Shown piece by piece: positions 1-64,000 of a DNA stretch of 64,000 nucleotides. This stretch comes from Hormiphora californensis (taxonomy: Eukaryota; Animalia; Ctenophora), in NCBI GenBank assembly GCA_020137815.1, contig CM035355.1, forward strand, positions 6,758,001-6,822,000, given 5' to 3'. The translations under genes and the position numbers were made by a program. Each line of letters begins with the position of its first letter. Within the stretch, counting starts at the first letter, position 1. Below the pieces are notes generated by a model. The model saw only the letters and a list, made by a program, of their open reading frames with translations, made no database searches and was not told the DNA's origin.

Positions 1-1717
1 GTTTGTGACATGTGACTCAACTTGGTGGATCTGCATATTAACATATTTGCTGTGTATCTCTCTCTACCTGAGGAGTCTCTGTGGGTCCCGGGGCTGGTTT
101 GAGGGATGTCGGAGGCCATAAGATCGGGACGTTATCTGTTCAATTATAGGACGCAGTGTTGCTCCACTTAGAGAGAGAAGCTGTTCTCGACTCATTAGGC
201 CAAACCTGGAATATAGGAATTATAGTGTTCGGACGCAGCATAAAACACGAGTATTAGACATTAGCTGGTTTTTAGATGATTAATGATTTTATTGTTGCTT
301 CTCATCCCACAAAAGTAAGCTGTTTTGGAAACTAGAAACTTTTTATGACGACGATTTACTCAAGATTACTCAAGGAATATAAAATATCCTGGCACACAGA
401 GAGAGGTAGTACCTGACACATTTAAGAAGGTTGTACAGGGACGCCTGGCGATCTTCCAGATTGTGTTGAACCCACCGGAGAACAGCCTGGAACACCTGTA
501 ACATGATCGATGTGTGAGTAGAAATGGGGTTATCATAATGTTCTACCCTCATTTACTGGGACGCAGACAGCGGTTAGAGAGAGTCGAGCAAGGCAACCCC
601 CCCCCCCATTTCATTACCTGCTCCTCTGTTTCACTCCGTAAGTTATCCTCTGATAATATCTGCTCCAGGGTGCCCGCATCCAACTCCAGGAATTCATCAC
701 CCTGGGATACCGGGGTGAAGTGGTGCAGCATAAACCTGGGAGAATTCAGTGATAATGAGGGGAAATAATCCTGAAATTATGACAAACCCATCACAAATAA
801 ACCTCCATATCCCCGAGGTCTCAGGAGTCAGGTCCCCCTGAGGTCCCCCACCCTCTCATTCAAAGGAGTTGTCCAGTACCTGTAAGCAGCTTCCTGCAAT
901 TGTGTACACTGAAACTTTTCCGCTAGACGGTACACACCAATACAGTTCCCCTGCTCCAACAGCTTAGTTAGAAACTTACAGCATGCATTCCGGAGCGCTT
1001 CAATCTGGAAAAACGCACCCGCCTCCAGTATGACGGCGACATTATCCTGTTATTTTGGGGAGAGAGAAGGAGGGAGTGAGAGGTGGGTGAATGAATCACA
1101 AAAACAATTTGTAGTGTTTTATCAAACACCAAACCTGTTTCCGGTAAATTTGGCTGAGGATGCTCGGCTCCACCACCGCACCATTAACACCACCACCACC
1201 AGCCCGCCGCAACTAGGGAATGGGGAGAGAGAGAGGGTGTGAGTGAGGGGCAACCTACCCGGGTTAATAATATCTCGCCTGTATACGAGAAATCCAGGAT
1301 TGAGGTTATGGTTGTTAACTTCATGTCTCGCATTGTCACAGAGTTCTTGTTCGCTTCCGTCAACTTGCTGGAAAATAATATACGAGTTAGTTGTTTTGTA
1401 TTTGTAAGAGTGAGTAGTGACTAGTGAGTTCATAATAATGTTATTACAGTTTTTGCCCAATATGTAACAGTTGCCAGTACATACGGTACATTGCTTGTAT
1501 TTCTATAGTATAGAAGTTCATACCTGGAAAACATAGCATCAAAGTAGGGGATGAGTGATGCTAGGACAGCCTTGTGGCATTCTATTTTGGTGTCTTCAAC
1601 GACAATAGTAAAATCTGTATAACAGGAATTCTTTCGGAATTCGTTCAATGATTGTAGCAGTATATCGGCATGTTGGTATCTTTTAAAATGGAAACTTGTA
1701 TTCTCCACATCGACCAT
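1..1717 (-). CDS. Kelch-like BTB/BACK protein, multi-exon, 3' part runs off window start
   Basis: Exon 1 encodes HADILLQSLNEFRKNSCYTDFTIVVEDTKIECHKAVLASLIPYFDAMFS (BTB). Later exons give DEFLELDAGTLEQILSEDNLRSETEEQ and VFQAVLRWVQHNLEDRQASLYNLLKCVR (BACK). GT-AG introns. Confidence 0.85.
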
Positions 1718-1950
1718 TCTAAGAAAATAATTGTGATTTAGCGGGGTGTTATTATTAGGTTTTGGAAATATACATGAAAGCTAATGTGATTTCGTATAAG
1801 AGAAAAGAGAAAAACAAACAAAATTCTAAAAACTATTTATCCTCCAGGGATGCAACATAACACTTTCAAAAACCCCACGACATTTCAGATTTCACACATA
1901 ATTTCAAACTTTGAAAAAACAAACAACGTCAATTCACCCTGTACTCAAAA

Positions 1951-4900
1951 CTACCTAAACCCACTTCTGAGTTCTGTGCTCTGTCCAGCCTGTGACAATG
2001 CATAAAGTCTATAAAACTGAGAATCAGCGTCTCTCGCCAGCTCCCTGGGGCACCCTACCTCCACCATCTCGCCGTGACTCATCACAATCACTTTATCGTA
2101 CTCCATCACCGTATCAATCCGGTGAGCAATAGTTATCAGCGTACTTTCCCCCAGCTCCTCTCTCAGAACATCTTGGATCACACTGTCTGTATCATGATCA
2201 ATGTTTGAGGTAGCCTCATCCAGACACATAATCCTGGATCGGCTGAGAAGTGCTCGGCATAGAGACAGTAGCTGGCTCTCACCCGTACTGATATCGGACA
2301 GAGCTATCTCGGAGTCAATACCTCCTTTTTGGGATACAAAGTTTGTGAGTTGGCATTTTTGGAGGGCCGTGTGGAGGGCCTCATCGCTGTACTTTCCAAA
2401 CGGATCAATGTTACCCCGGATTGTATCAGTAAATACAAAGGGTTCCTGGGTGATAATCCCAAGTTTCTCTCTTAGCACCGTTCTACTGATATCCAGAATG
2501 TTAGTTCCATCCACTACTATACTCCCATCCTCTATATCAGTTAACCTGAAGAGAGCTGTGAAGATAGAGCTCTTCCCAGCACCTGTCCTTCCCACAACAG
2601 CCACCTTCTCTCCAGGCACCACCTGGAAGGAAACACCCGATAAGGCCAGGGTTGTAGTACCAGGGTACCTCAGAGACACTTTGTTAAACCTGATGGAACC
2701 ATGTGTGGGCCAGTTTATGTCAACCAGCTGGACATCCTCAGGGTCGATCTCTAGCGGGAGGTTTGTGGTGTATTGTACCAACCGCTCCAACCCCACCATC
2801 TCTTTCTCCAACTGGATGAAGTTCTCCACTAAATACCGGAGTTTGTCGTCCAAATCGAGGGCGTATGCCAGGGTCAGACCCACTAGCGCCACATCCAGTG
2901 CGTTGTAGTGGAGTTGGATAAGAATGATAATGGCGGTGACGCTCAGAACCACGAGGGAGAGAAGTGGAAGGCGGAGTGAGAGCCAGGAACCAGCTGCCAG
3001 CATAGTATACTGGGTCCGTTGGAATGCTTCCAGGTACTTGTAACCCACAGTCTGGATGGAGGTGTAGGTCCTAAAACTGTGGATGTACACAATTCCCTTT
3101 AGGGTTTGATCAAAATGGCTGAAAACAGGCGATTTACAGGTTGAGTAGAGACGTTTTACCTCCCGTACCGCTCTCAGGTAATACCGCTGGATCAGATAAT
3201 ACACGACGACAAGAGGGAACAGTGTTAGCAACATGTAGGGTAGTGCATAACTGATAACTGCCATGATCCCCAGTAGACCAAACAGCTCAGATAGTACAGT
3301 GTTTAGTGTAAAGGGAAGGTTTGAGTCAACTGTGTAAACGTCATTAGAGAGCCTGTTAATTATCACACCGGCCGGAGTGTTTTCAAAGAAATGAACCGCA
3401 GTCTTGAGAACCGAACTGATCACATTTGTGTGAATCTTTTTAGTTGCCATTAGGCCAAAAAATGCAAAACTAAACGCTCGGATGAGGCAGAATAGAGAGT
3501 TAGAGATGACTATCACACCGTATACCTCCAGATAAAAGGTTGAGGTGTTGGTTGATGGGGATGTTAGAAGTGGATCAGGAGCGGGCTGAGGACACAAGAT
3601 GGACGTATCGTTGGTGGGCAGTGATAGAACAGTAGGGCTGCTGAACATCAGGAATCCATTGAGAGAGGGAGATGATGTGGTAGCTTTAACCCACTGTGAC
3701 AACCACCAGTTACTCAGTACCTCTGTACCCTGCATCCCAGTTAACCCCATTGCAGTAAGAATTGTGAGGAACAACCCAGCCGCCTTGCCGTAGTGTTTAT
3801 AAACTGTAATGTCAATCCCACCGAACTTCCTTTCCTCTTCATACTGTGGACGCTCCCTTTCAATTTCATCCCCATGATCAGCAGCGGACTTTCCACTAGA
3901 CTCATCAGCGCCTCCTTGGGGTACCTCGGGCAGGTTAGCTGGTTCGGGTAGCCCTAACTCCTTAATCCTACCACCTTCCAGTACCATAAGACTATCTGCT
4001 TTAGCAACAAATCTCTTATCATGAGTACAGATAACTCGTGTTTTGTTAACCAACAACCCGTTTATACAGTGCTCGAAAATGTGAAGTGACACGTGGCTAT
4101 CCAACCCTGCAAAGATATCATCAATCAGATACACGTGCTTGTTTTTATAAACTGCACGTGCAAGGGATACCCGTATCTTCTGGCCCCCGCTAAGGGCAGC
4201 CCCATTCTCCCCGACTGGAGTGGCATCACCGATTGGAAATCTTGTAATGTCCTTATCCAGGGCACACGCCATGATCACCTTCTCGTACCAGTAGCAATCG
4301 TACGCTGCCCCATCCAGAATGGCATCTCGGACCGTCTTCCCCACTACCCAGGGATCAGACAATACCAGCCCCGCACCATCCCTCCACTCCTTTACCCTCA
4401 TCTCTCCTCCTGCTTGGTTCAATTCCTGGCACACCGCCAACAGAAGGGAGGATTTACCACTGCCACTCCGGCCCGTAACAACCATTAGCTCACCCTTGCT
4501 GAGAGAGAACTGGAGGCCCACCAGACAACACTTGTCAGGTTTATCCCAATAAAACGAGCAATTGTCAACCTCAAAGACATTGTGAGACTCGTAAGGGCGG
4601 CTGGGGATGGTTCGTTGTGGTGCACGTTCAGGGAGGCACAACAAAGACTGGATACGTTTTACGGAGACCCAGAGCCGGGCAAACCCAAGGATAACCCACG
4701 GCAGGGCATTTAGGGGCACGTTTATTTGCCCAACTAAGGATAGGGTCGTGAACACCGTGCTAGCTTTGATATCATCTGGTCCCGATACCAAAACCTTCGT
4801 CATGATAATGATGAATGTAATGACCGTCGGTGCAGACGCCCACATATACACACAAACACAGTCAAAGTACGCGATCTTTTTCAGCTGGTGAAGCTCCCAT

Positions 4901-6564
4901 TGACGTAATTTGGCGATCTTTTCCAAGAATTTGAACTCCCAGGAAAACAACTTGATACTCTTGATATTCTTGATTACCTCATGTATCAACTTCAATCTCG
5001 TATCCCGCCTTGACATGAGCTCCTCTTCAATCTTTGACAGCTTGCTTGCTATCATCTGGTTCATGGGGAACAGTAAGATAAGGAATCCAAGACCAGCAAA
5101 CACTGCCACCCCAATATACCGGTACAGGAGGTACAGTACCACTCCGAGATTTAAAGGCAGTAGCCATATCTCGACAAAACATACCAAGTGCCCCACAATA
5201 TTAGAAGCGTCTTCGCTGGCAAAGTTGGTGATTTGACCCATGGAAAAGCTCTTTAGCTGGCACAACTTGATGTTGAGGATTTTAGAGTGAAGCTCACTGA
5301 TCAGTGACCCCATCAGTCCTATTTCAATTTTCTCCAACTCAAAGTAAAAATGCGTGTCAAGGAAGCAGACGATTAGTTTTGAGAGAATTAGGAGGACAAG
5401 ATAGGTGGCAGAGGTAGCGACACTCGCACCACCGCTCTCCAGATCCTGAAGCAGAAGATTCAGAAGGATGGGAGTAGAAAACCCGACAAGAGAAGAAACC
5501 AGCTTGATGAGATGCAGCGGCCAGAACTGCCAACCGTACGCTTTATTTATAGCCTTTAGGAGTACAAACTTACTCTTGAAAGCCCCGTTATCCTCTCCAT
5601 CAGTTTGGACTTCAGGAGAAGCTAGAAGAGGCTGCAACATGTCACTGACCTCCTCCTCTCCTCCCCCTTTTGGATCTCCTGCCTTATCCAGTGCTAATCG
5701 GAGTTTAACATGATTTGTTATCAAGTGAAGACTCTCAGGCAAGGCAATCGGGATGTCTTCAACAGTGGGAAATTGTGTTTCCTTGGCTGCTTTGAAGAGA
5801 CTGTCCACCCAGTGGAAAGAGAACTTTGAGAGCAGGCCGGGTGTGTTTGGAGAGTTGTTCCGTGAGTTCCTAGAGCTGTGAATAACAGCAGCTCGTGATG
5901 ATGATGCCCCCTCATCTTCTTCCTCATCATTCAATGTTAACTCTCCCCTACTACTGCTACTGCTTCTACACGTTCGGGGTATCTGGGCTAGTAGGACAAG
6001 GCTACACAATCCAAACCGGACATAAATGTTAGCCGCTTCATAACCGTCAAAGGGTGTTTCGTTTATGGCACAACGCAACCCTAAACTATATCGTGCAGCA
6101 CTGTACAACTCAAAACACGTGGAAACTAGGACGAGAGCCCAGGAAAACTTGAAGATATCGGCGTCTCGTCCACTAGTGATATTAACCCAAGATCTCCTCC
6201 AGATAATACACGCCATGACCGAGACACACCACGACAGAAGAACGAGTGTCTCTACAACTAGCTCGTATATTGTTAGTTTGTCCGTTGCTAGGTACTGCTC
6301 CATGATCAGATCGACCTCTGTTGCTATGACAACCATTTGGAGGAGAGTTCTGAATATGACAAGTTTGGGGCGGTCCAGACGTCCCGAGATAACGGGGCAA
6401 CAACTCGCTTTACATATGTAATAGGCACCCACACAGCAGAGGAAAAGATGGGTCGGGGACACGATGAATATTTGTTGGAAACACCTGCCGAAATCATGAC
6501 CGGTCCATATTTCGTGTGTTGTGTTGTTGAAGGGTTCTCCACACACACTGGACAGGAAGGACAT
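1951..6564 (-). CDS. ABCC10: ABC transporter subfamily C (MRP7/ABCC10-like), single exon, 1537 aa
   Basis: TMD0-TMD1-NBD1-TMD2-NBD2 layout. Walker A GRSGSGKSS and GRTGAGKSS; signature LSGGQ; LDEATSNID. N-terminus and DVYTVDSNLPFTLN resemble ABCC10. Confidence 0.88.
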   Translation of the reverse strand: MSFLSSVCGEPFNNTTHEIWTGHDFGRCFQQIFIVSPTHLFLCCVGAYYICKASCCPVISGRLDRPKLVIFRTLLQMVVIATEVDLIMEQYLATDKLTIYELVVETLVLLSWCVSVMACIIWRRSWVNITSGRDADIFKFSWALVLVSTCFELYSAARYSLGLRCAINETPFDGYEAANIYVRFGLCSLVLLAQIPRTCRSSSSSRGELTLNDEEEDEGASSSRAAVIHSSRNSRNNSPNTPGLLSKFSFHWVDSLFKAAKETQFPTVEDIPIALPESLHLITNHVKLRLALDKAGDPKGGGEEEVSDMLQPLLASPEVQTDGEDNGAFKSKFVLLKAINKAYGWQFWPLHLIKLVSSLVGFSTPILLNLLLQDLESGGASVATSATYLVLLILSKLIVCFLDTHFYFELEKIEIGLMGSLISELHSKILNIKLCQLKSFSMGQITNFASEDASNIVGHLVCFVEIWLLPLNLGVVLYLLYRYIGVAVFAGLGFLILLFPMNQMIASKLSKIEEELMSRRDTRLKLIHEVIKNIKSIKLFSWEFKFLEKIAKLRQWELHQLKKIAYFDCVCVYMWASAPTVITFIIIMTKVLVSGPDDIKASTVFTTLSLVGQINVPLNALPWVILGFARLWVSVKRIQSLLCLPERAPQRTIPSRPYESHNVFEVDNCSFYWDKPDKCCLVGLQFSLSKGELMVVTGRSGSGKSSLLLAVCQELNQAGGEMRVKEWRDGAGLVLSDPWVVGKTVRDAILDGAAYDCYWYEKVIMACALDKDITRFPIGDATPVGENGAALSGGQKIRVSLARAVYKNKHVYLIDDIFAGLDSHVSLHIFEHCINGLLVNKTRVICTHDKRFVAKADSLMVLEGGRIKELGLPEPANLPEVPQGGADESSGKSAADHGDEIERERPQYEEERKFGGIDITVYKHYGKAAGLFLTILTAMGLTGMQGTEVLSNWWLSQWVKATTSSPSLNGFLMFSSPTVLSLPTNDTSILCPQPAPDPLLTSPSTNTSTFYLEVYGVIVISNSLFCLIRAFSFAFFGLMATKKIHTNVISSVLKTAVHFFENTPAGVIINRLSNDVYTVDSNLPFTLNTVLSELFGLLGIMAVISYALPYMLLTLFPLVVVYYLIQRYYLRAVREVKRLYSTCKSPVFSHFDQTLKGIVYIHSFRTYTSIQTVGYKYLEAFQRTQYTMLAAGSWLSLRLPLLSLVVLSVTAIIILIQLHYNALDVALVGLTLAYALDLDDKLRYLVENFIQLEKEMVGLERLVQYTTNLPLEIDPEDVQLVDINWPTHGSIRFNKVSLRYPGTTTLALSGVSFQVVPGEKVAVVGRTGAGKSSIFTALFRLTDIEDGSIVVDGTNILDISRTVLREKLGIITQEPFVFTDTIRGNIDPFGKYSDEALHTALQKCQLTNFVSQKGGIDSEIALSDISTGESQLLSLCRALLSRSRIMCLDEATSNIDHDTDSVIQDVLREELGESTLITIAHRIDTVMEYDKVIVMSHGEMVEVGCPRELARDADSQFYRLYALSQAGQSTELRSGFR

Positions 6565-6896
6565 TGTGATGAAGATCCCCTAGGGTAACATGGGTTATAA
6601 AATGGACAGTTTCTTAGAAAACGGGATCAGGGAAAATCAGAAACGAATGAGATTAAAGAAAGTCAAAGAATTCAATAAAATTCTAACAAAAAACACATTA
6701 ACAGACAGCCAGAATTAAACAGATATACTACAGATTTATGCTGAACCAGCAGCGTGGGACGTGGCCTAAAACCAACTCCATCTTCCCCACATTTCTTTGA
6801 TCAACAAACAAAAAACCACGATTCAGATTTAGCGCATGCATCTTTCCATGACTAACTAGGTTCAGTTAACAACATTATATCACCATGGTAACAATG

Positions 6897-9800
6897 TTAA
6901 CTAGGTTCAGTTAACAACATGATAACACTCGGTTCCATGGTAACGGGCTCGACACACCGGTCCATGGCACTGGACACGACCTCCTCAAGAAGGAAGTTTA
7001 ACAGTCTCTCCTCCTCTACAAACCTCCACAGATACTCTCTCAGGTAGTATACATCGACCTGGGAGGGAGAGAGGGGTTGATACTTGATGGTACCGGGTAT
7101 GGAACATAAAGAGAGAGGATGATGGTACCGGCTGTTGGTGTGCGGACTCTAGTGCTACACTCTAAGTCTAAAGAGGACTCTATATCTAAATTTAGATTTA
7201 GATAAAGAGTCCAAATAATTCTAAACTCTAGGAGGACTCTTTATCTAAAAAGTCTACACAGGGCGGACTCTTTATCTAAAAAGTCTAAACAAAGTGGACT
7301 CTATATCTACATAAATCTAAATTAGATATAGAGTCCGCCTTTCGCCGCAAACTCGAGATTTCGGCCGTCAGGCCGGAAACGAGAGTTTGCTCTACCCCTA
7401 TACTAATTAAGAAGTGTTAGGGCCGTTATTTGGGTTCGAGGTTAGGGTTAGGGTTAGTGTTAGGGTTAGGTTTTGGGTTGGGTTAGGATTTTAGACATAG
7501 AGTCCGGGTTGGAGGATTTGGCGCCAAAATGTACTAGAGGACTCTATATCTAAAAATTCTACACAGGGCGGACTCTTTATCTAAAAAGTCTACACAGGGA
7601 GGACTCTTTATCTAAACTTTTTTCAAAATCTAACTGTAGATAAAGAGTCCGTTTTTAGATATAGAGTCCGCCTTGGATTTAGATAAAGAGTCCGTTAGCA
7701 CTAGAGTCCGCCCACCCCGGCTGTTAACTGGTGGGTTATGTAAGAAATGTGACATACAGTGGGAAAAGATGGAAATATAATTTATGGATTGTGAACTGCA
7801 GATCAATTGTTACACAGCCCCAGCCCCCGGTACACTGACCTGTATTTGTTGTAATCCGAACTTGCCAAAAGTCCTCAATCTGACACTCTCTAGGAATGCC
7901 TTTAGTCCAATCTTGATAATGCCAGTCAATATGGATAGTTTCGTGAACTGAATCTCACCAAATATCTCCACTTGATCGCTGAACAACTGAAAAATAGTTG
8001 AGATTATTATTTTTGAAGGGTGTTTTGTTTCATTAAAACTAGAATTCTTACAGCAAGATTAAGTGACCCACAATTCCCTTCATGTGTCCATACCTTGTTC
8101 AGTAAACTGCTCTCAGTGTCACTAGGTGTGTACTTGTATTTACTGCTAGCCCGGCCTCCATGGGACAAAGCTCTCCGACTACTGTCTGAGTTTGTTGCCT
8201 TAACGATGCCCTCCTCAAATAGGCCCCCAATTTGGGTATCTAGCTCTGTGAGTTCTTCTACCACTCGCTTCATTGCTGCAATTGAGTAATGATATTGGCA
8301 ATCTTTAAAGCAAGTTGTTCAAACTCAGATAGCATTTGTTTTCATTGAGAACAATTCCTGGTACACATCGTAAACTTTCAACGTAAGAGGTAGGTTAGAT
8401 CTCTCAATCCCCCTACTATAGCAACTCATCCCGTTACCATAGCAACTTACCTGCACGGACATTCCTCGGTTCCACGGCACTCAACCAGTCACGTGTCTTT
8501 ACACTTGTGTGAATCATCTGGCTAACTGATACACCCTTTACATGGACATACCGCGTCAAAATCTAGAAGAGTTATGAGTGAGGAACTAAATTAACATCAA
8601 ACCCCCCCCCCCCCCGGCCCCACCGTTACCAATAACAACTAGCCCAAGTTACCATTTAACAGCTCATTAGCCCCCCGTTACCATAGGAACTTATTAGCCC
8701 CTCATTACCTTGGATACGGTATCATGTGCAAGGGTGGTTAGTTCCTGAACGGTTGGGGAAAGCTGCTCCGGAAGGGCTGTCTTATCTGCTGGGAACATGT
8801 CACTCACCAGCTGGGCGAGGAAACTGAGAGGGAACAGGGGATTAATAACATCTTGGCCGGGAGATCGTGGAGATTAGGGGGCAAAATTCGATAATAAAAC
8901 GAGGCGGGAGCAACGAAAGTTTTGAAATTCAGTTAGTCAAATCTCGATTTACCAGTCCAGTAAATCGAAGTTTCATTATATTTTAACCTGATGGTGGTTG
9001 TCTGGAAGTCCAAGGACAGACGAGCTGTGACAAGAAGGAGAGAGGGAGGGACACCCTCTGGGAGGGAGGCCACTGTATTAATCACTTGCTCCAGGTATCT
9101 CATCACCAGGCTCTGGCGGACATCGTGGACACAAAACGGACCCCTGGAGATAAGAGAGGGAGTGAGAGTGAGAGGAAGAAAAGTATCATTTAGCACTGTA
9201 ACACTGTTACAGCATGTGGCTTCCATTGAATGTGTTACAAAACATTTATACAAAGTTTCAGTGCACACTTGAGTCGCTTGACATTGTGCCAGCTTACAGT
9301 GTACATTATAGTTGAAGTGTTGTACTGTAATAGTGTACACTGCACAATGAACGCTGGTGCTAAAGTCAAAAGTGTCTACACTTACCTAAAGTATGGTTTA
9401 GTTGAGAATGTAACATCAGGATTTACAAACTCCTTCACATTTACCAGCACCAATTTTAGCTTGCCAACCTGCGGGGGGATTATGGGGTAGTAAAGATTGA
9501 GTGGGGTCCAAGAAGAGAGCAAAAGGAGAAAATGATGATGTCAAGATGAGATGGAAGATGAGTGACCTTTGTGAGCTATAAATGGAAACTTACCAGACTG
9601 GCCTTTAGTGTCGATGTGATCTCCGCCAGACTTTCCTGTCCCTCAAATTGTGCTGGTTTGGAGACGAGTAATGCCTGCTTTACATCCCCTAGCGTCTCGG
9701 TAAAGTGGGTGTTTAGCGTTTCCTGGGTGGAGGGGATAAAACATTAAGAGGTTGTATGGGCAGAAGAAATATATAATTTTAATAATGGTGCTGAGTGGAT

Positions 9801-11714
9801 TACCGAGTAGAATTGAATCCTGTTTCTGATCGTGTTGGTGACAATTTCACAGGCGATCCTGTCCAGAGATGCAGATGGTAGCAGCTCATGGACGGGCTGG
9901 ATACGGCGGTAGAACCGATCCAGACCTCGTACCAACATGGCATTATCGGGCTGTCTGGCTTCTGTGGCAAACCTAGCAAAGAGGTTGGTGTTATTTCTGG
10001 TAGTGGTTAGGATATCTGAGTAGACCAGAATATTTACAGTGACAGTGGTATCATTGCTGTCTAATTAGACCCCTGCATCGCCCCCTCCCCCACACGCCCA
10101 CTTACCGGTCCTGGATGTGCCCAAAGTAGAGACTAAAATGATTGTAAGCAAACTCGGACAAGTGTTCATCCAATACAGACTGCTCCAGAGTCACGTTAGG
10201 ATTTTCTTTGAAGGCCCGTTTGAAGGTATCTATTGTTAGGGAAACGGATCCAAGGAAGGGGTAGGCCGTGGTGTCGATGAATTCTAGAATGTCCTGGTCT
10301 TCTGGCGGATTTCCCACTAAAAAAAGATGAAAAGAATGTGATTCTGAAAAAAATTGAATAAATAAGAATTATATAAACAGAAGTCAACAAGTATCATCTG
10401 AACTATTTACCTTGATCAATATTTTCCTGTAAGTATGTGGTGTGATGTCTGCAGGAACAGAAGGAATTATCTCCTCTGTAGACACCTTCAACTCCAACAA
10501 CAGATCTGTTGTTTCCAGGACCTGGGGTAACAATTCAAGGTATTATGTATCACCAAGTATTATCCAAGAGTATTATTTTAAAGTTTAAAATGTTAATGGC
10601 AAATGCCTTGGTGGTGATATTGTTGATACTATGTGATGAAAATTTGTTTTAACCCCGTTTTAACCTAGCTGTTGTTGCCTAGCTAGACCCTGTTTCGCAA
10701 GCCCCAAAAATGTAAAGGGAGGGTTAGAACATAACAAACCTGCTGAGCTTTCGCGTTTTTGTCCTCTAGACACTTCTTCAGGGCATCAGTTAGTGTTTTA
10801 ACAGTCTCCTCACAGTCACTCCTGATCCCGTCAAATGAGTTCACGTGTTCGTATTGGGAGAGAATAGCCGCTGCTTGGGTGTAATACTTGACTGCCTGGA
10901 ATAGGAAGTTATTTTTGTGGCGTTTCATAGAATTAGATAATGTTCAGTAGCTATAAAATAACACCATACATCATGAGGCTGTCTACATCAAAGTTACATG
11001 TATTGAGTTAGTAACCTACCTGTGGATAAGCTTCCATTTGTATTGCTTTTCTGAGGAGTGTCGGCAACTCGAACAGTGTCTGAAGTTTAGTCAGCAGGCT
11101 GTGAACTGAGCTCAGCTTGGTTATCTTCTGTCGGCTGTCACTCAAGTTCACACTGATATCACTGCTAAACGTTGAGATCGAATCCATGTTTGTTATAACA
11201 GCCTGCAATAAACATAATCGATAAACACACATGACATACGCCAAAAATTACAATGACTTTATCAAGAAAGTAAAATCTCCACCAAACCTCCATCTGGTCT
11301 TCCATCTGTCTGAAATCATCCTTCATCCTCCTGATTGTGTCAGTTGCACTGATGAACCGATTGTAGTTCTCATACACTAAGGTTTGCATTTCACTGTCGA
11401 GACGGCGGATATCTTTCAGTAGTGTTGTTTGGTAACCCAACAACTCGTCCAAATGTTTCTTCCCCAACATTTCCTAGTGAACATGGGGTTATTTTGGTTG
11501 TTCTTTTATTTGAAAAATTATGTAATCCAGTACCTAACCTTCAATATATGTACACTATTTATTCCTAATAGGTTTATCTCACCTTCATGTATATGTCAGT
11601 GTTAAACTGATCGCTGTTTATATCCGTCGTTTTATCAACACTCTCCTCCTTCCGAATCCCATAAAACTGCTTCAGCAGATTCCTATTCCGTTTCTTCGGA
11701 ACCTCTTCCCCCAT
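6897..11714 (-). CDS. VPS51: GARP/EARP complex subunit Vps51, multi-exon
   Basis: RNLLKQFYG; [34 protein letters not shown]; [11 protein letters not shown]; C-terminal [48 protein letters not shown] at 11714, TAA at 6897-6899. Confidence 0.88.
7137..7716. mobile_element. Non-autonomous foldback (Mutator-like) element in last VPS51 intron
   Basis: 21-bp TIR GGTGTGCGGACTCTAGTGCTA / TAGCACTAGAGTCCGCCCACC. 9-bp TSD CCGGCTGTT at 7128-7136 and 7717-7725. Many internal GGACTCT(A/T)TATCTAAA repeats in both orientations. Confidence 0.85.
7441..7487 (+). repeat. Interstitial degenerate (TTAGGG)n
   Basis: GTTAGGGTTAGGGTTAGTGTTAGGGTTAGG... inside the foldback element. Confidence 0.8.
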
Positions 11715-12200
11715 TCTACAATTCAATGTACCGTTAGGTTCTGGGGAGATTAAAAAACAACAAGCATTAGTAAGCGACACATTTTAGTGATTCAGCATAA
11801 TTTTTACACTTATCGCTGCATCGCTCACACGCCCTCGAAATGTTTTCAAAACGATCAAACAGTACTCTAGCAAGTGGTGGGAAACTGAGTGATTCCATTT
11901 TCGAGCAAAATATGCACGTCGTATGCTCACGGTATGGGCCGCATCGGAACACATTCTTCGGGTGCACTGGGCTGGGGGAACTGCAGCTGAACACTTTGGT
12001 TTGAACTTGGAAGATTTTTCTGCAAAAATTTGGGTGAAAAAGAAAAATCAGATCTAAAAATCTTGTTTAAAAAATGCAAGTCCAAGCAGCATTGAACATC
12101 GGAAAATGTAACGCGCAAGAGAGATTTGACGTAACGCGCGATTTACGCAATTTTGACGCTGCATTTGTACTGCGCGTCGTCTCGGTTTAAGAAAAGTTGC

Positions 12201-12588
12201 ATAAGGAACCATAATAAAGTTCAAGAGCCTCCAAGAGCACCCAAGAGCGTACCCGATCGAAGAGAGACCACACCTGAGAGCGCACCACACCCAAAAGAGA
12301 CCACATCCAAGAGCGGACCACCTCCAGAAGACACCACTTCAAGAGCGCACCACATCAAAGAGAGTTCCCCATCCAGAAGATACCACGCGCAGGGGACACC
12401 ACGCGCAGAAGAGACCAGCGCGGCGTTGTATTTGCGCGTGCGGTCTCTTCTGCGCGTGGTGTCCCCTGCGCGCGGTATCTTCTGGACGGGGAGCTCTCTT
12501 TGATGTGGTGCGCTCTTGGAGTGGTGTCTTTTGGAGGTGGTACGCTCTTGGATGGGGTGCGCTCTTGAACTTTATTATGGTTCCTTAT
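12201..12588. mobile_element. Palindromic MITE/foldback element
   Basis: ATAAGGAACCATAATAAAGTTCAAGAGC ... GCTCTTGAACTTTATTATGGTTCCTTAT termini. Arms are built of AAGAGCGCACC-type subrepeats. Probable TA target. Confidence 0.8.
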
Positions 12589-12663
12589 TGTTCATTTCCA
12601 TTTTTTGCCTCTCACAAATTTCGGGCGCCGTTACGATCTGGGTGTTTGGAGGCCTGTTTAATC

Positions 12664-12883
12664 TCGGATTTTTTGAAACTGTCACCCCCCCTGAGTTTTC
12701 AAATTTCTTTAAATGACCATAAGTCCGGTTCCTGATGAGATAGAGACTTGAAATTTGGAGGTTATAAAGATCTTGCTAAGTTCTTCCGAACCTCCAAATT
12801 TCAAGTCTCTATCTTATCAGGAACCGGATATATGTTAATTTTGTTATTTCAGGGGGGTGACAGTTTCAAAAAATCCGACTTTA
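12664..12883. mobile_element. ~220-bp palindromic MITE (same family as 45716-45939)
   Basis: TCGGATTTTTTGAAACTGTCACCCCCCTGA inverted termini; near-identical copy in opposite orientation at 45716-45939. Confidence 0.85.
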
Positions 12884-12988
12884 CAGGTGCGCGCTGCCAA
12901 AAAAGTTGATTCACTAAAATGGCTCTAACCGCCAAACCACTCGACCGTTTTGGCTGATTCAAAGTTTATCTGGTAGGGAATGTCAAGG

Positions 12989-13045
12989 CCTAACCCCAAC
13001 CCAAACCCCAACCCTAACCCTAACCCTACTTTAGCCCTAACCCTA
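12989..13045 (-). repeat. Interstitial degenerate (CCCTAA)n
   Basis: CCTAACCCCAACCCAAACCCCAACCCTAACCCTAACCCTA... Confidence 0.75.
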
Positions 13046-13146
13046 AAAAACCGTTTGTCAGCACTCCCAAAACACCCAGATTTTAACGCTAGCCACAAAT
13101 TTCTTGGAATGCGCTGCAGCCCCCTCATGCGCGCACCCCCGCAACG

Positions 13147-13634
13147 AGGGGACTGGAGGGAATGCCGCGCGCGCGTTTGGCCTGATCCCGGCTGGGTCGA
13201 AGATAACTTTGCGGTCGAAAAAACGGCGGTGCTTATAACTTTGGCTCCTGAAGTCCGTTTGACTTGATTCTTTCACCAGTTGTTAGATCTGACGATTATC
13301 TACCTTGCTGTTTTTGAGAGAAGTTAATTGGACTTAAGGAGGCTGAGCAATAGCCGTTGAAAGATGGGTTGTTTTCAAAAAGTGACGTCACAGATTCTTG
13401 CAGGGACACCTTTTTAAAAATTTCATTCAAATTTTGATTTTACCGCACTCGATTTTGCGGAGTTTGGTTCATATCTCCTGTTCCTGATAAGATAGAGACC
13501 TGAAACCGGTTGCATTTGAAAGCTGTTATCTTCCTCTTTCCAACGCTACCAAAACGATTTCTGTACCTTATCTGGAACCGGAGATATGATTGATTATGAA
13601 TTCCCCCCTAGCGCGGTATTCCCTCCAGGCCCCT
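13147..13634. mobile_element. Non-autonomous TIR element
   Basis: 24-bp imperfect TIR AGGGGACTGGAGGGAATGCCGCGC / GCGCGGTATTCCCTCCAGGCCCCT. Related AGGGGCCTGCA(A/G)CGTATGCCAA ends occur at ~13649, ~19498 and, inverted, ~13104-13125. Confidence 0.7.
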
Positions 13635-14481
13635 TATATTATATTATAAGGGGCCTGCAACGTATGCCAAACAAATTTCTTGAAAAGCGTTGAAAAACTT
13701 GAAAAGCGCTGCCTTATTGCGAACTGCGAGGGGTCTGTAGCAACTTAATCCGTTGGACGTTGGTTATGAAATAGCAGGTGGGATAGCCAGCGTGTTTCAG
13801 AAAGTCCTGAAGACACTCCCGTCCCGAAACTTCAAAAGAAATCGGTGGAAATCTCGCCGTCACCAGTTTGACGGTTGACTCGCACTGAGCTGGTGAGCTG
13901 AAGAATTATTTCCTGAATAAAGAAGAAGAACAGCAAGTCCTACGACCACACAAACATCAGTTGCCACGAAGTAACACAACTCCTTTGCTTCAACTTTCAA
14001 GAGCTCTGAGCTACTCGATTATGGAACACTCCGAATTAATGTATTGTTTTTGTCCAGTCCCCAGTTACACCTTCTTGACACAAGATTTTACTATGCCCAG
14101 CTTCGACTTTTTTGAAAACGAAACTGCGAAACATGCTGATACAATTATCAACTCGTATTTGAACCAAGTGAAACAAGCGGTTTCAGAGAACCGCTTGTTT
14201 CACTTTGTACTATACTACTCCAGGATTTCGACCTTGTTGAGTACTCTGTCCTGTCGGGACATACCAAAAACAAGTCCATTAGTATTTGAACCATTCATGA
14301 TTCATACTTTATCGGAGCGCTGAATCAGTATCAAACGACTCAATCTAGTTTTACCACACAGGACTTAATTCAGAAGGATTTTCAAATAAAAAGTCAATCA
14401 GCACATTTTATATTCGTGTTACAGCTTTAGATCAGTTTCATGTAATCGTCTTTTGTTGGCAGAGTGGTCAATAGATAGGGC

Positions 14482-17400
14482 TTAGAAATGTTCATCATCT
14501 ATCCATGTGTTTTGCAGTCTCGGGACTGTGAGGGAGCTTGTCTGGGCCCGGGGGGATGTTGGAGGAGAAAGGTTAACTGATCGGTCATCTCTCATCGTCA
14601 CTTTGCTTTCCATTGTCAGCTCCTGGAGGAATGAGGACGATAAATTTATTTCTCCAATTCTTACTTTCAATTATAACAGCTGTGATACTTGCCTTCTCAT
14701 TCAATAGGTCGCTATCTTCATCTGCCTTCCAGGCCGCCATAACGCACTGTTTTGCAGCTGTAACAGGGGTAATTATAAGTCATATAAGATGGAGCACTAG
14801 TGACTGAGGACTAGAAAAGAAATATAATGGGGTACTGTAGTGAGCACAAGGAAAGGAAAGATCATTACTGTCATAGAAAGAGTAATGAGAAATGCCTGAC
14901 GTCTGTAAACACCTGCCACAATGTTTATTACTACCCCCAACCCGCCCTTACCTCCCGCCCTTACCTCCCCATTCTTTCTTTATATTCTTGTCCATTTATC
15001 TCTTTCTTCTAACATAAGAGATAGAAAGACAATAATTTCTCAAACCCCCCTCACTCTCACCACAGTAACAGTAGAACACAGGTAAACCCCTGGATTGTAT
15101 TTGACAGTGAGAAGAGGTAGTGGAAAGCGAGGACTTTAGTAAACAGAGTGAAGAATCCGAAAATCCAAGTACACCCCAGCACAATGAGCATGAGGGCACA
15201 ACTTCGGAGATCAGAGAACACCTGTGTCCTGTGCAGTTCACTGAAAACAGGGGGGACATATCAGAAGATTGATAACGAACAAATAATTGGTACAATTGAA
15301 TGACGAATGTAGTACCTGCTATAGCAGTTTGTTGAGTACAATTATATTGACGTAACCTGGCAGACTTGACGATGAACCTCAGGACGGAAATGTATAGAGC
15401 AATGTTGATGATAGCAACGAGGAATGGCGGGAATTCCAAACCACTCCTACAATTCGGTCTCCTTTTAGCCAGCAGTAGTCAGGGTTATCGTAGTTAGAGA
15501 ACCCTATGTCTTCACCAGTCAGGACACAGAAGGATATTAGGAGCACCGGAATACCTGGTTAAAAGAGGGGTTAAAAGTTCAAATCAAGAAGTATGGACAG
15601 GTGAGAAGAAGCCCTATAACGGACCCTGGCCTCTGATATTTAAGGGACCCTTTAAAATCCATTTCTCAATCAATTTCCCAACTTACCCCAAGCTGCCACT
15701 GAGAGAACCTTGACGTGATTGCTGTTGGTGAGAGGTGCCCTACAGGTAGCCCACAGAAGCAGTGCCTCACAACTCATCCAGCAGAGGGCAGAGAGAAAGA
15801 AGTAGTGCATCAACACAGCACCTAGAATTTGAAAAGAGTTATTTTCTCTCTTCATCTCTCACCAGTTACCACCCCAATCTCTTAAGCATGCTCTAGCTCT
15901 TCAAACCTGTGATACAGGCAGTTCTGTAGGCAGTCATGTCAATGAAGATCAGGAAGGTCGCGTATGCCAGGAGTAATGCCAAGGAAAAGTTGACGTGAAC
16001 GATCGTCTCGGTCAAACGGCGGATGTGATCGAATCGAAGGAGTGCTATCAGTGTCCCCATTAGGCATAGCATGCTGATCGATATACCTGAAGCGAGGACC
16101 GTGTTTAATATCTTGGCAAAATCGAGCAGCTTTATTCAAAAATCATTGTACCTGCTTGCCTTGTTCGACCAAATATAAAGTAGGGTTAGAGAATATCATT
16201 TGTACCTGTAATGCTGACATAGTCAAGGAACTGCTTATCGAATTCTGGAATGAAGCTGTCATTCCGGGTCATGAGCACACTGAAACTTGTCAGGTGAGTC
16301 GTTTCACATTCAACCCATTGTTCACTTTCGTCTTTCTGAAGTATATAGGGTAAAATGTCAATTGATGATGCAAATTGCAAGATATCAGTAAAAACCTGGT
16401 AGAATTGGAAAAATGTTCCCCTGGTAACATATTGAATTCTACCAGTGTTACCTTGGTAACAGATGGAATCCAGTTACCTTGGTAACGCCATCCTGAGACC
16501 AGGCGAGTGTGGTGGTGTTCCAGTAGGCACACGTCGCCCTCTCTCCGTAGTACTTCTTGTTAAGAAAGATGGACGCCTTGAAAAGAGCTGGTGTTCCTGA
16601 CTTGAAGCTTGCCCCAATAACATTACTCGCCGTGTTCTGATCGGGATTCACCCTAAAACATAATTGAGATTAATTGGAGTTTTATTTCAGTTTACCTTCT
16701 ACCGATTGATTGACCGACACCCTTGTATTGCTCGATAAGTAAGAAATGCAGTAATACCAGGACTCACAGTGAATTGTTGTAGACAGTAAACCAAACTCTT
16801 CCAGATACGAAATCCTTAGGAAACACCATCCGTTCTGTTGTAGTCAAGTTCACCTCATAATCATACAACACCAGATCATCCAAATTCCATCCGTTGGAAA
16901 TATTGTGGGCAGCAAAAGTTATTTCTGATGTCACCTGACTGAATGGAAAAGGTGAAAGAAGGGAATAAAACCAGGAAATAAACAATTTGGCTAATCTTTT
17001 TTAGATTCTTGGAAGATTCCTTCCACTTCCCAAATGTTTGAACCAAATGGGTGGTTTGTTATCTCACCTTGAATTGACGTCCACAACACTCAGTGCCACA
17101 CCATTATCCGCTAATTTGATCGGTTCCTTTGAATCCCTACCAATCATATCAACCACCTCCATACACCCTTGAACTACATTCATTGCTTCGCTCGTGTCAC
17201 TCGTTAGACGGGTTATGTTTTCCAGTACCGTACTAACAGATTCCACGAGGTGCATCATGGATCCCGGGGTTGATAAACAATCTTTATCTTCTGCCAGTTT
17301 CTTCAGGAAGTCGATACTTGAATTAGCTTCCTGGAGGCAAGTGAAAGTACCAGTCCGAATCGTATCCCGTATGGTCAGGGATTTCTCAGTTACTGCTGCA

Positions 17401-20400
17401 TCACTTTTAATTAGTTTTTCGATTTCTTTAAACTTTTCGGCAATCGTGCTAGTGCAAATGGTCGTGTCTGGTGTTCCTATAAAGTTAAACACCCCCTTTT
17501 CTTCACATCTCACTTCCTCCCTGGGCATAAACCCTTCGGAACAGGATATTTCTACCTTTTCTCCCCGCTGAAAGTGGGTCAGTTATCAAAAACGCAAATA
17601 AAGAAATAGTGGTTTCCATGGCAATAGTGGTTTCCATGGAAATAGTGGTTTCCATGGCAATAGTTGCTTACCAACACTTCATGATTCGTAGTGATGGTTC
17701 CGTTTCCAATGATTTCACTACTCAGTTCATCCGTATCACAAGTTAAGGCCCATGACACAGCGATGACACTCTTTGTTTCTGTGTCGTCAATCTTACAAGT
17801 AAACGTCCCCTCTTCTTCAACAATAATCGCTGATTGCCATCCTCCTACTGTCCACTTTTCCGTGACTCCACTTTTAATTTCATCTTCTTTACTCCAGGAG
17901 AGTTTCCTGTAAGGCTCGTTCTCGGCCGTACAGAACAGTGTCACACTCTGTCTATCTCGTAGAATTGTCGAAGATGCGCTGAGTTTCAGTTTCGGTTGAT
18001 CTTTCACGAATTCAATGTCAAAGTTGGTCAGTAGTTGTTTGTTGGTGAAGGTTACAGTATCACTTGAGGTTAGGGTCATGGCCGGGTCGAGGATTAGTTG
18101 CTGGGGAATCTTGTACCAACGGCGAGAGAGACTCAATGTGATTTCTTGGGCGCCCTAACGGGGCGATAAAAGATACGTTGTTAGATTTGATAGATCTGTT
18201 AGACCAAAAACTAACTGAGATACACGTTGGTGAACTTTCATACTTACATTCGAATTGTGCTCGGCATTGACCTCCATGTAAACATTTTCCAGGGAGCTAT
18301 TCGTAATTGTGGTCAGTATAAACCTCACCTCAGTCAAAGTAATTTTCTTCTGAGAGTGTGCAGTATTAATTGAGGTAACTGGTAAATAAATCAATATTTT
18401 ACTGGTAATGGATGGATAAAATAAACGAAATATATCTTACCTCACTTGCACTGCTATAAATTAGCACCTTCGTATTTGAAATGTTGCTGCCGTTATTAGG
18501 TTTCACAAGTTCTGATTTTTTACTCAGATTAAACCCTGGTAGGATCATAAATCAGTATAACAATTTATGGCTTACGCCCTACTAGTCAGGACCACTATTG
18601 GTGTGCGGTCGTGCCCACGGAAGAAGTGTTTGGATCATCTTGAAACCGGTTTTAAGTTAACTAATGCATATCCAAAAGTGTCTGTAGCTATTTGGGTGAT
18701 GTTCTGACAATCCAATCACGAGTTATGACCAAAAACAGTCAAAAAAGATGTTTTGAAGTGACAAAAAGGAGGACCTGAACACAGCCCTTATATGAAGGGT
18801 TGGGGCTATGAAACTTCTTGAGTGGATAGAGAATCGTCCAAATTTGCAGTCTCAACTTTGGAATAGTTTCTATCTTTTGTAGTTATCTAATTAGAGCCGT
18901 TTAAACATGTGAGAAGATGCTGTAGGGGCCTCTAATACTGTGCATTCTTGCTTGTGAAGTGATCACTTGACGAGATTTACCCAAGTCCCAATTAGAGAGC
19001 AGATTAAAGCATACAAGCGGTGAGAGCAAGCAATATGGGTCGGAAACAGTACCAAATTACCCTGTTTTGCAGATCGTCTCACATGTTTAAACAGCTCTAA
19101 TTAGATAACTACAAAAGATAGAAACTATTCCAAAGTTGAGACTGCAAATTTGGACGATTCTCTGTCCACTCAAGAAGTTTCATAGCCCCAACCCTTCATA
19201 TAAAGGCTGTGTTCAGGTCCTCCTTTTTGTCACTTTAAAACGTCTTTTTTGACTGTTTTTTGGTCATAACTCGTGATTGGATTGTCTGAACATCACCCAA
19301 ATAGCTACCGACACTTTTGGATATGCATTAGTTAACTTAAAACCGGTTTCAAGATGATCCAAACACTTCTTCCGTGGGCACGACCGCACACCAATAGTGG
19401 TCCTGACTATACCCGCTTCTTGTTTCTGGACTCTGGTACACCAACTTGATATTTAGTTACTGTAGTCCCTTTTCAATGTGCTAAATAATCTGCAATAAGG
19501 GGCCTGCAGCGTATGCCAAACTAAACACGGCTATAGACTTGCTCTTAAAATTACATACGTGGTGCTCGTTTACAAAGCACTCTGTTCTCAGTATCTCTGC
19601 CGGATATTTCTCGAAACCGATCTACTACCACATCTCCCTTGGGTGAGATAACCGCAATTGCACTTTGGCTCGTATCGCATTTGTTTGCCTCGTATTCCTG
19701 GTGTGATAGCCGAATTTTAGGTATAAACCTAGGCTAGAGACAGGAGAGGGCCCCTTTGATACAGTCGGACCCAGCTTTAACGGCAGGATAATCGGGGTCC
19801 GATTTTATTTAGTTTTGCTCCGCTCCCGAAACCAGAACTAAAGCAGGGCAGCTAGGATAAATCCAGTGCCGGGGGTGCTGATATCCCTTTCAACATAGAA
19901 CAAGAACCCTAAGATAAGTTAATTTACCTACCAACAAATATGGAGGTTCCATTTGGGCAGATTTGTTGCACGCTGACACTCTAAAGATTTCCCCCGGATA
20001 AAGTTCTCCTATTTTCCATCGTTCTAGTTCTGAGCTAGGCGTAACAGGGATTCCGTAGCCTTCATCCGCACAGGCACCCTTCAAATCCGAGTTGAACGGG
20101 ACCGTGTAGTACTCAACTGCAATAAAGAACTGAGTAAATTGGTTGGGGTGAAGCAAAAGAAAACTATTATAATATTTATATGATGTCCTTATAATTTATA
20201 AGAACATCATATAAATAATTTGCCCTTCTTCTTCTTCTTCTTCTGATGTTACCTTACCGTCCGATGCAGTACACAGGGTATACTCGCAGCTATAATTCTG
20301 GGCACATCTGAAAATAAAATATTATTGACGATAACTTAGTTTGTTAAGGGATGCTCTTGACAGTGCTCGACAGAGGTAAATCTGGAGCTTGGACAACACT

Positions 20401-21573
20401 TGTTGTATTATCATTATTATTGACAATATGAAGTTCAAATAAAAGTATTTCTGATTCTTACATTGTACTAAGATAGTGATTATAGCTCCCATCGTTCTGC
20501 AGGTATAGGTTCTCTGATCCCCCCTCCATACCAACATAGTTTGTCTTATCACCATATATTTTGTAAGAAGGTAGAAACAAGTTTTTGTCTTGACAGAACT
20601 CTTTCGCGGCATTGTAATCATCATGTTTGGGATTAGGGTCAAAATCAATAACTGCGTTATTTCCGTAGGTCACTAGGGAAAAAAACTTCAAATTAGAAGA
20701 CGGGAAATTCAAGAATCCATATTTAAACGGAAATCTAGATTAAATGTTGTACCTGGTTTGAAAACTAAAACCTCAGTCAAGCAGTTCAGATTATCCACGT
20801 TTTCAGTCAGTGTAATACAGATAGTCTTTGTCATGATAGGAGGATTGAAGAGCCATGTAGCATTGTCTACTCTATCCACTTTCAAAGATTCTCCATCACA
20901 GTCAGTGACCTAAAAAAGGTTTCAAGGTCAATAAAAATCAATTGAGATATAAACGAAATTAAATATTAATTATTCACCTCATTTCCATTTGGCTTTGGGT
21001 AGCTTTCTCCGCAGCAGTCCGAATAGTAAAAATAGATCTTTGAAATATAGCCAATGATTCCGCTTTGCTGAACTCCAATCTTGATAGTTGTCGGGTTCCC
21101 GGGTGAAGTTATAATTGTGTTGCATTGTCTCTTCAGGAGTCCGTCTGAGAGAGCCTTGAAGATCTCTTCTCCAACGGTAACCGTAACGACGCCAGTATTG
21201 TGAGCGCCATCCTTGTAGTAAAATTCCTTCGGTATATCATCAAGGAAGTCGTCGTTGTTAATTACCTTAATTTTTCCTTCCGAGTTCACGATTGTTAGTG
21301 CTGCGAGAAATAGAGTTTCAGTTCACAGTCTGCACAATGTACATTGTACAGTGCACATTGTACAGTACACAATGCACAATGCACATTGTACAGTGCACAA
21401 CGTACACAAAAGCAGTCATAAACAGTTCACAGTCTCAAGTCTGTGTGTTGTAACCAAAGTAATTTTATAGTAAAATTTAAGATACGAATTAAGAAAGTAA
21501 GTTGTAAAAACTAACCAATTGTAAGGTGTTGACACCCATTCAACAAGAGCACTAGCAATGCCAGGACAAACAT
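14482..21573 (-). CDS. Adhesion G-protein-coupled receptor (Ig + GAIN/GPS + 7TM), multi-exon
   Basis: Signal peptide MFVLALLVLLLNG (ATG 21573). Ig-like SVTLFCTAE...LSWSK...GTFTC. GPS motif CAYWNTTTLAWSQDG...VECETTHLTSFSVLM. TM3 LMHYFFLSALCWMSCEALLL. Confidence 0.85.
18583..19409. mobile_element. Foldback element with ~330-bp inverted arms, in an aGPCR intron
   Basis: TAGTCAGGACCACTATTGGTGTGCGG... / ...CCGCACACCAATAGTGGTCCTGACTA. Arms ~18583-18913 and ~19077-19409 are near-identical. Confidence 0.88.
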
Positions 21574-21664
21574 TTCTAAATGATTGGGATCGAATGAGAG
21601 GCAGTTAGCGCCCTTACCCACACAGATATTTCTCTTTGATCCCTCTTTCTTTCTCCCTCTACCT

Positions 21665-21670
<6 letters not shown>

Positions 21671-21720
<50 letters not shown>
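21671..21720. repeat. (CT)n microsatellite
   Basis: Direct reading. Confidence 0.95.
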
Positions 21721-21724
<4 letters not shown>

Positions 21725-21964
21725 AGAGTAGGCAGGTGCTAGCACTATTAACCTCCCTCCTTCCCTTACTCCCTCATTCAAGGGGGACAGTATGGAACAG
21801 GTGGCACTTTGTCAGGCAAATGCTCCTTTTTCGTTGCCATAGAAACCACTAGTCATTTAAAAACGTTTTCGTACTAAACTGTTTACATTTATAGCAAGTT
21901 GTAGGAATGATAGAATACTAAAAGATCTGAAGTAATGGAGGGATTTAGAAGTTAAAAAGGGATC

Positions 21965-24900
21965 ATGAGTGGACCTAAGTTTGGTGAGTTAGCGTTTATT
22001 TGGGTATTTTTTACTTTATTTCAAATTTTAGCACCCCCAAACCATCACTTATTTAACAAGTCATTATATGAATGGACACTGCACCTGCTTTTTATCCCTC
22101 TCTCTCTCTCTCTGACTTGAGGAGGGGCGTATTCTTGTTATCTTTTTCGCAGCTCACCACTCATCTACCTCCTCAACTTTCTCCTACTGTCCCTAATCTT
22201 CTTTTTAACTGCAGGACAAGCAGCAGAAGCTGTTAGGTCTGGACTGGTCAAGACACGAACTCAATTCACGGACAACATTCGATGTCGAAAGGATCAATTC
22301 ACGGACAACATTCGATGTCGAAAGGATCGGTTCATGGCCCTGCCCCTAGTTTCAACCCTGGATATGAACCTGCGGTATATGGTTTCCCAAGATAATATTG
22401 ATAATATGCGGGATCGGTACCACTACACCTATCACTGGCTAGCGGGAACTGAAGTTACGGAAATTCAGGAAAAGGTAGTTTTTGTACCTTGTGTGCGTGT
22501 GTGAGAGTCCAAACAAAACGAGAAAATTATACTAAAACAGTAATTTACAATCCTTGTCAAACAATATCACCATTACAAGCACGAAACAGCACCATTAACA
22601 GCCGCCCCATCACCTTTACAGGCCCGGTATCTAGAGGGGAAGTTGAACCACCACAGAAAGGAAATGAGAGAAAGCAGGGAAGCCCTGGATGGTGTTGTGG
22701 AGAGGCTGAGGGACATCACTACAGATTTAGAGCACACAGGTCGAGGTGATGTGAAACATCTTCATCTTAGGCAGCTGGAGTACGAGACAATTCAGGTATT
22801 TTTAGTGTTCCTTTGGGTTGTCATTCTACATTACTGTATTGTCGTGTACACAGCTTCGGCCCAGTTCAGTTAGGGCAGTTTTTCAGTCTTTGGGATATTG
22901 ACTGTAGTAGGGCTACCCTTGCTTGTCTTTCTCTGTCTGTCTAGCCCGCAGCAGTACAAGAGGAGGAACATTTCCAACTGAATGCTATTGACAACTAGTT
23001 TTTTACACTCCTCTCTCCCACAGGAAGAGATGAAGCTGAGTAAGGTAGTACAGAAGAACCAGTTTCAGGAAAGAGAGACCTTTACAATGCTTATGAACGC
23101 AGTTAAAGAGGCCCACGAGACTGAGAGGAACTATAATCAGAGAATGAAGATGATTTCATTAGGAGGTAGGTTATATTTTGAGAATTGAGAGGTTGATAGA
23201 TTGAAGTTTTTGAAGTTTCCCATCACCCAACTTTTCAAAATCGGCACTTCAAAAACTTCAACCCCCCCCCCGCCCCATATTTTCGTGGAGGAATTTTTTG
23301 GAATTTCACCCTTCGGTTTTATGTAAGTTGAATTCTGATCATCATCCTCCCCTCGTTCCAGGTGCCATCCTTGGTTCGTGCGTGGGTTACCTTTTCTCCG
23401 CTCGACTCAACTCAGTCCGGTTTTCCCGAATGGATGAAACCATAAACAAGAAACTGGAACTCCTCAGCTTCACCACCATCAATGCAATCAGGGAGATACA
23501 CGGACTAGAACCTAACGTCATCAGTGAGCCAGAGAAAAGGGGTATCCTCACCCGTCTGTGGGGGTTGTATCGAGTTCTAGAGGCACTCATGATCCGGTGT
23601 TATCACCTTGCTGTACAGGGTGCGGGGGAGCTAGTTGAGATTCTAAGAGATGCGATGAAGGATAAAAACGAACTAGAGGACAGTGGTGATTCATCGACCA
23701 CAATGACAGCTACTACTGCTACCACAGCGGTACCAATGTCAGATAGTTATACACAGACTCCAATGGTGGTGAAAGTTGTCGAGGTCCCCTCCAAGGTCAA
23801 CTACTCCGAACTGCCAGAATTCCAAGCCCTTGTTCGGTCCCTGACTCGGATCGAAAAACAGCAGGAGTCGCTGAAGAAGTTGATGTTGACTGAAAGGGAG
23901 CAGATCGCGGTGTCAGTTAGTACGAGTGATGAGGAGATAATAGCAATGTTGCAGTCAGATCAACAGAGTGTGAGGCATCTTCTGAACACAATCCAAGACA
24001 CACTTGAGGGTGGAAAATCTGATATCGGAGTGAATTTATCCGCTCTTGGATCCACTATCGATAGTCTGTCCCTAAAACTCAGTAACGCTTCAGAGCTGTA
24101 TGTAGGAGGGTTAGAGCACTCTAAAATCATCAATGACATGGCTGGTAGTCTGGAGGATGTGAAGTCACATTTGGATAGGTTAGAGATCCATGTGGCTGAT
24201 GGGTTGAATGGTCAGGCTCGAGCTCTTGAAGAGGCAAGTGGGAGTGTTGGGGAGGAGTTGAGTTCAATCCAGGAGGAGGTAGTGCGGTGTGGAGAGGAGA
24301 GTGCGGTTAGAGATAGTGAGATGGTACAGAGACTGGAGGAGATATTGTATGGTATCAGTACATCTGTTGAAGAGCTGAAAGACCCAGCTGCGATGGAGAG
24401 ACTGGTAGCTCAACTAGATGCTGCTGTAGTGGGAGTTAGGGAGGTCAGGGATACTGTAGAAGAGTTGAAATCGGAAGGAGCTGGGATTGTGGTTGAGGTT
24501 GAGAAGTTGAGAGATGTTACTGAGAGTGGAATATCCGCTCAGACCTCAGCTCTAGATACACTGACAGAGACAGTTGGGGAGATGAAGGCAGCACAGGGAG
24601 AGCATTTTACATCGCTCAATGAGACTGTGTCTCTGTTAGAACAGGCACAACAAGCAGTAATGGATCGACCAGAAATGATGGCAGTAGTAACTCCACCATC
24701 GCCACCTGTAGAAATTCCTCCAACTTGTCCCGATGATATCCCACTCCCCGACCCTGAACCACTCTCTGACTTGGAGCCACTCTCTAAAATAGATCTAGCT
24801 GCTGATAAAGTGACTCAAACTGTACCTGAAATCTCTGAGCCTCTGATAGTACAAGAGCTTGTTCCAAACCTTCCCAGCTCACAACCCCTACCACCGGGCC

Positions 24901-25193
24901 AATATTTAGTAAGGATAGAATCGATTGTCAGGCAAGAGCAGGAAACGAGTACTGAGACAGAGTGTGAGGAGGAAATTCTGGTTCCTGTTGAACTCTCAGA
25001 GATTCCAGAAATTGAGGATCTTGTGAGGACTCCAGAAATTGAGGATCTTGTGAGGACTCCAGAAATTGAGGATCTGGCCTCTTCATCTCATGAGATAAGT
25101 GAAGAAGAAGTGGCAAGGAGCAGTGCAGCTACCGGATATCTTTATGCATCGTTCGTTGTTATGTACACGGCTGCGCTGGTAATGTTTAGTTGA
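21965..25193 (+). CDS. CCDC51: CCDC51 (MITOK)-like coiled-coil membrane protein with long C-terminal extension, multi-exon
   Basis: Spliced translation ...LEYETIQEEMKL...QERETFTMLMNAVKEAHETERNYNQRMKMISLGGAILGSCVG parallels CCDC51 ([41 protein letters not shown], from memory). C-terminal TM helix. Start codon is less certain. Confidence 0.7.
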
Positions 25194-25464
25194 TTACAGG
25201 GTGGGTCAGAAAACCCTGACCCCCTTTAAAAACTATAATTTCTAGGTCTGATGATATCTGACTGAGTGATATTATATGAAGAATGTTTTTTCGTTTTTGT
25301 ATACCTCGGTTTATCGAGTGTGTTTCTATTCGATGTGAGAGAGTCTTTTTGTCCATTTTCAGGTTTTGAATGTTTTTTAATTTTCAAATCTTTATTTTTA
25401 ACTTTATTCACCACCAAAATACCAATGTTCTACTATGTAATACCAATCTCGTTTTATTAGCACA

Positions 25465-26408
25465 ATGCTAGCGGTCAGTAGCAGCAATGCCGTGCCAGCG
25501 CCGGACTCCCTCGCTCAGATGCTCGTTCAAGCGCTAACTGCACAGGACCACGCCCTCCTAGAAGAGGTAAACTGGCAAGGGAAAGTTTCTGTAGCAAATT
25601 TCAAACTCTCAAGGAAAGTTTCTATAGCGAATTTGAAACTAGCAAGGAAAGTTTCTACAGCGAATTTCAAACTCTCAAGAAATAATCTTTATTCTAACGC
25701 TTCTAATCATCATCAGGTGTTACATTACAAAAAGCCAGTAACAGTTGAAAAGACCCTCTCCAGATTACCCCTGACACACGTCATCCCACTCATCCAGTCT
25801 ATAACAGGTTCGTTCCATTTCTTGCTCAGAATTTGATTGTTCAAAGTAGTTCAAAGTTGCTCCCCCAACAAGTGCCTAACATATATTTTGAAAGTGTATC
25901 AAATTACTAAACCCCCTCCTCTCCCCCGGTTTTAGAGAAGATTGACAGTAAACCCAGTAGAGGTAGTGAGCTAACGATATGGCTGCGTCAAGTCATGATA
26001 ACCCACCGGTCCTACCTTCTCTCCTCCCCGGATATCGCAGCAAACTTACAGCCACTTTACAGGCTAATTGACATGCAGCTTAACAACTATCCTAAGTTGA
26101 TAAAATTACAGGTTAGACTAAAATGTATATGAGAGAGGCTGGGGAGTGGGGAGATATAGTTTGTGTTTATCCCGCCACCCACTACGGCCCCACGTGTTTA
26201 ATTACTACACATAATTATGTATAATTACTGCACATGGTTTGTATAATAACCCTGTTTTATTTTATTACAGGGTAAACTGGAGTTACTGCTGCAAGAAAGA
26301 AGGACTAGTGAGGACGACTGCTCTCCCCTCTCCCCCGTGTCGATGGAAGAGGAGGAGAATGAGGGAGAGGAAGGGGCCGATGATGATTTGGAGAGTGAGG
26401 ACGAATGA
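25465..26408 (+). CDS. Small Utp12/Dip2-domain protein (WDR43/Utp5 C-terminus-like), 4 exons, acidic tail
   Basis: SLAQMLVQALTAQDHALLEEVL...VEKTLSRLPLTHVIPLI...IWLRQVMITHRSYLLS...KLIKLQGKLELL; TGA at 26406-26408. Confidence 0.75.
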
Positions 26409-26545
26409 AGGACAGAAATAGAGAGAGAGAGAGAGAGAGCGTGTTTTTAGCGAGCATTAATTTATTTTGACCTGTTTTTAACTTGAGCGATACACAAAAC
26501 ATTTAACAAATTAACTTGTTTTCTTTTTACTCTGCAGTAAATTTG

Positions 26546-27455
26546 TATTAGGTCATTCGGTAAATATCTGGACAGGTATGTTTGTGAGAGAACGGAGCTA
26601 GATAGAGCCAAGCGACCTGTTCCAGCGTCTTCCTTGGAATTTTTAGGTTGGACTAGGATGGTGGGAACCTTCGCCTGCTGGCAGTATTGCCTCACGAGCA
26701 ATATGTTTCAATGCTACTCTTGCTGCCGCTTTATGCAAGAAAAAACTGTGGCACTACGGATGATTGAATATGTCATGGCATTTTCTCTATTGGGGACAGA
26801 TGATCGGTTTGACCAGTGTTCCTAGATCACTTTTTTAGCCTGAAGATGATGCAACCATAATTGAAGCGTTTAGATTCCATCTTCATCCTTAAAAATTGGA
26901 TTTTTGCCAAAATTGCTCCTTGCACACTTCATGGCCGTTTTTGTACGTTCTAAACGTCTAAATGACTTGAATCCAACGTTAAATGTTAGCTTATACAATT
27001 TTCTAGGTCCTATGTTAGTTTTATTACGATCGGTCAATGGGTACCTGGCTCATGGCGGCTTTTTTCAACATTTGTAAAAAAAATTAAAATTCAGCTTTAC
27101 CAAATCTAGCGAAAATCGCTTCCCCGTGCTAGAAATTTTATCCAAAAATTTCAGGAAGGTTTATGGAGTATCTCAAGGCATTTAATAAGCAATATATAGG
27201 GTTAAAAACTTTCCGAATGATCCGGAAGTAGGTCATATTGGTCCAAAATTGAGTTAAAAGTTAGCATAAAGCGGCAGCTAGAGTAGCATTGAAACATATT
27301 GCTCGTGAGGCAATACTGCCAGCAGGCGAAGGTTCCCACCATCCTAGTCCAACCTAAAAATGTCCAAGGAAGACGCTGGAATAGGTCGCTTGGCTCTATC
27401 TAGCTCCGTTCTCTCACAAACATACCTGTCCAGATATTTACCGAATGACCTAATA
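26546..27455. mobile_element. Non-autonomous TIR element with ~190-bp inverted arms
   Basis: TATTAGGTCATTCGGTAAATATCTGGACAGG... / ...CCTGTCCAGATATTTACCGAATGACCTAATA; probable TA target. Confidence 0.88.
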
Positions 27456-27518
27456 ATTCTGCTAATCTCCAATATCTGATCTTTTTTTGTTCTTAGCTCC
27501 TCCTAGTGTGGAACCAGC

Positions 27519-30500
27519 ATGGGAGTGACTGGTCTATGGAGGCTGATTGAGAAGACTGGGAGACCTGTATCCCTGGGCCACCTTGCAGATAAGAGGCTAG
27601 CTGTGGATATGAGTATCTGGATGAATCATATGATCAAGGGTGGACGGGATCGAAATGGTAAGCGATCTGGGAAGGTAGAAATGGCTAGCGATATGTGAGG
27701 GTACTGGGTAGAAATGGTAAGCGATCTGGGAGGGTAGAAATGGCTAGCGATATATGTGAGGGTACTGGGTAGAAATGGTAAGCGATCTGGGAGGGTAGAA
27801 ATGGCTAGCGATATATGTGAGGGTACTGGGTAGAAATGGTAAGCGATCTGGGAGGGTAGAAATGGCTAGCGATATATGTGAGGGTACTGGGTAGAAATGG
27901 TAAGCGATCTGGGAGGGTAGAAATGGCTAGCGATATATGTGAGGGTACTGGGTAGAAATGGTAAGCGATCTGGGAGGGTAGAAATGGCTAGCGATATATG
28001 TGAGGGTACTGGGTAGAAATGGTAAGCGATCTGGGAGGGTAGAAATGGCTAGCGATATATGTGAGGGTACTGGGTAGAAATGGTAAGCGATCTGGGAGGG
28101 TGGAAATGGTAAGCGGGATAGTTGATCTGGGAGGGTGGAACTGATGTCTGATATTGGAGTTGGGAGGGTAGAACTGGGATCTTGATTCTTGGGGTGGCTA
28201 ATGGCCATGGGGGAGATGTCATAACATAGCAGAAAGGGTAAATATGGGAGTGCCGGAGTGAGAGATAAACTAAAGAGAGGGACTAGAAAGAGAGAGAAAA
28301 AAGAGGGGGAGAGAGACAGTAAGACTAGCTTCTGTTGTATTTATCTGTCACTGCACCTGTTGCTCACTGACGTCACGCTTTCTCTTTCTTCCGACCCAAT
28401 CTTTAGCTTTCTCCCGACCCAATCTTTAGCTTTCTTCCGACCCAATCTTTAGCTTTCTCCCGACCCAATCTTTAGCTTTCTTCCGACCCAATCTTTAGCT
28501 TTCTATCGACCCAATCTTTAGCTTTCTCCCGATCCAATCTTTAGCTTTCTTCCGGCCCTTTTTATCAGATTTTTCGGGGAATTTCTCTCTCCCGATCTTT
28601 AGCCACATCACCCACCTCAAGATTATTCTATCTATCTCTAAGAGGGCTCTAAAATTATTCTCTCCTATCCCCTTCTTCCCTAACTTCCTAACCCTCCCTC
28701 TCCTCCCAGGTAATCGACTAGAGAACATCCACCTGACATCTCTATACCACCGAATCTGCAAACTCCTCTTTCACCGCGTCAAACCAGTCTTTGTGTTTGA
28801 TGGGCAGGTACCACTGATAAAACGGCAAACAACAGCAAAACGGCGTCAACTCCGAAACCATGCTGTTCAAAACGCAACATCTCTACAACGAGAGAAAATG
28901 AAAGTTAACCTCCGATTATTGGCAGTAGCTGAAGCCATGGGTAAAGCCCCTCCTTCTAATCTTGTAAAACCTGTAGCCCCTGAAAAGGACATGTTTTACC
29001 TTCAGCCCCTTCAAAACACTGAGGCTGCAGCGGAAGACAATGATGATGATGACGAAGATGAGGGTGATGGAAAAGTAGCAGGAATGTTATCTCGACAACA
29101 ACACAAACTAGATCCTGAAAGTGCTGATTTCCGTTCCCTACCCCCTGAGATGCAACACGAGCTCCTCTTAGAGCACGTTGAGTGGATGAAACAGCAGGCT
29201 AAAGCAGCATCTCACTCCGCAGCAGTGTCCTCTGACTCCTTCTCAACCCACCAAATTGACCATGTAGTAGCAAGGAACAAGATCGCGGAACGGATAGGTG
29301 AGCTGAGGAAGGTGCTGAAACGGGGCGGGAAGGAGCGGCAGGGGGACTACGATGTTCAAATCTTGAAATGTGGGGATGATAGTGAGATCGTGTTTACTAA
29401 ACAAATCAGTAATGTGAAGTTTAGTGTGTTAGACACAAGGGGAAAGAATAAGAGACGGAGGGTCAAGAGTAGCTCTCCTAAAAAGAAAGATCCAGCAGAA
29501 AAAGAAGAGGAAGATGTTGAGGTAAAGAAGGAAGATAGTGCTGCTGAGATGCGGAAACTCCTCTTCTCTTCAACCATATCTGAATCATCATCCTCTTCAG
29601 ATCGAGATGATAATTGTGGAAATGATTTCGATAGTGACAGGGTAACACGGAACACTCTGGGATTATCCACTGGTCATCCAGGAACCTTTCTAAACCCCTA
29701 CCACCACAAGAAGTCCAATAAGAAGAGAGAGGAGGAGGACCCGTATGATATCAGCAGCAGTGATGGTAGTGATTTAGATGATGTAACTGTGATTTCTCAA
29801 ACTGTGAAAACAACCGTGCCTCCCCCGAGTAGTGAGTCTTCAAAAGCATCGTGTACACCAGTGAAACCACCATCCCCAGCAGTTGTAGAAGAACAGGCAC
29901 ATCAGAAAAAGTCCACACCACCATTACCAACTGGGAACCCACCTCTACCAACTGGGAACCACTTACCAATTCCTCCTTCCCCAGCAACAACCACAGTACA
30001 AAACACTGGAAACCAATCATCATCACCATCTTTACCAGGGGTTGTTAGACAGGTAATGGGAGTTGTTAAAGAGCGAGTTAGGGGTGTTGTCAGTCCCCGT
30101 AGAGGGCTATCTGATGTCGCTGCTCTAAAGGAGGAAGAAAGGAAACCCATTGAAATTTACCCGGAGAAACAAGATTTAAAGGCTCCTAAAACACCTCCCA
30201 AAACAACTCAGCCCCAACCAAGTCCACAAAAAGGTCTTAACTCTCCAACTAAAGGGACATCCCCAAATCTGTTATCGGAGATATCAGGTAAAAGACTGGA
30301 GGATCTGCATGGGGACCTGGCTGAAGAGTTGGACTCGCTTAGAAAGGAACACAGACAGGAGATGGCCAAAACCGAAACGGTAAGGTTATGTCAACTGTTC
30401 CATATTTGTCTGTCTGTGCAATGTATCCCGGATGTGTATGTCTGTATTTTTAGTGTAATTGGTGCGTGCAGAGAATAGTATGCCCTGCATTTACAATTAG

Positions 30501-31466
30501 ACACATGTGTAATATGTACATGGGTTTTATCCGTATTTGATCAACTGTATAACGGATAATCTCCCTCCCCACTCTCTCCTACTAACCCCCTCTCCAGTCT
30601 CTCCTACTAACCCCCTCTCCACTCTCTCCTACTAACCCCCTCTTCTTTCCGCTTAGGTAGATAGAGGTATGATAGCGGACATCAAGAAACTCCTCCAAAT
30701 GTTTGGACTGCCATATATGGTAGCACCAGGCGAGGCCGAGGCACAATGTGCCACTCTCTGTAATCTATCTCTATGTGATGGCGTGATAACAGACGATAGT
30801 GATATCTTCCTCTTCGGTGACGTCTCAGTTTACAAGGATGTCTTCAAAAAAGATCGGGATATCATGGAATTTTCATCGGCTGGAATTCAGAACAATCTTG
30901 GGTTAAGTCGGGATCAACTGATAGACCTTGCCCAGATTGTGGGCAGTGATTATTGTGCTGGAATAACTGGTATGGGCTGTGCAATTGGACATGATCTCCT
31001 CTCAACACACGGTTCTATCACCCACTTCCTCTCTTTATCACGTCCTTCTAAATACTCCAGATTTAGTTTTGAGGGCCTACCCAACACTGCTGCGGTAGAG
31101 GCCTACCTAAAACCAAATGTGGACAATACTGGTGAAGCCTTCAGTTGGAGAGAGCCAGATGTGGATCAGATAGTGGGGTATCTGGGTAGGCAGTTGAGTT
31201 GGAGTGGGGAGAAAGTGAGAACTGATCTAGCGCCTGTTTTGAAGGAGTTGAGGAGTGAGCAGACTAGAATTACACAGTTTGTTAAGGTTAAACCTGTTCC
31301 TAAAAGTGAGGTGGTCAAGAAGAAACCTGTTTCTAAAAGTGAGGTTGTGAGGAAGAAAGGTGTGGCTAAAAAGGGAAGGGGTGGAGGGGGACGAGGAAGG
31401 AAGGCTACCCAGCCTCCACTTGAAAAGAGAGCCAGGGTTATAAGTAGTGAAAGTGAATCCGACTGA
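27519..31466 (+). CDS. ERCC5: XPG/Rad2 structure-specific endonuclease, 3 coding exons
   Basis: N-domain MGVTGLWRLI...LAVDMSIW...KPVFVFDG; spacer UBM-like FRSLPPEMQHELL; I-domain FGLPYMVAPGEAEAQCA...ITDDSDIFLFG...GSDY; basic C-terminal NLS. Confidence 0.93.
27652..28113 (+). repeat. 61-bp minisatellite (~7 copies) starting at the ERCC5 intron-1 donor
   Basis: Unit GGGTAGAAATGGTAAGCGATCTGGGAGGGTAGAAATGGCTAGCGATATATGTGAGGGTACT. Confidence 0.95.
28392..28552 (+). repeat. ~22-bp minisatellite
   Basis: Unit CCGACCCAATCTTTAGCTTTCT(T/C). Confidence 0.9.
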
Positions 31467-31603
31467 GTGAAATGTGTGATCGATTTGAAACTGATTTTGA
31501 TTAACTTATTTCATCACTTTTTTAACAAGTTTTACTGTTTTAGTACAACATTTCGTTTTGATTTAATCGATTCTAATTTCTAACCCTTTCCTATGTTATA
31601 GCA

Positions 31604-32125
31604 ATGGGTCGGTTACAACTGGAATTACACCCTGCTAAACACGTTCACTACACAGTATTCAGAGAAGTTACCAACGCTCCCGCTCTCCTCTCCCTCATCA
31701 AATCGGGAAAATGTGCTTCTCTCCTTCTCAACGAATCAAACCTTGTATCTCCATTTCACCTTGGGGTTGCGATAAACAAGGCTTTATCAGCAGAAGCCAG
31801 TGGTAAAATGAAGTCCCGGTCAGTCATGACGGAAATTGTGTTGTGTCTCAGTTTGGTGAACGGAATTAGCCAAAGTTTGAACACATTTGGACTGAAGCCA
31901 GATACAAAAGGAATTGTTGCCGTTACTATTGGAGAGAGTGAGGTCGAGATTCAGGGACAGATTGATGAATTAAAGGGTCAGGTAGAGGGAGTTGTAATTG
32001 CAGAGGAGGATAGTTTTGGGTATGTAGAGAGTGAGGTATGCAGAGTGTACGGGGTGACAAAGGAGGAACAATTAGTAGATAGTTTAGAGGGTGCGGTGGT
32101 CATGAAAATTGCCACCAAAATCTGA
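31604..32125 (+). CDS. TPRKB: KEOPS complex subunit CGI-121/TPRKB, single exon
   Basis: VFREVTNA...LVSPFHLGVAINKA...GKMKSRSVMTEIVLCLS...ISQSLNTFG...AVVMKIATK; 173 aa. Confidence 0.9.
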   Translation: MGRLQLELHPAKHVHYTVFREVTNAPALLSLIKSGKCASLLLNESNLVSPFHLGVAINKALSAEASGKMKSRSVMTEIVLCLSLVNGISQSLNTFGLKPDTKGIVAVTIGESEVEIQGQIDELKGQVEGVVIAEEDSFGYVESEVCRVYGVTKEEQLVDSLEGAVVMKIATKI

Positions 32126-32811
32126 TGGCTGTCCACAAAACTGTTTCTGTTTTGGTTTCGATATTTGTTCAGTTTGTGTGTACTGTGCCCCACTTTGTGT
32201 CACATCAGAGTTTGTGAGTTGATGGTGGAGCGCGCGTTGACACAGCTCATGACTTTTCCGCGCGCCGAGAAGTTTTGGCGTAAAGTGGGCGTTTTTCTTG
32301 AATATGAGTATTTTATCCTCTTAATTAACTTATTCGCTTTCATAAAACTGAGTGTTTATCATATGTGTCGCCCTCTCAAGTCGAAACAAGATCAAAATTT
32401 GCCATTAATTCCATCATCCCACATCCACGTTCGTTATCCCGTATTGCATCTGGATTTAGCAGAAGTGCGCGCGAACCACTTCACAAGATTCACCTCGCGC
32501 CCTCCGTCAGACTCAGAAATTACGTAACATTTCAGTGTGTACAACTGATGAAAAGCTGTGCAGATTGTCATAAAATAACGAACAGATACACACACAAGAA
32601 CTGAAAACCGTTGAAATAATGTTAGAACGAGAGAGATATGATGGTATGTACAAATGGTAAAACGTCACAGTGTCACTACAAAGGTGTTAGCTCTCAAATA
32701 CAACTTGCCCGCAAAACTGAATCAAATCAACAACACTACTACAATAACTGTCCCCCATTTAATTATCAATTCAATAACATTAATTAATTTAAAACCACTA
32801 CCCCATCATCA

Positions 32812-35800
32812 CTACAAACTAATCTTTCTAACATTCGTCTTGACCTCAAGAGCAGCAACTTGTAAAGGCCACGAATGTGATTCAATCCCCGCTTGGAGTG
32901 CTACCCCAGTACACACTGCCAGTTCAGGATCAATACTAGTGTTCAGTTCTTTGCCATCAAAATATTCAGATATTATCTCGCGTATACGAGGTATCCGAGT
33001 ACTACCACCGACTAGCACAATGTCACTGATGTCAGAGCGTTTCAGTTCTGCGTATTTGAGAGTCGCTTCTATTGGCTCCAAGACCTGGGGGAGGGGAGAA
33101 ATAGGCTTTACAACTTTTGAAATACTAGAAAATCAAAGAAGAATCACAGGAAATGAAAGTTAGAATAAGATATTATTGTCGGTTTGAGCCCGACCCTCGC
33201 AAGACATTTTTCTAATTTCCCACTCTCAGATCTCATTCACGAAATGAAAGTTGTAATACCTTATCAAAAAGATGTTTATTGATACTTTCAAAGTCATCTT
33301 TAGTAACAGACAGGGTAACCCTAATTGGTGTCTGTCCCTTTCCACCTTGTAATGACATGTTGACTTCAACTGTGTCCCTTTTACTAAGGTCTAACTTTAT
33401 CCTCTCACATTCCTCTCTCAGAACCTAGGCAGGGTTTGGGGATCTAGGAACTTGGTTACTAGGCAGGATTGGGGTCTAGGAACTTGGTTAGGCAGGGTTG
33501 GGGGTCTAGGAACTTGGTTAGGCAGGGTTGGGGGTCTAGGAACTTGGTTAGGCAGGGTTGGGGTTCTAGGAACTTGGTTACAAGAAGGTAGAGCTTTCTA
33601 TGGTATACAAAGTTGGGGGTTGAAGGAAAATGTGATACATCCTTCCATGGCGTACAAAAATGGAGGATGGAAGCTAAAATTAGGAATTGAAATTTTACCT
33701 GGTGATCAATATCAGATAGAGCTGATTGTTCAACACCAAACTCCGTACGGGCCCTTTCTAACAAGTGTTGGTATAGGACTTCATTAAAGTCCTGACCTCC
33801 CAACCTGTTGTTTCCTGATGGTGGGAGAGATTTGTTGGAAAGTAGAAAAGGCTTGAAAACAGCCAGTAGGGGAAATGTGGCCTAAAGGGCGGAAGACACT
33901 GTGAATTTGTGTGTGTCTGTACATTCACAGTTCACTTGCTTGTCAACACTGGACACATGTGTGTAGTTACTACACTGTAGTACACCTTACCAAAGATAGT
34001 GGAGGTGAGGTATCATCAGTCCTCAAATTAATTTGTTTAAAGTAGTGTTGAAAAGTTTGAAACTTTTCAACACTACTTTAAACAAATTAATTTGAGGACT
34101 GATGATGTAGATTCTATCAACGAAAGTACTTTCCCAAATCCGATTGTCGTCACTTCGTTACCTCACCTCCCCTACCTTGTTTCAACCAAACCCCGGGGTA
34201 ATGGACGACCGGAGCTAAATTATGATGGCACACTGACTAGGAGGGAAGCCCTTGCACCCAACCCTTGTCTTCACCTTACCAAAGACTAGCAAGTCAAATA
34301 GCTGATTTGGGCTCTCCAACACAGAGGGGGTGTTAGGGAAGCCCTTCAATACAAGTATTTATGCTATGCCAAGTACATATTATATCGTAAATACTACAAC
34401 TTCAGCTACTAGAAAGATCAAGAGTCACATCCAAAATTATACACACATTATCTTCAAGATCAAGAAACACACAGTACCTGCAAGAGCGACGGTTGCAAAC
34501 ATGGGTCCGTTAGTAAAAAGAAGAGAGACATCTGATGTACCACCACCAATATCCACTACCATCACATAGGCAGACTCTGCAGGAGAGGGGGGAGTTAGTA
34601 ATTTGGTTCTCCAGCCCTCTTGGGCATACACGCAGTGTAGGGCGGAAATGGAGAAATATAGAGAAAGAAAGGGAGAGAAAGGAAAAGTAATAACTTGCCA
34701 ATAGTATAATGTTCAATACATTCTGTACAATGCAACTGTATACAATTAATGTACAGTCTGTGTAACTGTACTGTGAACTGTGTAATTGTGCAGCACTGTG
34801 TGTATGTAAGCCCAGAAAGGAATGTTTTCTTGGCACACAACACTGGAGTATTTAACGTGAGCACACTTCTTAAAAATATAGGAACTAAGTTTAAAAGTAT
34901 GTTAGAGGGTCGAGCAAGATAAAAAGTGTGAATATAGGATAGTCATATTAGGACTCACCATCTTTTTTGTGAAGCCCATAAGCCATGGCAGCTGCAGTAG
35001 GTTCGCTGATAATCTTCTTGATCTTCAACCCGGCCAGTTTACCAGCTTGGGCTGTATAGTTTCTCTGTTCCTGTAAAAGAGGACGTGTTGCTGGATGTTA
35101 CTGACCGTATTTCGAATGACTAAATCGGTAAACTGATTAAATAAAAACATAATTTCTCATTCCAACTAGTTCGACAGATTCTGTGACAGAAGAAGAAGAC
35201 ATGTCATATTGAGGGTAGAATTTGAAACCTGTAAATACACGATCCAACAACCAACTACCCCTCCTCATTCCCCTACCTCCCACACCACCCGCCCCAAAAA
35301 CTATCACTGTGAACCTCCTAGTATACCTCATCAAAGTCAGCAGGTACACTCATAACTCCCATGTTAATGGCTGATTCAATACGCTTCTCTGCTGTAGCTC
35401 TCAATTCTTTCAGGATTTCTAAAATCGGGTAGAAGAACGGGTACAATTAGAAAGAACTAAAACTATGAAAAAGTTAAATGTTTACAATGAACTATGAAGT
35501 ATCATGAATGAGATATAATCACGATGAAGTAAGAAGTATAAAATTCACCTGCCCCAATGTCCTCTGGTTTTAGCATTCGCTCCTCCCCGTTATCGAACTT
35601 GATGTAGAAGTAGGGTTTCTCCTGAAGTCGTGTCAGTTTGAAACTGTACAAATTCTGCAACTCGTCCAACTCCGCCTGAAACAAGAATTGTAATGCCATC
35701 GATACGGTATGTGTCGAAAAAAGTAAATTTTCTTAATTTCCATGCAACAGATCGTTACACCAAACCGCTGACAAATGTTTGTTAGAACTTTTATTTGGGT

Positions 35801-38800
35801 ATCACGGAAGATGCTTGATACGAAATAACCCCTCTTCGTAACCAAGGAAGATGCCCGACTCTTAGTACCGGTTTCAGGACAAGTACCTTTGTCCGTTACT
35901 ATAGAGTTCACACCAGTAACATCGTATTTCTTTTGCCATTAGTTTTTATCGAGAGCGTAGTTCTTTTTTGACATTTTATCGGAAAACTCATCCTTTTGTT
36001 CATAAGATATAACAATTGTTTTGAAACTGATTTAGCATGGTAATACGTTTATATGCTTCAAAGACTATAGATAAACCGGGGCTAAACCATTTATTGAGTA
36101 GCCTAGTCAGACCTGGGTCATTGAAGCTGAAGCCTAATAAACGGATTTGCCACCTGGTTTAGAATGCTATTTCCTACTATAAAACCGTAGAGTTTTAGGA
36201 GACTCACCACCAGAAATCAAAACCAAGATGATTTTCTTCACTCTACTGATTGGAGTCTCCACGGCTCTAAATGCCGCTCCCGAGGTGCTTCAGTCTGCCC
36301 TGAGCAACCCTACCGCCTTCCGGGCCCTCTTTTCTGAGTACCAGGCTGCCGAAGGGAAGGAACTACGTCGAGGAGAGCAGAGGCTCCGAGCATCTATCTT
36401 CCGAGCCAACATCCAGGAGATTGCTGCCCATGACGCTGAAGAGGCTGGATGGTCCCAGGAGCTGAACATGTTCGCTGATATGACTGAAGAAGAGAAGGCC
36501 AGCTATACTGGATTCAACGCCTCCGCTATGGTGAGCGATGACGCTGATGATGATGTTCGACCCGGACCCCAGCTCGGAGACCCTGCTGAGAAGGACTGGA
36601 GGGGTGTTGCTGTGACCTCAATCAAGAACCAGGGCAACTGCGGATCTTGCTGGATCTTCTCCGGATTTGGAGCCCTCGAGGGACACTACAAGATCCAGGG
36701 AGGCAGTCTGACGGACTTTGCTGAGCAGGAGGGTCTCGACTGCATCAAGAGGGGTGGATGTAATGGTGGAATTATGAGTGATGTGTTTGACTGGCTGAAA
36801 AAGTCTGGCCGAGTTGGAGCTACCAAGGATATCCGATATACCGCCCGTCAGGGTTCCTGCAACTACAGCAACAAACCTAACGCCCTCACCGCCTTCAAAG
36901 TTACTGGTTACACCAACGCTAGGGGAGACAGTGCTCATGTTACCGCTCTTGCTACCTCAGGACCCCTGTCTGTTGGATACAGCGTTGCTAACGACTTCAT
37001 GCGGTATAGGGGAGGAATTTACGACAACAGGAACTGTAACGGCGGAGGTCACGCCGTCGTCAGTGTTGGTTATACCAGCACATACTTCCGAATGAAGAAC
37101 AGCTGGGGAACCCGATGGGGAGAGAGTGGATACTTCCGAATTGCCCGAGGAAACGTCTGTGGAATCACCAACATGGGATTCGCTCCCCGATTGTCTTCCA
37201 GCAGAATGAAAGAAGAGTGAGAAGATGATGATGGTAAGGAATGCCCCGAGGGATGGAAGATGTGTCCTGATGGCAAGTGCATTCATGTGCATTGGTTTTG
37301 TCAGTAATGATTAAGTTGTAGTTTAATTTTCTCGCAAAACTAATTCACCGTGTTTTACTATGCTTCAGTCAAACTTTTCAACACTACTTTAAACAAATTA
37401 ATTTGAGCAGGTAGATATGGTGATGTGACAGCCCCTATGGGCAGACCGAACGATATGGTAGTTATTCCAGTACGTCAAGAGGAGCTGACTCAGGCTGATT
37501 TGGATTGGTATGCGAGCCGGATCCTGACCATGGTCAAGTATGCAGGGATTCCTTCACCGGATTTAACCAGAAAGTTAGGGAGTAGCCCTGAGGATATCAG
37601 GGAAATACCGACATCTTTCAATATCCACTCATCCCACACGAAACGTGATTTGGCATCTGTATTAGAAGATGTATTTATGTCGACCTTGCCACTTCTAAAG
37701 TACTTCCAACATCGTTTCAACGTCGAGAAGTCGCCTGAGTTGGAATTAAAGGAAGAAAGAGATGAACTGTTGAGAAAGAGTTTGGAGTTGCAGAAAAAAG
37801 AGGAGATATTGAGAGTTGAGATGGATGACCTGTTGAGAAAGACTGTTAGGTTACAAGAGCAGGTCATTGAGCTTCAGGACACTCAACTACATCGAGTAAC
37901 CGAAACAGTGCAGAAAGATCTGCGCTCTTTCTCAACTGTCTTGACGCAGAATTGTAGGTCTGCTCTTGCACCGAAAAATATCAAGAAAGATGAAGGGAAA
38001 GCTCATGGCAAAAAAGTTGATTCGAGTCTAGATCCAGGCAGATCCAAAAATCTGATGGTGTTTGGTCTACCGGAAGTTGAGGCGGAATCTGAATCTGTGT
38101 TGAAATGTGAGATAGAGAATCTTTTGGCTGAGCTTGATGAGAAACCTATTGTTGTAGCTAAAAGGGTGGGTTTGAAACGGGAAGGAAGGGAGAGACCCGT
38201 GATCGTGAAGCTACAGAGTAGAGAAATGCTGCTGAGCCTTCTCCAGAAGGCTAGGCAGTTGAAACAGTCCGAATCGTACTGCGGTGTATACTTGTCAAGA
38301 GATATGTCACTCGCAGAGAGAACGGAGAGGAGGGAACTCCACCTTACATTGAAGGAGTTAAGGGAATCAAATCCCGAAAGACAATTTCGGATACGGAAAG
38401 GAGCGATAAACTTTTCATAGACTATCTTTATAAACTGGACTCTTAAATGGACTCATATCTTTGATCAACCGTTTTTTGCCCACAAAAAGGGGCTGATAAT
38501 TTTATACATCAAACTGTGTAAATTATTATATAGATTTAATAAATAATAATAAATACTATGCTTGCGATACACAACGATTATCTGGGGGAAGGGTTGCATA
38601 GGGAACAAAGACTAGACACCATTTTAATACTTCGCTCACTCTCTTTTTCACAGTCCATAACCCTAATATCCAAACCAAATCAACCATGAAACTTCAACCA
38701 ATGTAACCACCTTCAGATGCTAAAGTAAAGTGGTGCAAGCACCCTGACAGTTATCTGCACTACCACGTCAGGGGCCGATACGAGTACAAAATCCTCCAAA

Positions 38801-41800
38801 AAGCCAAAGCAGCCTGTTCTCGAAGAAGGGACTGTAGGGGAATAACCCAGGAGCCGTCACGTCACCTTAACATAGCATCGTAGAACCGCCAGAATCACAT
38901 GAGCACAGGAACACGGGAACACAGGAACACGGGAATACGGGAACACAGGAATACGGGAACACAGGAGCACGGGAACACGTGACATCATGGCTACTCACTC
39001 AGATGGATATGAGTCCCCGTATGTACAACGTCCTAAGCGTGCATACGCTTCAAGGGGTACTATCTCGGGATCGCCAGAATCACGGAAACACTGGAACACG
39101 GAATCACAGGAACACAGAATCACGGGAACACTGGAACACAAAGTTCATCGTTCACACATTCACGCATCACAGAGATTCATAAACACGATCATATTAAAAC
39201 TCAGGGACGGTCGATCACACAGACGAGACTCACACACGATGTTCAGTGGTGGGAGAGAGAAGAACCCCGAGAGAGAAGAATCTCTCTTCTGTCTCTCTTC
39301 ACTTCAGCTTAAATATCCCGTCAACAAAACAGTCACGTGACTTCTGTACCAGAAACAACAGGGGTACTACCAAACTTTGCGACACGCTCTCCGGACTAGA
39401 ACTGTTAACACCTTTCAAGTCAAGATGGCGGCCTATTCAGATTCATAGATCTGAATAACCTTCCCTAAAAACTAAACTAAACTCTACTAGTAACTCTGCC
39501 GATCTCACTAGCTCTCTCTGTTTATCAATGCATTCCACAGGTCTAACCGGGCTCTCTCAACACGTTCACATGTCAATAACATTCACATGTCAATAAGCAC
39601 CAGGTCATATCTAGAACTAAAGTAAGGGGACGGGGTGGACTTAGAGGTACGGGGAACATGGGCATCTCTCATATCCCACAGCACTATGTCTATATGTATT
39701 TTATAGTCTGTTGCTATAGAGTTCACACCAGTTAAATAATATTTCTTTTGCCTTTAGTTTTTATCGAGAGCGTAGTTCTTTTTGACATTTTATCGGAAAA
39801 CTCATCCTTTTGTTCATAAAATATAACAATTGTTTTGAAACTGATTTAGCATGGTAATACGTTTATATGCCTCAAAGACTATGGCTAAACCATTTATTGA
39901 GTAGCCGGGTCTGGGTCATTGAAGCTGAAGCCTAATAAACTGATTTGCCACCTGGTGTCGAATGGTTTTTCCTACTATAAAACCGTAGAGTGTGAGGGGA
40001 CTCACCACCAGAAATCAAAACCAAGATGATTTTCTTCACTCTACTGATTGGAGTCTCCACGGCTCTAAATGCTGCTCCCGATGTGCTTCAGTCTGCCTTG
40101 AGCAACCCTACCGCCTTCCGGGCTCTCTTTTCTGAGTACCAGGCTGCCGAAGGAAGGAACTACGTCCGAGGAGAGCAGAGGCTCCGAGCGTCTATCTTCC
40201 GAGCCAACATCCAGGAGATTGCTGCCCATGACGCTGAAGAGGCTGGATGGTCCCAGGAGCTGAACATGTTCGCTGATATGACTGAGGAAGAGAAGGCCAG
40301 CTATACTGGATTCAACGCCTCCGCTATGGTGAGCGATGACGCTGATGATGATGTTCGACCCGGACCCCAGCTGGGGAACCCTTCTGAGAAGGACTGGAGG
40401 GGTGTTGCTGTGACCTCAATCAAGAACCAGGGCAACTGCGGATCTTGCTGGATCTTCTCCGGATTTGGAGCCCTCGAGGGACACTACAAGATCCAGGGAG
40501 GCAGTCTGACGGACTTTGCTGAGCAGGAGGGTCTCGACTGCATCAAGAGGGGTGGATGTAATGGTGGAATTATGAGTGATGTGTTTGACTGGCTGAAAAA
40601 GTCTGGCCGAGTTGGAGCTACCAAGGATATCCGATATACCGCCCGTCAGGGTTCCTGCAACTACAGCAACAAACCTAACGCCCTCACCGCCTTCAAAGTT
40701 ACTGGTTACACCAACGCTAGGGGAGACAGTGCTCATGTTACCGCTCTTGCTACCTCAGGACCCCTGTCTGTTGGATACAGCGTTGCTAACGACTTCATGC
40801 GGTATAGGGGAGGAATTTACAACAACAGGAACTGTAACGGCGGAGGTCATGCCGTCGTCAGTGTTGGTTATACCAGCACATACTTCCGAATGAAGAACAG
40901 CTGGGGAACCCGATGGGGAGAGAGTGGATACTTCCGAATTGCCCGAGGAAACGTCTGCGGAATCACCAACATGGGATTCGCTCCCCGACTGGCTTCCACC
41001 GGAATGAAAGACGAGGGAGAAGAAGATGATGGTAAGGAATGGATTAAGGAATGCCCCGAGGGATGGAAGATGTGCCCAGATGGCAAATGTATTCATGTGC
41101 ATTGGTTTTGTCAGTAAATGATTAAGTTGTAGTTTAATTTTCTCGCAAAACTAATTTAACGTGTTCAACTATGATTGTGACACACAACGAGTGGGGGAAG
41201 GGTTGCATTTCCGAAAACATAGACCCTATTTATGCGGTCACCCTCGAAAACTGTAATTGAATTACAATAATTCCGATTAGATTAATAAGGCATGGGCAGG
41301 AAACAAACTCGATTCCATGGTACATAATACCCGCCGGTAGTAACCAATGTAACCACCTGCAGATGCTAAAGTAAAGTGGTGCAAGCACCCTGACAGCTAT
41401 CTGCACTACCACGTCAGGGGCCGATACGAGTACAAAATCCTCCTAAAAGCCAAAGCAGCCTGTTCTCGAAGAAGGGACTGTAGGGGAATAACCCAGGAGC
41501 CGTACAACGATAACATGTACACCCTGAGACAAGGACCCAAGCTTTACGAAGGGAGAAGTACTAATGGGGAGACTTCCTGGGTGGTTTGTTAACTGATGTC
41601 ATGAAGTTAGAATGTTTTTAATGCTGAAAAATAAGATTATATTTTATCATGAAACGATGTTTTCAATTTGAACATGTCCTCGGGTCTCTTCCAAACCCCT
41701 AACTTTACTTCTGTCTGTAGTTTCACACAAACATTTGTTAGTCGTTTTGTCAGAGATTTTATTAGCACTAAAAAGAAGTTATTGATCGGGTCATCCCAAC

Positions 41801-42388
41801 AGTGTTTTACCTGGCTGAAATTCTTCCCAATAAACCGTTTTGCATCGTAGATTGTCCTCATGGGATTAGTTTTGATTTGCTGCTCAGCCCGGTGTCCGGT
41901 ATACACTGTATTATCATCAACATACCCCACTATACTGGGGATGGTGCGCTTACCAGCACTATCCGCCAACACGTGGACCTGAATAGAATTAATTGTTAGA
42001 ATTTTTAAGTGTAGAGTGCAATTTCACTCTCACCTTATTGCAACACCATGGCTTCATACAGCAAGAAAAAATACCAATACAGCGTGAGTCACGTGAATGA
42101 CCACGCAAGCTGTACTGGCATACAGTACAACCCCCTTCTCCCCGCTCTCTCAGTACTGGGAAAACAAGGTTCAATCCTCTCTCACCTCGCCTGATCCCCT
42201 CTCTCAACACCCCTTTCCCGCCCCTCTCACCTCGCCTGATCCTGGTTGAAAGACTGCGACACAGCTGTAGGTGGTACCCAGGTCCACTCCCAGCATTACA
42301 GGTTTAGGGGGCTGGCAGGAAGTGATTCGTTACCATAGGTAGCGAAGAAGAGGACAGCCCCGGCTATACCGAGGTACTCGAAATTCAT
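32812..42388 (-). CDS. HSPA13: Hsp70-family ATPase HSPA13/STCH, multi-exon
   Basis: Hydrophobic N-terminus then [17 protein letters not shown]; [14 protein letters not shown]; LGGQDFN; [13 protein letters not shown]. Ends ...[10 protein letters not shown]...* with no substrate-binding domain, as in HSPA13. Confidence 0.92.
33425..33580. repeat. ~30-bp minisatellite at an HSPA13 splice acceptor
   Basis: Unit TAGGCAGGGTTGGGGGTCTAGGAACTTGGT, ~5 copies. Confidence 0.9.
33983..34285 (+). mobile_element. Short SL-headed retroposon-like insertion with 5' inverted duplication
   Basis: Perfect palindrome 34012-34106 made of two head-to-head copies of the 37-nt SL-like motif plus 10 nt. 14-bp direct repeat CACCTTACCAAAGA at 33983-33996 and 34272-34285. 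Confidence 0.7.
34090..34139 (+). ncRNA. Candidate minimal type I hammerhead ribozyme
   Basis: CTGATGA 34099-34105; GAAA 34122-34125; palindromic mini stem III AGTACT; stem I ATTTG(A)GGA / TCCCAAAT. Stem II is imperfect. Confidence 0.5.
36178..36184 (+). promoter_or_regulatory. Probable TATA box of protease copy A (equivalent at 39976-39982 for copy B)
   Basis: TATAAAA 50 nt upstream of the ATG in both copies. Confidence 0.55.
36228..37220 (+). CDS. Papain-family (C1A, cathepsin L-like) cysteine protease, copy A, C-terminally truncated
   Basis: Signal peptide, I29-type propeptide ([11 protein letters not shown]), [24 protein letters not shown] where copy B has GGA. Confidence 0.9.
   Translation: MIFFTLLIGVSTALNAAPEVLQSALSNPTAFRALFSEYQAAEGKELRRGEQRLRASIFRANIQEIAAHDAEEAGWSQELNMFADMTEEEKASYTGFNASAMVSDDADDDVRPGPQLGDPAEKDWRGVAVTSIKNQGNCGSCWIFSGFGALEGHYKIQGGSLTDFAEQEGLDCIKRGGCNGGIMSDVFDWLKKSGRVGATKDIRYTARQGSCNYSNKPNALTAFKVTGYTNARGDSAHVTALATSGPLSVGYSVANDFMRYRGGIYDNRNCNGGGHAVVSVGYTSTYFRMKNSWGTRWGESGYFRIARGNVCGITNMGFAPRLSSSRMKEE
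37366..38553 (+). mobile_element. SL-capped, ORF1-only non-autonomous retroposon
   Basis: TSD TACTATGCTT at 37356-37365 and 38554-38563. SL-like motif 37371-37407 at the 5' end; AATAAATAATAATAAA tail. Absent from the paralogous site at ~41165-41180. Confidence 0.88.
37437..38420 (+). CDS. LINE ORF1-like protein (coiled coil + RRM + CTD)
   Basis: Heptad coiled coil, then [12 protein letters not shown]...AKRVG...RPVIVKL...LLQKARQLK...[18 protein letters not shown]. This is the motif string of L1/L2/CR1-type ORF1 proteins. First in-frame ATG at 37437. Confidence 0.85.
   Translation: MGRPNDMVVIPVRQEELTQADLDWYASRILTMVKYAGIPSPDLTRKLGSSPEDIREIPTSFNIHSSHTKRDLASVLEDVFMSTLPLLKYFQHRFNVEKSPELELKEERDELLRKSLELQKKEEILRVEMDDLLRKTVRLQEQVIELQDTQLHRVTETVQKDLRSFSTVLTQNCRSALAPKNIKKDEGKAHGKKVDSSLDPGRSKNLMVFGLPEVEAESESVLKCEIENLLAELDEKPIVVAKRVGLKREGRERPVIVKLQSREMLLSLLQKARQLKQSESYCGVYLSRDMSLAERTERRELHLTLKELRESNPERQFRIRKGAINFS
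38902..39140 (+). repeat. Two tracts of short GGAA(C/T)AC(A/G) tandem repeats
   Basis: ~38902-38979 and ~39075-39140. Confidence 0.8.
40026..41117 (+). CDS. Papain-family (C1A, cathepsin L-like) cysteine protease, copy B, with Cys-rich tail
   Basis: Same catalytic motifs as copy A; tail [21 protein letters not shown]. Confidence 0.92.
   Translation: MIFFTLLIGVSTALNAAPDVLQSALSNPTAFRALFSEYQAAEGRNYVRGEQRLRASIFRANIQEIAAHDAEEAGWSQELNMFADMTEEEKASYTGFNASAMVSDDADDDVRPGPQLGNPSEKDWRGVAVTSIKNQGNCGSCWIFSGFGALEGHYKIQGGSLTDFAEQEGLDCIKRGGCNGGIMSDVFDWLKKSGRVGATKDIRYTARQGSCNYSNKPNALTAFKVTGYTNARGDSAHVTALATSGPLSVGYSVANDFMRYRGGIYNNRNCNGGGHAVVSVGYTSTYFRMKNSWGTRWGESGYFRIARGNVCGITNMGFAPRLASTGMKDEGEEDDGKEWIKECPEGWKMCPDGKCIHVHWFCQ
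41363..41592 (+). CDS. Putative exon encoding a small Cys-containing (PAN/apple-like) domain; truncated copy at 38717-38857
   Basis: After acceptor CACCTGCAG, open frame [75 protein letters not shown]. Not in the ORF track because it has no start codon. Confidence 0.55.
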
Positions 42389-42704
42389 CCTTGAAAAAGA
42401 GGGGAGGAGGGGGATTTAGTTAAGGGAAGATTTCATCAAAATCGGGATTCGGGGCTGTTCCCTTTCATGGAAGGGGGGGGGGGAGTTACTGAGCAAACGA
42501 AAAGAGCCAGCGTTTTAAAAGTTTGAAAATGAACTATCATAATAAAACATTTTACACAATTCAACTTCGTTAAAATAGAAAGATTATTAACTCACACTAG
42601 TTTTCAGAAGAAACTAATAGAAAGATATAGTTCAGGTTATAGGAGAGAATTTGGTTGTTCATTTTCTATCAAATAGGTCACGGGTATTGTAAACACAGCT
42701 CACA

Positions 42705-42765
42705 TATCACTTCATCAGTGTTCAGAGTCCAATTTGGTTTCCTCAGAACACGTCATCCTTACCAT
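42705..42765 (-). promoter_or_regulatory. SECIS element (type II-like) in MSRB1 3' UTR
   Basis: Minus strand ATGA-CGTGTTCTGAGG-AAA-CCAAATTGG-ACTCTGAACAC-TGAT: quartet, stem GTGTTC.GAG/CTC.GAACAC, apical AAA and mini-stem. Confidence 0.88.
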
Positions 42766-42891
42766 CGCCATGGTATCACGTGACACGTGCAATATATGAC
42801 GTCACGTGTCATTGTCACGCGTTATATAGCGTCACGTGTCACGCGTGATGAGGCGAGGAATGCGTGAGTGTCGAGTTTACTGGCCTCCCTC

Positions 42892-43604
42892 TTATTGATC
42901 CTCCTTAGGGACAAACTTGAGGGAGTCAGAGAATATTCAGAAACGGGAGCCACCTTTTGGTCCATCGCACAGGAACTGGTGGCCTAACCCTTGGTTGCAC
43001 TTGGCGCACAAAACCTGGGGGAGGGGGGATGAAATTAGTTAGAAATTGAGAACTACAGTGACTTTCTCTTCACACAATCACAAATATTATCAAATGTTCT
43101 AACCCTCCTTTACATTTGTGTGGGGCACGGTGACAGGACAAGGCAAACACTGGTTTATTTGCCGCACATTTTTATAGAATGAGGAGTACCTTTAGCGCCA
43201 TTTCCGTTTCATGATACTTTTTGAGACTCTCCTTTGATACGGGTTCAGTAAAGGCGGGCCAGGGGGAACTGTGTTTGTACTTTGAGGCGGATTTAAACAG
43301 TGGGTTGTCACACTTGCTACATACGTACATACCTGTTAGGACAATAGTGTTAGAGGGAGGGAGGGAGAGAGATGGGGAGTTATGAAGTCTAAATTTAAGC
43401 GACTGTGACTGTAATGTAGCTGGGAGCTAAACTGGGGTAGATGAATGTATTTGGAAATCGGGGGCAAGAAGAAAGGGAACACTAACCATTATCAAAGTGG
43501 TCCTTGTACTTTTCTCCCTTATCCCAGCCACAAAATGACATGATTGGTCGGGTACTACTGGCTGTTCCTCCCCTTGCTATCTGGCTAACGACTTGTCTGA
43601 GCAT
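42892..43604 (-). CDS. MSRB1: Selenoprotein methionine-R-sulfoxide reductase B1 (SelR/SelX), 3 exons
   Basis: Exons 43604-43487, 43332-43190, 43014-42892 give MSFC...YVCSKC...KYKHSSPWPAFTE...[37 protein letters not shown]. In-frame TGA at 42937-42939. Conserved start is ATG 43541; an upstream in-frame ATG lies at 43604. Confidence 0.93.
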
Positions 43605-43965
43605 CTACATACTGTTACAAATACGAGAATTATATTATTATTAGGTAACATTTGGGTTAACGAGTTGGCGAGGTAACATGTGAGTTAACAAGATGGGGAG
43701 TGGGTATAACTGAGTGGAGTAAAACAACAATTCAAGGTAAACATAGCACAATAAGTTATAAGATAATAACTTACAACATCACACGGCTTGATATACATAT
43801 ATCGCAATAAAATGTTCTCTGAAAAAAGATCTCTCGGAATCGGGCCGTAGGAAAGCAATGTACGGACGATTCAGTCATGACAAATAAAAGGGTATACACG
43901 TTAACCTCACACATACAAAACAAAAATAGCAAAATATATAAAGCGGACAACCTAACTCACACCTG

Positions 43966-44711
43966 TCATCGGGTCATATATAAACTATCATATAGCGCCC
44001 TTTCCAACCTGAACAGAAGCTGTTCTGATTGGGGTTGACCAGGAGTAAAGGGATTCGATCTGATATACTCTGCAGCAGCTTCCGTAAACTGTTCCATGTT
44101 TACTCTTTGGATGGGAATCGCAACTGGTCGTGCCCTTATTTGGTCTGGTTGTTCACCTGCCCTAATTTGGTCTGGTTGTTCAGGTGCCCTTATTTGGTCT
44201 GCTTGTTCACCAGCCCTTATTTGGTCTGCTTGTTCACGGGGTACATTTACCACACGAGCGATTGGAAGTTGCCTTCCCATCATTGGGAACACACGGGGGA
44301 TAAAATCTCTAACAGGTCTTGGAATGTCTCTGCCGATAGCTCTGGGGATTGCTCTATTAACCATGGGAATTTGTATTTGTATTACAGGTCTGGGAATGTG
44401 CCTAACAGGTCTCGGAACGTGTCCAGGAGGTCTCGGATCGGGAATCTCTATCACTGGATCAGGATCAGGAATTTCTACCACTTCATCATCATCATCTTCC
44501 ACTTCTTCTAAAAGGAAAACTGTTAGATTGCGAAAAAGAATATAAGATTAAGTGATTGTGGTAAAAAGGACAGGGAACAAAACGTACCGTTAACAATAGG
44601 TCGATTATTCGTTACAACCACTGATGGTTGTCTTCGTAGACGGGTAGGAAGAGTGATCGAAGCCGTTCGCCTGTGACGATAAGTGGTTAGCTGTATTATG
44701 GCGTTAATCAT
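43966..44711 (-). CDS. Orphan Pro/Arg-rich protein with 9-aa repeats (probably 2 coding exons)
   Basis: Exon 44711-44588 ends at a GTACGT donor that is phase-compatible with a TTTTAG acceptor into the 43966-44502 ORF. EQ(A/P)DQIRA x4. Confidence 0.5.
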
Positions 44712-45715
44712 GATAATTATGATAGATAATCATAGAATGATAGAAAATAAGGCCATTACATCCATCATGGAATGATTGTCGTGTATTTTGTCCTTACCGT
44801 ACTGTCTGTCGCCTTGAAACCTGTAATGCAATGGTCCTCTTCGGACGCTTAGTAATGCTGATACAACATCTTCTTGGTCTTAACTCCATCTAATAATGAT
44901 ATTATACTTTCTTAGAGCTAGAAAATTCTCTAACAGACCGAGAGACTAGTCTACGAAAGTTCACTGATTTCAGATTTTGATTTTTGAACAAAATTTTGAA
45001 AAACTAAAAATAACTCGGGTGCACCGCGACGAAAAATTACTGTGTTATGAAACCCGATAGTTGATTTATCAGTCGTTTGAAGATTTTGCGCGCTCATGAT
45101 AACTGCTAGCTGGGGGATTTAACACCCTGCTGGCGATTTATCAGGCCAGTGTCCTTTTTCACGCGTTTCTCTTCATTTGAATAACATGCGTGTAAAATTC
45201 TAAGTATTGAAAATGTGTGTAAACACACAGTTCTGTCAACAAAAGAAAGGGGAAACATGTCTGCAACACGTTTCAATGTTATCTCTCTCATAAGGAGTGA
45301 AAAGAATCACATTCCTATCTCTTCTCTCTCTCATTGTCTCTTTTACTGTTCATTACCTCTGACAGTGTGTATTGCCCCTAATCTTTCTCTCTCTTTCTCA
45401 AACATGTTAGGAACAGTAGACACTAAGTCTACACACATTTTCAGGGTATCTGTTGACTATTTACCAGCAGTTCTAGTGTGTTTCACCTTGTGTTGTGTCT
45501 CTTATTTGTGTGTAATTACTATCGGGTTTCATAAAATATGAACGTTTGTTAGCCTATCGCGTTATAGGTTTAAATCACCTCCCCCTCACCCTCGGCTGGC
45601 GCCTCGGGATCGGAGTCGGGATTTAAACCAGTTTAATCGCCCTGCCGGGCGATTAAACTCCAGTTGGCTGTCCCCAGCTCGCGCTGGGAACAGCCAACTT
45701 CATAACGCGCCAGTC

Positions 45716-45939
45716 TAAAGTCGGATTTTTTGAAACTGTCACCCCCCTGAAATAACAAATTTGTCATATCTCCGGTTCCTGATAAGATAGAGACTTGAAA
45801 TTTGGAGGTTCGGAAGAACTTAGCAAGATCTTTATAACCTCCAACTTTCAAGTCTCTATCTCATCAGGAACCGGACTTATGGTCATTTAAAGAAATTTGA
45901 AAACTCAGGGGGGTGACAGTTTCAAAAAATCCGACTTTA
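45716..45939. mobile_element. Palindromic MITE, TA-flanked (family of 12664-12883)
   Basis: TA-AAGTCGGATTTTTTGAAACTGTCACCCCCTGA ... TCAGGGGGGTGACAGTTTCAAAAAATCCGACTT-TA. Confidence 0.85.
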
Positions 45940-46095
45940 AAGTCCATTTTTTTTTCAACTGTTCACCCCCCAAAGTCGTGCGCGGAATTGTTTTGCGCGT
46001 TTATCACATGTTAACGTGTAGCGCGCACCACGTAAATTAAAATATCGCACGCACACGAGTTGAAGGGTGAACAGTTGAATAAAAATGGACTTTAA
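45937..46095. mobile_element. Short palindromic MITE-like element
   Basis: TTAAAGTCCATTTT...TCAACTGTTCACCC / GGGTGAACAGTTGA...AAAATGGACTTTAA. Confidence 0.65.
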
Positions 46096-46819
46096 ACGTT
46101 TACAAACGTTCATACTTCATTTAACTGCATCCGCGCCGCGCATGAAAACGCGCATCAAAGATCTGCGTTGAAAGACCACATTTTTGGCGTGCTCCAGCAA
46201 GGTCTATCGCAATATTATGCGGATACCGATGATTCAATTAATTGGTCTGTTTCCTAGAATTATATTCAAAATCAAACTCTTTAGCTTGTTAATAGAATAA
46301 GTCAAAGGAGAGAACAATGAAATTTTCAAATATGTAAGGAATATGATCACTTTCAGGTATTATTTATCATCGTGTTTATAGTGAGACCGATAAGGAATTC
46401 CCAAATATCTTTAGGAAATAGGGACATATTTAATGACATGATGCTCTTTCAGTTTCTCAACAACAGTAAACTAATAAATCTGGAAGGATTTAAAAAACAA
46501 AACCTCCGTCTATTCGAATCTATAGCATAATCCAACCTTTGAAATGATCACTCTTAAAATAGTTCTCATTTTCAAATTTATTAAGCTTTATTAAAACAAA
46601 AATAACTTAAAAGAATTGGGCCCCTGGGCTCATTACTATGCAGTATACCTCACGCACTGCAATAACTCACACACACGGCACACTCACATTTTGTTATTTA
46701 CAAAACAAGACAACACAATTTAAAAAACTCTCTCGCTACTTTTTGTCCCTCAATGTCCTGAGGAGAGAGATGATCCCCATCACTAAGACAGTGTCAATAT
46801 TTAGTGTCTCTCTATCAGT

Positions 46820-49800
46820 TTAGTGGTCCACAGAGGTCCACGTTTTAATGGGGAAGGTAATGTTACTGGACCGCTCGTTGGCCGTTACTGTATGCCAGGG
46901 CGTTACGTGGACTCTGAGAAAGGATGGGTTGGTTTAATGTCAAATTGTCACAGGATATAGAGTTCGTCAATTGTTACAAGTCCCTTTTATTTGGAGGTCA
47001 TATGACGTCAGATGAGTTATCTACTGTGTATTAACTCTTCCAACTCCTGGTGCAATTCACAAACTAGAATAGTTTGAAAAACCACACGATGATGACTCTT
47101 ACTTTTTGATGCTGGTATATTTGTAGTGATCGATAACAACGTCGAATGTGCTATCAGATTCAACGTGCATTCCTCCGATTGTGTAATCGTGAATCTCCTC
47201 CGAGGGCAGGAACTCTAAACCCTGTGTTAGATTTAACATGTTAGAGGTGAGGAACTCGAATGTTAGATGTTAGAGGTGAGGACTGGATTATGGATATTTC
47301 AAAACTCAAATCATATCCGTCCGACCTAAATGCATCACAACCCTATCTTGTTTCTGCTAAGTTATTGTAATGACATCATACCTTGTTTTTACTCTTGCTG
47401 ATAGCTCCAATAACAGTCAGATTGAGTGTCTCACATTGCGGGTCAGGTGGCTTGGTAGTCAGGTCAGGTCGGGGCACATTTGTTGCCACTATGGACCAGT
47501 AGGTTCCGCCTGGCAGACTCTTGTGGACCACATTGCCTCCTCCAGAGACCTGCATAGTGAGAGAGTTTTAGAAGGGGAAACAAATTTATATTGTCTGGAG
47601 GCCGGAGTTCATAAGTCGACAATGTGTAGCATAAGGTATGAAGATGGAATAAATCTCGATGACGTCATTGCTTCAATTCACAGTGAGTCAAGATTCTTAC
47701 CATATCGAAGCTGAGGTAAAGGTCCGGGGGTCGGAATGCTAAGTCAGCAGAGGACAACTTCAGATCCTTTGTTTTCAGTGATTTCCTCCTTTCTGAAACA
47801 AATGAAGAGAAAATTAGAACTGAACTGTGAATGGCATATTGTGTTGAATTGTTCATACTTTCTTTTTATTCTAAAAAAGTCTTCCGTGCGGAGCACGGAA
47901 ACAGTGTCAAGCGACTCAACGATTGTGAGGGTCAACGTGATGATGGTGATTTCAAGCAAATCAAACTACACTATCTGAACTTACTCTTGTTTTTCTGGGC
48001 CAGTATGGCAGGTAGATCATGGACAGATGCGGGGAATCCCACCTCTAGCCATTGCGTCATTGTTAGGGCTGTGTAGTTTACATCATTCTTCCATAACTCC
48101 ACCCGGTATACTGTGAGGAGAAACGGGTTGTTATATTAATAGCAACACTGTGAAGAGAGAAAGGGTTGTTATAGCAACCAGAGAGATTGGGTTGTTATAG
48201 CAACACTGTGAAGATAGGGTTGTTATAGCAACACTGTGAGGAGAAAGGGTTGTTATAGCAACACTGTGAGGAGAAAGGGTTGTTATAGCAACACTGTGAG
48301 GAGAAAAGGGTTGTTATAGCAACAAGACAAAAAGTAGGGTTGTTGTACATAGTAGGGTTTTGGGTTTTCCAGCAATCATGCATCGCCTGAACTCTTATTG
48401 GATTCGTCCCTGCTAGACAGATTTTTTGCATTATATTGTTGAGACCAACTCATTGTCATATATGAATGATGAAAGTTTACATCTCCTGAGTACTGATGCT
48501 GCAGAATTACAGTATGTGGCCCAAGTGAGACATTACATTGCATTAGGGAACTGGAAAGGCTTCTCCTGGACGCCATGTCACCACTTAGATAGATTTACCT
48601 ATCTCTTCTTCTCCCTGATCTCTCCTCCCTCAATGAAGGGTGAAATGAAGGGGCAGTGTAGTGTGACCTCTCAGCACTTCCATAGCATTGGCCGGATAGT
48701 CTCAACACGGATATGATCTACTAGATCAGTGTAACGATAGTGTGATTAGTAGGGTTTCGTTCACACAACGTGAAGTCTCGATATCAGAAGTGTACCACAC
48801 AGACCACACACACACACAATAAAGCCATAAACACTGCAGACTTCAGGGGTGGTAGCCAGTCGGCGAAAATGGTACGTATCATGAACCGACCGAATCAGGA
48901 AATACTGGTCCCTGATTGGCTGATAACCAGAACCAGTCACGTGACCTAAATAACGAGTTCTTATTGGTTGTGTACTTGGTTCGGTCGGTTCCTGATACGT
49001 ATATGCACAAGTGTATCAGTACATTGAGTCAAATTCTAAAATAATAAAACATATCATGTTGCCGTGATAAAATTTCAAAAGACATACCTGATAGGTGATA
49101 GTCAGTTTGAGCGTGAAGCATGTAACTACTCAGACTAGCCCGTAATATACTCGCTGGATCTCGACTTGTCTTCTCAAACTCCTGGTGAAGGGATTACAGG
49201 TTAGAGGAGAGTCATTACACTACAGCTGTCAGTAACGGTAATAATCGATCCAGTAATTTACTGGACTATAACTACCCACTAAGGGTACACTTGGGTAAAT
49301 TATAGGAACTCCACCGATTAGGGAATTATTGGTTGCTATGGTAACTTCACACATACCTGTATGTCAGGACAAGGTTTAACTGACGGCAGTATCCTCAGTA
49401 CAGTGTGGACTGGGTAGAACAACCTCTGAGCGTATATTGGATCCATATGACACAGATAATCCGATAAGTTGTACTCCGATTTGATATAAATCTTATACTG
49501 GCTAATCTCAATGTTTTTATGTGGAACTGTGTGTGTTCGGAGGGGCACGTAGAAAAATTCAAAGTCCAATTTTCCGCATTTTTTCGTTGACTGTGACAAC
49601 ATTTCGCTATATGACGTTGCCATGGCTGCCACAGTTCTGTCCGATCCAACGAGAGCAATTTTCACCGTGTCATGTGGTTTACCACACCGTAAACACAGTT
49701 TAGCTGACAGAGTCTCAGGGTTAAATGAGTCCTTATTAGCGGTGACCCAGTTACAAATGAGCTGGGAAACAGAGAGTCCGTCGCTAGGGAGACGAGATGC

Positions 49801-52800
49801 GGAGTGATGGTGATCAGGGTCCCAGTTAGAACGCTGTTTAGCTGTGTGAGAGTAGAGGGAGGATTTTGAGGAACAGAGGGAGGATCGGGACTGGTAGAGG
49901 GACTGGGGTCGACTTGCTTGGCTGCTCGCTTGGCTACCCTGGGGGATGGAGGAAAGGGTGTTAAAATGGATCAGGATCCATTGGGAGGGGGGACCCCTAT
50001 TGGGAAATCAGTATTCAGTAATCTGGGTCACAAAAGACTGCCCTCCGAACCGTGCATGTAGTATGACTAAGTCATGATAACTGTGGCAAGTGTAATTTGG
50101 GTAATATATGGGTCACAAGTGAATCCCTTACTTTTCGGGAGATAGGCTCTTCAAGCTCAGAAATTGAACGAGGTGACAGAACGGGTGTGTCTTCTCGTTC
50201 AGAGTAGGCATCCAAATCAAGCTCCAATCCGCTACCAAAACCAGTATCCTGTGAACAAAAAGTAGTTTATTAGTTCCCATTAAATTTTAAAAAGGGTTTT
50301 TTGACGTGCTTCAACCATCTTCTCATTCCAATTCAGATTCAACCCAAAACCTAATAATAATATTATTCATATCCCTATCCATTATCTAATTAGCCCTAAT
50401 TACCTCACTCTCAGCACTGTCCCTATTACTCTTGAACTTCATCAGATTAGTAGACAGCGTATCTTCATTAATCGTTTCATCTAGATCTGGTTCTGGCTCC
50501 AAAAACTCCTGAAGCAGGGGGACACTGTCAGCAAATTGGAAAATTTCTGCTTTTATGGAAACGATGATTTTGTAAAACTACAATCAATCAACTTCCATGT
50601 ATGGCAACAAAAACTAGGTCATATTATACCTGGAACCCGTCTAGAAGATTACTAATTTGGATTGAGATGGAGTCAGGGGTTAGTTCACTTTGTTTAGTTT
50701 CACTCTCAGCGATACTGCTACATTTATCACTCTGTTGATCGCTCACACTCTCACTCCGGCTACATCGACCGTTGGAGTAGGAGGAGGCTATACTCTGAAC
50801 CTGATACACGAAGGATTGTTGGTTAATATATGGGAATTTGATTTGGGAACTTTTTCAGGGTCACACGCACAACACGAATTAATAAGTGGATATATATATA
50901 TGTCATGGATACTAAATCCGACCACATCCCAAACACCATGACCAAACTCCTAGACCTACCTCGAAAGATAGCATACTGCCAGCAGTGTCATTACACGCCA
51001 GGTAGGGTCTGTTTTGTCTACTCTTATGGATCACTTTGTCTCTGACACTGTATATAATATTCTCCAGAGCACGGCTGGCATGGACTGGTATGCTACTGTC
51101 AAACGCCAGGAACTGCATGTAGGATGTAGGAGCTTGGTACAGGTCTGAAGAAAGGAGAGGAGGGGTTAGGGAAGTGTTTCACTCTCAGAGAATTATATTC
51201 ATAGTGCTTTGCAGTTCACATGTAGACAGCTGGTATTCAAAATCCCGGTTTTTAAACAAATATATTTTACTTGATTCAAAGAAATCTTTATAGCGGGGTG
51301 TAGCTGAAATGAAAAGCACATGTTCCAGTAAAATCATCACATCTTTCACAGCATAAGTCAAGACAAGTATTTTAAGTACACAGACAGTAGGGTAGTGGAT
51401 TCACAACCAAATCATTCATTTTAACAGCATTCAATAGTATTGATATTTTACATGCGAGATATGATATTCAAATTACCTTTGGTAACAGGCGCCTCGCTGA
51501 TAATGTGGTGAAATACCCCAAAGAGTGTCTCCTCTAGGGCTCGTTTAGCCTCATTTGAATCAGATATCCTGCTATACTGCTGCTGGATGTCGTATACCAG
51601 GCACGATACCATCATCAGATCATCGAAATTCAGACCCTGTAGGGAGATGTGGGTTCATTTCAGTCCCTTGACATAAACGGAACCGTGTCATAGTTTTTAG
51701 CGACCATAAAGGCCCACCCATGCAACGTCCATAATAGAGTGGTAATCAATCAATTATTATCAGTGCTTATAATTACCTGGAGGGCCTGTTTTAGGTAGGC
51801 GATCTTGTGCTGTCCAAGAGAAACACAACTGTGAACTAGAAACGCTCGTAACACCTGGAATTGGGATGCAGATGTTAGAACATGGGATTGGTCTGGCTAC
51901 AATTAGATCCATGTAAATTGTAAACGGAGCATCAAATGGTGCTCCTGCCTTCAAGCTGAAACTTTAACGGTAGCAACTATTGAGATTCATTGAACCTCTC
52001 GAGTCCTACAAATATTACCCTCACCTGTTCTTGGTTCACAGGAGCTGCTAATTGAACCAGTTCGTGAAACTGGCAGCTGTTATCAACTGAAGTATCCAGA
52101 GTGTAGTAATTGTGCTCGTTCCTGCAATGAGAGAAGGGGTTAATTCGTCCCTCAATGCAAATGTGAGATATTAAGATGATAAGAAAAGATACGACAGAAC
52201 AAATGAGAGTACTTTTAGTAAAAAGAAGTTTGATATACGTAAACAAAAGTGATACGAGTTCTATCAGATCTTACCGTTTGAGTGAGAGATGGTTGCTAGC
52301 TAGTAGGTGCTCTCTAAATGAACACCCCGGTACCCGCATCTCTACAAACAGTAGATCCAACAGGTGCAGGGCTATCTGGCTGACAGGTTTGGACCACAGC
52401 AGAAAACCTGGGAGATGAAGGGAGTTGAGTTTGGTTGGTGAAATAGCAGTTTGAATAATTAAAACTAGAGAGAGCGTCTCCTTGAAAATTTATTTTATCT
52501 CCCACTCGTCCTTGATCATGTTTGTTTTGTACAAAGGGTTGATGCAAGATCATGTTATAATCTATCAGCCTCAACCCCTCTCTCCAACCAACACTCGTCC
52601 TACCTATGATGGTGTTGTAAGCAGTAGACAACAGGGACTCAGGAACGTGTGGAACCAAAGCAAGGGCATCTGTAAAGATACTAAGAAGAGAGGATACGAC
52701 AGTGTGATCCTCTACTCTGGAGAGCTGTTGAACGATAAAGATGAGGGCTGCTACCCCGTCTTCTTGTGAAGTTGACATCCGGTGGCAAAGGTACGGGTAG

Positions 52801-53823
52801 TGGAGTGACTCGCACGCTGGGGAGAGAGGAGGTTAGCCTGGTTGGGCCAGGAAGGGAGGTTAGGAAGGGAGGTTAGGAGGGGAGGTTAGGAGGGGAGGTT
52901 AAGGAGGTATGGTTTGAAGGTACCTGCATTAGTGTTGATATTAAAGGGTGGCGGAGGTTTCCCAACGTTTCCAAAATCACAATTCCTGCAGCACCATCCA
53001 ACTAGATTCCGGACATCAAGGAACTTGTGTGTGTCACGTAGTCCATTGACTGTGCTCATAGCACGAAGCACCTGTGAAGGAGGAGGGGGTGTTATGTTAA
53101 TTTGAAGATGCTGGGAGAAGTTGAGGTGAGATGGTTATTATTGTTGGTGATGTTTGGATTAGAACTGGGTGGTAACTGAACTGGGAGTAGTTTAGGTGAG
53201 AACTGAATGATGCGATGGTAGTTATGTGACGCTGATTCAGAAAAGGTCTGTGCCTCATTTGGACCATTGGACTATAATACATGTAGTAATCGCTGTTATA
53301 GAGGTTTGGATGAGAGGTTGGTAATTGCTGGCACCTGAATAATGCTGCTTTACAATTTACAGGCGGTTACATGACCCCACACATAAAATGAGACAAATGT
53401 GTGTGTGATTAGCCCGCTGTAAAATTAGAGATTTGTGACATTGAGAGAGGGTATTATGCAAATGAGGGGGACGGACCCATCAATTTAGCTGATTGAGTCC
53501 GAGGGAATTATGCTGAGTAGGCGGGTCATGAAAAATTTCAAACTCTATATTCAACCTACACGCCTTCGGCCTTACTCTCTGACTAGAGAAGAGAAAACTA
53601 TAAACTCTCCCCTCTCCTTCGGCAAGGAGTTATCTCTACTAGAACCCCAGTATGATTACATATGAACCGGGCCCCTATGAACCCAGTTTAAGATCCCATC
53701 ATAGGATTCCCCAGGACTTACATCTTCCTCTCCCAGGTCACAGTAATCAGGATGATTGTAGAGGGACGTGGATGAGACAGACCTATCCTGTCTGCCCATC
53801 ATTATAGGTAAATAGTGCACCAT
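46820..53823 (-). CDS. PI3K-gamma regulatory subunit p101/p84 (PIK3R5/6)-like, multi-exon
   Basis: Exon peptides FLLWSKPVSQIALHLLDLLFVEMRVPGCSF, KIALVGSDRTVAAMATSYSE, KLDFEFFYVPL and terminal TFPIKTW recall PIK3R5 (FLTWP..ELKAPGISY; VVFGSDR; KLQFFYVPV, from memory). The first exon is uncertain. Confidence 0.72.
48111..48323. repeat. 30-bp minisatellite at a splice acceptor
   Basis: Unit GGGTTGTTATAGCAACACTGTGAGGAGAAA. Confidence 0.9.
48880..48994. mobile_element. 115-bp hAT-like MITE
   Basis: TIR CA(T/G)GAACCGACCGAA; 8-bp TSD GTACGTAT / ATACGTAT (1 mismatch). Confidence 0.8.
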
Positions 53824-54145
53824 GGTAGTCCTATAATCCTAGTGAGCTATATAGCTATTGGTACAGAGGGGATAGGAACCATTAGTTACTGGACAAGTCT
53901 GAATATCTAAACGAGAAGTGCAACAAAAATAAGACTACTTTTTTAATAATTAAGGAATATATCCCGCTAAAAATTTAGTAAAAGTAATTTTATGAGATGT
54001 CAAAGAGAGAAAAAGGGACAAAATACACAAACTACACACTCAGCTGTTTCACGTGATTTTAGACCGGTATAGTAGGTGCATTACAACATCTAGGGCTACA
54101 CGGGGGTGTTACATAATTAACCGAAACCGGGCTGTAGAAACAGGT

Positions 54146-54148
<3 letters not shown>

Positions 54149-54204
<56 letters not shown>
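54149..54204. repeat. (GA)n microsatellite
   Basis: Direct reading. Confidence 0.95.
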
Positions 54205-54206
<2 letters not shown>

Positions 54207-55090
54207 GGAAGAGAGACTGAAAAGCTGTCTACACTGCAAGCACCCCGTGAGAGTGGAGAAACAGAATAAAATGACTGAAGAAGACCTAAGAGTGGGAAAA
54301 TTGCAGATTCCTTTTGAAAAGAGGAAACGGAAGGGAATTTCTAGTGAATATATATTCTGCTGCGCCCTATGACATGGGATTACTGCAGCAATATAAAAAT
54401 CAGGAAGTAGTAGGAGAAAGAATCAAAGTGAATTCTAATTTAGGAGATTAATGAAGAGAGAGGGAGGGAATGAGAGAGATAGAGAGAATGAGGGAGAGAA
54501 CCAGGGATTCGTACTGGCTTAATGAAATGTGCAAGGGTCGTTAGTTTCCTGCTTTACTAGTAAGATGATTCTCGAAAACACACATAATGTAGCAAATCGG
54601 CACTTTACTTAGAACAACACACTGCCAATCAACTTAGATCTAAAAACAGGAGTTCTAAATCGCAATTTGGATACGAAGAAACAACAAGATACCGATATAT
54701 GGAGTTAAAAAGAGATAGAGAGAGCAACCTCATTTCTCTCAATCGATTGACCACTAAAACACGACAAGTGCCCTCGATAGATCTGAGTAGTGCTCATTAT
54801 GGGAGGGCTGATTGACGTGAATTGACCTAATTAGTTGTCTAGCACACATTTAGTAGGGTAATAAGGCCATAGAAACATTCTAACTATCTCTCTCCTCTCT
54901 CTCTGTCCTCTCCCTCCCCTTCTATCGATCTATCTCTCTTCCACTTTCTCTGTTTGCTACTCACAAACTCCTCCCTAATCGGACTCTTTCTCACGTCATC
55001 CACAAAGCGATAACCGATCCATTTAACCATGGCAATTACTTACAGTGCACATGGGATTAAAATGATAGAGAGAATGATAAACCCAAATAA

Positions 55091-56031
55091 TAGTAGGGTC
55101 GGTTGTGGGAAGTTGGGTCTGGAATTTTAAATTTGACTTGCTGATATGATTAGGGACTCTATAAAAAGTCCAAAGTACCATCCCACAGGTCTCTAACACC
55201 CCCGGTTCACTAATTAGCCGTAATTATGTGATTTACGACGTTATCGCCAATTAGCACTAATAATACCAGTTCCTGGTCACTTAGAGCTTAGATTTTGATA
55301 CCAGCTGATAGAGGATAACTAGATTAGTGGGCATTCAAAATTTTAGGTCGATCGGAGTTATGGTCGAGGAGTTATAACCGTTTTTCCGTTTGGCTGGCGG
55401 TTGGCTGGCACCACGTGGGATTACGGGTTTAGGTCGTCGTGGGAGGTCGTCATTGGTCGCGTTCGATCGGGCTCGATGAGGTGATCAAAACCTAGTGGGG
55501 CCAGACGTTGGCCCCACCCCGTTCTTGGGTTATTGGGCTTTTTCGGTTTCCCGCCAAAATATTTTCCCGCCAAAACCGAAAAAGCCTAATAACCCAAGAA
55601 CGGGGTGGGGCCAAGGTCTGGCCCCACTAGGTTTTGATCACCTCATCGAGCCCGATCGAACGCGACCAATGACGACCTCCCACGACGACCTAAACCCGTA
55701 ATCCCACGTGGTGCCAGCCAACCGCCAGCCAAACGGAAAAACGGTTATAACTCCTCGACCATAACTCCGATCGACCTAAAATTTTGAATGCCCACTAATC
55801 TAGTTATCCTCTATCAGCTGGTATCAAAATCTAAGCTCTAAGTGACCAGGAACTGGTATTATTAGTGCTAATTGGCGATAACGTCATAAATCACATAATT
55901 ACGGCTAATTAGTGAACCGGGGGTGGTAGAGACCTGTGGGATGGTACTTTGGACTTTTTATAGAGTCCCTAATCATATCAGCAAGTCAAATTTAAAATTC
56001 GAGACCCAACTTCCCACAACCGACCCTACTA
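55091..56031. mobile_element. ~940-bp near-perfect palindromic foldback element
   Basis: TAGTAGGGTCGGTTGTGGGAAG... / ...CTTCCCACAACCGACCCTACTA. Arms ~458 bp with very few mismatches; spacer ~20 bp around 55550-55572. Confidence 0.92.
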
Positions 56032-56279
56032 ATAAAGAGAGAATGACTGGCCAAAATGAAGAGACAAAAAGGGTAGAATTATAACTGAGAGAGAGCCTCC
56101 AAAGTACTACTTTTGGAGTGAGGATTCTCATGAAATGCAACTCAGTAAGTTGGATCGCGAGTCGCCGACGACGTCGTGATAGTCATAAAAGTTTTGCAAG
56201 TCGAGACAATAGCTAAGAGGCGAAGAAAGAAGGGTGAGAGAGAAATTAGGGATAGAGAGAGAAAGAGAGGGAGACAGAG

Positions 56280-56283
<4 letters not shown>

Positions 56284-56343
<60 letters not shown>
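56284..56343. repeat. (GA)n microsatellite
   Basis: Direct reading. Confidence 0.95.
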
Positions 56344-56732
56344 GAAGCATCATCGGCTGGGATTGTTAAACCATGTACCTGTTACACTACATGCAACCCT
56401 GTATACATCGCTCCATCCCAACTGCATAAAACTCTCTCTAGTATGGGTTGTGTAGTTTCATGAAACTCTCCCCTTCCGTCTCTTGACACGAGATAGTCGT
56501 CTAGATATTATGGCTTTAATAAAACCCGGATGAAGTTTAACCCTCAGACAACCTTGTGCTTCTCTCATCCCTTTTTTGACACGTGCGGCATTACCACCCC
56601 ACTGTCACTACATGGGTGTCTGTAGATACAAGGGCCACTTTAATATCATAATGCAATGGGTGTCTGTTGTAGATGCCGGTATGAGCGTGAAAGTGACATG
56701 TCTGTCTGTCTGTCTGTCTGTCATGTTTGTAC

Positions 56733-57167
56733 CCGGAATGAGTTGGCCACAGTTTTCTCAATAAACGGGATCACAATCTGCCTCCCCAATCCTCCCTCAT
56801 CCTCAACCTCCTTCTTCTTTTCCTTGTTCCTTTTTAGAGTTCCAGTTGGAGTTCTTGGCAAAGTGCCACCTGCCGTTGAAAGCCGCTTCGTCCTCTTCTT
56901 CTCTCCGTAGGATAACTTCCGGAGAGCTTCCTCGCTCAGACTGGATGTCGAGGTTTTCTTTCTCCCCATCTTGGGTGTCTTCTCTCCATTACTCTTTCCC
57001 CAAACACCGTAGATAGGACTGAGGAGGTCCTCTGTAGAACCAAAAACAGTTGAGTCAGATTGGATGCTGGTGGTTGAGGTTTTCTTTCGGCGTGCTTTGG
57101 GAGTTTTACCACCGCCACCGCCGTTATTGATGGTCGACTCAGAGTGGCATTGTCGTGCTCGAAACAT
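56733..57167 (-). CDS. Probable coding exon (candidate alternative first exon of the PIK3R5-like gene)
   Basis: ATG 57167; Ser/Lys-rich open frame MFRARQCHSES...VANSFR ending at a phase-0 GT. Confidence 0.5.
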
Positions 57168-58571
57168 GACAAACGGAAACAATAAAGGAGAGGAAATGCC
57201 AGAGCAGAGGGGAAACCATATGATCAAGTGATGGGTGGAGATGTAGCAAGTGGTATCAGTATCACTATTATCTATTTTGTTACAGTCTCTCTTTCTCCAT
57301 CTCTCCCTATTGTTTTGGTACAATCTCTCATTTTCCCTCTCTCTATGTTGTTACAGTATCTCTATCATGGTTGTCACTGTCTCTCTCTCTGGAATTCAAA
57401 TATTGGTATGCTTCACATGATCTCAAGGCCATAACTGATTATTGCAACATTTTGGCGCCTGTCAACTTGTCAATCATTTGTCGTACAGCCGATAATTTCT
57501 AAATTCCACATATCGGCCGAAAAAAAGGTTGAAAATAAGAAGAAAAGAGACATGGATTGAAGCTGTGAACTTAGGAGCGAAGCCTATAAACCACTCAAGA
57601 CAGGAATAAACTCTTTGGTACCCCGCAGATTCCTAGAAAGGGAGGGAGGGTCTAGAAGAGACCGTGCCGATACTAGACTAGCAAAGCAAGGATTCTAAAA
57701 CCAGTATCGAAAACGTGTTTTGAAAAAAGAGAGAAACAACTTCCAAATTCACCTATAACAACCTTGTCATCGAAATAAGAGAGGGTGAGGTTATTTTCTC
57801 CCCGTTTTAAATTTAAAATTAATTCAAAACAAACAGGGTGATGACAAGGCATGCTTAGAGCACAAGGCCGACCACTTCAGCCAGATGTAGGGAGGAGGCG
57901 GTGAGATATGAAAGGTTAGGATGAGGTAGCATGAAGGCAGGGAGAATCACAGTTCAAATTCCAGCCCAATTAAACAGGGAGACAGAGAGATAGGGGGAGA
58001 TAGAGAGAAAGAGATAGTTAGAGAGATACTATAAACGAGAAATACCGCCCTAAAACTGGCAACGGCATCTACTACCGACATGCTTCCGATATAAGTAATA
58101 CCCCGTACTAAAAAGGTACAACTCATTATATACGGGTTGTAAACCAGAAAAAGCAGTGTACAACAAGCCAATAAACATTAGGCTACACATGAGAGAGCTG
58201 TGAAAGGGGGAAAGAGACAAATCGTTTATGGGCGACCGGAAGGGCGTGGGAAAATGTGATTATGTACTGTGTATTGCTCAGTTCCCTGCATCATGTGTAA
58301 TGCTTGTACAGTCTGTATCAGGATATTGTGTAATCTGAGTACAATTCCATTAAAATCTCTACCAATATGAGACATAGACAACCGATTTGATGAATTCATT
58401 CAACGGGGAACTGAGCTCTAAGGCTACCAGAATTGTAATATGCAGGTTGGTTAGTGCAGCTATAACCAACTCGCATATTACAATTCTGGTAGAGCGTTAA
58501 AACCGAGGTTTTAAACATGGTATTGTAATGTGTTAGTGGTAGATGATAGATTTCTCTCTTTCTCTCTCCCA

Positions 58572-58573
<2 letters not shown>

Positions 58574-58640
<67 letters not shown>

Positions 58641-58649
58641 TCTCTCTCT
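58574..58649. repeat. (CT)n microsatellite
   Basis: Direct reading. Confidence 0.95.
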
Positions 58650-58665
58650 GTACCCTAATACACAC

Positions 58666-58905
58666 CGCATATTGCTGGATGGGTTCAAGGAACTCAGGAC
58701 CGGGCTCCGAACACCTCCTCCTCCTCCTACCTCCCACGATGACGTCATGAAAACAGGCCGTGTCATGGTTACAAAACTTCTCCGGTCGACCTCTCGTCCC
58801 ACTTCCACAGGTGAACAGCTCCGACACGGAGGGGAGAGATAACTTCCGGCCAACTGTACGTCTCCGGGGGAGGGATGAGTGTCGAGATGATGAGTTGCTG
58901 TTCAT
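58666..58905 (-). CDS. Possible coding exon (second candidate alternative first exon)
   Basis: ATG 58905 preceded by TTTTCAGG; MNSNSSSRHSSLPRRRTVGRKLSLPS...QQYA ending at a phase-0 GTGTGT. Confidence 0.4.
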
Positions 58906-61900
58906 TCCGGAAGATGTCAGGTTCCAAGAAAATGGGCAGAAAGTGCAGGGCTGTACAAAATGTGGAATTACGTGCAGTCCAAAATATTAATAGCCCTAAT
59001 TGTGTTAGGAAAAACCTCTCTCTCACTTTTTCTCTCCTTCTTTCTCTATCTCTCTCTGTGCAGCGTTGCGTGGGAAACTGTGTGAAAAAGTACACCCAGT
59101 GTGTGTGCAGCACCAATGACTTACCACCAACCAAACATGGCTGGAGCGCCCAACTGGCCAAACAGTAAACACCGTCCCAATAACACACTAGTCCAGAATA
59201 TATTCTAAACAGTGGTTACTGCCCCTTTACTATTGGAGCTGCCCCAGCACTGGGTAATATATGCAGATGTGTAGCTAAGTTGGTTATCATGCAGTGTGTT
59301 TTGAAGCATAATTGTGAACAGAATCATGAAGTGTATTATTGACATCTACAATCGGGGACCAATGAAAGACTAAATGATTAGACGAGGGAGAGAAGCTACG
59401 AGGGAGAGAAGCTACCATGGGGAGGTTACAATAAAAGAAAGAAGCTATCTGAGAGCTTGAGTCTGTGTATTTTCCTAAGAATTAGAAACCAGACAGATCA
59501 CGGACACTAAGATGGTTCTTGGCACGTCACGGACGCTTTGCTGGCAAGTATCTACATAAGAACAAGATCGGTAGCAGCTGTAGAACTATTGACAATGGTG
59601 GGAAAGTGCTAGACGACAAACGAGGATCTTTATCTATAAAACATGTCATATTTCCTCTCTCCTAATAGATAGTATCTGTATCGGACTTGTCAGGCACTGA
59701 CTGTACATCACGCACCCCGGCCCGGTGCGAAGAGGACGGTCTTATATGAGACAATATTGGACACACTGAATCATGCAAGAAGTCAACTGCTACTGTTACA
59801 GTAATACTGTTTATGTACAAAACCGAGCTACAGCAAGAAAATACATGATGACATGAGAGTGACACAACGAGCGGGAAATGAATCATAAAAAAGAGAGGGA
59901 GACACCAGCAAAAAAGGGAGGGAAATGTAACTATACAGATCAAGCTACTACCACACTCTAAACGTGAAACAGCATTGGTTGTTGCAACAACTTGTGGTTT
60001 TCAGCTATACACAAGATGGGAATCTGGTGGGAGAGTGTGTTACCCCTGGTAACCACACATCACGTGACTCTCTCCAAGCGCTCTCATTGGTCAATCCCAA
60101 TACCACGTGATCTTGTTCTCGTCTCTCATTGGCTAACAAGATCTCACGGCCAGCTCTACAGTTAAGAAGGAAGTGAAGGAGGAGGATTTTAAAGAACCAT
60201 GGGAGAAAATACCCCTAATACCACGTGACCTAAATACTGTATTCTCATTGGTTGAGAGGAAGTGGTTGACGGATTTCTATTGGTCGACCCCCTACAATGG
60301 GTGCATCCCCCCAAAACAACAAGAGGGGTCGAACCCGGAAGGGTATTGCAGATAATTAATATTTGGAGAAGGGGAGAGAGACAACGTACGATTAATTGGC
60401 ATTGTTCCCTGTCAAATAGTTGTAAGGGGAAGCGTTTGCGTTGGGCCTACTGTAGAGAGAGAGAGTGCCGAGGGGTATAGAGTGGGGAGTCGGGGACTAT
60501 AATAGTATATGATGTACTACATGCATGATCTTATGAGTATATGATTGTGAAGTAACAATAACTAGAAAAGTAAATCGTTTTACTCGCCACACAATCAAGT
60601 AATTAATTTTACTCACCCTTTTTTCGCACTCCGTCGCTACGTTTATCCGTGCTGAAATGGAATTTAGATTAGCAAACTAAAACAACCCCAAAACGCTTAA
60701 CCCCTTATATCCCAAAATGTCAAAAGTACATCGTAACCCCTCTTTCACCCCAATAAACCAATCACAATCTGACAAACATACAAGAAGAGGAAGAAATATT
60801 GCAGATTGACCCATGATCAATGCAGTCACCATGGTTACCATGGTAACCACAGGAATTCCCCTCCACAACAACCCCCATCATCACCCCATCATCTGCATCA
60901 TAATCCTCATCATCATCATTCACCCACAACCAGAGAATCAGGGAGAAATGAAGGACAAGAACCGAGGCTAGGATAACAAACAAAAACGACATGATCCAGA
61001 AAGATATGGTTTGAATTTCTCGGATAATACAATGTCTCAATGTGGAAGATATAGCGAGACTATATTGAGGATCAAATATAGGGCCGCCAGCCTCTGTTAT
61101 CTATAATAGTCTGCAGACAAGACAATTTGAAACAGTTCTTTGTCCCAAATCCACATCTTCGGTTTCATAAAAAACTCGAGACTCATTAAACAAATCTATG
61201 AAACTCAAAACCTTGCAATCAGATTTCAAGGAAGATCAGCGAACATGGATCATGAAAAATATAATTTCCTGCAGTCACCATCGCTTGATCGTAGTCACAA
61301 TCATTTGAATCGGAAGAACGCTGTTTACCACCTACCTCAGTAAAGTATGGAATTATAGCTACTGCTGCAATGGCTGGAAACAATGTAGGTCGACATTCTA
61401 TTCACAGGAGCTGTGTGTTTTCCTTTTGGTGATCAGTCGCATAAAAATAGCAAAATTAGCCCGGAACTCAATTTAACCGCATACAAAAAGGGAAAAAACC
61501 CATTCACTCCATCCCCCCCCTCCTTTTCCCCTCCTCCCCCTTTCCCCCCCCCTTTCCCCCTCCTCTTTCTCTTCCCTTTTCTTTTTTCTCCCCCCCCCTT
61601 CCCCCTCTCTTCTCTCTCCTTTCCCCTTTCCCCACATTAAACGGTAGGCCCCCTGACGGAAACGGGGGTTGTGATTGGGCGTAGGCCCCCCCGGGAGAAC
61701 GAGTAAAAATGGTAAGGGGTTTAATGGGAAAAGGGAAAGGAAGGAAAAAAAAAGGAAAGAAGGTGGGGGGAGAAGAAAAAAAGGGGGGAAAAAGGGGGGA
61801 AAAAGGGGAAAAAAAGAAACAGGGGAATAAAACCTCTGCCGCTACGGGAAAAAAGGGGGGGACACGAAAAGGGGAAATAAAAAATATCCAACAACCAAAG

Positions 61901-62631
61901 GGGCAATGAAAAAACCCGGGTTTATGAGTTTAAAACGTTTGGACTGGGGGTAAAAAGTTTTTGGATAGAAAACGGGGGGAAAGGGAGGAAAGAGGAAGGG
62001 GGGGGAAAAAAAAGAAGGGGGAAAAGGGGGTGGAAAAGGGGGGAAAAAAAATTCCCCAAAAAAATTGAACGGCTCGAAAATAAAACCCCCCCTTGCTTGC
62101 AGGGAAAAAAAAGGGGGAAAAAAGGGGGGGGGAAAAAGGGGGAAAAAACCCAGAAAAGGGGGGGGGGAAAAAAAAAAGGGAAAAAAGGGAAAAAAGGGGA
62201 AACAAAGGGGGGGGAAAAAAGGGGGAAAAAAAGGAGGAGAAAGGGGGGAAGGAAAAGGGGGGGGGGGGAAAGGAAAAAAAAAAGGGGTTTGGAAAAAAAA
62301 GGGGGGGGGGGCTTTTGAGTCACTATCAGGGGGTCTCTCCTGGGGGTAAACTATCCTCTCTGGGACGGCCTACTCATCTTCTCAGGGGAGGCGTAAATGG
62401 CTGGAGTAGTCCTCCGGGGGCTAACTGTGGGGACTACTTCTGGGAGGGGTAAACTATCGACGTGGCATACGTGCGTCCAAAGAGAGTGGGTAAGGCGTGA
62501 GACCCATGCGGACAAGCTTGTAGATTAAAGTGTGTAGATGTGCGTGCATAGTACGGCCCTCTCGTGGTAGTACACAGCAGCTAATCATGGTAATCGGGGC
62601 ATCATTCATTACTGTAGAGAGAGAGAGAGAA

Positions 62632-62636
<5 letters not shown>

Positions 62637-62709
<73 letters not shown>

Positions 62710-62720
62710 AGAGAGAGAGA
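62637..62720. repeat. (GA)n microsatellite
   Basis: Direct reading. Confidence 0.95.
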
Positions 62721-63105
62721 TAGAGCGGGAGGCAGAGTAAGAGAGAGAGACACGAGGGAAATAAACCATCTGACTGGTTCGCTCCAACAGACTACCGAAC
62801 AGTCGGGCGCCACGACACCGTGCACCATGAATACCTACTAGGAATAAATCCGCAACAACCAAGAGAGACACATGACGTATACAACCAAGGCGCCAGTATA
62901 TGTAATTATGAGCGATATACTCGTCAATTGGACATCGTGAATAGTGAATCGTGTAGAGATGATGGTCATGATTGGAAAAGCGGGGGAGGCAGTGAGAGAG
63001 AGAGCTGAGTAAAAGAAGGGGGTGAGAAATCATTCAGACCACATAAAATGTGACCTCTGATGAATAGTAAACAGCTCGTACGAGAGAGGTCCTGCCTGCA
63101 GGAAT

Positions 63106-63241
<136 letters not shown>

Positions 63242-64000
63242 TAGAACGAAAGAGATAGAACGAAAGAGAGAGAAATAAAGAGAGAAGTTGAGGAAAGAGA
63301 GACAACTGACTCGACTCTCGAGACATTTCAATGGAAGAATCGAGGAGTGTAATTTCGCAAACAAGTGTTATAGTAGTAGTAGTAGAGGTCTGAGGCAAAT
63401 TGACACTCTCTTCCACTGAATGGAGTGGTGACAACCTGAAAATATCGGTGATCTAAGGTGAAAAAGAGCTGCATTCCCCTGCCTACTACAGAATCATTCC
63501 CCTGAGCTGCCTATAATACAGAATCATTTAGTGGGTATTAGATGAAGGGATGAAGTCAGAACTGAGAGCGGAACAGAGCAAGACATGGTCATGAACAAAG
63601 CGATATATCAATTTGTTCCATCATTTACCAGCCAATACCCCGAACCGTCATTAGTATTAGTAACACTAATACCCATCCCGTCTACCACCATCTTGATTCT
63701 TGTTAAACTTTTGGTAACGAAATTACCACTCCCGGCCTTCGTTACCAGTTCTAAAATCCTATAAAACTCCACTCCAGTTGTTCTGGAAGGACCGTTTGTG
63801 GCGAAGTTTTCACCTCACGGCTCACTATGTACCACCCAGGCCCCAGCATAGACTTTTCACCCCGAAACGTACCACCCAGCCAATCCCCCACCCCGCCCAA
63901 ACCCCCCTCGCCCAAACCACCCATACCCACCTGTGTAGGCGTGTTGAGGACTGGTATCCTGCTGTGTTGTCAGGACCCGTCCAATACTACTAAGAAACAC

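Follow-up and report, generated by a model that had tools for sequence, protein, structure and literature searches.

Why should one short sequence stand at the head of two otherwise unrelated insertions within a few kilobases of ctenophore DNA? In the window, the 64-kb stretch of the Hormiphora californensis genome analysed here, an identical 37-mer occurs in three exact copies (34022–34058 on the minus strand; 34060–34096 and 37371–37407 on the plus strand), and no 37-mer match arose in any of 100 shuffled controls. An earlier reading of the sequence alone had reported these three copies and had observed that none precedes a GT splice donor. Both observations hold, the three bases that follow the copies being GAC, GAC and CAG.

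The 37-mer is identical to the 3′ 37 nt of the leader published for Hormiphora, which is recorded there on 56% of Iso-Seq reads (PMC8527503). A metagenome scan for the leader, in which an exact 27-mer was required, returned 42 loci; diverged leaders and leaderless copies are therefore invisible to it, and multi-copy elements assemble more readily than single retrocopies. The expectation that the 37-mer would be found at transcript 5′-ends was borne out. In 30 of the 42 loci, the spliced leader (SL) lies at most 24 nt from a contig end and ahead of an ORF, as in a transcript, and the ORFs of 26 of these 30 loci match ordinary Pfam families. The same short sequence thus stands at the 5′-end of different mRNAs, which is characteristic of a trans-spliced leader. 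So is an SL RNA gene of its own in which a GT donor follows the leader; such a gene is found in locus L027, where the leader is twice followed by GTAAG at a distance of 778 bp, within a 778-bp repeat in which the SL RNA gene alternates with 5S rRNA. A T-rich stretch lies downstream of the leader in this locus. By comparison with the L027 gene, the leader extends beyond 37 nt, and its 5′-end forms an 11-nt near-palindrome with 10 pairs around a G·G mismatch. The published leader, the contig-end loci and the L027 gene all agree with the identity that the sequence-only reading had proposed and, on these sequence matches, the 37-mer represents the 3′ portion of the ctenophore spliced leader. A scan of viral contigs for the leader yielded no matches. 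Dispersed SL copies number 718 in H. californensis and 491 in Mnemiopsis leidyi (PMC8527503); at 718 copies per 110 Mb, the chance of a second copy within 3.4 kb is about 0.04.

Structure and coding content of insert 2

The features of insert 2 and its surroundings are as follows.

36228..37220, plus strand: host cathepsin gene (papain family C1)
37356..37365, plus strand: left target-site duplication of insert 2, 10 bp
37366–38553, plus strand: insert 2, whole element, 1,188 bp, starting with the SL
37366..37407, plus strand: spliced leader heading insert 2, complete except for two T missing from its 5′ run
37408..37442, plus strand: short 5′ UTR motif, common to loci L040, L020, L024 and L037
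37437..38420, plus strand: single ORF of insert 2, 327 aa
38478..38493, plus strand: 3′ inverted-repeat motif, identical in L040
38535..38553, plus strand: (TAA)n-type tail
38554..38563, plus strand: right target-site duplication of insert 2, 10 bp
41160..41190, plus strand: empty site behind a tandem cathepsin paralogue (ORF 40026–41117)

Insert 2 is located approximately 145 bp 3′ of the cathepsin stop codon. The empty site behind the paralogue holds one copy of the target, without the insert and without an SL. In 3000 random placements in the window at equal spacing, a junction repeat of at least 10 bp turned up once. The target-site duplication with its empty pre-insertion site, and the short tandem 3′ tail with no terminal repeats, are hallmarks of non-LTR retro-insertion; the repeat listing contains neither a direct nor an inverted terminal repeat for the two ends of the element. 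The sequence-only reading had described both inserts as bounded by direct repeats, and these were confirmed at 14 bp for insert 1 and 10 bp for insert 2. It had also named a possible objection, namely that the 37-mer might be an internal part of a DNA transposon; in insert 2 the SL lies at the junction. A DNA transposon or MITE was rejected for insert 2, whose ends lack terminal inverted repeats. Its junctions and layout mark insert 2 as a non-autonomous element that was retroposed with duplication of its target.

The 5′ UTR motif closes with an inverted repeat (GCCC..GGGC), and the first ATG overlaps this repeat. Only one ORF is present in the 1,188 bp, and insert 2 contains neither an endonuclease nor a reverse transcriptase. 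The predicted layout of the 327-aa protein comprises a helical N-terminus, a long helix that is likely a coiled coil, an RRM and a C-terminal domain. A Pfam search with this ORF returned no family, and no hit in a profile search against solved structures had an E-value below 0.26; with no match of either kind at sequence level, the ORF was identified by folding alone. For the structural model of residues 192–327 (pLDDT 83), the top 11 Foldseek rows were human LINE-1 ORF1p (best E 3.4e-7), and VIA-align placed LINE-1 ORF1p first among 48,161 chains (Z 10.2, rmsd 2.6, 87 aligned). LINE-1 ORF1p was already top-ranked with the full-length model, itself of poor quality (pLDDT 63.8). In the ESM Atlas, residues 185–327 matched unnamed eukaryote clusters at 0.90–0.92 and a Transposase_22 cluster at 0.87, the latter as a lead only. 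The predicted fold points to a LINE-1 ORF1p-type protein, a fold that occurs beyond the L1 clade and, as modelled, insert 2 works like a half-LINE.

The insert 2 ORF has 11 relatives with 49–98% identity, among them gene models of Pleurobrachia bachei. L040 is the other full copy of this family that was found; its DNA is 75% identical to that of insert 2, it has the SL head, 3′ motif and tail in common with it, and the two differ at 41, 32 and 87 sites in codon positions 1, 2 and 3, respectively. The 3′ inverted-repeat motif is likely a signal read by the mobilising LINE. Neither an autonomous partner nor, as weak evidence, any longer or fused form of the ORF was present among 7,988 candidates scored, and a tblastn search of the window with the element ORFs of 10 loci revealed no element copy beyond insert 2.

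Structure and origin of insert 1

Insert 1 lies upstream and has the following parts.

33983..33996, plus strand: left target-site duplication of insert 1, 14 bp
33997..34021, minus strand: inverted arm beyond the SL, from the RNA that also gave the plus arm
34022..34064, minus strand: spliced leader in full (43 nt), with the same sequence as the SL exon in L027
34060..34096, plus strand: 3′ 37 nt of the spliced leader, plus arm
34097..34271, plus strand: body, 175 nt, without a tail
34272..34285, plus strand: right target-site duplication of insert 1, 14 bp

The insert spans 33997–34271 in total, and its body adjoins the right duplication directly, such that insert 1 has a target-site duplication but no 3′ tail. 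A junction repeat of at least 14 bp arose in 6 of 3000 random placements in the window at equal spacing. The two leader copies stand head to head. Since the minus copy of the leader matches over 43 nt, it overlaps the plus copy, and the overlap runs through the 11-nt near-palindrome at the leader's 5′-end. Relative to the plus arm, the minus arm is missing 53 nt (34106–34158) and has one mismatch; a GT-AG intron was ruled out as the source of this difference by its sequence. The 58 open codons of insert 1 match no Pfam family, and no relatives of the insert were found in the window or among the 42 loci. A DNA transposon or MITE was also rejected, as the inverted repeat is internal and asymmetric.

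We lean slightly towards a single twin-primed insertion of an SL-capped RNA as the origin of insert 1. One cDNA would have been primed from each target end, both would have been extended to the cap, and the two would have annealed via the leader's near-palindrome. At the centre the top strand reads G, matching the leader in its cDNA sense, which counts for twin priming, and a 3-base match is the sole support for internal priming. Counted against it are the lack of a tail, the lack of a relative and the 53-nt loss. Penelope-like elements have inverted ends, and an inverted 5′-end would be normal if insert 1 were a fragment from this class or from another retroelement with a hammerhead. A CTGAnGA...GAAA core does lie 3′ of the leader at 34099, followed by a 12-bp palindrome, and in the fold of insert 1 the 3′-end of the leader pairs with 34132–34139. 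However, Rfam listed no hammerhead family for insert 1 at E up to 10, the fold does not outperform those of shuffled sequences (z +1.08), and the loose hammerhead-like motif occurs 12 times in the window. A fold-back assembly artefact is another candidate origin; the window contains several other fold-backs, but the 14-bp duplication and the unequal arms speak against a read chimera. A retroelement piece or an artefact is, taken together, an unlikely origin for insert 1.

Leader-headed elements in other loci

The SL stands directly ahead of an element-type ORF in 11 of the 42 loci from the metagenome scan. The cut-off for the LINE endonuclease family PF03372 was passed by six of the seven ORF2 pieces tested, the exception being that of L006 (E 0.0015); the 35-codon piece of L039 was left out of the seven. 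The outside loci thus include ORF1 followed by an APE endonuclease ORF2, the arrangement of an autonomous LINE. As LINEs with an endonuclease ORF2 bear the SL, the SL head is not limited to non-autonomous elements, and the sequence-only reading, which had confined it to them, was too narrow. Its idea of non-autonomous SL-headed families fits insert 2 and L040; for insert 1, neither the window nor the 42 loci yielded a relative. No reverse transcriptase domain was seen within the outside loci, which end 2.5 kb from the match, and a target duplication was confirmed in none of them; the flanks of L040 show none. Of the 11 loci in the two data sets that resemble DNA, 10 are element-type, and there is no host gene among them. 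Because L012, L019 and L037 have few bases before the leader (6, 5 and 1, respectively), their genomic origin is deduced from the data set. The L037 ORF did not match the profile of the insert 2 family (probability 0.1%).

We consider it quite probable that insert 2 is an ORF1-only LINE-type element derived from a likely trans-spliced RNA, with insert 1 most likely twin-primed. The RNA of insert 2 likely received its leader by ordinary trans-splicing, and the reverse transcriptase of an autonomous LINE likely wrote it into the genome. Element RNAs would be handled like host mRNAs and would receive a fresh leader every cycle; if target-primed reverse transcription proceeds to the cap, full-length copies would start with the leader, minus 0–15 bases. 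Fresh leaders are supported by 10 of the 11 element loci, in which the match to the SL gene extends 8–16 bases beyond the searched 27, while the downstream UTRs have diverged (67–93% identity over the 100 bases 3′ of the leader among clearly related element pairs).

LINEs normally use internal promoters, and this norm would suit a history in which each family took the SL once and now keeps it by selection (e.g., for translation) as a first exon under an internal promoter, with no further trans-splicing. Such a one-time capture is decidedly unlikely. It is consistent with the related 5′ UTR motifs behind the leader in five elements, and no tandem or relict second SL was seen upstream, either in the 11 element loci or at the inserts of the window. 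The close match of leaders to the SL gene beside diverging UTRs argues against it, as do the at least three unrelated 5′ UTR groups among SL-headed elements, each of which would require its own capture. In Hydra, approximately 30% of transposon Iso-Seq reads carry an SL (PMC12220107), which suggests that trans-splicing of element RNAs is ordinary in such animals.

The leader could also be target DNA, if the elements target SL RNA genes or SL copies site-specifically, in the manner of NeSL and CRE/SLACS (PMC3636483). When compared with the DNA upstream of the SL gene, two of nine upstream flanks scored above 95% of shuffles (L011, 0.005; L020, 0.045). Yet the flank scores of 10–19 correspond to fewer than about ten matched bases, and the remaining seven flanks are at shuffle level. 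Moreover, relatives bear an APE endonuclease, whereas NeSL and CRE have one ORF and a restriction-like endonuclease (PMC3636483). Targeting of SL genes is therefore very improbable, and it was rejected for insert 2, in which the target duplication encloses the leader and no SL is present at the empty site.

Copying back from leader-spliced RNA is likely for these elements, judging from their sequences. Since trans-splicing discards the sequence upstream of the acceptor, daughter copies would need another route of expression, or would stay silent. They might be read through and re-spliced, either at the last AG of the leader or at one a few bases downstream, they might use a promoter within the 5′ UTR, or they might not be re-expressed, with master copies alone being active. 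An AG inside the leader has been proposed as a re-splicing acceptor in dinoflagellates (Song et al., 2017, PMC5585692). A broader and tentative proposal, which we regard as possible but doubtful, is that ctenophore LINEs and their ORF1-only parasites gave up promoters; read-through transcripts would be re-spliced at the leader's final AG or at TTTCAG/TTTTAG behind it and the 5′-end rebuilt each cycle, dispersed leaders would mostly be heads of full-length elements, and the 5′ palindrome would form the head-to-head joint.

SL-headed retrotransposons are a likely source of the 718 and 491 dispersed ctenophore leader copies, and copying from leader-spliced RNA would account for many stray leaders. 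A single motif, the leader, tags the 5′-ends of full-length LINEs in an animal group that branched early, and where ctenophore annotations list 'shared first exons', these may be reads of the leader that were mapped to the heads of elements. The discarding of upstream RNA also raises the question of how a LINE whose copies begin with the leader would retain a promoter. If re-splicing at a genomic leader occurs, LINEs would have a different route to rebuild their 5′-end, and transposon load would be tied to the evolution of trans-splicing; in a promoter-free cycle, the host SL machinery would solve the 5′-end problem of LINEs.

Comparison with known systems

Relict-DinoSL retrogenes of dinoflagellates were reportedly described by Slamovits and Keeling in 2008, and twin-priming 5′ inversions of LINE-1 are said to have been described by Ostertag and Kazazian in 2001. 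A literature search found no SL-headed genomic LINEs in a ctenophore, and passages of PMC7986045, PMC12460157, PMC2566580 and PMC4558846 give no account of SL-headed elements. As in the present loci, a genomic SL copy in dinoflagellates marks a retroposed trans-spliced RNA, but relict SLs there belong to host genes (>20% of genes) and often comprise several leaders (PMC5585692); the ctenophore loci are element-type, show no stacked leaders and are in an animal host. A host retrogene of the DinoSL type was rejected for insert 2, which has an element ORF1 behind the leader.

The inverted 5′ part of insert 1 within one duplication resembles LINE-1 twin priming (PMC4859970), although both arms reach the RNA 5′-end, the joint is palindromic and there is no tail. 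NeSL and CRE/SLACS are also non-LTR elements adjoining spliced-leader sequence, but insert into SL genes by a restriction-like endonuclease (PMC3636483), whereas here the leader travels within the insertion to unrelated sites. The dispersed SLs of H. californensis and M. leidyi have the same leader sequence in hundreds of copies, which are counted in the relevant parts of PMC8527503 without being tied to retrotransposons.

HAL1 (half-L1) is likewise non-autonomous, with an ORF1p-like protein only (PMC5753468, PMC4859970). Unlike HAL1, insert 2 has a spliced leader at its start and (TAA)n at its end, and in its 5′ UTR it is similar to L024, an APE-bearing element whose ORF1 differs. The likeness to HAL1 is by predicted ORF1p fold; HAL1 derives from the L1 clade, and insert 2, which has no reverse transcriptase by which to place it, is not classed as HAL1. 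In Hydra, transposon RNAs use host trans-splicing too, but the relevant passages report RNA only (PMC12220107), while here the DNA copies themselves have the leader, at the junction of the insertion. Retrocopies tagged with an SL are thus already known from dinoflagellates, transposon RNAs bearing one from Hydra, and elements with ORF1 alone from HAL1, and with a precedent for every ingredient, the 'new system' of the sequence-only reading was overstated, although the observation itself holds.

The leader and its SL RNA gene

The 37-mer is present as three exact copies, with no match in 100 shuffles, and none of them is followed by a GT donor. Its proposed identity as a ctenophore spliced leader (SL) is confirmed: it is identical to the final 37 of 44 bases in the printed Hormiphora californensis leader, which PMC8527503 reports on 56% of Iso-Seq reads. 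The leader section of that paper counts 718 leader copies in the H. californensis genome and 491 for the Mnemiopsis leader, without any tie to transposons. Metagenome contigs were scanned for exact matches to 27 leader bases, which gave 43 matches in 42 loci (L-numbers). In 30 of the 42, the leader lies at most 24 bases from the contig end with an ORF behind it. Pfam assigned 26 of these 30 ORFs to ordinary families (E up to 1e-8), including ribosomal proteins, G-alpha, innexin and calreticulin; four had no match, and none had a transposon domain. Locus L027 carries the SL RNA gene, in which the leader is followed by GTAAG in two copies that alternate with 5S rRNA. Read from this gene, the 5′-end of the leader is an 11-base near-palindrome. 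Its SL RNA stretch has a better predicted fold than all but one of 200 shuffled versions. Taken together, these results make a ctenophore of the Pleurobrachia/Hormiphora kind the likely source of the window.

Features of the window and of scan loci (window positions unless a locus is named)
34022–34058 (minus), 34060–34096 (plus), 37371–37407 (plus): copies of the 37-mer
33997–34271: insert 1, head-to-head SL copies
37366–38553: insert 2, behind a cathepsin gene
37417–37428: three-codon upstream ORF, also behind the leader in L040 and L024
12657–12883 and 45716–45941, opposite strands: MITE-like palindromic element of ~230 bp, two copies, 96% identical
12300–12558, 18583–19409, 26546–27455, 55088–56034: further fold-backs
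L024:1897–2289: SL-headed element preceded by 351 bases of flank; its contig set is otherwise RNA-like
L027:263–1513: SL RNA gene and 5S rRNA in tandem, 778-bp unit, ctenophore-type

At about 61500–62370, the window contains long runs of G, A, T and C and resembles low-quality sequence.

The two SL-headed inserts

Direct repeats bound both inserts, as the sequence-only reading had stated. They measure 14 bp at insert 1 and 10 bp at insert 2; at random position pairs of the same spacing, repeats of these lengths occurred in 6/3000 and 1/3000 cases, respectively. A tandem paralogue of the cathepsin gene beside insert 2, 94.6% identical over 1,489 bp, provides an empty site with a single target copy and no insert, which places the leader within the inserted DNA. 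The first 42 bases of insert 2 are the whole leader minus two T. For insert 2, the empty site rules out a target within an SL gene, as used by NeSL and CRE; among nine element flanks from the scan compared with the upstream DNA of the SL gene, seven are at shuffle level, whereas L011 and L020 hold short matches above it. The cathepsin ORFs (36228–37220 and 40026–41117) are each uninterrupted and form a tandem pair that agrees at 973 of 992 aligned coding bases, and a stop at 37218–37220 in copy 1 removes a short Cys-rich C-terminal tail that is kept in copy 2.

The single ORF of insert 2 (327 aa) has no Pfam match. For a structure model of residues 192–327 (32-row alignment, pLDDT 83), the top 11 Foldseek rows are human LINE-1 ORF1p (best E 3.4e-7), with the first unrelated row at E 3.5e-3, and VIA-align places LINE-1 ORF1p first among 48,161 chains (Z 10.2, rmsd 2.6, 87 aligned). 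The full-length model has a long helix ahead of the ORF1p-like domain, in agreement with the coiled coil expected in ORF1p. Besides its ORF, insert 2 is too short for an endonuclease or reverse transcriptase. Its protein has 11 relatives at 49–98% identity, the named ones being P. bachei gene models. One P. bachei model, P0021, fuses ORF1 of this family to exons recognised by eye as Par-6-like; this is probably an element within a host intron taken for an exon. L040 is a second complete copy of the family (DNA 75% identical). It too begins with the leader and ends in a (TAA)n tail, its 5′ UTR is related and its 16-base 3′ motif is identical, with no clear target duplication in its flanks. The two ORFs differ at 41, 32 and 87 first, second and third codon positions (230 codons), a pattern that points to purifying selection. 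In three related elements, the leader is separated from a GC-rich inverted repeat by the upstream ORF (ATG-NNN-NNN-stop).

Between its duplications, insert 1 has an inverted arm followed by a body of 175 bases, and it has no 3′ tail. The inverted arm repeats the RNA start of the plus arm on the minus strand, with 53 bases missing and one mismatch, and its whole 43-base leader overlaps the plus copy through the near-palindrome at which the leader begins. The central base of the joint is G on the top strand, the cDNA-sense base. The arrangement fits twin priming (PMC4859970) in which both cDNAs would reach the cap and anneal via the leader palindrome; simple fold-back of a right-primed cDNA would instead leave C on the top strand. 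Neither the window nor any of the 42 loci contains a relative of insert 1, which has no Pfam match and no Rfam hammerhead despite a core-like motif. The proposal of two SL-headed mobile inserts stands for insert 2, whose family includes L040; insert 1 represents one event. Near its end, a 12-base sequence (34242–34253) recurs at 34335–34346, 50 bases beyond the right duplication.

Other SL-headed loci and the constancy of the leader

The leader directly precedes an element-type ORF in 11 loci, L027 not counted. Seven form one group with Cys/His-rich ORF1s (31–85% identical) followed by the start of ORF2; L024 has an ORF1 of another kind plus ORF2; L040 and L020 are ORF1-only and related to insert 2; and L037 has an ORF in none of these groups, with a 5′ UTR resembling that of L040. 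Six of seven ORF2 pieces pass the cut-off for endonuclease family PF03372 (L006 falls below); the loci, which end 2.5 kb from the leader match, include no reverse transcriptase. The SL head, earlier attributed to non-autonomous elements, is found on insert 2 but is not limited to such elements. Two contig sets contain 11 loci (one SL gene, ten element-type, no host genes) and the six others contain 31 (30 host-type plus L024), from which we infer that the former are DNA and the latter RNA; this ratio is not a census, because assembly favours multi-copy elements over single retrocopies. In L024, a pyrimidine-rich stretch and CAG close the flank shortly ahead of the leader; this locus may represent stray DNA or a read-through transcript that was not spliced.

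Past the 27 bases scanned, agreement with the SL gene continues for 8–16 bases in ten of the 11 element loci before unrelated flanks begin; in L039 it extends by 1 base. Over the first 100 bases after the leader, identity is 80–93% within the L006/L012/L039/L042 group and 65–77% within the L040/L020/L024/L037/insert 2 group. Repeated trans-splicing would give this combination of a constant leader and diverged bodies, a pattern toward which an exact-match scan is biased. A fixed leader held by selection could mimic it. No stacked leaders were seen in the SL-headed loci and inserts examined, which would follow if re-splicing used the last AG of the leader, or TTTCAG/TTTTAG behind it. Such a motif follows the leader in L040, L020 and L024, which are related and count as one observation.

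Relation to known systems

SL-headed elements offer a testable answer to the published leader counts, and raise the question of how SL-headed LINEs retain their 5′-end. The full-text literature searched, with most subscription papers and Repbase outside it, yielded no SL-headed genomic LINEs from ctenophores or other animals. Already known neighbours are dinoflagellate relict-SL retrogenes, the SL-bearing transposon reads of Hydra (about 30% of transposon reads; PMC12220107) and HAL1. Insert 2 works in the manner of HAL1, which codes for ORF1p only (PMC5753468), but is not classed as HAL1, a label that implies L1 descent. Dinoflagellates have stacked leaders (PMC5585692), unlike the ctenophore elements seen here. 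NeSL and CRE target SL genes (PMC3636483), whereas insert 2 carries its leader within the insertion.
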